Source: Octopus vulgaris (taxonomy: Eukaryota). Taken from it: a stretch of DNA of 64,000 bases. Where the stretch lies: positions 12,276,001 through 12,340,000 of the forward strand of contig OX597826.1 of assembly GCA_951406725.2 (NCBI GenBank), written 5' to 3'. The position numbers were made by a program, and so were the translations under genes. Shown one piece after another: positions 1-64,000 of this stretch (the first letter of the stretch is position 1; each line of letters opens with the position of its first letter). The notes under the pieces are model-generated. The model was not told where the DNA came from, ran no database searches, and saw nothing but the letters and a program-made list of their open reading frames with translations.

Positions 1-14
1 TGATAAAACTTTCT

Positions 15-195
15 TCAATAGGCAAAAGGTTTGAAAGTCCTGGGAGTATGGTGACTAGTAGTTTACATCAAATGGTATTTATTTTATCGATCTCTAATGA
101 ATGAAAGGCAAAGTAGGCTTAAGTGGAATTTGAACTCAGTACAGAAGACCAAAACTAATGCCGCTAAGTATTTGGTCCGGGGTGCTAATGCTTCA
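15..195 (-). mobile_element. Degenerate SINE, family C
   Basis: Matches the family C core (ttatcga..atgaaaggcaaagt..ggaatttgaactcag) seen in better copies such as 11218-11451. Confidence 0.7.
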
Positions 196-229
196 TGACA
201 CGTGGGTGACCTATAATCGATGTGATATC

Positions 230-600
230 TTACGTATCGTGAAACCCAAGTATCTCCAAACTGCGATGGTCTTTGGGTGTAATTCCAGTGATGATGACAT
301 CTGCCGCCTCACGTCCTTGACCAGGGCCTTACGCTCAATTCAGACGGCTCTGTTAAGCTACTGGAGAGTCTATTCAAATCCTGGCTGGAGATGATTACTG
401 CTGGAAGACCATATGTGTGTCAGTAGGATCCAGTTCCTTGCACTCAGAAATGATTGCCGGATTATTTATGTGCCTTCACTAGCCCAAATTTCTGGCCTCC
501 TAATTCCTCTGATTGTGATCCCATGGATAATTATGTGTGGGGTGTATTTGAGAAAGACATCAACTGCTTTGCATGTAAAACGAACGCCGAGCAGGTAACA
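230..600 (+). pseudogene. Tc1/mariner-superfamily (maT/DD37D-like) transposase remnant
   Basis: Frameshifted motifs MVFGC, WLEMITAGRPYVCQ*DPVPC (cf. RPYVWQQDSAPCH) and FWPPNSSDCDPMDNYVWG (cf. WPPNSPDLNPLDYYVWG). Confidence 0.8.
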
Positions 601-829
601 TATGCATGTAGGGACATATACCTGTATGTGTATGCACATATGTATATACGTATGTGTATGCGTGTTTCGGTACATAAGTATTTATGTATATATATATATA
701 TATACATATATATGAGCGTCAATAATACTTTAATTGTTCCACGTCTTCGCGTTGCTGTGTTTTGTTAATCAGAATTATGAGACAAGTAATTTATTAATTT
801 TTAAATTATTGGTAGTATTATATTGGATT

Positions 830-2382
830 TTTGTAATAAGGAAAATATGAATTGAATCGATATGATATAATGTAGTGCTTCCTTCCTTGGAATCCTGGCA
901 AAGTTCAGTGGAGTCAGAGTTACGTTTGGGAATTACGGGCTGGTACAAACTCAATAAAGTAGCTGACATGTTCAATGAAATGAATCACACAACTACCACT
1001 CTTTTTTCTTCTTAATACTTTCTATCGCAGTTTGCAATTCTTCAAAATTTGAACACAAAAACATACATACACCAACATATACACAAGGCATCTTACGTTC
1101 CATTATGACAGGAAAAAGTTATTCCTTTGACATTTCGATGGTAACTTAACATTAATGAATAAAGTATGAAGTTGGCACTGGAATGTCGTTTGTGAATTAA
1201 GTTGACGTTCAAGCATCCGGCGATAATCTTTAAGGGCAATAGCCTGTGTTGCTTCCTTGAACATATTGGACGTCGTTTTAATGTTGCTGAATGGCAAGCA
1301 AATTGGAGAAATGCTGGCTGCCAAATGTGATGTATTCTACCTTGGAGATATAATTTAAGCCAACATTTGGTGAACACAAACAGCTATGAAGTAAAAGCAA
1401 ATATTTTACTTTGCAAAGAGACTACTAGTGACTTCTGTGGAAAACTTAATCGGTGCGTGATAAATACTTGGCGTGAATAAAATTTCCAACCATTTCCACT
1501 ATCAAAGAGGTGTTGTAGAAGGATGACATGCTGGTGTACATTGTGCAGTTTTAGAGACTGTAGAATGATATCGAAAATAGGTTAGACCCATTTCGAACAA
1601 ATGAAGATGTCATCAATTTACAAGAAAGCCTCGTTGTGTTACAGAGTAATCAAACTCCACGAGATAATTTAATTATTGGTTCAATAATTTATGGAGAAAT
1701 AATGAAATTGCTAGGGAATTACCATCGTGTTACACAGGGAGCAAAACAACATTTCTTTGCCTATCCTACTTTTTAGCTATTTGAGCCACGTTCTAGCCAA
1801 GTGACTTTGCTACCATCCAAAACTAAAATTCCCTTAAAAATTGCAGGAAGAAGCGATCTTTATTTGTCTCTAGCAACTCTGGATGCTAATACTGAAAATC
1901 TTTGAAAATTGCATCAGTTGCAAAGGATCTTTTCGGTTTGAACGGCAGTTTTTAACATAATTTCTAGGTAACTAAAAAAATTTAAACTTCATATACTGGT
2001 AGAATGTGTTTATAAAAGTTCTTTTTCTCTTGGCTTTATTGAGAAAATTCTATAGTTTGTAAGATATTTGTTGTTTATTTTCTTCAATTTCTGCAATTTC
2101 AAGCAATCAATGACGTCCATTGAGGTAAAAACATTCTGTGTCATATGAATATGTCCCTCGTTTAAGAAACAGATTGGGTTTATTTACATTTGTGAAGAAA
2201 TAAAAGATACCCTTCCCCCCACCCGTAACCCTAAACCTAACCCTAACTAACCCTAACCCTAAAACAGATTGAAATGCAATAGATCGATACTAGGGTCATA
2301 ATTATGGGTGACAATTTCATATGACACCGCTAGAAAAAACTGCCGTTCAAACCGAAAAGGTCCGCTGCAAAGATCTCACTAA
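830..2382 (+). pseudogene. hAT (Buster/SCAND3-like) transposase remnant, split by a MITE near its C-terminus
   Basis: Decayed C-terminal dimerisation region (LQESLVVLQSN; FAYPT; SQVTLLPSKTKIPLKIAGRSDLYLSLATLD); reads LHQLQ-RSH* once the 1925-2363 insert and one TSD copy are removed; 5' extent uncertain. Confidence 0.65.
1925..2363. mobile_element. MITE with 29-bp TIRs (GG...CC) and 8-bp TSD, Merlin-like
   Basis: ggatcttttcggtttgaacggcagttttt ... aaaaactgccgttcaaaccgaaaaggtcc (1 mismatch); flanks gttgcaaa / gctgcaaa; internal (CCCTAA)n-like tract. Confidence 0.85.
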
Positions 2383-3124
2383 ATAAATGAAGTAAAAAGA
2401 TAATGCGATATATCATTTTTGCATTTTGTTAAATGGTTTTTATTTTTTGTGTTTAAGAAGTAATCGTTTTTAGAGTTAATCTAACTTTACGTGTTATGTC
2501 AGAAAAATAATGTTTGGTTATAAGTGGTTGTTTCTTTAAACTCATAAAATATTTTTGTTTTTGTGAAATAGATTAATAGAGAATAATTTAACTTGGCTTT
2601 TAATATACACTTATATTTTTAATGGAGTTTATTACGGTAATGGCAGAAAAAAGGTCATATTTGAAAAAAAAAACATTTATTTAATGCTTTTTTATCGTTA
2701 TGTATTTTTGTTCAAAAATTCTCTTCATTATAATTTATCTTGTTTTTTCATAGATATAAATCATAAAAATAAATCTCAGGATTATAAAACTAATTTAAAA
2801 CAATTAATATTTAAAATTTCGTTATTATTTGATAAAACTTTACAAATTATGTTTTATTAACAGTTTTAGATATTTTCATGACTTGGTTCAACTATTAGAC
2901 ATTTATTTAATTTAAAAAAATGGAGTACATTTTTTCACTAATAATATTTCGAGGGACATGGAAAAACTATAGATTTTATGGAAGCGGGGGCATTAGTTTT
3001 AAAATGTTGGTGCAATCGAATGTTGTCTTCGAATATTATAATATTAGGTGATAAATGAAATATTGTATATTTAAAAATTACGAAAGGATTTGCATAAAAC
3101 AAAGATAATTATTGACGATGTATG

Positions 3125-3452
3125 TGGAAGCACTCCGTCGGTTACGACGATGAGGGTTCCGGTTGATCCGAATCAACGGAACAGCCTGCTCGTGAAATTA
3201 ACGTGTAAGTGGCTGAGCACTCCACAGACACGTGTACCCTTAACGTAGTTCTCGGGGATATTCAGCGTGACACAGAGAGTGACAAGGCCGGCCCCTTGAA
3301 ATACAGGTACAACAGAAACAGGAAGTAAGAGCGAGAGAAAGTTCTGGTGAAAGAGTACAGCAGGGATCACCACCATCACCTGCCGGAGCCTCGTGGAGCT
3401 TTTAGGTGTTTTCGCTCAATAAACACTCACAACGCCCGGTCTGGGAATCGAA
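3125..3452 (-). mobile_element. SINE family B (tRNA-Arg-like head), 5'-truncated
   Basis: Near-identical to the full copy at 45754-46138. Confidence 0.9.
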
Positions 3453-3651
3453 AGTATATAAGTTATATATCGAAAGTATATAAGTATATATCGGTCTGGT
3501 ATATAAGTTAGAGAGAGAAACTTATAAAAAATAAATAAACGGGTAGTTTAAGGTGAGTAACGGGATCGATCGATTGGATTGCAGTAAGGCAGTCAATGTA
3601 AACAGAACTGTAGGAAGAAAAAATTCTTTTAAACTGATTAAATTATTTAAT

Positions 3652-4027
3652 AGGCGGAGACGTGGCTGTGTGGCAAGACGTTTGCTTCCCAACCACATGG
3701 TTCCGAGTTCAGTCGCACTGCGTGATGCCTTGGGTAAGTGCCTTCTACTATATCCTCGGCCCGACCGAAGACTTGCGAGTGGATCTGGTAGACGGAAACT
3801 GAAAGAAGCCCATTGTATATATCTATCTATATATATATGTATGTATATATGATAGATCGTTAGTCACTACACACATTTTTTTCTCTCCTTGTTTTCTGTG
3901 TCCCTTTCTGTAGAAGAGTGTAGGCTCGAAACGTAAAATACTTTTTTCTATTCCTGAGCGTTATACTAATACGTCTGTTTGTTTTGTACACCACCTGTCT
4001 TCGTCTTTTGTTTTTTCCGTAAACTCT

Positions 4028-4120
<93 letters not shown>

Positions 4121-4330
4121 GCTCTCTGTGTTTGTCTCTCCCCACTATCGCTTGAAAACCGATGTTAGTGTGCTTAAGTTCCCGTAACTATGTTATTCAA
4201 CAAAAGAGACCGATATAATAAGTTCTTGGCTTACAATGAATAAGTCCTGGGGTCAATTTCGTCGACTAAAAACCCTTTAAGGCGGTGCACCAACTTGGCC
4301 ACAGTCAAATGACTGAAACAACTAGAAGAA
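3652..4330 (+). mobile_element. SINE family A (tRNA head, internal TA/TG microsatellite, conserved tail), interrupted by an HHR mini-element
   Basis: A-box/B-box-like head ggcggagacgtggctgtgtgg..gagttcagtc; tail gtcaaatgactgaaaca. Confidence 0.85.
3852..4030 (+). mobile_element. Penelope-like mini-element in (TA)n with an HHR-like motif at 3904-3938
   Basis: Second copy at 37028-37209; cttt-CTGTAGA-a-gagt-gtag-gctc-GAAAC-GTA-aaa. Confidence 0.7.
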
Positions 4331-4596
4331 TATTTAATGTTAATTTCACGAAAGACAGATTATATAGGCAATACAAAATTTAGTACATGTAAAATTAATT
4401 CGAGTATGTGCAACAGACATACAAGACGATAATTTGAATTAAATAGTTAATAAGAATTAATGAAAAATATATCAGAAATATAAACTTGAAAGATAGTTTG
4501 TAATTAATTAGCTAAGGTGATAAAATTAATATATATTGGATTAAATAAACTAACTAAATATATATCACACCATATTTTAGAATTGTAACCAAAGAA

Positions 4597-4767
4597 GGCG
4601 TAGGAGTGGCTGTGTGGTAAGTAGCTTGCTTACCAACCACATGGTTCCGGGTTCAGTCCCACTGCGTGGCATCTTGGGCAAGTGTCTTCTACTATAGCCT
4701 CGGGCCGACCAAAGCCTTGTGAGTGGATTTGGTAGACGGAAACTGAAAGAAGCCCGTCGTATATATG

Positions 4768-4806
<39 letters not shown>

Positions 4807-5025
4807 TTGTGTGTTTGTGTGTCTGTGTTTGTCCCCCCAACATCGCTGGACAACCGATGCTGGTTTACGTCCCCGTAACTTAGCGGTTCGGCAAAAGAGA
4901 CCGATAGAATAAGTACTAAGGCTTACAAAGAGTAAGTTCTGGGGTCGATTTGCTCGACTAAAGGCGGTGCTCCAGCATGGCCACCGTCAAATGACTGAAA
5001 CAAGTAAAAGAGTAAAAGAGAAAAG
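4597..5025 (+). mobile_element. SINE family A, full length
   Basis: ggcgtaggagtggctgtgtggtaag..gggttcagtccc head; tail gactgaaacaagtaaaagag. Confidence 0.92.
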
Positions 5026-6234
5026 AAGTAAGTGGTGTGATAAAGTACCTATGAAGGAAAATTAGGACATCAATCGATGAAATTGATTTAAAAGTTGACG
5101 ATGATTAGGAACTTGAATTGAGGAAGTAAATTACTAAGAATAACGAAAATAAAATCTGAGTTAATGAAACTGGATTAATACATATAATCGAATGGATGAC
5201 AAATGCGATAGAATAGGTAATGGACAAGACAGAAACAGAATCATAGAAGAGCAATATAATTTAGTTAGAAGAGTAATTAAATGTGTTTATCTACATTTAC
5301 GAAGATATGCACCGATATAATTAAATCAATTCTACTAACAGAATTGATTATGATATACCGTTAGTCTAAGGAAATAAAGTATAGCGTGAAGACAACCAAG
5401 AGTGCGTAGCACTTTATAGAAAGGGAAAAGAATAACATTGAAGTGTCTCAATAAAGAAAATCAAATCACTTTTAGAATAGAGGGACAGGATAGCATATAT
5501 ATGGTAATTCCTGACGGTGGCTATGAGGAGGTGATTACTAGTTAAAATCATTGGTCTTTAAGTTGTGTAAATATATAGTGAAAGAAGTTCTCGACAGCTT
5601 TCTCTAATTGGGAATTGTATTAAATTTTTTGAGTAATTCTAGTTGTGTCACTGTAGTATGAGAGTGTTTTTCACTTACGTGGCCAGCAAGAAAGCCAGAA
5701 TAGCAATAGCAAGTACTATAAGCTCTTCAGCAGCTACTACCACATTATATTGAGTACTTCTTTATATTTTAACTACTTCTCTGCTTTTAAAGTTTATATA
5801 TACATATGTGAGTATGTGAATGTGTGTGTGTATGTACATATATATATATATATATACATACACAGACATATATATATATGTGTGTGTGAGTATGCGTGTG
5901 CTTGTGTGTGTATGTGTATATGTGTGTGTGCGTGCACTTACACATGCATAGGCATATACTGAAATCTCTCAAACTTGATGGCGATAAGAGAAATGAATAA
6001 ATTAGTGATATGACAATTTAATTTAAACCCTAGAGAAAGAAATTAAGAGATATGCTAGTCTCAGGCACTTAAAGATGACATATATATTTCACTGTAATGT
6101 AAATATTCTAAACGTATTTCTGTTTTTATGCTTTTCATTTTGTAATTCGTTTTTTCTCTTTAAGTAAATCAATTGCACGCAGTATTAAGTGCATGCATAA
6201 TGTATAAGAAAAATTTGTAATAATTATAAATTAA

Positions 6235-6450
6235 GAGTCAATACTATTGAAAAGGTTGCAAGACGCAACGAAAATTTTAGGAAAATAAAAATAAGGAATA
6301 AGGGGAAATTTTACCGGTGAGTGTGTTAAGATATAAGGCTCCCCCCAAAAAATGACTTTTCCCAGACACAACAGAATATGCTTCAACACACGAACTCACA
6401 CGAAGAATCATCTTGCAAACCAAACCCCAAAACGAAATATAAATTATAAG
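6235..6450 (+). mobile_element. Penelope-like pLTR fragment with a minimal HHR (U3-A8 core) at 6244-6280
   Basis: cta-TTGAAAA-g-gttgc-aagac-gcaac-GAAA-at-TT-tag; related copies at 17305-17560 and 23690-23842. Confidence 0.7.
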
Positions 6451-6540
6451 AATTAAAAAAAAAAAATGTTTTCAGAATATTCTAGTTCTACTCTCAGAGA
6501 GTCGTTACACACACACTGTCAAAACCTCAGTGAACATACA

Positions 6541-6624
<84 letters not shown>

Positions 6625-6902
6625 CATGCATTCATATATATGCGTGTGTGTGTGTGTGTGTGTGCATGTGCGTGTATATTTATATGTGTGAATGCATGTA
6701 TTTGTATGTGTACGTATTAAAAATACAACAACTACAAAACAAATATAAATTTATACAAATTCATTAATGTTTAATGATTATAAAACTACAAGTGCATTAG
6801 TACAAATGATTTTTTAAATTCATGTATTATTTGGCTTGATAAGTAAAGACATATGGAAAATAGACGTGCTGCGATTTGACACAGCTGAAGTGCTGTTTGG
6901 TA

Positions 6903-6989
<87 letters not shown>

Positions 6990-6991
<2 letters not shown>

Positions 6992-7291
6992 AGGTGCAAT
7001 GGCCCAATGGTTAGGGCAGCGGACTCGCGGTCGTAGGATCGCGGTTTCGATTCCCAGAAGGACTAGCATTGTGAGTGTTTATTGAGCGAAAACACCTAAA
7101 GCTCCACGATGCTCCGGCAGGGGTTTGTAGCGATCCCTGCTTTCGCCACAACTTTCTCTCACTCTTTCTTCTGTTGGCCTTCTCGCTTAGCCAGCGGGGT
7201 GGCGTCATTTGAAGGCTAAAACAATGCGAAGCGTATTATGACCAGCGACGTGTTGCAACATCTGATAACCTGGTCGATCACGGTGATCACG

Positions 7292-7296
<5 letters not shown>
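6990..7296 (+). mobile_element. SINE family B head with alternative tail 2
   Basis: ggaggtgcaatggcccaatggttagggcagcggactcgcgg..ggtttcgattccc; tail ends in gatcacggt repeats. Confidence 0.88.
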
Positions 7297-7359
<63 letters not shown>

Positions 7360-8136
7360 TATAGGGAGGGAGAGAAAGGGGTGCTTCTCAATGCAGTGCA
7401 CATTGTATCCAACCTAGCATGGTAGATTCTGAGAAAGATTTTGTTATATTGTCCTACACAAACACAAACATCCTGTGATCTTGGGGATATACCGGATATT
7501 GGCTCCCTAATGGTCGTTGAGGTTGAGATAACTTAATGAAGTGAAATACTTCACTATAATAATGTGTTTAGTCAAAATTATACCATTATCAAGAAAAAGT
7601 ATCATGAGGTTTAACGATAAATTATTGTCTCCAAAGACGATGAATAAAGCATCAAAATCCACAACATCTGAAAGAAGAACCAGGCGCGTACAAGAAAGTA
7701 CCAGGCGCGTACACTGATGTATGTTAAGTATAAGTAGGACGACACTGTTAATTACACTCATTGATGCAGAAGCAGAAGTCTTCTTGTCTCCCAAGAACAA
7801 AATCAGATAATCTCATTAAAAGCATAAAATCTATGCTTAAAAGCCTCTTTAGAGAGCCTCCGAGACTGGTGAGATGAGGAGGCTGTGTTCGGCTGCAGCT
7901 CGTCCCTTGTACCTACTTACACCATAGATACACATAATGCTCACACACCAAGCATTTATGCATATATAATACATTTTCGAACGTTCTTATAACATACATA
8001 TGAGGTTATTAGATTTAGATTAATGTGGTATTTTAAGTTAATTTTAAGTTTTTTCAAATAATTTTCTGAAGTGACTCACTACTTATTTTATATATATTAA
8101 ACCATAGGTGCTTGAGTTACTCCTGTAGTTATATAG

Positions 8137-8197
<61 letters not shown>

Positions 8198-8202
<5 letters not shown>

Positions 8203-8385
8203 AATATTAATTTTAGAGAATATCAATTCCGGCATAACAGAGGTTCAAATTATTCTCACGGAGTGGTTTAGGAACCCGAGGATGTACCTCATGAAACAAG
8301 TGTTGCCAAGGAATAAAACAGTAGGTATTTAAAATAAAAATAGAAATTCTTTTGATTTCGTGGGAAGTAGGGGTATACTATCTCT

Positions 8386-8395
<10 letters not shown>
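8198..8395 (+). mobile_element. (TA)n-embedded mini-element with a degenerate HHR-like motif
   Basis: Ends aattttagaga / tctctaaatt; internal CCGAGGA-tg-tacct-ca-t-GAAAC-aagt-GTT. Confidence 0.4.
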
Positions 8396-8424
<29 letters not shown>

Positions 8425-8600
8425 GACACACACATACATATATATATATATACATATATATATATACACATATATATGTATATATGCATATATATAAATT
8501 CACGCATATGTATATGTTAATGTATATATATTTATATGTATATATATGTGTGTGTGTGTGTGTGCATATATATATATATATACATATATATATACACATA

Positions 8601-8638
<38 letters not shown>

Positions 8639-8699
8639 ATATTTATATATATGTATATATATATGTGTGTGTGTGTATGTGTGTATATGTATATATGTA

Positions 8700-8789
<90 letters not shown>

Positions 8790-9724
8790 AGCACACACGC
8801 ACACACACACAGACAGTCATATACATACGAATACATATGTCGTAAATTAAAAAATAAAACGATGTGGGGCTAAGTAAGGTAAGAGGGAAATCTACCTTCG
8901 AGTTTTAACGCTTTGTTGAAGTAAAACTATTTTATTACCGAACGACAAATCACTTAAAAGAATAAAGAGAGCGGTGAGGGTTTTTTTGTTGCTGACAAAA
9001 GAAACAAAGAGCAAAATAAATATATTTAATGGATGAAAAGGTAATAAAAGATAATAAAACAAATTCTTCTTCCTGTATTTTTATAAACCAGTTACAAAAT
9101 ATGAAATACCAAAACTTTTTTATTGCCGAATAAATTAGGATTATTGAAAAGTTAATTTCCGTTATAATAATATATATTTTGGAAGGTTAAAAGTGAAATA
9201 TCTTTTGAGAAATTCGTTCAGAGCAAACGACATACATTGTTCGTTTTGGGTTATTTGACACTGTTACGTCTTTTTCAAAATTAGTGAAAATTTTATAGTT
9301 CTTGTTTTTGTGTATTTGTCACTGTTGTGTATTTGTCACTTTCATCATACATCCTGTGACCTCTTCAGCGATTCTTTATCCAATGTATCGCTTCTTGTTC
9401 AGCGGACTAAGCCGAACAAGAAGAGATACGTGAGTTAAAGAGTTGTTGAATTACTCACAGGATGGGTAAAGAAAGAGCATTTACTAAAAATCTGTTGTAG
9501 GATAAGTATTAGTACCAAAATATTTAAAATAGTCTCAAACATTGAATGAGATATAGTTGATGTGTATAATACGATTTTAATTCCAACAAGCATCGTACTA
9601 ATTTAATAAGATTTAATACGTTGTATTAAGTACATATCCTTTAGTAATGCTGTTTATGTCAATTAAAATGACTGTATAGGGATTCAGAATTCAGTTTACG
9701 GTTTACGTACATCCATTCATTCTT

Positions 9725-9940
9725 GTTTCTTTACTGCCCATAAGGGGACAAACAAGGACAGACAAGCGGATTAAGTCGACTAAATCGCCCCCCAGTGCGT
9801 TACTGGTACTTACTTAATCGACCCAGAAAGGAGGAAAGGCAAAGTCGACCTCGGCGGAATTTGAACTCAGAACGTAGCGGCAGACAAAGTACCGCTAAGC
9901 ATTTCGCCCGGCGAGCTAACGATTCTGCCAGCTTGCCGCT
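9725..9940 (-). mobile_element. SINE family C monomer
   Basis: Reverse complement of gcggcaagctggcagaatcgttagc..gagttcaaattccgccgaggtcgac. Confidence 0.9.
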
Positions 9941-9976
9941 TTTCATTCTTATATGCTTACACATACATTGTTATAT

Positions 9977-10096
<120 letters not shown>

Positions 10097-10164
10097 CATA
10101 CACACACACACAACACACACACACACACATACACACACATATATATATATATATATATACACAT

Positions 10165-10560
10165 GCGTAGGAGTGGCTGCGTGGTAAGTAGCTGGCTTAC
10201 CAACCACGTGGTTCCGGATTCAGTCCCACTGCGTGGCACCTTGGGCAAGTGTCTTCTGCTATAGCCTCGGGCCGACCAAATCCTTGTGAGTGAATTTGGT
10301 AGACGGAAACTGAAAGAAGCCCGTCGTATATATGTATATATAAATATGTGTGTGTGTGAGTTTGTATGTCTGTGTTTGTCCCCCAACATCGCTTGACAAC
10401 CGGTGCTGGTGTGTTTACGTCCCCGTAAATTAGTAATTCGGCAAAAGAGACCGATAGAATAAGTACTAGGCTTACAAAGAATAAGTCTTGGGGTCGATTT
10501 GCTCGCCTAAAGGCGGTGCTCCAGCATGGCCACAGTCAAATGACTGAAACAAGTAAGAGA
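10165..10560 (+). mobile_element. SINE family A
   Basis: Colinear with 4597-5025. Confidence 0.92.
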
Positions 10561-10602
10561 GCAAACATACTTATATATATGTGTGTGTGTGTGTGCTTGT
10601 GT

Positions 10603-10645
<43 letters not shown>

Positions 10646-10664
10646 TGTATGTATGCTCGTATAA

Positions 10665-10855
10665 GACTTCTGTTCAGCCAAAGATCTACATTCTTTACCG
10701 CACATCCGACAAGTGAGGCTCTCTTGTGATTCATCTTTGTTGTGCAAATCTGACACCTTTTCATTTCATACTCAGTATAGTCCACAGCCGGTTCGTTAAG
10801 ATGACTGCGTTGATGGTCCTCACTCCCGCCATATTGAGACAAACGCACCTACGTT
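10665..10855 (-). pseudogene. RTE-type LINE C-terminal zinc-finger remnant
   Basis: Frameshifted CVCLNMAG / HQRSH and LTCRMCGKECRSLA, resembling the CxxCGRxCxSxAGLxSH fingers at RTE ORF ends. Confidence 0.6.
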
Positions 10856-10859
10856 GATT

Positions 10860-11080
10860 ACAATTTTTGAATTTTTAAATTATAATTTTGATTTATATTG
10901 ATTTAAATTGAACAATGATTTCGAGGGGTTATCGGTCGGCGGGCGCCGTGGGCCCCTCCCATCATTATTATTATTTTTCCATAATGTGTATATCGTTTTC
11001 ATACACATTAATGTCTCTGTCCAGCCCGCAGCTACCTTTCTCTGTGTTCGACCTTCATGGTCAATTCGATGAAATAAAGT
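10860..11080 (-). repeat. Unclassified interspersed repeat, copy 1
   Basis: Reverse-complement match to 60822-61025 (catcgaattgaccatgaaggtcgaacacaga..aaggtagctgcgg..ctggacagagaca). Confidence 0.8.
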
Positions 11081-11217
11081 TACTTCATTGCCAATACGAA
11101 ATTCCGATAACGGCTCTGGGTGTCCCTTCCTAGCATTTCTTTTAGACTTCTGATGTTCCCTTCTCTTCATTTATACACACGTACACACACACACGCACAC
11201 ACACACACATACACATA

Positions 11218-11450
11218 TATTTCTTTACTACCCACAAGGGGCTAAACATAGAGAGGACAAACAAGGACAAACAAAGGGATAAAGTCGATTACATCGACCC
11301 TAGTGCGTAACTGGTACTTAATTTATCGACCCCGAAAGGATGAAAGGCAAAGTCGACCTCGGCGGAATTTGAACCCAGAACACGTAACGGCAGACGAAAT
11401 ACGGCTACGCATTTCGCCCGGCGTGCTAACGATTCTGCCAGCTCGCCGCC

Positions 11451-11451
<1 letters not shown>
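11218..11451 (-). mobile_element. SINE family C monomer
   Basis: Full head aggcggcgagctggcagaatcgttagc through tail gtgggtagtaaagaaata. Confidence 0.92.
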
Positions 11452-11531
<80 letters not shown>

Positions 11532-11858
11532 CATATATAGACTAACAACTGTATAGGCAATATTTAACTATATCAACTAGCGGCCAATGTTTGCTCAGCA
11601 TCTTATGGCGTGGATATTCGACACTGGTAAAGGTAACCAGCAGAAAAATTTAGATCTAGAAACACCATCACCGTTGTTATACAATCTTTGCCTGCTGATG
11701 TTATTTTCAACCTCAGCGTTTTTAATGCTATACATCGAATATAGATACTTACTTTAGACTAGTATGGGAGCTCAGAAGGCTGTCAATAGTATATACACTC
11801 AAGCATGTGAGCAACGTGAACATTTTGAACCAATACCGCCTCCGTCAATGATAAAAAT

Positions 11859-11905
<47 letters not shown>

Positions 11906-12039
11906 CACATATATATATATGTCTGTGTGTGTATGTATGTATATGAAAATTATAAAATATCGATATGCATGCATGTATTTCTCATCCTGTTTTTTGCTTT
12001 CTGTACTTGAAATGCAGACTTGCCGTGGCGCCACTTTGA

Positions 12040-12375
12040 ATGGTATATCCGAACTAATCGATACCAGTACTTACTTTTGAGCCGAGCATTTACTCTTTAC
12101 ACCCCCACCCCACCCCCCGTTTGCTGTGTCGCTAAGTTACAGTTGGTGAGAGACAAACACGCAAACTTACACACATACGTATTTTACCCATACACACACA
12201 CAAACACACACACACACACAATCACACACACATATACTCACGATGGGCTTTCAGTTTCCATCTAAGAAATCCATTCGTTCGTCTTCGCTCATCTTGGGCA
12301 TTTGGCAGATGGCACTTGCCCAACACTAACTATGTTTGGGAAGTAAGCTTCCTACTCCACAGTCACTCTTGCACC
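12040..12375 (-). mobile_element. Degenerate SINE family A
   Basis: Decayed match (cacagtcactcttgcacct; cagtttccatcta). Confidence 0.6.
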
Positions 12376-12390
12376 TATGTATGCGAAACA

Positions 12391-12475
<85 letters not shown>

Positions 12476-12478
12476 ATA

Positions 12479-12880
12479 GGCGCAGGAGTGGGTGTGTGGT
12501 AAGTAGCTTGCTTACCAACCACATGGGTCCGGGTTTTGTTTCACTGGGTGGCACCTTGGGCAAGTGTCTTCTACTATAGCCTCGGGCCAACCATAGCCTT
12601 GTGAGTGGATTTAGTAGACGGAAACTGAAAGAAGCCCGTCGTATATATGTGTATATATATTTTAGTGTGTGTTTGTGCGTCTGTGTTTGGCCCCTTCCAA
12701 CATAGCTTGACAACCGATGCTAGTGTGTTTACCTCCCCGTAACTTAGCGGTTCGGCAAAAGACACCGATAGAATAAGTACTAGGCTTACAAAGAATAAGT
12801 CCTGGGGTCGATTTGCTCGACTAAAGGCGGTGCTCCAGCATGGCCACAGTCAAATGAATGAAACAAGTAAAAGAGTAAAG
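12479..12880 (+). mobile_element. SINE family A
   Basis: Colinear with 4597-5025. Confidence 0.92.
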
Positions 12881-12913
12881 TGTATATACATATATATATA
12901 TATATATATATAA

Positions 12914-13309
12914 CTAGCAGTATCGCCCGGCGTTGCTCGGGTTTGTAAGGGAAATAACTATATAAGCATTTTTAGAGATGTAAAGTATAATAGCCATCTC
13001 AATATGGCTAACCACAAAAGGTGGGGGTACTGTAGCTTTTTACGTTCTGAGATTTAATAATAAATTTTTAGAGAGTTACTTCCCTTATATATGCCAAAAA
13101 TGCATTAAAAATTGGAAAAATTGATGATAAATTTTTTTTTTAAATCGTAGACTCATCGTAGACGCGCGCTAATACCCAGAAAGGTTCGATATGAATCACG
13201 ACTATAAGATACCCGGTTTGGGTTAAACTGCACCGCAAAATGTAGGAGTAGTTAGGAATCTAAATCGTAGGAGACAGACAGCACACAACCTCACTTTTAT
13301 ATATAAAGA
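12914..13309 (-). mobile_element. Non-autonomous Helitron
   Basis: Minus strand: A|TCtttatatataaaag ... cccgagcaacgccggg hairpin ... CTAG|T, no TSD. Confidence 0.85.
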
Positions 13310-13943
13310 TATCTATATATATATATATACAGAGAGGGAGAAAGAGAGAGAGATGTTTAAAATCATAGTTACGCTGTGGCTTATCGCTTTTTTGAAAATG
13401 TTCATTAATGTTTCCTTTATAGTTCCGAGCAGATTATTTGGAACATGAAATTTTCTAAACACCGTATCGACATTTATCACATCGTCTAGAGGTGACGAAA
13501 TGTAGTTCTGCGTTTACTGCAGCTTTTAAGCGAACATATCATGTGCAGTATATTTACTAGTTATATAGTAACTGCGACATATACTACATATATTTCACTT
13601 AATGAAAAATACATTTTGTTTCCAGATTAGCAAAAATTACGATAACATCAATAGCAAACCACATGCAACAACGATATTCATTGTAATTCAGAAGTAAAAT
13701 CGAATTGAAAAATTCATATTCAAACATGAAATATTTCAAGTTGTTGACTCTAATTTCCGTATTCAACATTAATATAAGGTAGACTCCCACAAACATACAC
13801 ACACATATACTCATATATGTATACCGACAAATACATAATATATCAATATTCAGCCATTTATTTATTCATACATATACAGTCATACGTACACACACACACA
13901 CACACACACACACATATGTATTTGTGTGTGTGTGTGTGAATAC

Positions 13944-14073
13944 ACCCTGAAGTAGGAGGCCATATTTAACAAATGCTTATGCTTCTACCACTGGTTGCAC
14001 ATCTATGGCTTTTTGCGAATTACATCTTCCAACCTTATAACGTAATTCCGAAACTCTTGAAACAGCTGTCGAA
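13944..14073 (+). ncRNA. Degenerate HHR with a ~95-nt insert in stem II
   Basis: CTGAAGT-aggag...ctctt-GAAACAGCTGTC (palindromic stem III, GUC site); A9 is U and stem I is weak. Confidence 0.45.
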
Positions 14074-14174
14074 TTTCTAATACCATATCTTCTCTCCTTA
14101 ATTTCCTGTGTCTTTGTACTCCCTGTAGGTCTACTCTCTTGATATATAAATACCTGTATATTTATGCATGAATT

Positions 14175-14325
14175 CTTTTATTCTTTTATTTGTTTCAGTC
14201 GTTTGACTGCGCCTTTAGTCGAGCAAATCAACCCCAAGGACTTATTCTTTGTAAGCCTGGTACTTATTCTATTGTTTGCTTTTGCCGAACCAGTAAGTTA
14301 CAGTGACGTAAGCCCACCAGCATCG
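14175..14325 (-). mobile_element. SINE family A, 3' half
   Basis: tgtttcagtc.tttgactgcg..gcctttagtcgagcaaatc. Confidence 0.8.
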
Positions 14326-14336
14326 CACACACATGT

Positions 14337-14388
<52 letters not shown>

Positions 14389-14436
14389 GACGTGTGTATC
14401 TATATACATAGCCATGTGTATTTATGGACTTACTAA

Positions 14437-14488
<52 letters not shown>

Positions 14489-15819
14489 TATACACTTGTA
14501 CATCCACATACGGCACACACGACACACACACGCATACATACTCACACATCCATATGCACACACAATTACGAACGTACACATGCACACCCATCTACCCACG
14601 CACACACACACACACATATATATAGATACACAATTTTCTCGTCACAGTGCAACGCTCTTTGCAAAGACGACTCGTTGCTTTTGTTTATTGCACGCCACAC
14701 AAATCTAGACAAATACCATTAAAAGAATGTCTCGATTGCCAATTGATCTGTTAAAATTTTCCTCAAATAATACCATAACCCTCTTAAATAAAACCATGGA
14801 AATTATAGCTACTAAATTTCTAGATATCCAAAATGAATTTGTCTGTCGTGGTTTGAAAGCCTTTCGTAATAAATCCTTTTCATTTAGCCTGACCTGGAGA
14901 GAAACGATAAAAATAAAGAAAAAGAATATAGAAAAGAGCCCCAAATCATCTAAAATGTCTCTCCCTTAGAATGAATTAAATCTTGTGTACACTAACCACA
15001 AATACTAGATTAGTTATATTGGCTATATTAACAGCAAATTACAACGCAAAAATAGCACAACTAAATAATAGATAACACTATTATCGTGATATCACCTTGA
15101 AACTTGTTTGTTCTGAGAAATTTCAGGTCCAGTGATAATGTGTAAGCGACGAAGAAACACTGCTGAAAATATTTTATCGAAAAGATAAACAAAGATCTTT
15201 AAACTTTGACAAACCAAGCAAATTCGTTGTACAAAACAGAATGTGAGAATGAGCAAAAAATACAGAAGACAATTAATAAAATAAAGTAAAAATAAGTAAA
15301 TAAATAAATAAAATATCCTTAATATAATATTTGTAAGCTAAAAGATAGTTCTATGTACCATGACACAGCATATACGCAGACGATATTGCATATGCATCTA
15401 TGAATACACATACACATACGCAGAGATACAAGAACAAGCATTAATATTCATAAATATTTCGATATTTATATATCTAGTCTGTAGTTAGTCATTAATATAT
15501 TCGTAGCTAAATTTATTTTAAAATAATCAATAATAATCTTAGTATAACAGTATTCAACCGGATGGAGCATCAGAATCATAAACTGAACATAATGTGAGTG
15601 AAATTATGTAATAATGTTTTCGAACATATACGTATGAAGCAGGAGATATCTTCCAGGAGATTAACTGAGATGTTATGAAGCATATACGGAGCACATATCT
15701 CTGTTATTGCATAAGCGATATAAATCAAGCTTGTAAAAGTAGCAATTTGCCCGATTTTCTGAATGATCAACGCACGTATGAACAAAAGGATTGTTTTCGG
15801 CAGACTCTATATAATTTTA

Positions 15820-16030
15820 TATATTTGTTTTGCAAGATTTTTGATGTGAAATCGTGTGTTGAAACAGATATTGTTGTATTTAGGAATGGCCATTTGCCAG
15901 TTTAGCCAATAAAAAACACACGCACTATATATTTGGTGTTACTTTGCTTCAGCCTTATTTAGTTTTCACATTAATCTTAATCCTATTTCGGCCAGAGTTC
16001 TTTCGTCACACGCCTGTGATTGCATCATAT
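15820..16030 (-). mobile_element. Penelope-like pLTR fragment with a degenerate HHR
   Basis: Minus strand atgatgca-a-tcac-aggcgt-gtga-c-GAAAGAACTC; body similar to the 6380-6425 segment. Confidence 0.5.
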
Positions 16031-16044
16031 TATCTCTATATAAT

Positions 16045-17026
16045 ATTGGTTTCAAATATTGGCACATATCCAGTAGCTTGAGAGGAGTAGATAAATCGAT
16101 TACGTCGACCCCAGTGTTCAGCTGGTACTTTCTTTATCGATCACGAAAGAATGAAATCAAAGTCCACCTCGGTGGAATTTAAATTCAAGGAGTAAAGACG
16201 GACTAAACGCCTCTAAGCATTTTGTTCGACGGGCTAATGGTTCTTGCAGCTCGCCGCCTTAACTCCGTTAAGCGTTTTTCCTGGCGTGTTAACGATTCTA
16301 CTAGCTCACCGTCTCTCTCTCTCTTCTCTCTTTCTCTCTCTCTTTCTCTGTCTCTCTTTCTCTCTCTTTCTTTCTCTCTCTGTTAAACTGATTTCAAATT
16401 TTAGAACAAGACTACCAATTCCGAAGAAGGACACGAGTCAATTACATTTACCCTACTACACAACTGATGCTTATTTCATGACCCCCATCCCCGAACGGAT
16501 GAAAGGAGAAGTCGACCTCGGTGGCATTTGAACTCAGAACGTAACGGCAGATGAAATACCTATTTCTTTACTACCCACTAGGGGCTAAACACAGAGAGGA
16601 CAAACAAGGACAGACAAACGGATTAAGTCGATTATATCGACCCCAGTGCGTACCTGGTACTTATTTAATCGACCCTGAAATGATGAAAGGCAAAGTCGAC
16701 CTCAGCGGAATTTGAACTCAGAGCGTAGCGGCAGACAAAATACCGCTAAGCATTTTGCCCAGCGTGCTAACGGTTCTGCCAGCTCGCGGCTTTACCTCCC
16801 TGTGTAACATTAGTTTCAAATTTAGGACAAAGCCAGCGATTTCGAGGAAGAGCGAAGGTCATTATATCCACCCCAATACACAACTGGTGTTCATTTTTAT
16901 CAACCCTCCGAAAAGATGAAAGGCAAATTCGAGCATGGCTGAATTTGAATCCAGAACGTTAAGACGGACGAAATACTGCTAACCATTTCGTCCGGCATGC
17001 TAACGTTTCTGCCAGCTCGTCGCCTT
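16045..17026 (-). mobile_element. Cluster of about 4-5 SINE C units, including one dimer
   Basis: Repeated gatgaaaggc..gtcgacctcgg..ggaatttgaactcag cores near 16150, 16500, 16685 and 16920. Confidence 0.85.
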
Positions 17027-17304
17027 GTCTGTCTCTGTAATATTAACACGAATGCTTATTCATTCAGCCAGCCGCGTATGTATATATATTCATATAATGA
17101 ATACGTCAGTCTAATGATGCTTTCTATTACAATCCAGTATTTTCAACTAATATTGACTTTTATAGCTGATCCAAAACCTGCGATTGAGTTTGTTGCATAT
17201 TTGTTTCAGTAGACCCAGCACTTGATTGATACAATGTTTTAGTATAGAAGGAGGTAATGTGATATTAACTTGAGAGGGATTTACGCTAAAAATACTTCCG
17301 AATA

Positions 17305-17560
17305 TTAAGCAATAACATTAAAATATATTTCGTTTTTGGATTTGGTTTGCAAGATTCTTTATATGAGTTCGTGTGTTGAAGCATATTCTGTTGTGTCTGG
17401 GGAAAGTCATTTTCTTTTTGTGCCAAACTACTGAAGAGGTTGCAATACGCAACGGAAATTTTAGGACAATAAAAATAAGAAAAAAGTTGAAATTTTACCG
17501 GTGAGTGTGTTACATAATAAGTCACAAAAAGAAAATGACTTTCCCCAGACACAATACAAT
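17305..17560. mobile_element. Penelope-like inverted pLTR unit with an HHR at 17428-17464
   Basis: Perfect 32-bp inverted repeat 17391-17422 / 17523-17554 around CTGAAGA-g-gttgc-aatac-gcaac-GGAA. Confidence 0.75.
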
Positions 17561-18099
17561 AAAAATATATATTAAGATTCGAGTGTTTTTTAGGACTAAG
17601 GGATACAACCATCTTGGATCAATTAGAACTGGTGTTGTTTTAATGAAGTTGTGATGTGAAATGCTCTCTTTAACGAAGAAATAGTGAACGATGTGGATAA
17701 GTGTACCTGATTACAAATTCAAATGTTTCGAAAGTAAGTTACATAATGAATTTAATACCGTGCAATGTATTTCTTCAATCATTAATAAAATAATCATCGA
17801 AGTGATTTTCAGAATAAACTATCAAGAGTGAGAGAAGGAGAGAGAGAGAGAAATAGACTGACAGAGAAAGAGAGAGAGTGAGAGTGAGTGGGAAAGAGAG
17901 AGAGAGAGACAGAGTGAGATTATCAAATTCGATTCAGTACATGCTTGGTATTAATTTATCGATCATCAATTGGCATGCATTGCAAATTTGATGTTTGGCG
18001 AAATGAACTCAAAACGTAATGATATGCAATATTGATGCTAATGATGATGCTGATAAGACTGGTGCTGCTGGTGAAATAATAAAATAATAATAACGATAT

Positions 18100-18162
18100 T
18101 AATAATAATCACAAGAATAATAACAACAACAATAACAACAACTACCAACAATAATAATAAAA

Positions 18163-18194
<32 letters not shown>

Positions 18195-18306
18195 GATAAT
18201 AATAATAATGATAATAATAATAATAATAATAATAATCATAAAAATAAAAATAAATAATAATAATAATAACAACAACAGCAACAACAACAACAACAACAAC
18301 AATAAA

Positions 18307-18356
<50 letters not shown>
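18100..18356. repeat. (AAT)n/(AAC)n microsatellite
   Basis: Directly visible. Confidence 0.95.
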
Positions 18357-19060
18357 GGGTGAGAGCGGTTTGATCAGTTGCCAGGACTGCATCGAAGCAG
18401 AGAAAAACAGCTTAAGGTGGTATATAAAAATACTGTGAGCCATTGTTGAAACATATGAAGAAAACCGGTGTCATGAAAACTGAAAAATGTGTAATAAAAT
18501 AAAAATTCAAACAAGAAATGTACACAAAAAAGAGAAAAAGCATGGAAGGAAAAAGATGATGGTTAGTTTGCAAAAGATGTGAACGCCAAGACAGATAAAG
18601 AGGACCGGTGGCTACGGATGATGAGGAGTGACGTGAAGATAGAGAGAGAAGCACTCATATGCGCAGCTCAAGAACATGCATTAAGGACCAACTATGTGAA
18701 GTGCAGAATAGGCAACACTACCGACAGCGACAAATACAGGATGTGTGGTGAGAGGGGTGAAGTTGTATGGCACAACGTTAGCGAGTGCATGAAATTGGCA
18801 AATCACGCATATAAAAGATGCCATGACAATGTTGCAAGAGTGATCCATTGGGAGACCTGTGGAAATCAAAGCCTACAAAGAGCAAACACCTGGTATGAGC
18901 AAACCCCAGAGTGAGCCACCGACATTGAGAATTGCAAAATCCTGTTGGATATAATAATCCAGTGCGATCACCTCACTAGTCATTAGAATCCGGACATCGT
19001 GGTAAATAAAAAAGAAAGAACGTATAATCGAGATAGCATGCCCCGGTGACAACTCCTATC
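18357..19060 (+). pseudogene. R4/Dong-type non-LTR retrotransposon 3' fragment (CCHC knuckle and restriction-like endonuclease)
   Basis: GLISCQDCIEAE; ICAAQEHALRTNY; YRMCGERGEVVWHNVSEC; HDNVARVIHWE; PDIVV; IEIACPGD. Confidence 0.88.
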
Positions 19061-19814
19061 GAAGACCCCGCTATGACTCGAGAAGATAACTTTGCCTTTT
19101 TTGTAGGTAACGGTGGCAGTGAACATGGCGTTTTAGGTAAAAAAATACCAATCACCGTCATCCTAATAATGATGTTGGTTTTATTCGCAGCGATGTAGGG
19201 TGCGTCTGGTGATTTATAAAATCACTGGCCCAACTCCGATCGACTATTGATCTTCGGGTTAGTTCAGTTGATCTGTAATTTCCTTAATACGGAACTTTCC
19301 TGTATTTCTTTCCGTGGACAGTTGGTGGTAACAACTTGCACTCTCTCTATATATATATATACAATAATTTATCTCTGAAATACTGGAAAATTATCCAAAT
19401 ACGAAAATCTGGATATGGAGACAGCTAGTACGTGCTAATTGAAAACAACATTCAGTATAAAGCAAGCGTCTTGAGTAAGGAACGCAACCAAATCACCCCA
19501 ATTAAAAATATGAACAAAAGCAAAAGTATTGTGCAATACCTAACGTGTATGCGGAGTACGCTTGGAAATGGTGTGAAAGCAAGCGATAAATACAAAATTT
19601 TGTAAATTTACTATAAAAAAACCCCGGCACACTTAGTTTTAAACGTTGCACTAACCAAGTCATGAAATTTTTTTTTTAAATGGCGCCCAAGGAGAGTTTG
19701 AAATATAGAAAATTGCACCAAATTCATCCTGAAGAAAAGGAAATTTAGAAGCGTCGTAAATACAATGTCAAAGAAAGGGATAAGTTAAAGCTTGCAAGGA
19801 ACTAATATGTTAAA

Positions 19815-20250
19815 CCAAATACAGTACACACCATTGAAAGAAAACATTAGTAAAGAATATTAGAGTTGCATTAGTTTAATACTTCAAAGAGAGCTAAGTG
19901 AAAAAGTCAGAGTGTAGGCATGACTACTTTATCTATGCCATTAATAAGTTATAGTTATAATATTCTCAACAGGACGCTAAATGAATTTAGAAGACTAGAC
20001 AGAAGTCTAGTTTTAATAATTAATTAACAAACGAGACTGCTAATGGAGAATAATAACATTATGAACATCTACCATTACAAATTCAACATAGATCTATCAC
20101 GAATACTGCAGAGTAGATGCTTGTTGCAAATAGAAAATTATTATAATATTCCAGTATACTCTAAAACTGGTAAATAGCCATTAATGAATAATGGAAAACT
20201 AATATGAATTACCACAATACTTTTAATAAGCAAAAAAAGTACTTTTTACA
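19815..20250 (+). pseudogene. Highly decayed R4/Dong-type LINE post-RT fragment
   Basis: IQYTPLKENISKEY*SCISLILQRELS; LISYSYNILNRTLNEFRRLDR. Confidence 0.6.
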
Positions 20251-20461
20251 TAATGAAAGAGAAACTGAGGTAACAAATGAGAAATGAGAAGAAATGAAAA
20301 TCTCAGACTAAAATCAAATTGAATTCTAAGTTGGAAGCAGATCTATTAGAGTAAGCATTACCGGTGTCACTTTGTTAATGTATGTTTTCTTTTATACTCT
20401 TATTAACTGCAGAATTTCTTCCGTGGGAAATTCCTTTTAAGACGTCAAGTTTCTTAAAACA

Positions 20462-20536
<75 letters not shown>

Positions 20537-20554
20537 ACATATATATAAACCAAG

Positions 20555-20947
20555 AAGTATAGTATTAAATATCCATCACGACTGAGCTTACCAAACGGTT
20601 TCGCGTAAAGAATACAATGGAGTGTTAGATAACAGTCCGATTATATAACTTTACGCTTATCAGAGTTAGCCGATATGGAAGGGAATATGGCAACTTCTCT
20701 ATATTGTCGGTGGTGAATATCACAATCGGTAGGCGGCTGCTGTGAAAAAAGGTGGTGAAACGAAAAAGAGGTGACCGGTTGTGCTAATCCACCCTGACAG
20801 TTGAGCAGTCGCCATATACCCATCCATATCGGGTAACTCTGATGAGTGTAAAGTTATATAATCAGATTGTTACCTAACACTCCATTGTATTCTTTACGCG
20901 AAACCGATTGGCAAGATCAGCCGTGATGGATATTTAATACTATACTT
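20555..20947. mobile_element. Fold-back element with ~155-bp arms, each containing an HHR
   Basis: Arms 20555-20713 and 20789-20947; HHRs at 20585-20667 (-) and 20835-20917 (+) with 8-bp stem II g(c/t)gtaaag / ctttacgc. Confidence 0.85.
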
Positions 20948-21035
20948 TTCGGATAATATATCCACTGTACTGACAGATATGCGAGTGCCCCTTTTCCCTG
21001 ACTTATAGTCTCTTAGACCACTCACGCACGCGTAG

Positions 21036-21096
<61 letters not shown>

Positions 21097-21148
21097 GTGT
21101 GTGAGTGTGTGTGTGTGTGTGTGTGTTTGTGTGTTTGTGTCTGTGTTA

Positions 21149-21184
<36 letters not shown>

Positions 21185-21234
21185 TGTATGTATGTATGTA
21201 TCGAGTGTTTGAAGTGTTGTACTGATATTGTATA

Positions 21235-21312
21235 TTGAGAAAAAGGAGGCAGTCAGAATTCTGGATAATTCTTTATGAGCGCTTTCGTTCGTTTATCGAA
21301 CACGTCAAGACA
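21235..21312 (-). mobile_element. Penelope-like fragment with a degenerate HHR
   Basis: Minus strand ttgacgt-gttcg-ataaa-cgaac-GAAAGCGCTC; downstream tail shared with 38379-38548. Confidence 0.55.
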
Positions 21313-21489
21313 ATATCAAAATTTGGGTTTGTTTAGAAAAAGAGAAACATATCTGGGGTGGGGGAAGAGACAAAGAAAATCAAAGAGGGGGAGGGAAAGA
21401 GGAAAAATATAATAAAGGATAGGGAAAGAGTAGATAAATATACAGATAGAAAGACTGAAAGATAGATAGATAGATTGAAAGATAGATAA

Positions 21490-21527
<38 letters not shown>

Positions 21528-21771
21528 GGAGGAGAGGTTTCTTTTCAATTTGATGTAGTCAAAATAATTTGAGTTCGGTACTGTTTATAATTCACTCTGT
21601 TCTCTGTGTACATTTAATCAAACATCATAAATGAGTTTTGTATATTGCATATGTAGCTGGAAGCCACTCTGTAGAATAGAAATTACATAACAAAGCTGGG
21701 CCGGCTTAGTTATATTTTTGAGTATCTTTCATCCACGAAAGGATAAAAAGCAAAGTTGACGGAATTTGAAA

Positions 21772-22077
<306 letters not shown>

Positions 22078-22967
22078 CAAGCACTGGAAAAAGTGATGTA
22101 CTATTGATTACGTATTCGCATTCGGGACAAAAAAAATAAAGAACTATTGATGAGATCAATTCTGGCTACCTAAAATATGCTAAAGATGTAATATATTCAC
22201 AAACACGTGCAACATTCTGATACTTTCACGTTAAAACTGAGAAAAGGTGGAAACATTTACCAAAGCTGTATATGAAAATAACCCGGCTGTGATAAACTAG
22301 TGCACGCGTCTTCGGAATGAGAAATAAAACCGCCATACCATATCCGCGATATAGCGTGGCGCTTTTATTCCATATCCTGATATCAGTCAAACTTCAGAAT
22401 CGAAAGAAATGAATTGCAATAAATACTTCGATTACTTCTGAGCGAAATAGTTCGAAAGTCTATCTTGAAATGGAAGTATGGAAATATAGAACGTAGGGAA
22501 TGAGGAAAAAATTTGTACCAGTAATAATATTAGGAACTTCAAAGAAAGCAACAAAAAATTATGATCATTACATAGCACTTCGAGGCACAAATCACTTGGT
22601 AAATTTTCTGCATTATTCACTCGGATAAAACAACTCATTCGATTCACAATAAGATAACAAAGATTCTACATAACCATTTCCTAATACTATTATACAATTC
22701 ACACATCAAATATATTTCACAATGGCCTTCTGATTCTATAAAACCTCTCGTACTGTACATAAGCAACAGAATCCTAATTCCATAACATATTGAACTTATA
22801 TACCACATATTCTACACAATAAAGTCCGGAAACGCTAAAATAACAGACAACACTTCAAAGAATATCTATCAAGAACATAAATTAGATGAACATAGAAACA
22901 CTATCCAAATTCACTAAAAAAAAAAATCAATGAGTTACATACTCCGAGATTACCGGTTAGTAGTTAA

Positions 22968-23429
22968 TCTATGTCTATAAAACAGTCCTTGGACGTAAAT
23001 TGTATACACATTTGGCTTTGACGGTTAATGGCGGCCAAACCGAGGCTAAGATCGAGCTGGAAATTGGCAGGGATACTAAATGCGTGGTGAGGATGAGACC
23101 CGCGATGGTTAAAATTCGCAAGCTATAAAGATGTGCTTGCTATTGCAAAAAGAGCGATTTTTTTATCGATTTAAGGGAGCTCATCTAGGTTTGAGCGATT
23201 GGGTTTTAATGCCCGGCGGCATACACTGCAGGCTGTTGTGCTTAATAAACATACATTTTGTCGCGAAATTCCGGCTACTTGGAAACGATTTTTCATTGTG
23301 AAAACACGAGTACTTTTTGCCCTCATATTCTTTTTAATTTTTAATAAAATTTTGGTTTTTTTTTTTAAATTCCTCATCTTTAAAATGTGGCCCGAGGTAG
23401 ACCCCGATGAAATCGGGTTATAATACTAG
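22968..23429 (+). mobile_element. Non-autonomous Helitron, second family
   Basis: A|TCtatgtctataaaa ... cccgat-gaa-atcggg hairpin, 8 nt, then CTAG|T. Confidence 0.8.
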
Positions 23430-23689
23430 TATTACAATAAATGCTAAAACGAACCAGCTGAATTTTTTCTCTCATTTCGGCACAAATCTGGCAACTTTGG
23501 AAAGAATGGGTAAGTTGATTACACCGATCTCACTAATTCAGTCGTACTTTTATTTCATCGACTTCGAAATATTGAACAAAAGCATGTCAACAGGAATTGA
23601 ACTGCAAACGTAAAATATCGGAAAATTAATCGTAACGACACTTCAATGAATATACCACCGCACCACATTGAAATTCATTTTTATAATAA

Positions 23690-23842
23690 AGGTACTTATT
23701 AATTGTGTCTGTGGAGATTCATTTTCTTTTTGTGCCTTTTAATGTAACACACTCACTGGTAAAATTTCCACTTATTTCTTATTTTTATTTTCCTAAAATC
23801 TTCGTTGCGTTTTGCAACCTTTTCAATAGTCTTGACTCATTA
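23690..23842 (-). mobile_element. Penelope-like pLTR fragment with a U3-A8 HHR at 23793-23829
   Basis: Reverse complement of the 6235-6370 unit; A15.1 mutated to G. Confidence 0.7.
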
Positions 23843-24049
23843 TTAATTATTTTGGAGTATTTAATAAAGTAAATTCATTTTAAAGATAACAATTATTAAA
23901 GTCTACGTTGTCTAAAACACTCTTAAAAATTATAAGTTTAATACTTTTTAGATGCGGATGCCAAGCTTACTGTATTATTTTAATTCAGTGCCAGGTAGCA
24001 TTTTTTAACACTCGAGCGTCACTTTTGTCTTTTCTTCCGCTTATAATTC

Positions 24050-24490
24050 GTGACGGGGACAACACGAACCAGAGGCTATCATAGAAAATGAGAATTACGA
24101 GAGCTTGTGGGACTTCTCCATTAAAACTTACTGTAATATTGTAGCAAGAACACCAGACATAACTACAGAGCAGAAAAGTTATCAACAGTGTAAAATCACT
24201 GATGTTGCTATTTCATATGATGGAAGAGTCTATACCAAAGCAATTTTAAAAAGTGAGAAATATCAGATATAGCCAGAAAAACTGAGGATAAAGGCAACAT
24301 TCCGGTAGTAACTGATGCGATTGGCACCGTAATCAAAATGTTGCGTAAAACACTGAAAGAAATTGGAATGGGAAACGCGTTGTCAACCTGCAGAAATGTA
24401 CAATTCTATATTATGCAAGAATACTAAAGAAGATTCTTGATATTTATGTCTCGAAACCTCAAGGTACAATAGCTGCCAAGTAAATGTGCA
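24050..24490 (+). pseudogene. R4/Dong-type LINE 3' end (restriction-like endonuclease)
   Basis: KHEPEAIIENENYESLWDFSIKT; ARTPDIT; CKITDVAISYD; KSEKYQ; followed by (AAT)n. Confidence 0.8.
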
Positions 24491-24501
24491 TGCACTAGAG
24501 A

Positions 24502-24761
<260 letters not shown>

Positions 24762-24960
24762 TCTACTGACATAGCTCAATCAGATTCCTACAAATGTAAA
24801 GATAGAACACGTACAGAAATCAGCATTGGTTGGAGCTGCAAGAATTCTTCACAAGGTTCTTTAAGCATGACCAGTAAACAAGTGTCACCTTAGTCTGCTG
24901 GTAGTGGACAGCTGACACTTTCCCTCATACCCAGCAAAATAAGCTGAGGGTTTTCATCAA
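24762..24960 (+). mobile_element. R4/Dong-type LINE extreme 3' end and 3' UTR
   Basis: IEHVQKSALVGAARILHKVL*, flanked by AAT/AAC repeats. Confidence 0.75.
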
Positions 24961-26043
24961 ACAACAACAACAACAACAATGACAATTGCCATATTATGGT
25001 CGACAGAGATCATTCCCTCCAATGATGATAATTATTTCCTGTTGAAATTCACATCGAAAGCAGAACCACTGAAGGAACCTCTGACTTGTATTTCGACCTG
25101 CTGGTAATAGCATGCAAATCCTTGCTTAAAATCACACTGCTGCGTAGTTTGAAAGAAGAAAGACAAAAGACAGGGAGGAAGTTGTTAATGCAGTCTTCAA
25201 TAAACTGCGCCTCAAAAGATAGATAGTCACGAATGCAATACATTTGATAAGAGGGTTGTTCGATCAAAGCTGACCTACGTTGAATAAGCAGCAATAACTG
25301 GTAATCTTTTTGTCGTTCCAATATTTTCATTACATCAACATATACTAAATCAATGAAAATCAACTAAATATATCTTGTTCGAATATTGGCGGATAGATAT
25401 AATAAAAATCGACGCGACATTTATGGTGGTTCTCATCGATATGTTTTATTTTACGAATCGATTCCTTGGTCAACAAATATTGTTGAAAGAAAACCTCGTG
25501 GCCATAATTATGTGCCCTTAAGAAGATCAAATTATGATTAAACGATATTAAAAGCGCATAAGCTTTTTTCAAATTTCAGATTAAACATTTATCTGTGACA
25601 GCAATGATTCAAAATCATGTTTCAGCGTCTATTTTGGTCTTTATTTTCTATAATGGCTTCTCTGACTAATAAAAATATAGACATCAGTTTTTTAATCTCT
25701 CTTTTTTTTTTCTCGATTTTTTTACTCAGTACCAATCTGACTGCTGCATAATGTTTGTATGTATGTGTGTATCTACGTATATGTTATGGATGTATGCTTG
25801 TGTATGCATAAATTAATATATTTCCGCTATCTGCCTGTCTGCCTGTCTGCCTGTCTGCTTGTCTGTCTGTCTGTCTGTTTGGGTCTATATATGAATATCT
25901 CTCGAACTATCAGCCAATCTTTCTATTTGTTTATTCCCATGTATGCATGCATTCATATGTACATATACATACATACATATACACATACATACATGTATAT
26001 GTGTATATATATTTAAACATATTTCCATATAAGTATATTTATA

Positions 26044-26107
<64 letters not shown>

Positions 26108-26115
26108 TTATATGC

Positions 26116-26146
<31 letters not shown>

Positions 26147-26173
26147 CATATATATATATATATACTTATATGC

Positions 26174-26206
<33 letters not shown>

Positions 26207-26497
26207 TGTTTGTGGGGCGTAGGTGTGTGATTGTGTCTGTATATGTGTGTTTGTACAAGTGTGAAGTAGGGCGCATAATCATGCATACACAAACGTATGT
26301 TGTTTGGGGAAAATATGCCTAAGTAATGTAACAAAAAAAGGGGAAAAAAAGCTGATGAAGGCTGAACTATTGCTATTAGTGGGAAATGGAGACAAAAACT
26401 GCAGCAAGTTATTTACTGAAAGGGATTGCAAGTAAATTTACTTTATCGCAAGTTCACTAATGGATGACTTATTCTCAATTTGATCTTAACGTTGTGT

Positions 26498-26540
<43 letters not shown>

Positions 26541-26586
26541 CCGACGACGACGACGACGACAACAACAGCAAAATTCTAGAACTGAA

Positions 26587-26638
<52 letters not shown>

Positions 26639-26725
26639 CAACAACAACAACAACAACAACAGCAGCAGCAGCATCAACAACAACATAATTCTAGAACTGA
26701 AATAATAATAATAATAAAAATTAAA

Positions 26726-26783
<58 letters not shown>

Positions 26784-26807
26784 TAATAATAATAATAATA
26801 ATAAGAA

Positions 26808-26906
<99 letters not shown>

Positions 26907-26995
26907 AAGAAGATGAAGAAGAAGAAGAAGAACAACAACAACAACAGCAACAACAGCAACAACAACAATCATAATAATAACAACTGCAGCAATAA
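26498..26995. repeat. Compound AAC/AAT/AAG microsatellite
   Basis: Directly visible; aattctagaactgaaataat occurs twice. Confidence 0.95.
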
Positions 26996-28274
26996 CAGTA
27001 TCAACGTTTGTAATATACAACGTAAAAAAATGTGAAAAAATTAACACATAAAAAGAAAGTAAAAGCCTTTAGCGGATTGAATTATATCAATAAAATGGAT
27101 TATTTCTTTACATTCTGTTGCTCTACATTCATATGCAAGTTTGCCACTTTATGTAGAACATGTTTTTTTCCCTATTTCCTTATTTCACTTTCCTTTTATT
27201 CACAAAAGAGTTTGGATGATGCTAATAACTTTAGATCCTGGAAAACAAGCGTTGTTTTAGCGAAATGCCTTCGCGTATCTGACATATTCTTTGAATTATT
27301 TCATACGTTTAACATTTATCATTTATTTGACAGTTAAATCTACATTGCAACAAGATGTTTTATCCATAATATGAAGTGCAAGGAGTTGATCAAAATTGCA
27401 GTTGACGGATCGTACTTTTACACAGGAGGCATTTTTATTTTTGTTAATCTACTCAAAACCCTGTCAAATACGTATTTCTTCATATTAATATTTTCATGTA
27501 TTACCATTATTCCGTATAGAACATTTCTATTTTCTCTGCCTTGGTGTTAATTCAAAAATTGCGACAAAATCTGAAAATGCGTTACAGCATAGTTATTTGT
27601 TACAGTGAAATATTTCAGCTATATTGTGATAATATGAAATTTATTTTATATTAAATTATTATAGACATTCCACAGTACTTTTCAATATTAAAAAAAGCTC
27701 ACTTGTGTTAATCCTAAATGATCATAGATTGGATGACTAGATATTCTCACAAAGAAAAATGATGAAACATCGATAAGCGAAATATTGATTTTTTAAAGAA
27801 TTTGTACAATGCCATACATTTGAAAGAGGTTACAGTAGTTAAAATCGATCTTTGTATTTGACTGGTATTTCATTTTATTGCAGGAGGGAGGTTGACTTCG
27901 GTGAAATTACGGTCACAGCAAAATACCACATGGCATTTTCTCGGACACTCTAAGGAATTTCCCTCCCTGTAAGATGAGAAAATACAAATAATTCTGATAC
28001 ATTACACGGCATAGACTTTATAGAAACAAGCGGTTGCATCCATTATCATCTACAACCGCATGACACTATATCAGCATATCCTTGTTTTACTGTTGTTTCA
28101 TATCGTTGACACTGTTCTTGTGTTGAAATATTATAAAACATGTTTTGCAGCATTTATTAAAATTCACTACAGTATTGCAATCCTACTGTAATCGGTAGTA
28201 ACCGTTGTACCTCTGACCATTTATTGACTCATAAGAGAGTACTTTGTTCCGAACCATTTTATTATTATTATTTT

Positions 28275-28473
28275 ATTCCTTTACTTGTTTCAGTCATTTG
28301 ACTGCAGCCATGCTGGAGCACCACCGCCTTTAGTCGAATAAAGTCACCCTAGGACTTATTCTTTGTAAGCCTAGTACTTATTCTATCGGTCTCTTTTCCC
28401 GAACCATTAAATTACGGAGACATAAACACACTAATATCGGTTGTCAAGCGATATTGGGGGGCAAGCAAGACAC

Positions 28474-28542
<69 letters not shown>

Positions 28543-28690
28543 CATATATACACGAGAGGTTTCTTTCAGTTTCCATCTACCGAATCCACTCTACTCACAA
28601 GGTTTTGGTCTACTCGAGAGGCTATAGTAGACGACACTTGTCCAGGTGCCACGCAGTGGGACTGAACTCGGAACCATGTGGTTAAGTGGC
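28275..28690 (-). mobile_element. SINE family A
   Basis: Reverse-complement match to 4597-5025. Confidence 0.88.
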
Positions 28691-30059
28691 CTGAGTTGTT
28701 GGCGAGATAATCAGCCTTCGGCAGCATGACTGTTGCTATTACTTCTACTATCTCTGCCATTGTACAAATACGCTCCAAGACGGTGAATTTTTGTCAGTGT
28801 TGTAAAAAGTTAGACACCTCATATCTAAAATCCCAGTTATTCACCTCTACGAGAGGAAAACTAAAGTGTTTTATGACTTTCACATCACGGAAACATCATC
28901 AGCCATGTCGGGAGACATATATGTCGCATGACAAAGACAGAAACTTAATGCCCCGATACTGCCAATCCCACGCAGTTTTCTTTGCGTAAGAATATTTCTT
29001 CGATTCATTTACAAGAATTCTTGGATATCATAGAAATAAAAAATATTTTCATTCTGACTTTCCTCATTCCTTTAAAAGGTTACCAAGCTGTTGATCACTT
29101 TAATCATCTTTTCTAGCTGAATTAATGATGGACTTAATTCACCAAGCTCACTATTATATGTAGATTCACAATCCTTTTGTTTTCCTTTATTCCCTTTGTG
29201 CAAAACACACGTTTATTTGCTACATTGCTTTGCAATCCTCTTTGGTGATACTTTGAATCTTGGTGATACTTCGTGAAGCTGGTAATTTCCTGCGATTAAG
29301 AAGCACGTTTTCCTACTGAAACCTTTTGACTATATTATACACATTAGCATAATCATTTATGAGCGTTGTTGCATTTAGAACTTAGTCAAAAAGAATGACT
29401 GATATTAAGAACGTTGTAAAATAGCCTACTATATTTTGCTATAGCTAATTCCATTTAAGATATATAAGCTACATCTAATTTGTTTTATTCATCAGTGAGA
29501 GTGCACAAATACATTTCTAACGACAGTGAGTCATAGGTTTCTGGATGTATATATATCTACAGCCATCGTTAATGAGACATAGGTATGTAGAAAGAGTTGT
29601 AGGGAAATTATTATGGAAATAGTTCTGATATAAATATATTCTTAATGTATTTATGTCGCTCATAATATTAGGGTTGTGATGTATACATTTCAACTTAATC
29701 ATCACATCTACTGTTACCATAATATCGTCGATATCAATCATAATTGACATGGCTTCATATTTCAGAGAAACAGTCTTTCATAGGAAAATTGCTATCCGTT
29801 TCTTTACAAACAGTTATATATTCTGATCCTAATTGCTAGAGAATCAGTAAAGTGCTTTGGTAAATACATATACTTTACATATCTCAGCGTTTCGTATTTC
29901 TTCAAGCTACACATAACACCGTTCGAATCTTTCTGAATTCAATCAAATACACAAACATAAATGCATATTTATTATTTATGCACGTTGGAATACGCATGCG
30001 TATACACACAGGCACATACACACACGCATTCATACATACATGTATCAGTTTCACAAATG

Positions 30060-30290
30060 TACTATGCTGGCATAATTCTTTTCTGAAGAATTTGAGAATG
30101 TTGGATAATTCTTATCCCAGTATTCTTTAACTCTCTTCATGTAGCCTATCAAGGGATCATCCCTAGCCTTTCTGTAGAACTAGTATAGGTCTCGGCTCAA
30201 TTAAAGAAGTGGAATTTTCCGCGACACTGGAATTTTTCTGGACAGTTCCGCGATCTGCGATAACCGACTCCGGGTTCATTCGTCGCCATG
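30060..30290 (-). pseudogene. R4/Dong LINE N-terminal fragment, inverted relative to the adjacent body
   Basis: LSRDLY*FYRKARDDPLIGYMKRVKEYWDKNYP, resembling R4/Dong N-termini (CY..A....GY.KRM...W). Confidence 0.65.
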
Positions 30291-30559
30291 GTATATCTAT
30301 AGCGATTTTCCACATGGCATGTATTTTACCATTTGGTTACTGTTACAATTTCTTTTCAGAAAAAGGTTAGGTTTTGCATTTACTCAAAGAAGATCAGCAT
30401 TTCTTTTACCAGGTTGCAATAATGGAAAAATTACAAGGGATAGTATTCATTATCCGAGTGAAATATAGTCCTCTATGCTAACGCGTCTGCACGCAACGTC
30501 ATGATGTATGTATGCTAAAAAGAGAATTAAGCTATCAACAGGCATATTCCAAGGTGATA

Positions 30560-32240
30560 GTTTATCTATTGTTTGTACTGGAAGTGAAACCCTTGCCAAC
30601 CCTGTTATGAAAATGCCAAGGCTGCATGCTAGGATGTGTTAAAAAGAATGAATTTAATGTCACCAACACATTTTTGTTGATAGCCTACCGTTATATTCTG
30701 GTAACAGGATCAGCATCAATTAGAAATAGTCACAGCATTCTGATGAGACATGGGAATGGAGTTTGGGCAAGACAAGCGCTCATAGGTGATTGTCAGTTGA
30801 GGTAAGATTTTCGACCAGTGAAAAATGTACATCAATGGCTTGTCTATCATACCTGTACGATGAAAACTACAATTACCTTGGAATCGATGAGAATGTTGCA
30901 TACTTTAGTACTGTGAGGAAAACCAGTATAAAAAAAGACTGCTTTTGTAGATTGGGAAATAGGGAACACAGAATTGTCCGCGTTTGACATGACCATGTCT
31001 CACAAAGCTTTTGCAGTGCTAGTGCTAGTACCAAAATTTGGTATATTAGACTAGACATTTGGCGAGATCAGCACCCTGGACATCAAAACTAGAAAAGTAC
31101 TGATAACCACGATAAAATTCCACATTAACAGCGACACTGATAGGATGCGTGTGAGACGAAGAGGTGGCGGTAGAGGCATAAAGTCATCACTCGGACAACT
31201 CCCTAATGAACAGTACAGAAATAATTGAATACATTTCATGCATACTTAAATGTGAGTGCAACGATATCCTCAGAGTTGAAGAACTACTGTGCAAATTCTC
31301 TGAGAATACAACTGCTTCATGCGACCCTAAGGAGGCTTACTGACTTACCAAAACATAGAAGCATGAATCATTCCAGCAAATGGCTACATATCCCATAAGC
31401 TTAAGGATAACGATAGCATTGGCAGGAGGAGCGGCTTCTCCAGGACTTGTGGTAGATACATTATATCTCACCTAGAAGGCTATGCTTTCGCTATCCATGA
31501 ATAGAAGGTAGCTGCTAAATACCTGGTAAACACGAGGGACTCGTTGTGATAGAAAATCTCGGCTCTTCTGTATCAGTGTTGAACATATCATCCACATCAT
31601 CAGCAGCTGTTCCATGTGGTGCTACCTATCCATGAGTTATGATATAATTGCAAAGACTATTTACAATACTATCCGCAAGGAGGACTGCTCTGACATATAC
31701 ATAAATGAAATATGAGAACCAGCATGCATTCACACGTTTAAAAACAAGGAATACTGGTGGAACATTCCAATAAAAACAACAATTCGGTGCAAGCATAACA
31801 TACCTGATATTTTACTGTGGAACAGGAAACAAGAGTCATGCACTGAGTCAGCCCAAAGATATGAATATACATTCAAATGTCCAGGCCAAGAGAACATGGT
31901 GATTTAATGCGGAACTTACAGCTTTTGTACCCTGCCGATAAATTCTCATATGTACCTACCATTATTGGTGCATTAAGTTATTAACCAACAAATTTACGCA
32001 AAAACCTAGAAATAACAGGTTTTCTGAAGAAAGGGCAAAGGAAACAGACGTGGAGTCTCCAAATCCAATCTATTAGTGGCACAGTGATGATCTGTACGAT
32101 ATTCCAAAGATTCTCCGTCTGATGAATTGTTGTACCCACTTCGGTGTGTGCATTGACACCTCACCCAATACACAGAGTCATATTTACAAACACCGGGAAC
32201 TCTCTTAACTCAAAAGGTCCTGTCACTTAAGAAGAACTTA
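30560..32240 (+). pseudogene. R4/Dong-type LINE, RT end to 3' UTR, decayed
   Basis: MGMEFGQDK; YNYLGIDEN; HINSDTDRMRVRRRGGGRG; LEGYAFAIHE; EHIIHIISSC; CKHNIPDILLWNR; YVPTIIGAL. Confidence 0.85.
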
Positions 32241-33712
32241 TATAAAAATTCCCCCTCTCTCTCTCTCTCACACGCACACACGTATGTGTGTGTGTGTGTG
32301 TCTATACATGTATGAACACAGAATTTGGTGGTTGGTTGTATACGTATAATACACGTTCACTCAGGCATAAAAAAACACGCTCCGCATAAACACGCAAAAT
32401 CCCACTTATACAGTGTGCATATCGCGTGTTTGTTAGTGGTGTAGTAAAATAATAAATAAAAATTTTGGACCAACAACACGCGCGCTTCATATAAATAGAG
32501 ATTTTTTTTAAGCTCTCTTGGTTGGCAGAAAACTGTCTTTTGATGAGTGTTTAAAACACTGAGATATGTCAAGGCAATCGGATTTATTATTCTCTGCACA
32601 GATAGGATAAAAAGCGTTATTTATATCTGCTTGAAGTTCCATAGCAAAACATATAATATCTCTAGTTAACAATTTTTTACTGTTTGACAGCAAAATATAA
32701 ATTGACAAAGGATAAGCATACGCTGTGTTGCGCAAAAATATTCATTAATCATTTACCTGAGCTGATGATGTAAACCCGATATGTAAATTAGTGTAGTGAT
32801 TACAAATAGTTTTTACTTTCTGATTGATTTAAATTTCAATTTGCTACTGCTTTTCGTAGGACAAGTGATGAGGGTACCTCTATTGTGATGTGTCATCAAA
32901 AATCCATCAAACATTTGTAGGCAATCTCATTTAGATTTGTGTTGCAGTGAGAGACTAGGTATGCGCATTCGCATCTATTTAAACACCAACAATGAAAGGC
33001 TTAAAATTGAATATTCGAGTCTGAAGACCAAACGACTAGGAGTGATGAAAAATAATTAGCTTCTAGTAAGACAATCTGGAGGGACAAAATGAGATGTAGA
33101 GACAAAGTCATTGAACAATGGATGCTTTTCGATTTCGGCGAAAATAGCAAAGATAGTCCGTTGTGCTTAAATATGATATGGAAACACAAACACATAGTAG
33201 ATTGTTTGACGCTAGTACTTAAATGACAATGCAGAGACTAAAGTGACATATCATTCACCCACTACCGTGGTTGAATATATTCTTAAGTCCACCATTTCGT
33301 CAATCGCAGCAGCTTGCAGGCTTTACCACTAATTCAGTTCTCAACTAAATTGCAAATTGTTAATAGTTTTAAAGAGGACAGCTCCTCAGCTACACTTTGG
33401 CATAAATAGTTTGAGATTTGGTTCAGTATAAAAAATGTGATATCAAAATATCTGCGACCTCAAGGGGGGGGGTAGTCATGTACGTATTCACCTTCATTTT
33501 TTTAATTTCAAAAAAGTATACCTTTTCTAGGCTTAAATTACACAAAAATGTATGAGGAATTCAGAGTTGTTAGCTCCATAGAACAACAATTAGTAGAAGA
33601 AAAGTTATGGGATGAAATGCCACGAAATTGGTGTCAATAAGTAAGAGAGTAAGGAAGTAACACTTAGCAATAAGAATAAAGAATATAATACTAAAATGAA
33701 TACTTGCGTCCT

Positions 33713-33830
33713 ACGGCGGTGAGCTGGCAGAAATGTTAACGCACCGGGCGAAATTCTTAGTGGTATTTCACTTGTGTGTACATTTTGAATTCAAATTCCT
33801 CCGAGATCGACTTACTTCCTATCCATTTCA
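33713..33830 (+). mobile_element. Degenerate SINE C head
   Basis: ggcggtgagctggcagaaatgttaacgcaccgggcgaaat. Confidence 0.75.
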
Positions 33831-34266
33831 GATCTATTCAATTTGGCATAAAGATTATTTAATTAATTTTTTTTAACTAAACACTTTGAAATATCCGATA
33901 CTGGTACAATGTGTCACATACAACAGAGCTTACTCTTAACGTGTTTGACAAAATTTTGTATTTTAGAAGTTATTTCGTCACAAGTTACAGAGTGACAATG
34001 GACAAATTCGTGTTTGATAAGTATCAATACACGAAACTCTCTAACTTCTGCCGATGATATATATACATATTATACATATATGTGTAAAACTAAATCTCAT
34101 CACCCAGTCAAACCAATGAAAGAGCCTCTACCTGTTCGCTCGACACGCTAAAAATAGCAGTCAATGAATCCATCTAACCAGTATTTTATAAGGTAAAATC
34201 CTAAATTATTTATTGACACATTATTAATTATCTCATAACAACAATGCCTGGAAAAATCATAGATTA

Positions 34267-34771
34267 CATGGAGAAGTACTAGCATGAAAAGTAATATTCT
34301 TAAGATTTTAAACCTGGAAAAGTACAGGACAAGTTATTACATCTGTAAAAGTATAGGATAAACTATTACTTCAAGTAAAGTAAAGAATAAGAAACATTTT
34401 ACTTAAAATATTTCAGCTAAAATTAAAATTCGAATATCAAAAAATATGTTATAGTTTACATATAACACTATACTTATTTAAGTAGAATTTGGCTAATTTA
34501 CTACCTTAAATACAGAAAAATGTGACTAATTAGATAAACTTACAAAGTAGCTTAACAGTTTTGTACAATAAATTTAAAAGATGAGAACTGTAAAGAGTCA
34601 TAAAGTAGAAGAACTGGCATTCTTTGCTGCAATACTTTAAGTAAAAAGTTTCTTATTCTTTACTTTACTTGAAGTAATAGTTTGTCCTATACTTTTACAG
34701 GTATAATAACTCGTATTTTTTCAGGTTTATAATCTAAAGAATATTACTTTCCATGCTCGCATTTTTCCATG
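34267..34771. mobile_element. MITE with ~145-bp TIRs, flanked by TA
   Basis: TA|catggagaagt..aagtaatattctt..attacttcaagtaaagtaaagaataagaaac is mirrored at 34632-34771|TA. Confidence 0.85.
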
Positions 34772-34793
34772 TAAATATATATATATATATATC

Positions 34794-34824
<31 letters not shown>

Positions 34825-35527
34825 AAAATAATAATAATGATAATAATAATAATAATAATAATAACAACAACAACATTAGGGAATATGATTCCATACTTAC
34901 AGGGGAAAATTATTGTATCTTTAATTTTTCTCTATATGGTATGATTTAAGTGTATCATTGTTAAATTGCTTCATAATTGAGGACTGAGTTTAACGTCACC
35001 AGTTTTCGGATGAAGTTTTTACTAATGAATTAATCTTCAATAAGAATATTTAGATTAAAAGACAAAAGGAAGAATTTCATTGATTATATGGCTTTATATA
35101 TATAAACAAACACGTGAAAATATCTTATTACATGCTATTTTTTCCCATTATTAAAGAAATAAATCAACCATTATGTTCATAAAAGTATAAACATAATAGA
35201 GAGACTTGAATCATTCATTTCGATTTCATTTAGGACGTTGAAATAAACTGAAAAAAAACGTTATTTAGCTGGTATCAAACTTAAAGAAAAAAAAAGAAAA
35301 ACGAAAAAGGGGAAGGAGACACAAAGTAGAAAGAGTGAAAGTGACGGAGAGAGAATGGTAAAATAACGCTAAACAAAGCGAAAATGTAAAACAAAGAATG
35401 TAAGTGTCAAAATCCGGTAAAAGTTGGATCTAATGTTATAGTATTTTGGTTTATGCCGATAATTAAAAGGAACATAATTTTTTGAACTGAAGCCTTTCGT
35501 TTTCAGTGATAACATTAAAACTTTTCG

Positions 35528-35742
35528 AGGCAGCGAGATGGCAGAGTCATTGCTGCACCGCGAAAAATGCTTAGCGGAATTTCGTCCATCGTTACGTCCT
35601 CAATTCAAATTCCGCCGAAGTCGACTTAGCCTTTTATCCTTTTGGGATCGATAAACTAAGTACCAGTTGATCACTGGGGTCGGTGTAATTGACTCAACTT
35701 ACTTCCCCGCAGTTGCTGGCCTTGTGCCAACATTTGAAATCA
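35528..35742 (+). mobile_element. SINE C with tail 2
   Basis: ggcagcgagatggcaga..aattcaaattccgccgaagtcgac..ggccttgtgccaacatttgaaatcaat. Confidence 0.8.
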
Positions 35743-35993
35743 ATAAAAACTTCAGTTAAGCACAGACTGTAAGCAGATGCAAAATGAAAGGTGTCTCTCT
35801 GTTATGTTTAATGCATTGTCACAGGTATCCCTCAATCTCCAAATATATCTCGAACATGAATTTAAAAAATTAGAGTTTAGATTAACTAAAAAAGAAATCA
35901 GGGTTTAGATTAACTAAAAATATGTAGGGTTTATTTACATTATTTACATTATTTACATTTGACGGATATTTGTCCTCATCTTGTTTGTTGTTA

Positions 35994-36037
35994 ACACAAC
36001 GTTTCGGCTGATATACCCTCCAGCCTTCATCAGGTGT
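35994..36037 (-). ncRNA. Intact minimal type I hammerhead ribozyme of Penelope type
   Basis: acac-CTGATGA-a-ggctg-gagggtatat-cagcc-GAAAC-GTT-gtgt: full core, 4-bp stem I, 5-bp stem II, palindromic stem III. Confidence 0.85.
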
Positions 36038-36932
36038 CAGGACATGGTAGGACATTAAAGGACATTAAAACTTAAAGTATGCATTTTGAGATAAATTATA
36101 CAGATATCAAAACACATTCATTGGATACAAGACCGTGTCTGTAGCACTCGCAGAAGTACAATAGCTGATGTGATATCTTCATTTGAGAATAGGAAAGAAG
36201 AAATGTTAATAAATAATTAATACGTTTATACACAGCCGGTAAAGTATAGAAGTTAACGTAGTAATGGAAGGGAAAAAAGTCAAATATATTCAGATTCCTT
36301 TATTATCATACTGCACATAAAGCAAAGTTTTCATAATTATATTATTGCTCTATACAGCAAATCAATTGTATTTCTCATGATTTTTGATAATGCGATTTAC
36401 TCAAGGAAATATTCATTTTTGTATTGGAGAGATATTTATATCTAGTTTTGCTATAATGCTTCGTTCAGTAAGTCGATTTTAAATAACACTGTTAATGTTA
36501 ACTTTGCTTAATGTTTTGGTTAGTTTTGTATTTGTTGGTATAGTCGAGGTGTCTGTGATGTAAGTGATGGCATTGATAAATAGTGTTGTAGTTTAGTCCC
36601 ATGTTTTTAATAGATTAATACTTATAGGGTACTACACTAACTAACCTTCTGTTCATGTCCATCGTGTAAAATTCCTTATCATAGTGTCATGAGTGTCCCC
36701 TAATTTTCCTACGCTTTTGAGACATTCAGCAATTTAGCTGTACATTCAAGAAGATCGACCGTACACATAGTTGATCTCCCGCTGACTCCTGTGTGGGAAG
36801 AGGGTGTTGATGCTGATGGTTATTATCGCTGTTATTTCTTAATTAGCTCATTACTGACACTGCTGAGGTATATTAAGTAAAGAGCGAAATGAACTTAGGA
36901 AATTCATTGGTCATTCAATACTGTGCATGTAT

Positions 36933-37017
<85 letters not shown>

Positions 37018-37027
37018 GTCACATGTT

Positions 37028-37209
37028 AGATCGTTAGCCACTACACACATTTTTTTCTCTCCTTGTTTTTTTTCTGTGTCCCTTTCTGTAGAAGAGCGTA
37101 GGCTTGAAACGTAAAAGACTTTTTCTATTCCTGAGCGTTATACTAATACATCTGTTTGTTTTGTACACCACCCGTCTTCGTCTTTTGTTTTTTTTTCGTA
37201 AACTCTCCC
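37028..37209 (+). mobile_element. Penelope-like mini-element beside (TA)n, HHR-like motif at 37082-37117
   Basis: Close match to 3852-4030. Confidence 0.75.
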
Positions 37210-37618
37210 TATATATATATATATATGTATGTATATATGTACGCGCAATGTATGGACTTATATAATCCTGTGGTAAACACACTTAAGCTCCTTCAGTGGA
37301 CCCGTCTACATACTGCATAGTAAATCAATACGTAGTGGTGCTATTTAGTGTCCAATGTAGTTGAAATCCAGTAAATCCCGTCAGTGAAGATTATTTCATG
37401 AGGATTATATAGAATATAAAGAAAGTCGAGAGGTATAAATAAGATGGATGAAGGCCGTTTCACCGTCTTCCCACGGTTATCAACTGATATCATCTTCCTT
37501 TCTTTCTTTCTGCATATATTTATGTATGTATGCATGCATGCATGTGTGTATGTATGTATGTATTGTATGCATGTATGTATGTATGTATGTATATATTTAT
37601 GTATGTATGTATGTATGT

Positions 37619-37880
37619 ATAGGCGTAGTCAAAAGTCTGGAACATTTGTCCAGAAATTTTAATTGTTCTGCTCAAGTAAAATTCGTTTGAAATATTTACA
37701 ACGCATAGATATACTTAACTAAGAACTGATCCAACGGTTCAGTAGCAGGAAAAAATTTCAGATTTATGTTCCATACTTTTGACCAAGTAATAACATATTG
37801 TAAAATAGATGTAACATTAGGCATTTAATATAACAATTCCAGTTTTCAGTCAGATGTTCCAATATTTTGGTTACAACTGT
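37619..37880. mobile_element. Tc1-like MITE
   Basis: Imperfect ~48-bp TIRs (gtagtcaaaagtctggaacat / atgttccaatattttggttacaactg) with TA ends. Confidence 0.65.
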
Positions 37881-38308
37881 ACGTATATTAAATATTATAG
37901 ATGTGTGTGTATATATACAATCAAATACAGCTTTGTGCATATATTTATGCATATATAAGTGCATTTGTATTTAAATGTTTAAGCAATTAAAATACTGTTA
38001 ATTATTTTGCATTTCTCTTTTCCGTTGTCTAACTCCTAGAAAAAGAAAATGGACGTGGTTTAATCATTCCTTGGCGAATTTTACTTTATATGTCTCAGCT
38101 TTTATATGTTATTAGCAACAAGAAGTATCGCTTATGACACATAAAATTAATCAAAATAGACAACACTAATTTCTTTCATATTGATTGTAACATACGAATA
38201 TACATACGTCTATATATATGTATATGTGTTTGTATGTATATAAGTTTATGTGTATGTATGTATATATATATATATATATATAAAGTGGGGGATAGAATTA
38301 GAGAGAGG

Positions 38309-38345
<37 letters not shown>

Positions 38346-38378
38346 TTGTTTGAGGTGGTGTACAGATTTTATGTATTA

Positions 38379-38548
38379 AGAAAAAAGAGGCTGTCAGAAT
38401 TTTGTATATTTCCTGATTAGCTCTTTGGACGCATTACAGATTTGTATAAAAGGCAAAGAAATGTTCTGTAAGACACATCTGAGGAGTCTCAGTGAATAAG
38501 ACGAAACGCTAATAAAGAATAATCCAAAATACTACTCATCTCTTTTTC
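38379..38548. mobile_element. Fold-back Penelope-like unit with an HHR at 38476-38513 (+)
   Basis: CTGAGGA-gtct-cagtgaata-agac-GAAACGCTA; imperfect arms gaaaaaagag.. / ..ctctttttc. Confidence 0.65.
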
Positions 38549-39561
38549 ACACACACACGCACACACAGATACATATTTACACACACACAAATATATATAC
38601 ATACATGCATACATACATATATATAAGTGTGTGTATGTATACACCGAATTTAGCCGTTTCTATCACTTACTACAAGAGCCCTTCCTTAATTTTCCAATCA
38701 TTCTCTCCCCCGCTGTCGGTCTTGGAAACTCCTTATGAACCCAAGCACCCTCCGAACCCTTAGGGGTTTAATATTGGTGTAACGTCCATTCCCCTGGTCC
38801 ACTCTCCTTGGTAATCCTGGTAGAGGCCTTTTCCTGCACATTATGTAAGTACCAATCTATCACAAAATACTCATTTTACTTTCGCATGCTCTTGTTTTTT
38901 TTTTTTTATAATTCTGTGTACTCACAAACATTCCCTATTATGTATTATATTATATTCAAGGAAAACTTTTACATTTCTTCCCTTGCTATGCAAATGAATA
39001 ACACTGTACTAGACATATTCCAACGCGTATTTTGTTTTCTTAGGTTCGAATGGCACTAAAATCGATGAGGCGTATAACATTTCTTCTAGATCAATAAAAT
39101 AATTTTCATTTAATAACCTTCCTTATATAATTGAAACAACTACGTTTCACTTTCTGAAAATATTAAGATTGTATCTTATCCAACTTTATTGTTATCATCA
39201 CGGCTTAATATCTCCACCAAAATCAATTTGAAACTTCATCATCTACAAAAACTTATACCACTATTAATACCATAAGCATTAACAACACATCGTATGCTTA
39301 TGAATAATATTCTTGTTCTGCTGAATAAATAATCACCTTATTAAATGTTATGCAACCACTAAATAGGAACTGGACAAGCGAAGATGCTTTGACACGGGTC
39401 AGTATCAGCTAGATATAGCAACAAAATCTCTCAAATCACCCTTTTTTATGGCTGCAGATGATGACATATTGAATAATGGTTTTATCGCGTCCACTGCATA
39501 AAGGGAAAATAACCAATTGTCATAGATTATGTTTGCTATTTGGTCGCCTCGCTAGTGTTAA

Positions 39562-39866
39562 CGTCGCCCTTTTCAAGCCTAGCCCTGGCGCATGGATCCG
39601 GTTTCCCGGTTTCTTTGGTGTATGTGTTCCCCCCAGCTGGACGGGGTGCCAGTCCATCGCACCGTTACTCAAGAAACTGGAAGAGAGAGTGAGAGAAAGT
39701 TGTGGCGAAAGTGTACAACAGGGGTCGCCACCACCCACTGCCGATGTCTCGTGGAGCTTTTAGGTGTTTTCGCTCAATAAACACACACAACGCCCGGTCT
39801 GGGAATCGAAACCACGATCCTTCGACCGCGAGTCTGCTGTCCTAACCACTGCGCCATTGCGCCTCC
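39562..39866 (-). mobile_element. SINE B head with tail 3, 14-bp TSD
   Basis: TSD ctcg(c/a)tagtgttaa; tail shared with family D. Confidence 0.9.
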
Positions 39867-40301
39867 CTCGATAGTGTTAAACTGAAACTAAAACAAACCA
39901 TAAAAAACAACCAGATATGTTCAGAAGTAGTAGCCAAATCTCCCTTAACTCATAACTTACTGTCATTGACAGGAAAACGTTGGATAATATAATCCAAGCT
40001 TATCTCACGGAAGATAAAGTCAAGATGGGCAAGGTTGGAATGTCTTTAATTCTAGTTCTGCTCAATCAAAGCTGACCTGATGTAAACAACAGTAACAGCA
40101 TAGTATGCAACAGTCATAGCTGGGACGCTTTTGATAATAGGTTTTCTCAGTGAGGGTTTACCAGGAAATATACAGCAATTAACACCACTACGTGCTAAGT
40201 AGTCGGTACCTCTACAGTCCTTCGGCCTGCTGCCAAAAGCCGCCGATTGTTCCTCAGACTACATCCAAGCATGTTAGAAAAAGGACCTGTTGAATAATAT
40301 T

Positions 40302-40532
40302 TATTTCTTTACTACCCACAAGGGGCTACACACAGAGGGGACAAACAAGGACAGACAAAGGGATTAAGTCGATTACATCGACCCCAGTGTGTAACTGGTA
40401 CTTAATTTATGGACCCCGAAAGGATGAAAAGAAAAAGTCGACCTGGGTGGAATTTGAACTCGGGACGCACGGCAGACGAAATACGGCTACGCATTTCGCC
40501 CGGCGTGCTAACGTTTCTGCCAGCTTGCCGCC
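40302..40532 (-). mobile_element. SINE C monomer, 12-bp TSD
   Basis: TSD ttgaataatatt. Confidence 0.92.
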
Positions 40533-40889
40533 TTGAATAATATTATTCAGGATTCCATGTGTAGTGGAATAATTCGAGATGATCATGGTTTGAACGTCTT
40601 TGATTTTAAGCCAGTTCAGTTAAGATGTGCTTCGGTAAAAGCAGCAGCAGCGGTGGATGCAGCTGTGACGACAACAACATCATCCTCAACCAAATCAACT
40701 ATAATCATCATCACCATCTTCAGATTTTTCCAATCTATGCAACTAACTCCCAGCTACTAACATTCCTAACACTTAACAGCCATTTTTTTCATTATTACTT
40801 TCTGTGTTATTATTTTTTTTTTTTTAGAGATTTTCACAAGATTTGTGTTTCATTTACTGCATTTATATTTTTGCAAAAATTGAATTTCA

Positions 40890-41340
40890 ATTGGCCGCCA
40901 TTTGACCAGATACGTTTGCACTTCACTTTTATATATATGTTAGGATTTTCTTTTTACAAGATCGTCTTTCAAGTACCGTTTTGTTACTCGAAGCTGTCAC
41001 CTGACGCCAACTCCCTTACAAAAGGAAGTTGTGTTATAGGGGGAAAAAAGCGATAATATGAAAGTACATCTATCTGCACTTCTATTATCAAATGTCAGTT
41101 GTGTGACATCGGAAGTATATCGTATTTCACGGATTTTCAGATCGGCACGACGATTCATTTGTGTCTAAGAGTTTGATTTATTGATCGCTTGATTGTTCTC
41201 ATAATTCTCCCTGAGATGTCGTTGAGGCAGCAGTTAATTGAATGTGTGCCAATGTACGGGAGTATGTATCTGCGCATGCGTAAAAGCGTTTCTTCATATC
41301 TCTATGAAAGGTATGTATGTTTATAAGCGTCACTTCGGCA
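40890..41340. promoter_or_regulatory. Candidate housekeeping-type promoter or first-exon region
   Basis: YY1-like gccgccattt (40894), ETS cggaagt (41110), NRF1-like tgcgcatgcg (41271), cgtcacttcgg (41328), splice donor aag|gtatgt (41311). Confidence 0.3.
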
Positions 41341-41524
41341 GAAATATTACTAGCCGTAGTAGATATTTTTTAAACCCAATTGTGTAAACTGCAAAAACAC
41401 TCTTTAAATATAGACTATTCAATTCATAACGATGACCAAGATTTCCTATAGAGGCGTATGCAAAGGAACTACTCAGGGAGACACGTGATTTGGTGGTTAG
41501 GATGTATATCTATACATGTATGTA

Positions 41525-41564
<40 letters not shown>

Positions 41565-41568
41565 TACA

Positions 41569-41635
<67 letters not shown>

Positions 41636-42012
41636 ATATATATATGTATGTATATGTATATATATGTATATATATATATATATATATATGAACAAAAGAA
41701 AGGTAGACCGAAAAACAAATTAAAAGAAAGACAGACACTATACAGCACATCCAATTAGAGAGTTGGGTTGGGGTGGGGACCAACCATGAGCCTATCCTAA
41801 ATGTATGGATTTCTGCTTAGAAGTAATAATAACCATCTGTAAACCCCACAGAAACAAACTATTAAAAGTCCATCAAGCTATCTAAGAATAAATAGAAATA
41901 AACAAACACAAATATACAGTATTTGTGTCCACCATGCCTAAAATGTCTGGATAAGATTGGAAAGAGAACATTGGAAATTGTTGAATTTGGAAATGTTCTT
42001 AATTGTTTTTCA

Positions 42013-42205
42013 CGTGGTTTCGATCCCTGGATCGAGCCATGTATTGTGTTCTTGAACAAAACACTTGCTCCTGTCCACTCAGCTGGCAAAAGCAAGTCAT
42101 TCAGCGACGGACCGGTGTTCTGTCCAGGGGTGAAATATATAATACACAGCACAGAAACCAGAAAACTGGCCTTATCCATTTATATGACTCGCGAAAGGTC
42201 GTTTT
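42013..42205 (+). mobile_element. SINE family D (CORE-like), degenerate
   Basis: ttgtgttcttgaacaaaacactt..gtccactcagctggcaaaa, matching 49742-49984. Confidence 0.7.
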
Positions 42206-42250
42206 CCTTTTTTTTTAAATTAGCGATTGGTGAAAATACGGAAGCGCAGT

Positions 42251-42435
42251 AAGGCAGCAATGTCATTTCGTCAAATGATAAGGCATTGTGACGCATATTT
42301 GACATCGAAAACTGATAAGGAAGAAGATAGGGAAAAACTATAATGTATTTAGTACAGGAGTTATATTATGTCAGGCGTGTACACTGCTTTCATGACCAAG
42401 TTTCTATTCCGATACATGTGAAATTCTGGAGAGGT
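42251..42435 (+). repeat. Local duplication, copy 1 (empty-site copy)
   Basis: Colinear with 44709-44860 plus 45412-45470. Confidence 0.85.
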
Positions 42436-42554
42436 TATTTCACTCATTTATGACGTTCTCCAAGACATGTAATAGCGTTATTCTTCATGAAAAGTGATAT
42501 GAAATCAAAACAAATAAAAATGAAAACACTTCAAAGCATACATGTAACATACAT

Positions 42555-42796
42555 GTTTCAAATTTTAGCACAAGGCCAGCAGTTTCAGGAGACGGCTTGG
42601 GGAGGGGATAAGACAAAGGGAGGAGATAAGTCGATTACATCTATCCACGCGTACAACTAGTATTTATTTTATCGAGCCCGAAAGTATGAAGGGCAAAGTC
42701 AACCTCGGTGGGATTTCAACTCAGAACATAAAGACAGACGAAATGCTGTTAAGCATTTCGCCTAGAATGCTGAAGATTCTGCCAGCTGACCGCCTT
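42555..42796 (-). mobile_element. SINE C with tail 2
   Basis: Family C core and head, reverse complement. Confidence 0.8.
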
Positions 42797-43136
42797 GGAT
42801 ACTTCTAATATTGATTTCTACTTGAGTCAAAATGCAACAAATACTAGAGTAATATTTACTTGTTTATTTGCAGTGACCCTTGTGTCAGGCCTGTGTTTAC
42901 TTTATTGACGTCAACTAGATAAATATTCTAAAAAAATAAATTGGTTGTTTTCAGAGAGTAAAGTGAATCAGTGACTATTATGAAGAATGTTGGCTGAATC
43001 TGCGAAATTAAATTATACTACATCACTGTCCACGAGTACTTCAGTATAATTCGAACCCACAGCGTTTCAGATTGTTTTAGAGGAAAGTGACAACCGATAA
43101 AATGAATAACCTATTACACTGTTGTGTTGCTATATT

Positions 43137-43552
43137 CTTTTCTATTTTAGGCCCAAGGCCTGAAATTCTTGGGAAGTGTGTGTGTGTGTGTGGGGGGGGC
43201 AATCGATTAGATCGACCACCAGTACGCAACTGGTACTTAATTTATCGACCCCGAAAGGATGAAAGGCAAAGTCAACCTCGGTGGAATTTGAACTCAGAAC
43301 GTAAAGACAGAACAAATACTTATTTCTTTACTACCCACAAGGAGCTAAACACAGAGAGGACAAACAAGGACAGACAAACGGATTAATTCGATTAGATCAA
43401 CCCCAGTGCGTAACTGGTACTTAATTTATCGACCCCGAAAGGATGAAAGGCAAAGTCAACCTCGGTGGAATTTGAACTCAGAACGTAAAGACCGACGAAA
43501 TACCTCTAAGTATTTCGCCCGGCATGCTAACGTGTCTGACAGCTTGCCGCCT
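43137..43552 (-). mobile_element. Dimeric SINE C, 17-bp TSD
   Basis: TSD tgttgtgttg(c/t)tatatt encloses two C cores. Confidence 0.88.
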
Positions 43553-44089
43553 TGTTGTGTTGTTATATTGATCTGATGATGATGTGAAAGGTGACGTCGA
43601 TTATGACAGATTTAAATATAAAATACTGAGAGAAATTTTGTCCGACTTTCAAATAGTTCTGCCTACTCATCAGCCAGTAGTATTGATATTCACAGAGAAA
43701 ATGAATAATAAAATTAGAGAGAGAAGGAGTGTGCCGGATGTAGTGTAGTGAGATTCAATGTTTTATGATGAGGGGATAGTTTTCACTTTATTCAAGAAAG
43801 ATTAAAATCAATATGGATGAAATGATTTTCCTTTCAATGCTATTAATAATCCCATTGAGGAGGAATATAAATAGTTAAAAAGCATTGAATAGCTTTTCAC
43901 TTGATATTAAATTTAGAAGGGCATGGCGATCGTAGAGGTAAGATCGATTGTGTAAGAAACGGAACTAGTTTCGATTCCAGATTATTGACCCTTTCATTTT
44001 AATTTATTTAAAATAATATTTGGATGATCATGAACGTCACGTGATCTTTTTTTCCTGCTACTCTACATTAATAAGTATATGTCTAAGGA

Positions 44090-44515
44090 AGGCGGTGAGC
44101 TGGCAGAGACGTTAGCACGCCGGGCGAAATGTTTAGCAGTATTTCGTCTGTCGTTACGTTCTGAGTTCAAATTCCGCCGAGGTCGACTTTGCCTTTCATC
44201 CTTTCGGTGTTGATGAATTAAGTACCAGTTACGATGTAATCGACTTAACCCGTTTGTCTGTCCTTGTCCCCTCTGTGTTTAGCCCCTTGTGGGTAGTAAA
44301 GAAATAAGTATATGTCTAAGGTAGGGAGCTTGCAAAATTGTTAGCACGCCGGGAAAAATGCTTACAGGCATTTCGGCCGTCTCTACGTTCTGAGTTCAAA
44401 TTCCGCCGAGGTTTCCTTCTTTCGGGGTAGATAAAATAAGTACCACTTGAAATGAAATCGATTAGCCCTTGAAAGGAAATCGACTTAGCTGGCCTTGTGA
44501 TAAAATCTGAAACCA
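44090..44515 (+). mobile_element. Younger SINE C (19-bp TSD) inserted at the head of an older SINE C
   Basis: TSD aataagtatatgtctaagg at 44070-44088 and 44303-44321. Confidence 0.88.
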
Positions 44516-44860
44516 AAATTTACGTCATAGAAATGTATAATGTCACTTAGAAGGATAGATCAAGAGACGAATATTAGAGACAAACTGCTACCGCAATAAT
44601 TGTGCGATTAATTCTGTATTTCGGATATCAACATCCTGACTGAACTTGTGTATCTAACGTATTCTAGAAAGATTTTACGTTTCTTTGATGCAATATATTG
44701 ACTTTTGCAAGGCAGTAATGTCATTTCGTCAAAATATAAGGCATTGTGACGCATATTTGTCATCGAAAACAGATAAGCAAGAAGATAGGGAAAAACAATA
44801 ATGTATTTAGTACAGAAGTTATATTGTATCAGGCGTGTACACTGCTCTCACGACCAAGTT

Positions 44861-45411
44861 GGGGAATTACAACCGTGTTTCGTGGTCTGCTACCACAACA
44901 GCTCCTTTATAGGATCCAGTTAGCTCAAGACATCATCAGGAGGAACCACGTCCGGTTTCGGCCCCTACTCCTCTACCGTTTTGACGTGGCGGGGCTACCC
45001 CTTTCGGAGGTGTCTTCAGCTTTGGTGTTGGGTGCATGTCTTCTTTCTTCTTCTTTCTTCTGTTCCATGGCCTCTTCGATGTATCGTCAGCGAGTGTCAG
45101 CCGGTGACTGACTGACTTGTCAAATTTTTCCCTTTAAATACCTACCGCTAGGCTCCAGCAGGCAGCCCCAGCAAGTTGTCACGTGGCACTGTCTCACCTT
45201 AACTGACCAGTGAAGGCGCGTAGTCTTAGCCCGCGCATTCTCTAAACGACCGTCACCTGTCAGTCAGCGAAGCTGATTCAGTGTCAGCTTGTCTCACCTA
45301 GTGATGTTATTTCCCGCCGGCATGTTATGACTTTCAAGCCATATTTGGTCTTCCCGCTTCAGCCATATATAGAAGCTGGATTTCTCGACCGCCTCCTGTA
45401 CTCTCCTTATT
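44861..45411 (-). mobile_element. 551-bp GC-richer insertion, pLTR/retrozyme-like, with TATA/Inr and two HHR-like motifs
   Basis: Boundaries defined by the empty-site paralog at 42251-42435; agtt on both flanks; minus-strand tatttaaa (45140-45133), tcagt repeats, CTGAAGA..GAAACC and CTGATGA..GAAACA. Confidence 0.7.
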
Positions 45412-45753
45412 AGTTTTCTATTCCGAGCGTGGATTAAGGTTCGATATACATGTGAAATTCCGAAGAGGGCATCCTTGTTTTTTCAGATTATGGATATTCC
45501 AGCGTATGACACACTCATTTGGTTTACTTGATAGAACATATTGATAAATTCAAGCTGTGTCTCATCAAAATAAACTATCATAAGTAAAAGCCATGTTGAA
45601 CATCTTCAATCTGTACGGAACTTATACTAATCAGTAAGATGGTTTTGATTTAGAGATTACAAATGTTCACATAAGTCATTATTTTTATATCGCTTCCTTG
45701 ATTGTAATATCAATTGCTGGAATTGTTAACTGTACACTTAATTTCTATATAGT

Positions 45754-46138
45754 GGAGTGGAAGCACTCCATCGGTTACGACGACGAGGGTTCCGGTTGAT
45801 CCGATCAACGGAACAGCCTGCTCGTGAAATTAACGTGTAAGTGGCTGAGCACTCCACAAACACGTGTACCCTTAACGTAGTTCTCGGTGATATTAAGCGT
45901 GACAAAGGGAGTGACAAGGCCGGCCCTTTGAAATACAGGTACAACAGAAACAGGAAGTAAGAGCGAGAGAAAGTTGTGGTGAAAGAGTACAGCAGGGATC
46001 ACCACCATCCCTGTCGGAGCCTCGTGGAGCTTTAGGTGTTTTCGCTCAATAAACACTCGCAACGCCCGATCTGGGAATCGAAAACGCGATCCTACGACCG
46101 CGAGTCCGCTGCTCTAACCACTGGGCCATTGCGCCTCC
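45754..46138 (-). mobile_element. SINE family B, full length (tail 1), 10-bp TSD
   Basis: TSD tctatatagt; tRNA-Arg-like head with A and B boxes. Confidence 0.93.
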
Positions 46139-47124
46139 TCTATATAGTAAATTCCTTTTTACTTCGTTAATTCTTTAACTACATTTACTTTTGATAAATT
46201 TGAAATAGATTTTACGCAATGCCTTCTCAGAATGTCGCATATTTTTAGCCTATTTTAACGTGGATGATGTGGGATTTTATTACAAACGTTTTAAACACGT
46301 GACATACATAAGCATTGAGTTTGTTATAATCCCATCTATGAGTACAACTAAAAGCGCCATTTATGTATCAATGCATCTAGTGCACTCGCTGGGAAGAATC
46401 TTCGCCTATCCTTTTGATTATTATTTTGTTTTTAACATAGAAAAAAACCACGGGAGTTATCCAAAGACAAATAGTACAGCAAGTAGCATATGGCCAGTGA
46501 GTTTACACTAATTATCATCTCTAGACGGCCTGCTAGCCTTTTTCAGACTGCCTGAACCTACACTACCCTACAATGTCACCCCTCTTCTTGTAAAATCTTG
46601 ATAAACATACACTAAAAATACCTATTGAAAAATTATTCAGTTTAATGTTAAATTGTTTTTATAATGACTCGACATAAAATAAATGGTAACACTACATCCA
46701 AGCAGACATACATACATACATAGATACATAGAGTCATACATACATACGTACATACATACAAACGCACACTCACATACATATACGTATATGAAAATTGCTA
46801 GGATTGTTTATTATCTAGAATTAGTAAAATGGTAACAATTTATTCCACGTTTTTAGAAAATATAGACATTGAACGTATCATTAAATCTGACAGGTGAAAT
46901 TAGCAGACATATTCGTTTTCGTTAGATTTCATTAGTCAAACATATACACCTCAGTCTCGTAGACTTAGAATTCACTGTTTTATAAAGAAATACATAGAAA
47001 TTGATGATGTTCATTATAAATATCAGACATATGACCAATAGCAAGTAATTCCAGAATTATTCTGCAATATAAATACATAAATAAAAATGCGCGCGCGCGT
47101 AAATTATTTATATATATATATATA

Positions 47125-47485
47125 TATTCTTTCATCATTTTACTTGTTTCAGTCATTTGACTGCGGCCATGATGGAGCACCACGTTGAAGGATCCTTCAT
47201 TCGAACAAATCGACCTTAGGACTTATTTTTCTAAGCCTAGTACTTATTGTATCGTCTCTTCTGCCAAACCGCTAATTTACGGGGACGTAAACACACCGGG
47301 ACCAATTGACAAGCGGTAATAGGAAGACACACACAGACACAAACATACAAACACACTCACACACATATATATAAACATTTATATATATATATAATATATA
47401 TATATACGCATATACATATATATATATACACACACATGCATATATACACACACATATATATATACGTATATATGAACATATATAT

Positions 47486-47530
<45 letters not shown>

Positions 47531-47665
47531 TATATATATATATATGAGACAACGGACTTCATTCGGTATCCGTCTACCAAATCCACTCACAAGGCTTTGG
47601 TCGGCCCGAGGCTATAGGAGAAAACACTTGTCCTAGGTGACACCAAACATCCACACTTGCGTCTA
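47125..47665 (-). mobile_element. SINE family A
   Basis: Reverse-complement tail and head around an expanded TA tract. Confidence 0.85.
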
Positions 47666-48882
47666 TGTATATATATATATGTGTGTGTATGTGAGTCTGT
47701 GTTGTGTGTGTATAGATGTGTTTGTACATATATACTTTTTACTAAAGCTGCAAAATTCGTTGGAGAGTCGCGATGGAAAACATCACAACTGTCCAACTAT
47801 ATGTATATAGGTCTGTTTTGTTTTGACTAGAATTCGAATATAGTTGAAATTTGAACAGAATTGCATTTTCTGTAGTACTTGCTTTCGCTAGTCATATGAA
47901 TAACTTCAAATTATTTCTTTATTTAGACCGTCACATTTTGCTTGTTATGGCAACTTTTCAACGACAGTATCATTTAGAAATATGACGTCCGTTTCGTTTT
48001 GATTAAATAATTTTAGTGGTAGTTTTAGGCGTTTTATTGAAATCAAAAATCATGTTAATGTTTCCGTTTTCATTTGTCAATTTTATGACCATTGAGGTCA
48101 AAGTCTTTCAGAAAATATGGAAATAACTTCGCCGAGGTGTCTGATGTGTGGATTTTGGAAGGGATGTTTTTCTTTGTGTTGCATCTTGCTATTAATTTAG
48201 TATGTATGACTAACAGTCTGAGTTTTTTTAAATGTATTTTTTCAATAGATTGTATTAATGTTTTTTTTTTAGTTTATATTTCTTTTGTATTGTCTCTTAC
48301 AATATTGCGACATTGTTAACTATTGTAGATGCATTTGTCTGCACGTGAAAAATTGTGATAGCAGTTATAACTAATATGGTGGAGAGATGAAAATATACAT
48401 GTTTCATATTGCGTCTGAATTTATAAATTACATTAGTTATCTGAATACTATTCAACAACACTGCAAGCCATTTTTTGGTTTGTTGTTAATGAATATATAT
48501 GACCGGTTTTCCAATATATTGTTAATATTTTTTTCTGTTGTAAATAATCCAGTTAGCTTTTCTATAACCACGGCACACTTGATTCATGAATTATAAAAGT
48601 CTAAGTGGTGTTTTTATCGTAATTGGGTGACGTGCCTCTGTTATAAATTCTATATACTCCATTGAACTTGTTCGGCTATAATTATATAATTTGGTCTACT
48701 AAATCGTTTGGTTTTATTTAATGAGTAGCATTTATGTTTATTTCTATTAATTTCTCTCTTTGCGGAAGGAAATCTAAAAAAGAATATAGTTAATTTAGGA
48801 TTGTAAAATTAACGTTTTATATTTCGGGGCCTTTTGCTATATCCATACATGTATAGACATTCCCTCAATACTGGCCTTATAA

Positions 48883-48987
<105 letters not shown>

Positions 48988-49437
48988 CACACAAAACACA
49001 AAGACCCGTTTAAATCCAATGAGGCACTTTAAACAAGTAAACGGTTGTTATCGGAGGTCAAACTAATCATTGGATACACCATTAAAACCAAATTTGTTTG
49101 TTCAAATATTATTGCAGCTCCGTAAATTCTATCTGCAAAGTATAAAATAAGAGCCGGAAGGATGAAAATACATTAGATGTACTATATTATATGACAGCAA
49201 AATCCATCAATGATAGTATAAATGTCACAATTCCTTACCAATCTGCATCTCCAGACAGGAGGTTGCCTGTGTTGTGTACCAAGTGCAGGATACAGACAAC
49301 TCTCAATAGAGATTTTATCGAGTCCACTAGCAATAAAGACAGACGCTGCTATGTTGAAATATGTCAAACTAGACGTTCTAGTGGTAGATCTCTGAAGAAT
49401 AAGGCATTATGTCATAGCTGTGCCAATCTTATGAACT

Positions 49438-49987
49438 TGTTTGTTCTTTCTCGAGCCACGCCTGGCTCATAAGGGCCGGTTTCCCGGTTTCCTTGGCGTA
49501 TAGGTTCCCCACATGGATGGGACGCCGGTCCGTCGCAGGTGAGCTGCAAGATGCAGGAGGAAAGAGTGAGAGAAAGTTGTGGCGAAAGAGTCAGCAGAAG
49601 TTCGCCATTACCTTCTGCCGGAGCCGCGTGGAGCTTAGGTGTTTCGCTCATAAGCACACACATCACCCAGTCTGAGATTCGAACGCGCCATCCCTCGACC
49701 GCGAGTCCGCTGCCCTAACAACTAGGCCATGTGCCTCCACTAAAAATAAATGCACCCTTTTAAAGCCTAGCCAGGCTCATGGGCCCGGTTTCCCGGTCTC
49801 TATGGCGTATGTGTTCCCCAGCCAGTCCATCGCAGCGTTACTCATTTTTGCCAGCTGAGTGGACTGGAGCAATGGGAAATGAAGTATTTTGCTCAAGAAC
49901 ACAACGCGTCACTCGGTTCAGAAATCGAAACCACAATCTTACGATCATGAAGTTGACACCCTAACCACTAAGCCACACGCCTCTAAT
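49438..49987 (-). mobile_element. Composite of SINE D (49742-49984) and SINE B variant (49438-49740) inside one 12-bp TSD
   Basis: TSD atcttatgaact at 49426-49437 and 49988-49999. Confidence 0.85.
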
Positions 49988-50160
49988 ATCTTATGAACTG
50001 AAAAGAGATATCCAGCTCTGTAGATTACGCTTGCTGTTATAGAGATACACACAAACTGAATAGGGTAGATCCCAAATGGAGTGTAGGTGTGAGAAAGTGA
50101 GCTAGAAAAGTGTTTGAAAAAAAACAAAAAAAAAAACCAATTAGAATAGAGCTTCTATAT

Positions 50161-50458
50161 TGTAACGCACTTTAGAAAAGAGCAGTTAGGGAATGTAATA
50201 AAATATCTCAAGTCAGTAAATGGTACCTCCACGATAATTGTACGTAAGAAGATATAACGTATCGTGTAAGGTGCCAAGAATAATTTTGTGCACACCATCT
50301 CGAATAACAAAGGAAAGGAATCCTGGATAAGAGTCGAAAGCTTCGGAAACTTTTGGAAATAATGAATTGTAACGCAACGCATTTGTATATTTTGCTCACA
50401 TGCACTGAATAAACACGATAATCAAAGGAGTAGAGTAATTATAGATATTGCGTTTACA
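50161..50458 (+). mobile_element. Probable solo LTR
   Basis: tgtaacgca...tgcgtttaca (TG..CA inverted ends), AATAAA at about 50408; TSD imperfect. Confidence 0.55.
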
Positions 50459-50554
50459 TATTCTTATAAGCTGTTACTTAGACAGGCTCTGAACTGACAT
50501 TGCTTATGATAAGGATCCAGCCTGAAACATAAGTTTGAATGCAGAGAAGTTAAC

Positions 50555-50556
<2 letters not shown>

Positions 50557-50587
<31 letters not shown>

Positions 50588-50725
50588 TGTATGTATGTAT
50601 GTATGTATGTATGTATGTATGTATGTATGTATGTATGTATGTATGTATGTATGTATGTATGTATGTATGTATGTATGTATGCATGTATGTATGTATGTAT
50701 GTATGTATGTATGTATGAATGTATG

Positions 50726-50759
<34 letters not shown>

Positions 50760-51213
50760 TGTATGTATGTATGTATGTATGCATGTATGTATGTATGTAT
50801 GTATGTATGTATGCATGTATGTGTGTATGTATATATGTATGTATGTATTATGTATGTATTATGTATGCATGCATGTATGCATGTATGTATGTATGCATGT
50901 ATGTATGTATGCATGTATGTGTGTATGTATATATGTATGTATGTATTATGTATGTATTATGTATGTATGTATGTATGCATGCATGTATGTATGCATGTAT
51001 GTATGTATGCATGCATACATGCATGCCTGTATGTATGTATGTATATATGTATGTATGTATGCATGTATGTATGTATGTATATATGTATGTATGTATGTAT
51101 GCCTGTATGTATGTATGTATGTATGTATGTATGCATGCATGCATGTATGTATGTATGTATGTATGTATGTATGTATGTATGTATGCATGCATGCATGTAT
51201 GTATGTATGTATG

Positions 51214-51247
<34 letters not shown>

Positions 51248-51365
51248 TGCATGCATGCATGTATGTATGCATGTATGCATGTATGTATGCATGCATGCAT
51301 GCATGCCTGTATGTATGTATGTATATATGTATGTATGTATGTATGTATATATGTATGTATGTATG

Positions 51366-51396
<31 letters not shown>

Positions 51397-51400
51397 ATAC
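50557..51400. repeat. ~850-bp (ATGT)n microsatellite with ATGC variants
   Basis: Directly visible; source of the MYVC ORFs. Confidence 0.97.
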
Positions 51401-51652
51401 ATATTTAAAAGCTTTGGTAAAAATTACTTGATACAGTTATAATAATCAGAAAAGCATTTAAAAAAAAAAGAGTTATCAACTATTTAAAATGTTCTGAATT
51501 ATTTAACAAAAAATATTTTATTTCGCAGAATGTCGCTAACATTTGTGGCGTACGTTCATATAAAGGAGTTGAAAAAACTCTTTGGATAAATGTTCCATAT
51601 TTTGAACAAGAATAAGGAGGGCCTAACAAGATTTTAAAAATTATTATATACA

Positions 51653-51817
51653 GGCGCAGGAGTGGCTGTGTGGTAAGTAGCCTGCTAACCAACCTCGTGG
51701 TTTCGGGTTCAGTCCCACTGCATAGCATCTTGGGCAAGTGTCTTCTGCTATAGCCCCGGGCCGACCCATGCCTTGTGGGTGGATTTGGTAGACGGAAACT
51801 GAAAGAAGCCTGTTGTA

Positions 51818-51862
<45 letters not shown>

Positions 51863-52088
51863 ATGTGTTTGTGTGTCGGTGTTTGTCTCCCTAGCATTGC
51901 TTGACAACCGATGCTGGTGTGTTTACGTCCCCGTAACTTAGCGGTTCGGCAAAAGAGACCGATTGAATAAGTACTGGGATTACAAAGAATAAGTCCCGGG
52001 GTCGGTTTGCTCGACTAAAGGCGGTGCTCCAGCATGGCCGCAGTCAAATGACTGAAACAAGTAAAAGAGTAAAAAGAGTAAAAGAGTA
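51653..52088 (+). mobile_element. SINE family A
   Basis: Colinear with 4597-5025. Confidence 0.93.
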
Positions 52089-52094
52089 ATTCAT

Positions 52095-52890
52095 TAATTG
52101 CTCCACTTCACTTTGGAATTGAGTGAAAACGGATCTCCCTTTTCTGGATATTCTAATAATTAAAGAAAATGAGACAGTTACAACCGATCCGTACTGAGAA
52201 ATCACTAACATACACCAATATTTATATTACTGATCTTGCCACCCTTCCGATACAACAAGGGACATACCATTCAATATGGCTAGACGTATATACATAATTG
52301 TTACAGGCATCAACAGACGAGAGAAACGACTGGTAGAACTAAATATGTTTCTTCAAAAACGGAAATACCCACAAAAGTTAATAAATCATGCAAAAACCAA
52401 GGCAAAATAAATCCCGATCTTTGTCTTACGGAGAAACACTCATACTAAGGGTGAAAAGGAAAATAGCAATATAAATATTCCATTTGTAGTCATCCATATT
52501 TCTAGGAACCACAACCATCAAATCTCAAGAGATTTCTAAAGAAGGCAAGATTTATTTCGCAGAAAAGGAAAAAGACAAGTATTAAACTCTGGATACCCGC
52601 CCTGTGGGACATGTGAAATAATTGAACAAAGAACAATCAAAAGATTCACGAATAGGAAATAACTGAAAGTGAATGCAAGCATGAGCTGCAAAACAAAACA
52701 TCTCATCTGCTGTGTCACATGACCGCGATGCAATGATAATTTTAATGGAGAAAAACGAATAAAACTAACCAATCGTGTAAACGTGAAGGTACGACAATGC
52801 AACATAGAAATGTTACACGGAGTAGACATCTACACGTTTGTCCAAATGGAAAATTTTAGATAATCACGTTTTACAAAATTAAGGATGGAA
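52095..52890 (+). pseudogene. Penelope-like element RT C-terminus and GIY-YIG remnant
   Basis: FTLELSENG/PFLDILII; HQYLYY*SCHP..DIPFNMARRI; CKTKHLICCVT*PRCNDNFNGE (cf. CxSxNVIYxIxCxxCxxxYIGET). Confidence 0.82.
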
Positions 52891-52955
52891 GGTGTCTGTA
52901 AGCCATTTAAGAATCACACAAAAGCCGTTCGATTCACTTTAACATTTACATTTAA

Positions 52956-53006
52956 TTTGTCAAAATATTTTCGTCGCTTTAAGACCGCGACCTGTTCACT
53001 GACAAA
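52956..53006 (-). ncRNA. Minimal HHR with a swapped G3-C8 core, between 22-bp inverted repeats (52892-52913 / 53022-53043)
   Basis: tttgtca-GTGAACA-g-gtcgc-ggtcttaaa-gcgac-GAAAATATTT-tgacaaa. Confidence 0.75.
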
Positions 53007-54077
53007 AGTTCGTGCTGCCATTTCTTAAATGGCTTGCAAACACTTTCCACGCTGCAATTGCTTTCGTTTCAGCACACGATCTCAGATTAAATCAATTGCT
53101 ATGCAAGTACATCTCCGTAAAATTAAGAATGAAAATAATCAACTACGGAAGCGAAAGAAGTACACTTCAATAAGAATTCTAAATCAGAAACTAAACCGGA
53201 AATATGTAACACCATTAGAAAAAACAGCTTCCTCTTTGTGCACTATCCCGGAACAGATGTGTTTAATAACGCTAGAAATGAAATACATACTATATACGAA
53301 CTTCTTCCACAATGGTAAGTGACATTCGCTTAATAATCTATCGCATTTATTTTAGATGGGCATTAGACCTATAAGGTCAAGATATTTATAAATTATAGCT
53401 GTCTCCAATCTGAAATTGCACTCCTTTCCTGCAACAATAGATGCTTACTCGTAATAGATACTGTCACATTTATTAACAGTGATATTAAATAAATAAAATA
53501 GTTACCAAATTGGGATGTAATGAGAAAGAAAGAACGAAAAATAAAAGAGAAATTGGAACATTTTGAAGAAACAAAAAGTCAATATTACAAAATAAAGGAG
53601 GTGACTCTGGCACTAAAGTACAACTGACCAAGATATCAAACTGACATCTGTGTGTCATTAACCACTCCCTTGCTTCAGGGGAATATAAGATAACTTATTT
53701 GTGATGAAAACAAGTAAGGGAAAGTTCCTGAGACTTTTGAAATGTTGTCAGTAACTGAATCTCAATGGCTTGAGTAAAATTCATTCAGTGGCAAACTAAA
53801 AATTCGTCAAAAAGATTGCATGGAAAATATGACACTGTCAATAGATAACTGTCTTAAGAAAGAGTAGCAATTGTTTTTGTATAAAAGCACACACAGACGC
53901 GCAAAAACAAAAATAAATAAAATAAGAACCACACAACAAATAACAAATCATGCCTCTTCTTCGAAGCAAGCATTTTCGCACACAAAATCACTTGGCAAGC
54001 TAATGGAACTTCGATATATACACATAACTATATTTAGACGTTGCATATATACATACATATACGCACATGCAGTTACG

Positions 54078-54143
<66 letters not shown>

Positions 54144-54151
54144 TATACATG

Positions 54152-54184
<33 letters not shown>

Positions 54185-54349
54185 GTATATACATACATGT
54201 ATATATGTATATATATTAATGTATATATATATTTATTGAGGTACGTGTTCTGCCTTGGTGTTTAATTTATCCTCTTATATGATATAATATAATTATATAT
54301 ATATATATATATATATACATATATACATCAATATATACATATATACATC

Positions 54350-54401
<52 letters not shown>

Positions 54402-54477
54402 AGATACTTTTTCTGCCTTGGTGGTTTAATTTATCCTCTTATATGATATAATATAATTTTATATATATATAATGTTT

Positions 54478-54537
<60 letters not shown>

Positions 54538-54554
54538 TGTATATATATATATAT

Positions 54555-54757
54555 AAGGCAAGTAAGAAAACGGAGAGGATAAACAATGGACTAATAGCCA
54601 GTAAACATTCAATTACATCTATTTATCAATTGATTACAAACATATGTGTAAGTAGTTCAAGTAAACGAATGAAATATGCCAATAAATAGATATTGTTGAA
54701 TGTTTAATGGCTGATGTTTTTCGATTGTTTATTCTCTCCATTTTCGTATTTGTTTTA
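54555..54757. mobile_element. Fold-back element beside (TA)n
   Basis: ggagaggataaacaat..aaacattcaa..atctatttat is mirrored by ataaatagat..ttgaatgttt..attgtttattctctcc. Confidence 0.6.
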
Positions 54758-55238
54758 TAAATCGTGGGTAAAATTTTAATTTGCCCCCATCCATCCATAC
54801 TTAGTATCCAATTGCTAAATTGCCATGCAATACTAAGCACTTGGTTATAATACGTAAGTACGCATCCAGTTGTACATTGGATATTAATATCCCTTAGATG
54901 GTTTCTTAACCTCTGATGCATACAAAAGCGCCCGCGCACACACACACACAAACACAAATATATACATACATATATAGTAATTCATAAATACTATGTGTAT
55001 ATTTAGCTGGAGTTTTTGATAGTTTTTGAGGGTATCGGCACTTCAAGCATGCTTTGTGAGTGGATTTAGTAGACGGAAACTGAAAGAAGCCCGTCAATAC
55101 TCGTTCTGTATTGGTTTTCATTTTTCCTCTAATATATAAATCAAGCTTTAGCTGTGGTCTTGGAACCTAACGGTCGACCAGCTGTAGCTCTTACTCAGCG
55201 TACATGCTCGTTTAGATCACAAGTGAACTAAACCCCTC

Positions 55239-55290
<52 letters not shown>

Positions 55291-55558
55291 GATACATACA
55301 TAGATACATACATAGATACATATATATATATACATACATATATATAACATATTTATTGTTATTTTAATGTTAATATTTCTATTATATGTAATTTTCCAGA
55401 TGGTGTAATTTAATTGTTCATTTTGAATTGCTAAAAGGTGTTTTTTTTCTAATTTTTATATATATATTATATTGTGTGAAATTTGATTTAGTACTTCTAA
55501 ATTGAATTTGTTTTCCTTGTAAGTTTTGGATTTTATTCCCTCAAATATTAATAATTAC

Positions 55559-55601
<43 letters not shown>

Positions 55602-55679
55602 CTCTTATAATCATAAAAATCTATTTAAATCTGAAGACTTACATTCAAATTATTTATGAATTGTTATAATGAGAATATT

Positions 55680-56651
55680 TAATATTTAGTAAGAACCCTA
55701 TTAGGCATGTTACTGACGAATACTCTCTTGAGGAATTTCTTGTCAAGTTTCATGCAGTAATCTCAAAAGATTTGGCTTTGAAGATGCTTTCTTGTTCTTT
55801 GTAAGGAAGTGTTCTGTCCATTATGTCCCAGAGGTGTTCAATAGGGTCCAAAACTGGTGACTGGCTTGGCCACGGAAAATTTTTAATGACATTCTCATCC
55901 AAAAATCTCATGTGACAAGGGCCTCCATCTTGCACACAATTAAATAGTCTTCTTTAATCATTTCACCACTGGAAAAGATTGGAAGGACCCCTTTCTGCAA
56001 TATGGACTCAAATTTATCTGAGTTTATGTTTCCCTCACACTCCACTAGTTCTGATAAACTATTGCTCCAAATTGCTCCCCTGACCATCTCAGAATAGCTT
56101 CCGTGTTTCACTGTTGGCTGCAAACTTTTAACATCAAATTTTTGATCACTGAGTCTCTAGACACACGTTCAACCACTGTCAGGAAATACAGCAGTTCAGG
56201 ACTAATCAGAGAATATGACAGTGTCCCAAAAATGCTAGTGGCCTCTCCACCATCTCACTGCGCAATCTTTTCTCTGCTTGATGTTGGCTAGCCGAAGAAG
56301 ATGTTTCCTCTGTGCTGCTCTGCCATAGTAACCAAGTTTGTGGAGATACCGGAAAGCAGCTCTGCGACTGACATCAACTTCTGCTATGTCAGAGGCCTCG
56401 CAACGAGAATTATCCTCCACACTTCTCTTAACAAAGAGACGGGTTATGTCACAGGGCCCCGGTTGATCTGCGCAAGGTGATGTGAATGTCTTCCCCTCTC
56501 TGGTGAATTGCACAAACACTCTATTAATTGTAGAAAGCGATGTCCCAAGGTTTTCAGCGATTTTAAGCTTACTATATCCACCAGCAGAATGACCCACAAT
56601 ACGGCCTCTTTGAAATTCAGACAGTTCCAAGACTTCTTTTGTATATGGCAT
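55680..56651 (-). pseudogene. Tc1-family (DD34E-type) transposase pseudogene
   Basis: LSEFQRGRIVG HTH; IFSD*S; PTVKHG; QDGGPCH; WPSQSPVLDPIEHLWD; frameshifts and stops. The element likely spans about 55600-56782. Confidence 0.9.
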
Positions 56652-56814
56652 GATTAAATAGACACATATAGGACCTGAAATATGAAAATGTCAATTAATA
56701 AAAAACAAAAACCTTTACAAGTTAGAATAAATATTAAACGATGAATTTATGGAGTGTTTATTTACTCCTGTCATGATTGTGTATGTGTGTGTATATATAT
56801 ATATGTATGTATGC

Positions 56815-56845
<31 letters not shown>

Positions 56846-56876
56846 TATATTAAATTAGAGAAAAACCACTAAATTA

Positions 56877-56934
<58 letters not shown>

Positions 56935-56960
56935 TCTTCCCTTCACTAAATATATATATA

Positions 56961-57016
<56 letters not shown>

Positions 57017-57027
57017 AGTGGTTTTGT

Positions 57028-57135
<108 letters not shown>

Positions 57136-57285
57136 TATGAATATATGTATACGTATGTATCTATACATACATACGTACGTACATATATATAATCCTTTTC
57201 TTCTTCTTCACTCTCCCTTCCCCTCTTTTTCTTTAGCACTGGTTCCAAATACAAAAGCACACACACACACACACACACACACATG

Positions 57286-57322
<37 letters not shown>

Positions 57323-57602
57323 TTTCTCCTCATCCATCACCCTCTTGTACTGTCTTATATCCCTCCCCACCACTACACATTCAATAACACTATAAAATGG
57401 TCAAAACGTTTCACACAGGAACTTAATTCGATTTGAAAACCCCGCTAGAATGGTAGAAAGCCCTAATACATGATCTAAGTTATATGATGTATAAAAACCT
57501 GTAATATACAAATAAATATCTGTAAATATAAAACCATCCGAATTTCTGAGTACCGAATTTCTTCTAATATAAAATACCTGTACATCATCTCCAAACCTCC
57601 CA

Positions 57603-57643
<41 letters not shown>

Positions 57644-57770
57644 TACGTATGAATGTATAGGAGCAGACATTCAAGATTCAGGAATATCTGAGGCATGTAA
57701 TAATATATATAAATCCATATTACAAGACACTTGCATAAGGGTTCTGGTTCTCGGATCAAATTCCCTCACA

Positions 57771-57803
57771 CATGCTGACGATGCGAACTTCAGAAACGCA
57801 CAA
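57771..57803 (+). ncRNA. Degenerate minimal HHR
   Basis: tg-CTGACGA-tg-cgaactt-ca-GAAAC-GCA-ca (U16.1 changed to C). Confidence 0.4.
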
Positions 57804-57813
57804 ATGTACATAT

Positions 57814-57869
<56 letters not shown>

Positions 57870-58445
57870 GATAGATAGAGGGAGAGAGAGAGAGAGATAG
57901 GTAGATAGCTAGCTAGATACATAGATACACATATGCATGTATATATGTATAAGTGTACGTGTGTGAGTATGTATTTGTATGTATGTGTGTGTATACAAAT
58001 ATCTGAATGTGTGTGAGCAAGGTTTGTACCGTCAAACCAACCTCCGCCTATTGTAATTCATGAATGAATAGCTACTTTACAGGCTGTAGATGTCTGAAAG
58101 CTTTTAATGTCTAATATAAAATCGTTATTTTAAATTTTCTTTGTAATAATCTATTTTATGGTTCAAATTTAAATTACATCGATAAGCATTTTTATGGATA
58201 CGTCGACAAATTTTATGCGTACGCATATATATATATGTGTTTGCTTGTGTGTGTGTATGTGTACGTGTGTGATGTGCATATGTGTTGAAAGAAACACGCA
58301 CTTATAGGTATTAAGACAGTGAGATAACACTCAAGAAATACTACAAATGACAACACATTTTATCTGCAATTACATTTCAATGAAATCTATAATATATGAC
58401 ATATGTGTATGCAAGTCTGTATGGTTTGATGTCTATGCGCATACA

Positions 58446-58511
<66 letters not shown>

Positions 58512-58520
58512 CATACATAT

Positions 58521-58599
<79 letters not shown>

Positions 58600-58612
58600 C
58601 ATACACACATAT

Positions 58613-58659
<47 letters not shown>

Positions 58660-58832
58660 CATATATACATACATACAGATATACACACATATGTGTATAA
58701 TCATACACACACATATATATATATTAATATATATATTCATATACATGCATATATGCATATACATATTCAAACATATGCACACACATACACGCGCACACAC
58801 GCATATGCACACACAGATATATGTATATATAT

Positions 58833-58883
<51 letters not shown>

Positions 58884-59659
58884 CATATGTATTTGAGTAG
58901 GTCTACAGGCAGACACTGAAACAGCCATCCAAACATTCACACGTATATGATTATAATCATGACTATTCACTTTCATGAATATGTGTCTATATGTTAATAT
59001 GTTATTTTTTTTCTGTGTCCCCGTCTCAGTGTATGAGTATTTGTATGTGTATGCGCGTATAATTTTAAGTAGATTCTTATATGCACGTATATTGTGTCAT
59101 ATATAGATCTACAATACTGCGTATCGACTCATCTAAACACATATTCTCTAATATATGGCAACACCTATATCTTGCTTCGTTGCAGACATTGCTATATTAA
59201 TATACACACATATACACACACATTCACAAAGCGTCTGTATGTATGTTTGTGTGAAAGTTTGCCTGTGTGTTTGTGCACGTGCTATCAATTTTTTCAGGGA
59301 TGGATGAGCAGTGACCATAACTGTTTGCCAGTCTCCGAGACGGCTGATATCGACCCATGTTAAGATATTTTAGTTGAACAACTAAGAGTTAAAATTTGCT
59401 GTAAAACAATATGAGCAACGAGATGTGGAGAATTTTACAGGTTTTTTGTGTTTTTTTTTGTTTTTTTTTTTTTTAAGAGTATCTACTGTGCAGAGTGATT
59501 TCCTTGTTAAATCTAGGAGTGAAGGAGCTGGGGTACCGCAATGAGGCAACCTGAGTCGTAGAGGATTACAGGGAATTAGCTGAGAAGAGCAGATAGTTAT
59601 GTGTGCGTGTGTGCGAGACTGAGCGGGTCTCCGTAATTGTCTCTATGTACTCTTTTCCT

Positions 59660-60105
59660 CTTACTCTTTTCCTCTTACTCTTTTACTCTATTACATGTTC
59701 CAGTCATTTGACTGCGGCCATGCTGGAGCACCGCCTTTGTGGTCGAGAAAATCGCCCCCAGAGCTTATTCTTTGTAAGCCTAGTACTTATTCTATCGGGC
59801 TATTTTGCCGAACCGCTAGATAACGGGGACCTAAACACACCAGCATCGGTTGTCAAGCGATGTTGGGGTGACAAACGCAGATACACAACATATACACACA
59901 CATACATACATATGTATATATATATATATATATACATATATACGGGAGGTTTCTTTCAGTTTCCATCTACCAAATCTACTCACAAGTGTTTGGTCGGCCC
60001 GAGGATATAGTAGAAGACACTTGCCCAAGGTTCCACGCAGTGGGACTGAACCCAGAACCATATGGTTGGTAAGCAAGCCACTTGCCACACAGTCACTCCT
60101 GCGCC
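59660..60105 (-). mobile_element. SINE family A
   Basis: Reverse-complement match, head ends ctcctgcgcc. Confidence 0.9.
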
Positions 60106-60401
60106 TATGTGTATGATATGCATGTGATTTTTTATGTGTGTATATGATGGTAGCAAGTAGCGTGTTTACATATGCAGGATTACTATGTGGGATTGTGTGC
60201 CAGCACTAACCAACTTGATATATTTTACCAACATCTGTACGTCATTGCCTGAAAATGTCCGATACCAACATTGGGAAACATTCTAGCTGACAATTCGTGT
60301 TGGGTTAGTGCAACAAATGGTAAAAGCAATGCATTGGTTATACCTTTTGATAAAGTAACTTTACAGCATCAACTGACAATATCTATACCTAATACTGCAT
60401 T

Positions 60402-60597
60402 GAGCTGGCAGAAACGTTAGCACGCCGGGCGAAATGCGTAGCCGTATTTCGTCTGCCGTTACGTTCTGAGTTCAAATTCCGCCGAGGTCGACTTTGCCTT
60501 TCATCCTTTTGGTATCGATAAATAAAGTACCAGTTACGCACTTTGTCTGTCTTTGTTTGTCCTCTCTATGTTTAGCCCCTTGTGGGCAATAAAGAAA
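60402..60597 (+). mobile_element. SINE C monomer
   Basis: gagctggcagaaacgttagcacgccgggcg..tgtgggcaataaagaaat. Confidence 0.9.
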
Positions 60598-60821
60598 TAT
60601 ATAACAGAGAGATAAGTGAGATTGCACAGCCATCAGGGCGTATTCTAGCTACTCATGTAGAAGTGTGTAATCTCCTCGCAATGGGAATATATCTTTTTGT
60701 TTTCTATTTCAATGCATTTAGACGCATCAGAATAACATAGACTATATTGTTGCATTTAGCACTATGCAGCTTCGCACGGATTCTTAATGCATCGTGTTAT
60801 TTTGCTAAGAAGATCGCTGCT

Positions 60822-61025
60822 CTATATCATCGAATTGACCATGAAGGTCGAACACAGATAAAGGTAGCTGCGGACTGGACAGAGACATATATGTGTATGA
60901 AAACGATAAAGATGGAAAGAATTGGAGGGACACCGTCACCCGCCGCCCGCGATAACCCTTCGAAATCACGGTTCAATTTAAATCAATATACATCAAAATT
61001 ATAATCACAAAAATTCAAAAATTAC
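60822..61025 (+). repeat. Unclassified interspersed repeat, copy 2
   Basis: Matches 10860-11080 in inverse orientation. Confidence 0.8.
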
Positions 61026-62062
61026 AATTACAAATTACAAAAATATATTTTTCATTAATCTTCGTCTTCCTCATCAAGAAGATCGCTACTCACCACACCG
61101 CAGTCAAAATGTTCTTCCTGGGGTAAAAAAGAAAAACAAAGGAAATAGATAAAAAAAAACCAGTGGTCTTTTGCTAAAGGATAGGCAAATGTCAGTATGA
61201 GAGATAACTCCCCTTCCTCTTATCTAGCTATTCATTTATTTCCCAATCAAATTGCATTAACATAACATTTTGCACTTACTCTTTGAAAATTCAAAACACT
61301 TGTAACAAGAATATAAAAGGAAGATAAATATGATGGAAATATAGAGAAAAGTGGGGGAAAGATAACGAAATAAACGGAATGTGAAAATAAATAGATATTA
61401 AATTTCCAAAACAGAAATTACTGACTTTGATCTCAATATTCATTCTAACTCGGTTTACTTGCTCTGACAAACGCATACATAGTTGAGTATAAACACGCAC
61501 AAAGAACAAACACTGTATGTTCTCACATGATATCGTGAGTTGAAAAACATTGATCATTTGAGATTAGCCAAGCAACGTAAACAAAAACTCCCTCTAAGCG
61601 CGTTTTGAAAGTCTAAAAATATCAAGCTAGATAACGAGCAGTTGATCAGAATTTTGAACAATAGAGATAATACAGACAGGAGTGGATCTGCTTTTTAAAA
61701 CCAGCTGGGGGAAAACAACGGGTTTGTTTAGGAAGAATTAAGTGTCTTCAGCGAAGACAATGTTCTGTCTGTTTGGAAATGCAAAGACCGATCAGTACAA
61801 ATGCAAACAGACAGGATGTAATTGTACAGATGATAGATATTAAAAACAGGGTCGATGGATATAATTCAGGATTATGTTTTAAATAGTAAAATACAAACAT
61901 ACTAATGGATCTTTAAAAAAATTTATATAATAATTATCTGGAAAAAATTCAGACAAGGTTTTCAAGGAAATGAGTACAACAAAATTATACTGAAATATCG
62001 TTTGCATTAGGAGAGAAACTGGAAACTAAAATAGAATTAAAAAATTCAAAACAAAACAGATA

Positions 62063-62225
62063 GGCGCAGGAGTGGCTGTGTGGTTAGTAGCTTGTTTACC
62101 AACCACATGGTTCCGGGTTCAGTCCCACTGCGTGGCATCTTGGGCAAGTGTCTTCTGCTGTAGCCTCGGGCCGACCAAAGACTTGTGAGTGAACTTGGTA
62201 GACGGAAACTGAAAGAAGCCTGTCG

Positions 62226-62274
<49 letters not shown>

Positions 62275-62476
62275 GTGTGTGTGTTTGTCCCCCTAGCATT
62301 GCTTGACAACCGATGCTGGTGTGTTTACGTCCCCATCACTTAGCGGTTCGGCAAAAAGAGACCGATAGAATAAGTACTGGGCTTACAAAGAATAAGTTCC
62401 GGGGTCGATTTGCTCGACTAAAGGCGGTGCTCCAGCATGTCCGCAGTCAAATGACTGAAACAAGCAAAAGAGTAAA

Positions 62477-62533
<57 letters not shown>
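62063..62533 (+). mobile_element. SINE family A with (AG)n tail and ~138-bp flanking duplication
   Basis: 61925-62062 is repeated at 62534-62676. Confidence 0.93.
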
Positions 62534-62537
<4 letters not shown>

Positions 62538-62845
62538 AATAATTATCTGGAAAAAATTCAGACAAGGTTTTCAAGGAAATGAGTACAACAAAATTATACT
62601 GAAATATCGTTTGCATTAGGAGAGAAACTGGAGACTAAAATAGAATTAAAAAATCCAAAACAAAACAAAACAGATAAAGAAACAAAAACAAGGATTATAC
62701 CGAACTGATTCGTTAAAAGAAACTTTGGAATCAGATAGATAACTCAACTTTGTGGGTATCTAGAATGCCAGTAGGGAAATACAACGACAATTTCAGATTT
62801 CTAATTTCAGCATGAAATTCCGATCACTGTTCATGCTGAAAAACA

Positions 62846-63127
62846 TTGAAATATGTTCAGATTAGACGAAGGAAATGGAGATGGGTCGGACACACACTGC
62901 GGAAAGAACCCTCAAATGTGACACGACAAGCACTTGACTGGAACCCGCAGGGGAAAAGGAAGCGAGGACGCCCGAAGAAGACATGGAAGCGGAGCATTTT
63001 GGACGAGCTCAGGAGCACCGGCCTGACATGGGAAGCAGCCAAGAAACATGCCAATGACCGCAAAAAGTGGAAAACAACTGTTGGGGTCCTAAGCTCCACA
63101 AGGGGCAAAAAGGATTAAGAAGAAGAA
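62846..63127 (+). pseudogene. RTE-clade LINE 3' fragment
   Basis: IRRRKWRWVGHTLRK..ALDWNPQGKRKRGRPKKTW..TWEAAKKHANDRKKW, stop, then (aga)n tail. Confidence 0.92.
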
Positions 63128-63209
63128 CTATTGTACTCCAGTGGTAACAGAAAGAGTGATAAATACATAGGAAGTCCTTTCGGATTTGAGCTGACAATGA
63201 GAATTAGTA

Positions 63210-63415
63210 TTAAATTTTGGCACAAGGCCAGCAATTTCGCGGTGGTGGGTAAGTTAATTGCAGCGATCCCAGTACTCAAAATGTACTTCTTTGGCCAACT
63301 CCTAAAAGATGAAAGGCAAAATCGACTTCGGTGGAATTTGAACTCAGAATGTAGGGACGGACGAAATGCTGTAAAGCATATTACCCGGCATCTTAACGAT
63401 TCTGCCACTTCGCTG
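63210..63415 (-). mobile_element. SINE C with tail 2, degenerate
   Basis: gatgaaaggcaaaatcgacttcggtggaatttgaactcag. Confidence 0.8.
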
Positions 63416-63779
63416 TCTTTCTGACAATGAATGTTAACACTACACTTCAGGAGACAATAACTCGTACTGAATACCAGAAATGAATATGACGTGGATGCAG
63501 CGAAGCCGATTGTGAGTATCAAAAATATGAGTGACGAAAAACATATCCCCACAGAACGTTCTATATCAGAAATACCAGTCGTGCAGGAACTCGCACATGT
63601 AATGTAGAGAGGATAGTATGTTGAAATACTGCAAACAACTGAGATTATCCAAGTAATTAATCCATACATATAATTATACATACGTATGTATTCATCAACA
63701 TATATACATACGTTAAATTCAAATTACGATGAACGTAAACAAACGAAGTTTGCTTTAGAAGCATTAAGGTGTGTTAGAA

Positions 63780-63916
63780 AGTTAAAGAAGTGATTTTAAA
63801 TTCTCAAACGGAGGATAATGCTAATAATATAGCCTGAAATAGGGGTAGCTTATCCTGTTCAGGCTATATTATTAGCATTATCCTGCGTTTGAGAATTTAA
63901 AATCACTTCTTTAACT
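63780..63916. repeat. Near-perfect 137-bp palindrome
   Basis: agttaaagaagtgattttaaattctcaaacg..atagcctgaa / ttcaggctat..cgtttgagaatttaaaatcacttctttaact. Confidence 0.9.
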
Positions 63917-64000
63917 ATATATACATACATTTGAATTCATAAATATTTAAATATATTTTATTGTGTGTGTATGGATATAAGTATGTATACATACATGTAC

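Follow-up and report, generated by a model that had tools for sequence, protein, structure and literature searches.

The segment at 44863-45418 on the minus strand of the window, by which we mean the whole 64,000-nt stretch of Octopus vulgaris DNA that was analysed, is almost certainly the 5′-truncated 3′ end of a HERO-like LINE encoding a reverse transcriptase (RT) and a restriction-like endonuclease (RLE). Comparison of related sequences makes it very likely that the 3′ UTRs of such LINEs carry a conserved RNA fold with a hammerhead core, and it is likely that this fold cleaves itself. The core is split between A9 and G10.1 at a four-way junction, a wiring that lies outside the six published block orders and is predicted to clamp the ends of the unit RNA for ligation. 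That a whole animal LINE clade uses this split hammerhead to make a circular, protein-coding RNA and replicates by reverse-transcribing it as a rolling circle is a proposal for which we consider the chances to be even.

Identity and extent of the element

The segment had been described in a first-pass annotation as a 551-bp non-coding insertion at 44861-45411. It is indeed a real dispersed repeat, but its bounds are 44863-45418 (−), and positions 45416-45294 hold the final 40 codons of a LINE ORF together with its stop, the rest being 3′ UTR. The features of this copy outside the ribozyme fold are as follows:

44863-45418 (−): family A HERO-like RLE non-LTR retrotransposon, 5′-truncated copy (ORF end and 3′ UTR)
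45294-45416 (−): terminal 40 codons and TGA of a ~1100-aa ZnF-RT-CCHC-RLE ORF, as read from the translation; longer copies share this C-terminus
45133-45140 (−): TATA-like box in family A, located in the 3′ UTR 160 nt upstream of the predicted ribozyme cut, with a putative promoter role
44973-45068 (−): 31-codon ATG frame, with a start private to the window copy

The stop codon lies at 45296-45294 and is followed by a 3′ UTR of ~430 nt. A search of the genome (2.8 Gb, 227 contigs) with window positions 44800-45480 as the query returned 2443 candidate copies, and the 40 that were scored are all 92-95% identical over ~556 nt. The 3′ end at window 44863 is shared by all 30 fetched loci of this family, termed family A, with a stagger of 1-2 nt between copies, while the shared sequence extends from 0 to >1500 nt upstream and produces nested 5′ ends. 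A ~3.9 kb unit with one ORF is visible in six longer family A stretches. The ORF comprises an N-terminal zinc finger, an RT domain (RVT_1, PF00078, E 2.6e-20), a CCHC knuckle and a C-terminal PD..E..K-type endonuclease, with the CCHC and PD..E.T..E..K.KY motifs located in its C-terminal part. A model of the C-terminal 356 residues has a mean pLDDT of 87.7, and its Foldseek matches at E<=0.001 are all R2 proteins (7/7). The element therefore combines a single RT ORF, a CCHC motif with an RLE, and fixed 3′ and variable 5′ ends, as expected of an R2-superfamily RLE LINE. The suspected linkage to an RT is thereby borne out, albeit with this type of LINE and not with a Penelope RT.

Named homologues of the ORF occur in fish, lancelet and bivalves. 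The 3′ flanks of the copies are unrelated to each other, some being AT-rich or microsatellite, so that there is no fixed multicopy-gene target. The HERO label is tentative and was drawn from the RLE motifs, the host range of the homologues and the lack of a fixed target. No relatives of the element were detected in viral contigs in two scans.

When the family A RLE was used as a protein query against its own genome, the matches listed were of 70-100% identity only. A second family of the same genome, family B, was found via a fish homologue as the query. It is younger, with ~1110-aa open frames and a 200-nt UTR, and blastn detected no similarity between this UTR and the window element. Since its copies (L102-L118 and L120-L126) are ~98-100% identical and many have uninterrupted ~1110-aa frames, family B has been recently active. 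The 3′ ends of family B copies often adjoin TA-rich sequence, and one near-full copy is preceded by a fragment of the family B ORF in inverted orientation (L128:1-162).

The sequence words on which a promoter upstream of the hammerhead motifs had been proposed are all present, with TATTTAAA at 45140-45133 and TCAGT at 45114 and 45110. The TATA-like box is found in 98-99% of family A copies and has no counterpart in the short UTR of family B; its retention at this level shows inheritance, not selection. From the stop codon to this box (window 45290-45100, −), the family A UTR contains several GTCAG/CTGAC repeats and long hairpins, and the TCAGT "initiators" belong to these hairpin repeats. The ATG frame of 31 codons from 45068 likewise exists, but it is not a family feature: the position of the T in its start codon is occupied in the other aligned copies by G (76), a gap (3), C (2) or A (1), with ~1% T. 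As for the suggested 4-bp target site duplication (agtt), its 5′ copy at 45412-45415 falls inside the element, and the window copy has a chance 4-mer only. Flanking direct repeats of ≥8 nt were present in 2 of the 56 copies with both ends, in both cases as TA microsatellite.

Several other repeats share the window, which is rich in TA, CA and AAT microsatellites and carries several short interspersed repeat copies, in both orientations, at 43300-44420. The pattern CTGANGA-N5-35-GAAA occurs 14 times, against 3.1 expected (for example at 26352-26386, +, and 36002-36033, −), and this excess may reflect minimal Penelope-type hammerheads of other repeats. In the genome at large, YIG-motif fragments in the upstream flanks of two loci (L031 and L032) resemble GIY-YIG remnants of Penelope-like elements.

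Predicted ribozyme fold

The fold uses the first GAAAC, the second CUGAUGA and a GUA site between them, and its cut is predicted at 44974/44973. Its parts are mapped onto the window copy below, in 5′ to 3′ order along the RNA:

45011-45016 (−): 5′ strand of the closing helix P0, overlapping the earlier CUGAAGA box; partner 44932-44927
44997-45010 (−): hairpin X with a GAAA loop, the fourth junction arm, between A9 and G10.1
44991-44996 (−): 5′ strand of stem II (10.x), upstream of the cleavage block
44983-44990 (−): 5′ strand of helix B, which corresponds to the interaction helix between stems I and II in SGC; partner 44952-44945
44969-44978 (−): block S, with stem III (44978-44975), A17 (44974), the predicted cut (44974/44973) and stem I (44973-44969)
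44953-44965 (−): block G, with the 3′ strand of stem II (44965-44960), GAAA (44959-44956) and stem III (44956-44953)
44933-44944 (−): block C, with a stem I strand (44944-44940) and CUGAUGA (44939-44933)
44927-44932 (−): 3′ strand of P0, immediately after A9
44863-44926 (−): 3′-terminal segment up to the fixed insertion end, which lies 111 nt past the predicted cut

The order of the fold is thus the 5′ strand of P0, hairpin X, the 5′ strands of stem II and helix B, and stem III up to the predicted NUH cut; then stem I, a 3-nt linker (44968-44966) connecting block S to block G, the 3′ strand of stem II, GAAA and stem III; and finally the 3′ strand of helix B, stem I, CUGANGA and the 3′ strand of P0. 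The gap between A9 and G10.1 is spanned by two extra helices, P0 and X, in a four-way junction. In the window copy, position 10.1 (44996) is A, while most copies have G, and stem II extends only 3 bp from the junction. Because it stopped after 556 nt and carries the A10.1-C11.1 mismatch, the window copy is probably inert.

Family B, despite its dissimilar UTR, retains every core letter, and its stems have changed in sequence yet remain paired. As in family A, GAAAC is followed by CUGAUGA, and the NUH lies 14 nt before GAAA. Both families form stem I from the 5 nt that follow the NUH and the 5 nt that precede CUGAUGA, and stem III from the bases on the 5′ side of the NUH and those on the 3′ side of GAA; in stem II, the six bases preceding GAAA find their partner in an upstream strand. 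Helix B connects the two linkers in both. Between the families, the sequences of these helices differ but their pairing is retained. The otherwise unalignable UTRs of the two families also have in common two motifs, at window 44905-44900 and 44895-44888 (−), together with a small hairpin, all downstream of the ribozyme. The 3′-terminal segment 44863-44926 is a candidate region for RT recognition and start, within which the motifs at 44905-44888 and the hairpin would be a candidate protein-binding site for that start.

Comparative test of the fold

Relatives of the element were collected in a metagenome scan, from which the best 80 of 150 related loci were taken; 72 of these have ≥130 nt past the match. 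The anchors GAAA...CUGANGA were found in 46 loci, and in 39 of these an NUH with a paired 15.2-16.2 was present at 13-17 nt as well. After removal of L235, whose linker is long, and of a duplicate, clustering at 85% core identity gave 26 clusters, namely 24 from the metagenome plus families A and B. Pairing between cognate strands was then compared with that between non-cognate strands over 10000 permutations, with kinship beyond the 85% clustering ignored.

Every helix of the fold passed this comparison, with 0 of 10000 permutations in each case. Stem I, which did not serve as an anchor, scored 4.73 of 5 pairs in cognate and 2.44 in non-cognate combinations, and the outer pairs of stem III scored 2.73 and 1.40 of 3, respectively. 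The corresponding lengths were 5.0 versus 3.8 bp for the upstream stem II, 6.7 versus 4.4 bp for helix B, and 7.0 versus 4.5 bp for P0. Most positions of stems I and III display four to five standard pair types among the 26 clusters, a number that argues against inheritance alone. A stem II placed directly after CUGANGA, as in plain SGC, was tried and rejected (2.54 versus 2.50 of 6, 4395/10000 permutations), and HDV-like and pistol wirings were rejected by eye against their consensus.

The P0-X-II four-way junction, with helices of ≥4 bp, was recovered in 18/26 clusters, 17 of them without an unpaired base, as compared with 76/650 non-cognate pairs; the 4-bp test failed in the remaining 8/26, the window copy included. 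Nor does MFE folding, which is blind to pseudoknots, lend the fold support, as it was uninformative (z of -1.1, with a different structure). The hammerhead core letters C3-A9, G12-A14, A15.1-U16.1 and H17 are all present. A15.1-U16.1, which served as an anchor, occurs in 26/26 clusters and G10.1-C11.1 in 25/26. N7 (U, A, C or G) and H17 (cleavage triplets GUA, GUC, GUU or AUA) vary in the way expected of a hammerhead, and the stem I-II linker, 3 nt in families A and B, is longer in some relatives. In 12/26 clusters, stem III and helix B are separated by a kink-turn signature, with GA on one strand and a 3-nt bulge followed by GA on the other; control bulges of 1, 2, 4 and 5 nt gave 0, 3, 1 and 3 clusters. 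The bulge of families A and B at this place measures 4 or 6 nt. A sharp bend here is what the wiring would need.

A looser core descriptor was matched within 700 nt of the ORF end in 41 of these best 80 loci. It also matches L178 and L212 farther out, as well as several upstream repeats. Over 284 kb, it gave 48 sense and 0 antisense matches, and in the 64-kb window it has a single match. Decayed versions of the core were recognised by eye in seven further loci, and the core was absent from 12/15 re-scanned loci, some of which are broken or short. Carriers of the core fall on many deep branches of a quick tree of 60 rows. In the octopus genome itself, the core pattern has 1990 matches against 1 for the control. 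The ribozyme lies within ~150 nt of the ORF in most families, at ~320 nt in family A, and 450-1630 nt after it in L178, L180, L192 and L212; such long UTRs might carry a promoter.

Terminal repeats and insertion ends

Among 30 near-full family A loci picked by their ORF 5′ region, 11 are joined upstream, at one fixed junction, to the 3′ UTR of a preceding copy, with nested starts, and two of these extensions reach the preceding ORF. The same junction leads into a preceding 3′ UTR in 7/20 near-full family B copies, where the longest upstream extension is at least 1675 nt. In the metagenome, the UTR runs into the N-terminus of an ORF in 5/48 loci with ≥600 nt downstream, and several loci contain unit-spaced direct repeats of 3.6-3.8 kb.

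From the predicted cut to the insertion 3′ end, the distance is 111 nt in family A and 119 nt in family B. When copies were selected through their RLE protein sequence, 25/30 reached the fixed 3′ end and 0 ended at the predicted cut, and no insertion is present at the cut in 84/85 aligned pieces. The two repeats of one insertion rank first or tied for identity in 6/7 family B pairs; in family A, a copy's own repeat ranks first in 1/7 pairs (ranks 1, 2, 2, 3, 7, 9 and 13; 4 pairs skipped). The 3′ flanks of family A match the tandem continuation for 1-2 extra nt only (31/50, then 15/31, then 2/15), a signal too weak to build on.

Starts of 5′ ends exactly at the predicted cut number 9 in family B, as against 6, 6, 1 and 1 at four control positions, and 2 true starts were found in family A. 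A strong stop at the predicted cut is therefore not supported, the 9 family B starts comparing with 6 and 6 at the upstream controls. In a single case (L240:965-1244), a partial copy of 280 nt has its end one base beyond the predicted cut of an element on the same contig. Family B is covered by contigs from four presumed-RNA runs, and three of these runs yielded a contig across the head-to-tail junction, as would equally be expected from genomic tandems.

Proposed cycle and alternatives

A template that is whole across the cut, is copied from an internal start and yields more than one unit would most simply be a circle. We accordingly lean towards a cycle in which the fold cuts the element RNA once per unit and the ends are rejoined into a circle that the RT copies. 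A genomic copy of more than one unit would be transcribed through two ribozymes, each of which would cut after its NUH. Through P0, stem II, helix B and stem III, the 5′ and 3′ termini of the unit would be paired with each other and the cut ends held together, and the ribozyme or a host ligase could then seal them into a unit-length circle. The RT would start downstream of the join, at a distance of ~111 nt in family A or 119 nt in family B, then cross it and go round, sometimes for more than one turn, leaving seamless partial tandems without a poly(A) tail. Only insertions of more than one unit could found the next round.

The same genomic anatomy would also fit an RNA that is cut by the ribozyme and stays linear, its ends clamped by P0, II, B and III while the RT jumps the nick; the RT would then start 111-119 nt from the 5′ end and land on the 3′ terminus of that RNA or of a different one. 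The R2 RT is known to jump from template to template end to end, and exact starts at the predicted cut, such as failed jumps would leave, are seen in eleven copies. However, R2 template jumps tend to add bases, whereas here the join is exact in 84/85 pieces, and the 9 starts at the cut, compared with 6 and 6 at the upstream controls, do not amount to a strong stop. We therefore regard this alternative as unlikely. Rather unlikely, too, is a template of uncut read-through RNA from tandem copies, in which the hammerhead would cut late or with the assistance of a protein, or would serve in another role such as trimming host read-through, translation or RNP assembly. In its favour, the copies cross the predicted cut site unchanged, and hammerhead cleavage of the PAc Penelope element is described as dispensable in vitro and protein-dependent (PMC11167929). 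Yet a linear template would lose part of its upstream extension in each round, while extensions of at least 1.7 kb and nested 5′ ends are found, and the catalytic letters and the NUH are kept across deep branches.

Far less credible than either is the original reading, in which the insertion is a retrozyme or a solo pLTR that carries its own promoter and a uORF and releases a ~80-nt RNA by means of two type I hammerheads in tandem, and this model is already largely refuted. The letters of both sets of boxes do exist (CTGAAGA at 45019-45013, GAAAC at 44959, CTGATGA at 44939-44933 and GAAAC at 44881), the TATA-like box is kept in family A, and the 3′ end of the element does recur as a terminal repeat upstream of full-length copies, as in a Penelope-like pLTR. 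However, the RT is not of the Penelope type. The window piece is a 5′-truncated insertion and not a solo repeat, its copies are nested truncations of a coding element that run into the RT-RLE ORF, the ATG is private and there is no target site duplication. Family B keeps the first GAAAC and the second CUGAUGA only, lacking the CTGAAGA box and the second GAAAC; a stem II straight after CUGANGA is at chance, as noted earlier; and Rfam returned no match to the insertion at the gathering score and no hammerhead up to E 10. What survives of the earlier hammerhead proposal is a conserved core, which belongs to a single, differently wired fold built from the boxes in between. As there would be one ribozyme and not two, no ~80-nt RNA would be released.

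Comparison with known systems

The split hammerhead fold most closely resembles type SGC. In Eckert 2023 (PMC10085705), hammerheads are divided into blocks S, G and C, and type SGC is validated and described as having a typical 3-nt stem I-II linker and a helix that joins the far sides of these stems and can attach to stem III. The present fold shares with type SGC (HRIMA-1 and variants) the S-G-C order, all core letters, a short and often 3-nt linker, and a fourth helix that is attached directly to stem III and connects stems I and II at their far sides. Unlike in type SGC as described there, block S is preceded by the 10.x strand together with one of the two interaction-helix strands, and the resulting gap is closed by P0 and hairpin X in a four-way junction. 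Block C is therefore broken between A9 and G10.1, since the 10.x strand lies 5′ of block S, whereas the same text assumes that block C is not broken at this point. Judged by its sequence, the fold would work like SGC, but it is not filed as SGC because its block C is not intact. Nor does it form the pseudoknot-free three-way junction of types I, II and III, as stems I, II and III cross. Insertions into the hammerhead core are, in the accessible part of Perreault 2011 (PMC3088659), of one or two bases only, and no tested precedent for a break between A9 and G10.1 was found in the literature searched. Apart from type-CSG and HRIMA-5, the published motifs come from metatranscriptomes, with one GCS candidate from genomes of known organisms, again according to the available text (PMC10085705); the present fold, by contrast, occurs in animal-type LINEs, with ~2000 matches in one genome. 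If the fold is as predicted, a non-circularly permuted hammerhead, a class so far almost only metatranscriptomic, would be present in animal genomes at high copy number, and the assumption of an unsplittable block C would be broken.

As in the HERO clade, the element has a single ORF with an RT and a C-terminal RLE and no fixed target (PMC4640811, PMC9004415), and its homologues likewise occur in fish, lancelet and bivalves. It differs from HERO elements as described, in that the consulted portions of Kojima and Jurka 2015 (PMC4640811) and Frith 2022 (PMC9004415) mention no ribozyme, terminal repeat or circular template. A search of full-text literature, subscription journals and Repbase Reports being outside its scope, found neither a link between HERO and hammerheads nor a later use of the term "type-SGC". 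For annotators, the present reading would imply that HERO 3′ UTRs double as terminal repeats. The element also shares with R2 its superfamily, its endonuclease fold and a self-cleaving RNA that would free the element from a longer transcript; the R2 ribozyme is HDV-like and sets the 5′ end of a linear template (PMC7650587, PMC13580325), whereas here a hammerhead lies in the 3′ UTR and copies read through its predicted cut.

The proposed cycle itself has its closest counterpart in Penelope elements. These, too, have a hammerhead in a terminal repeat and form head-to-tail partial tandems (PMC4209133, PMC11167929), and a circular template with reverse transcription of more than one unit was proposed for them by Cervera and de la Pena in 2014 (PMC4209133). 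An RT start internal to the RNA, as suggested here, was shown by Frangieh et al. 2024, according to whom cleavage is dispensable in vitro, hammerhead mutants are without effect on in vitro insertion and unprocessed RNA is the main template (PMC11167929). A direct demonstration of the cut-circularise-roll cycle is not contained in the portions of this literature that were consulted (PMC4209133, PMC11167929). If our reading is correct, an R2-superfamily LINE would gain the cycle proposed for Penelope in 2014, and a young family with intact ORFs, combined with a one-letter knockout of the ribozyme, would make that cycle directly testable. The two systems would nevertheless have arrived at it with different components: the Penelope elements combine a telomerase-like RT and a GIY-YIG endonuclease with minimal type I hammerheads that act as dimers, whereas the element described here has an R2-type RT with a C-terminal RLE and a self-contained, pseudoknotted monomer.

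Follow-up and report, generated by a model that had tools for sequence, protein, structure and literature searches.

The 64,000-nt window of the Octopus vulgaris genome analysed here carries, at 53006-52956 on the minus strand, a sequence laid out as a type I minimal hammerhead ribozyme in which core positions 3 and 8 are exchanged, G3 (52999) and C8 (52994) standing where the consensus has C3 and G8. This locus raises the questions of whether such a core is the inherited state of a ribozyme lineage or an accident of one broken copy, and to which mobile element the ribozyme belongs. Judged from sequence comparison, it represents a lineage-wide natural core variant of a known ribozyme class in a known element class, the Penelope-like elements (PLEs).

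A hammerhead with an exchanged 3-8 pair

Read on the minus strand, the motif, recognized by sequence and fold, comprises a 7-bp stem I (53006-53000 paired with 52962-52956), the core GUGAACA (52999-52993), a 5-bp stem II with a 9-nt loop (52991-52987 paired with 52977-52973), GAAA (52972-52969), the palindrome AAUAUU (52969-52964), and a UUU site, which places the predicted cut between 52963 and 52962. The stems, core, GAAA, palindrome, and UUU site had been named in the first-pass annotation of this DNA and all are present, together with an extra G (52992), between core and stem II, that it did not mention. U4, G5, A6, A9, G12, A13, A14, the A15.1-U16.1 pair, and H17 are all found in the motif and kept in the F1 and F2 consensus; the consensus identities C3 and G8 are replaced by G3 and C8, making the motif a hammerhead variant. 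The two core changes had been read as restoring the 3-8 pair, and G3 and C8 are indeed Watson-Crick complementary.

A descriptor allowing any Watson-Crick 3-8 pair matched the window twice, compared with 0.09 matches per window in 100 dinucleotide shuffles, none of which was as strong, and a looser pattern matched once against 0.03 expected (3 of 100 shuffles). The folding energy of the motif by itself is unremarkable (z of -1.3). Rfam returned no hammerhead match at the motif and likewise missed, at the gathering threshold, the canonical hammerhead at 36033. The latter (36033-35995, minus strand) is a second minimal hammerhead in the window, with a C3-G8 pair and an AACGUU palindrome, and belongs to another family with 13,139 genomic matches, for which no ORF was found in 30 loci.

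Closure of A15.1-U16.1 in a monomer is computed to cost +5.4 kcal/mol, so that helix III would need a partner molecule; the AAUAUU self-duplex, formed by a perfect palindrome, is computed at only -0.2 kcal/mol. The description of the motif as structurally complete therefore suits a dimer but not a monomer. Fold prediction gives stems I and II pairing probabilities of 0.5-1.0 in the parent context, and the inverted-repeat hairpin of the window copy is predicted to lower that of stem I to ~0.19 in the window insert. A predicted G3-U17 pair competes with G3-C8, and a distal extension of stem I is also predicted. A second copy of the family is absent from the window.

The exchange is shared by a lineage

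In the genome searched (G000, 2.8 Gb), a pattern leaving positions 3, 7, and 8 free gave 8,892 matches. Among the first 100 listed of these, 90 have G3-C8, three have C3-G8 and belong to a sister family, and seven carry single changes, a number close to that at the free position 7 (5 in the same 100) and hence as expected from decay after insertion. When copies were picked by an upstream 29-mer alone, regardless of their core, 28 of 30 had G3-C8. In an older family, F2, whose loci were picked by downstream sequence alone, the core could be read at 21 of 30 loci, 13 of which showed G3-C8 and none C3-G8. These three samples make G3-C8 the family consensus, family-wide conservation of GTGAACA having been proposed earlier as a check. 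Both G3 families have U17 rather than C17, and the helix III palindrome is kept with a change in length (AAUU in F2, AAUAUU in the window family).

C3-G8 is retained in three sister families, with 5,470 matches to a pattern requiring it, and these show the reciprocal pair in the same register. One of the three, the very young family at loci L116-L118 (e.g., L117:2263-6198 plus leader) and L160-L189, has intact ORFs of 1,312 residues, ~55% identical to the parent ORF; a database protein labelled Octopus vulgaris matches a sister-family ORF at 98.9% identity. In this youngest sister, 18 of 30 loci carry C in place of the conserved A9, which its older relatives keep, so that a family still active has apparently undergone a natural loss in its core. 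Another sister family, F5 (L220-L239), has the same layout and register with 12 C3-G8 and 8 U3-G8 cores (n = 20); U3 opposite G8 in 8 of 20 copies seems above the variation elsewhere, and these copies are possibly a wobble subfamily.

Twelve family representatives compared at the 3-8 pair gave six CG, six GC, and no unpaired case, and stem II has changed on both sides. U4, G5, A6, G12, A13, A14, and A15.1 are invariant in this set, and A9 is changed in one family. In an unrooted tree of 47 rows, chosen by patterns requiring the core and built with positions 3 and 8 masked, 24 G3-C8 rows are separated from 23 C3-G8 rows by one branch with support of 100/99. As C3-G8 is near-universal in print, we take it as ancestral, and the tree indicates that C3-G8 changed to G3-C8 once, as one event and not as repeated covariation. 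By simple reasoning, no chain of single paired steps joins C-G to G-C, and the lineage must therefore have passed through an unpaired state; G8C alone is reported to slow cleavage 100,000-fold (PMC8495972). A metagenome pattern scan yielded, among the 120 matches listed, three with minimal stems, none convincing and none near a PLE ORF.

The parent element

Full or partial parent copies (L080, L123, and L126) contain a single ORF with a reverse transcriptase (RT), a CX3CXXC linker, and, at the C-terminus, a GIY-YIG domain. The ORF has a YVDD motif, and its GIY-YIG domain matches Pfam PF01541 with an E value of 9e-5, above the cut-off; Pfam RVT_1 gave no match on the partial parent ORF. The L123 ORF (minus strand, 6545-3471) and the L117 ORF both show an RT with 128 residues between motifs A and B and a C-terminal endonuclease. 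This spacing of 128 residues in the parent RT compares with 59 in the other PLE type of the genome; finger insertions have been described mainly in elements with an N-terminal endonuclease (EN) (Craig et al. 2021, 10.1101/2021.04.23.441226).

In L080, the ribozyme is found in sense ~1.1 kb past the stop codon; in L126, it stands in sense before the ORF, the ATG following 56 nt after the predicted cut. An open frame running through the ribozyme and constraining its core was considered and rejected, the ORF starting downstream of the ribozyme. Together with the pseudo-LTR (pLTR) bearing the hammerhead, the tail, the inverted 5'-truncated copy, and the variable target-site duplication of the family, these features classify the parent as an EN+ Penelope-like element. 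Copies have their 3' ends at two fixed points of the ORF, 32 nt in (54 of 108) and 92 nt in (44 of 108), with 10 elsewhere, matching the two internal RT starts and the tail of the anole PLE, and the arms of the inverted repeats differ in length between family copies.

5' ends and the template RNA

We examined the 5' ends of 95 copies at 85 loci of a single contig, picked by sequence 3' of the cut (first 100 listed of 8,358 matches). Fifty of them start no more than ~6 nt from a position 23 nt ahead of G3, 8 extend further upstream, and 37 are shorter. Only one starts at the cut, ambiguously, some starts being blurred by inverted junctions. A pile-up of 5' ends at the cut was thus found neither in the 95 copies of the swapped family nor in a canonical hammerhead family of the same genome, in which 0 of 33 copies, inspected by eye, start at its cut. 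Since the canonical control behaves likewise, the missing cut-site ends do not single out the swapped core.

Among the 24 copies ending at the inferred start, 13 have G where the element has C (two of them representing one duplicated junction), 8 retain the C, and the other 3 show A or T. An extra G just before AGATG is seen at L391, L393, L397, L415, L419, and L426, and also at L429, L431, L432, L443, L467, and L472. We take such a non-templated 5' G to be a copied cap, which would imply uncut polymerase II RNA as the template. Such a base would also fit initiation of transcription 23 nt upstream of the core, and the copies probably derive from uncut, capped RNA. A sequence resembling an intron 3' end lies directly upstream of the ribozyme (987 matches). 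A splice acceptor at this place was considered and set aside; a transcription start fits better because many copies keep the AG or more, and splicing of some RNAs is possible.

Proposed mechanism and alternative explanations

We propose, with somewhat better than even confidence, that the motif derives from the pseudo-LTR hammerhead of a young PLE, that its 3-8 pair was swapped once and then kept, that the parent ribozyme likely cleaves slowly as a dimer or aided by the element's protein, and that the window copy is a probably inactive passenger. Transcription would start 23 nt before G3 and give a capped RNA. Two ribozymes of a tandem transcript would pair via AAUAUU, and a minority of RNAs would be cut 60 nt from the 5' end. 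The uncut RNAs would be those copied, the RT starting at two internal sites on both nicked strands to leave a direct-plus-inverted copy.

Slow self-cleavage of the G3-C8 parent hammerhead seems likely in view of the conserved core and palindrome, U17 instead of C17, and the partial rescue by C3G/G8C, a double mutant that in a PLE hammerhead regains part of the cleavage (PMC11167929). According to a remark given as "data not shown" (PMC3884650), G3-C8 performs better in the absence of C17, and U17 in both G3 families fits this preference. Activity is disfavoured by the weak dimer helix, the competing G3-U17 pair, the A9C sister family, and the dispensability of cleavage for insertion in vitro. 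The A9C change in the youngest sister may indicate that constraint on catalysis has relaxed in the clade.

A serious though rather unlikely alternative is that the fold is kept for structure, as a site of protein binding or as leader architecture, and that catalysis by the swapped core is negligible in vivo. The copies apparently coming from uncut RNA and the loss of A9 in the youngest sister are compatible with it, as are the reports that ribozyme mutants of the anole PLE had no effect on insertion in vitro (PMC11167929) and that minimal PLE hammerheads cleave poorly (PMC4209133). However, the 3-8 pair is part of a tertiary-stabilised, active-type core (PMC3884650), and its complementarity, together with the invariant catalytic positions in diverged families, argues for selection on the active conformation.

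Compared with slow and occasional cleavage, a more ambitious version of our proposal, which we consider unlikely, holds that a natural active G3-C8 lineage crossed an active-site fitness valley, kept the pair through several subfamilies, and uses the cut for mRNA and not for the template. The cut would then yield an uncapped leader 56 nt before the AUG, reminiscent of viral hammerheads, in which the cut serves an uncapped mRNA leader (PMC13725137), and a cut serving mRNA would account for the origin of all copies in uncut capped RNA.

It is improbable, in our view, that the decaying ribozyme of a single master element fixed two substitutions by chance, which amplification then carried along. 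The single origin of the swap would suit such an accident, as would the A9C change in a sister family and, by the reasoning above, the relaxed phase needed where no paired single-step path leads from C-G to G-C. Yet the only two changes of the core consensus hit paired positions and are complementary, for which a rough estimate, before ascertainment, is ~1 in 200, and the remaining core is intact in F1 and in the older F2 despite divergence of loops and flanks.

A nested insertion in an older element

The window copy lies within an old broken PLE remnant of the plus strand, recognized by six-frame translation with stops and frameshifts, the 5' part of which (52089-52887) holds the RT C-terminus and thumb, the zinc-finger linker, and the start of GIY-YIG, and which continues at 53119-53334 with the end of GIY-YIG and the 3' region. 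Between them stands a 235-bp PLE end fragment (52886-53120) with a direct and an inverted part, delimited by comparison with family copies and empty relatives and flanked by a 13-bp target-site duplication (52875-52887, whose last 2 nt are shared with the element end, and 53119-53131) that agrees at 12 of 13 positions. The direct part, a fragment of the pseudo-LTR leader on the minus strand (52886-53020), is identical to L012 at 127 of 135 nt; it begins ~2 nt short of the inferred transcription start, stops ~10 nt short of the inner 3' terminus, and includes the parent start codon (52904-52906, minus strand), 56 nt past the predicted cut and opening a continuous ORF in the full-length L126. 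The inverted 5'-truncated copy (53021-53120, plus strand) consists of the leader end and the 60-nt PLE tail and is identical to L012 at 91 of 100 nt. The initial 30 residues of the parent ORF are encoded by its stretch 53029-53119, as a peptide that runs on into the ORF in L126 and aligns to the N-terminus of a sister ORF with a score of 48, reached by 1 of 2,000 shuffles.

The remnant has 70-77% DNA identity to 11 genomic relatives, none of which contains the 235-bp unit, their sequence being continuous across the site; seven of the 11 resume at 53119 with exactly 13 nt of overlap, and four have indels of their own there. The 13-bp duplication and the uninterrupted relatives thus define the unit as an insertion into the GIY-YIG region of the old element. 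The 29 other best family loci share only 52882/86-53123 with the window, and the flanking remnant is found in none of them. The remnant resembles L078, a nearly intact PLE belonging to another lineage (25% over 245 aa by tblastn, E value of 5e-16), and its best tblastn match to the ribozyme's parent ORF has an E value of only 1.3. By sequence, then, the unit came from an unrelated and younger lineage of PLEs and is nested in the remnant.

These findings change the placement given in the first-pass annotation. The motif, located there directly after the Penelope remnant, lies inside it, the remnant resuming at 53119, and it belongs to the inserted unit and not to the RT/GIY-YIG sequence around it. 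It is in sense in parent copies, so that its supposed antisense orientation holds only relative to the unrelated remnant. The inverted repeats do exist, but the 22 bp described contain 2 mismatches and the full repeat is 28 bp long with 3 mismatches (left arm 52886-52913, where direct and inverted parts overlap, and right arm 53022-53049); far from being a special frame, they are the usual footprint of PLE inversion left by the inverted 5'-truncated copy, a typical product of PLEs (Craig et al. 2021, 10.1101/2021.04.23.441226). An antisense ribozyme of the adjacent remnant, framed by terminal inverted repeats, is suggested by adjacency and opposite orientation within the window but is hardly credible given the 13-bp duplication, the 11 uninterrupted relatives lacking the unit, the 29 family loci lacking the remnant, the unrelated parent ORF, and the sense orientation in parent copies. 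A MITE or other terminal-inverted-repeat element was also rejected, arm length and junction varying among copies and the long arm lying on either side, as was a non-LTR retrozyme, the window copy being solitary and from an ORF-bearing element.

As a nested fragment of the younger PLE, the window copy is probably a truncated, inactive passenger in the older element: the first bases of the leader are missing, no partner lies in the window, and the hairpin is predicted to suppress stem I. Family copies in or beside PLEs of the other lineage were seen at 3 of 60 screened loci (L017, L043, and the window) and in addition at L078. Five dispersed copies (L404, L408, L442, L444, and L447) have one identical inverted junction, which suggests that a hairpin-shaped composite unit was itself amplified. 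Family copies also lie in a ~1.47-kb tandem repeat (L007 and L008, G000:C25 near 40.07-40.08 Mb) and, at L016, as five clustered copies in direct and inverted orientation, arrangements that could allow dimer formation. Elsewhere in the window, broken reading frames at 55750-56690 on the minus strand, noted from ORF translations, resemble a Tc1/mariner transposase remnant, and repeats at 51660-52090 and 55048-55094, which recur in many of the loci examined, resemble pieces of tRNA-derived SINEs.

Significance

The window copy is one broken copy among thousands of the parent's front end, and its interest lies in the lineage that it reveals, which would add a third Watson-Crick state to natural hammerhead 3-8 pairs. 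Consensus-based searches skip G3-C8, so ribozyme counts in animal genomes would be too low. The surprise is moderate, as the double mutant keeps some laboratory activity. Nevertheless, the G3-C8, C3-G8, and A9C sister families with intact ORFs form a comparison set within one genome that bears on whether PLE hammerheads are selected to cut and on the purpose of the cut.

Comparison with known systems

A natural G3-C8 hammerhead was not found in the literature covered, where G3-C8 cores are laboratory variants and natural U3-A8 is known. As in the metazoan PLE pLTR hammerheads (Cervera and de la Pena 2014, PMC4209133), the ribozyme described here is of type I, with an additional nucleotide that separates positions 9 and 10.1 and a G10.1-C11.1 pair; it also shares with them a short palindromic helix III, the position in the pLTR, mostly solitary truncated copies, and pairs on opposite strands. 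PLE hammerheads are typically marked by such a nucleotide before G10.1 and by a palindromic helix III of short length (PMC4209133). Here this nucleotide is G, against A, C, or U in the published consensus, and none of the representatives in Fig. S3 of that paper has G3, nearly all having C3 and three U3, under descriptors that fixed the core. Natural U3-A8 variants (Perreault et al. 2011, PMC3088659; Schistosoma PLEs, PMC4209133) likewise exhibit natural covariation at 3-8; unlike U3-A8, which is reachable from C3-G8 via a U-G wobble, G3-C8 has, by reasoning, no paired route.

The parent element resembles the Neptune and Nematis C-terminal EN+ PLEs (Craig et al. 2021, 10.1101/2021.04.23.441226) in its RT, a linker of the CX2-5CXXC type, the C-terminal GIY-YIG, and CCHH-type residues, and also in its inverted 5'-truncated copy, tail, TA-repeat insertion, and pLTR hammerhead. 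With Poseidon PAc of Anolis (Frangieh et al. 2024, PMC11167929) it has in common a hammerhead at the pLTR-ORF junction, an uncut RNA template, two internal RT starts that define an early-ORF tail, and AT-rich targets. The PAc ORF starts inside the ribozyme, whereas here the ATG lies 56 nt past the cut and the tail measures 60 nt. Finally, C3G/G8C in PAc is an engineered and partly active change (PMC11167929), and in the octopus lineage the same swap is the wild type.
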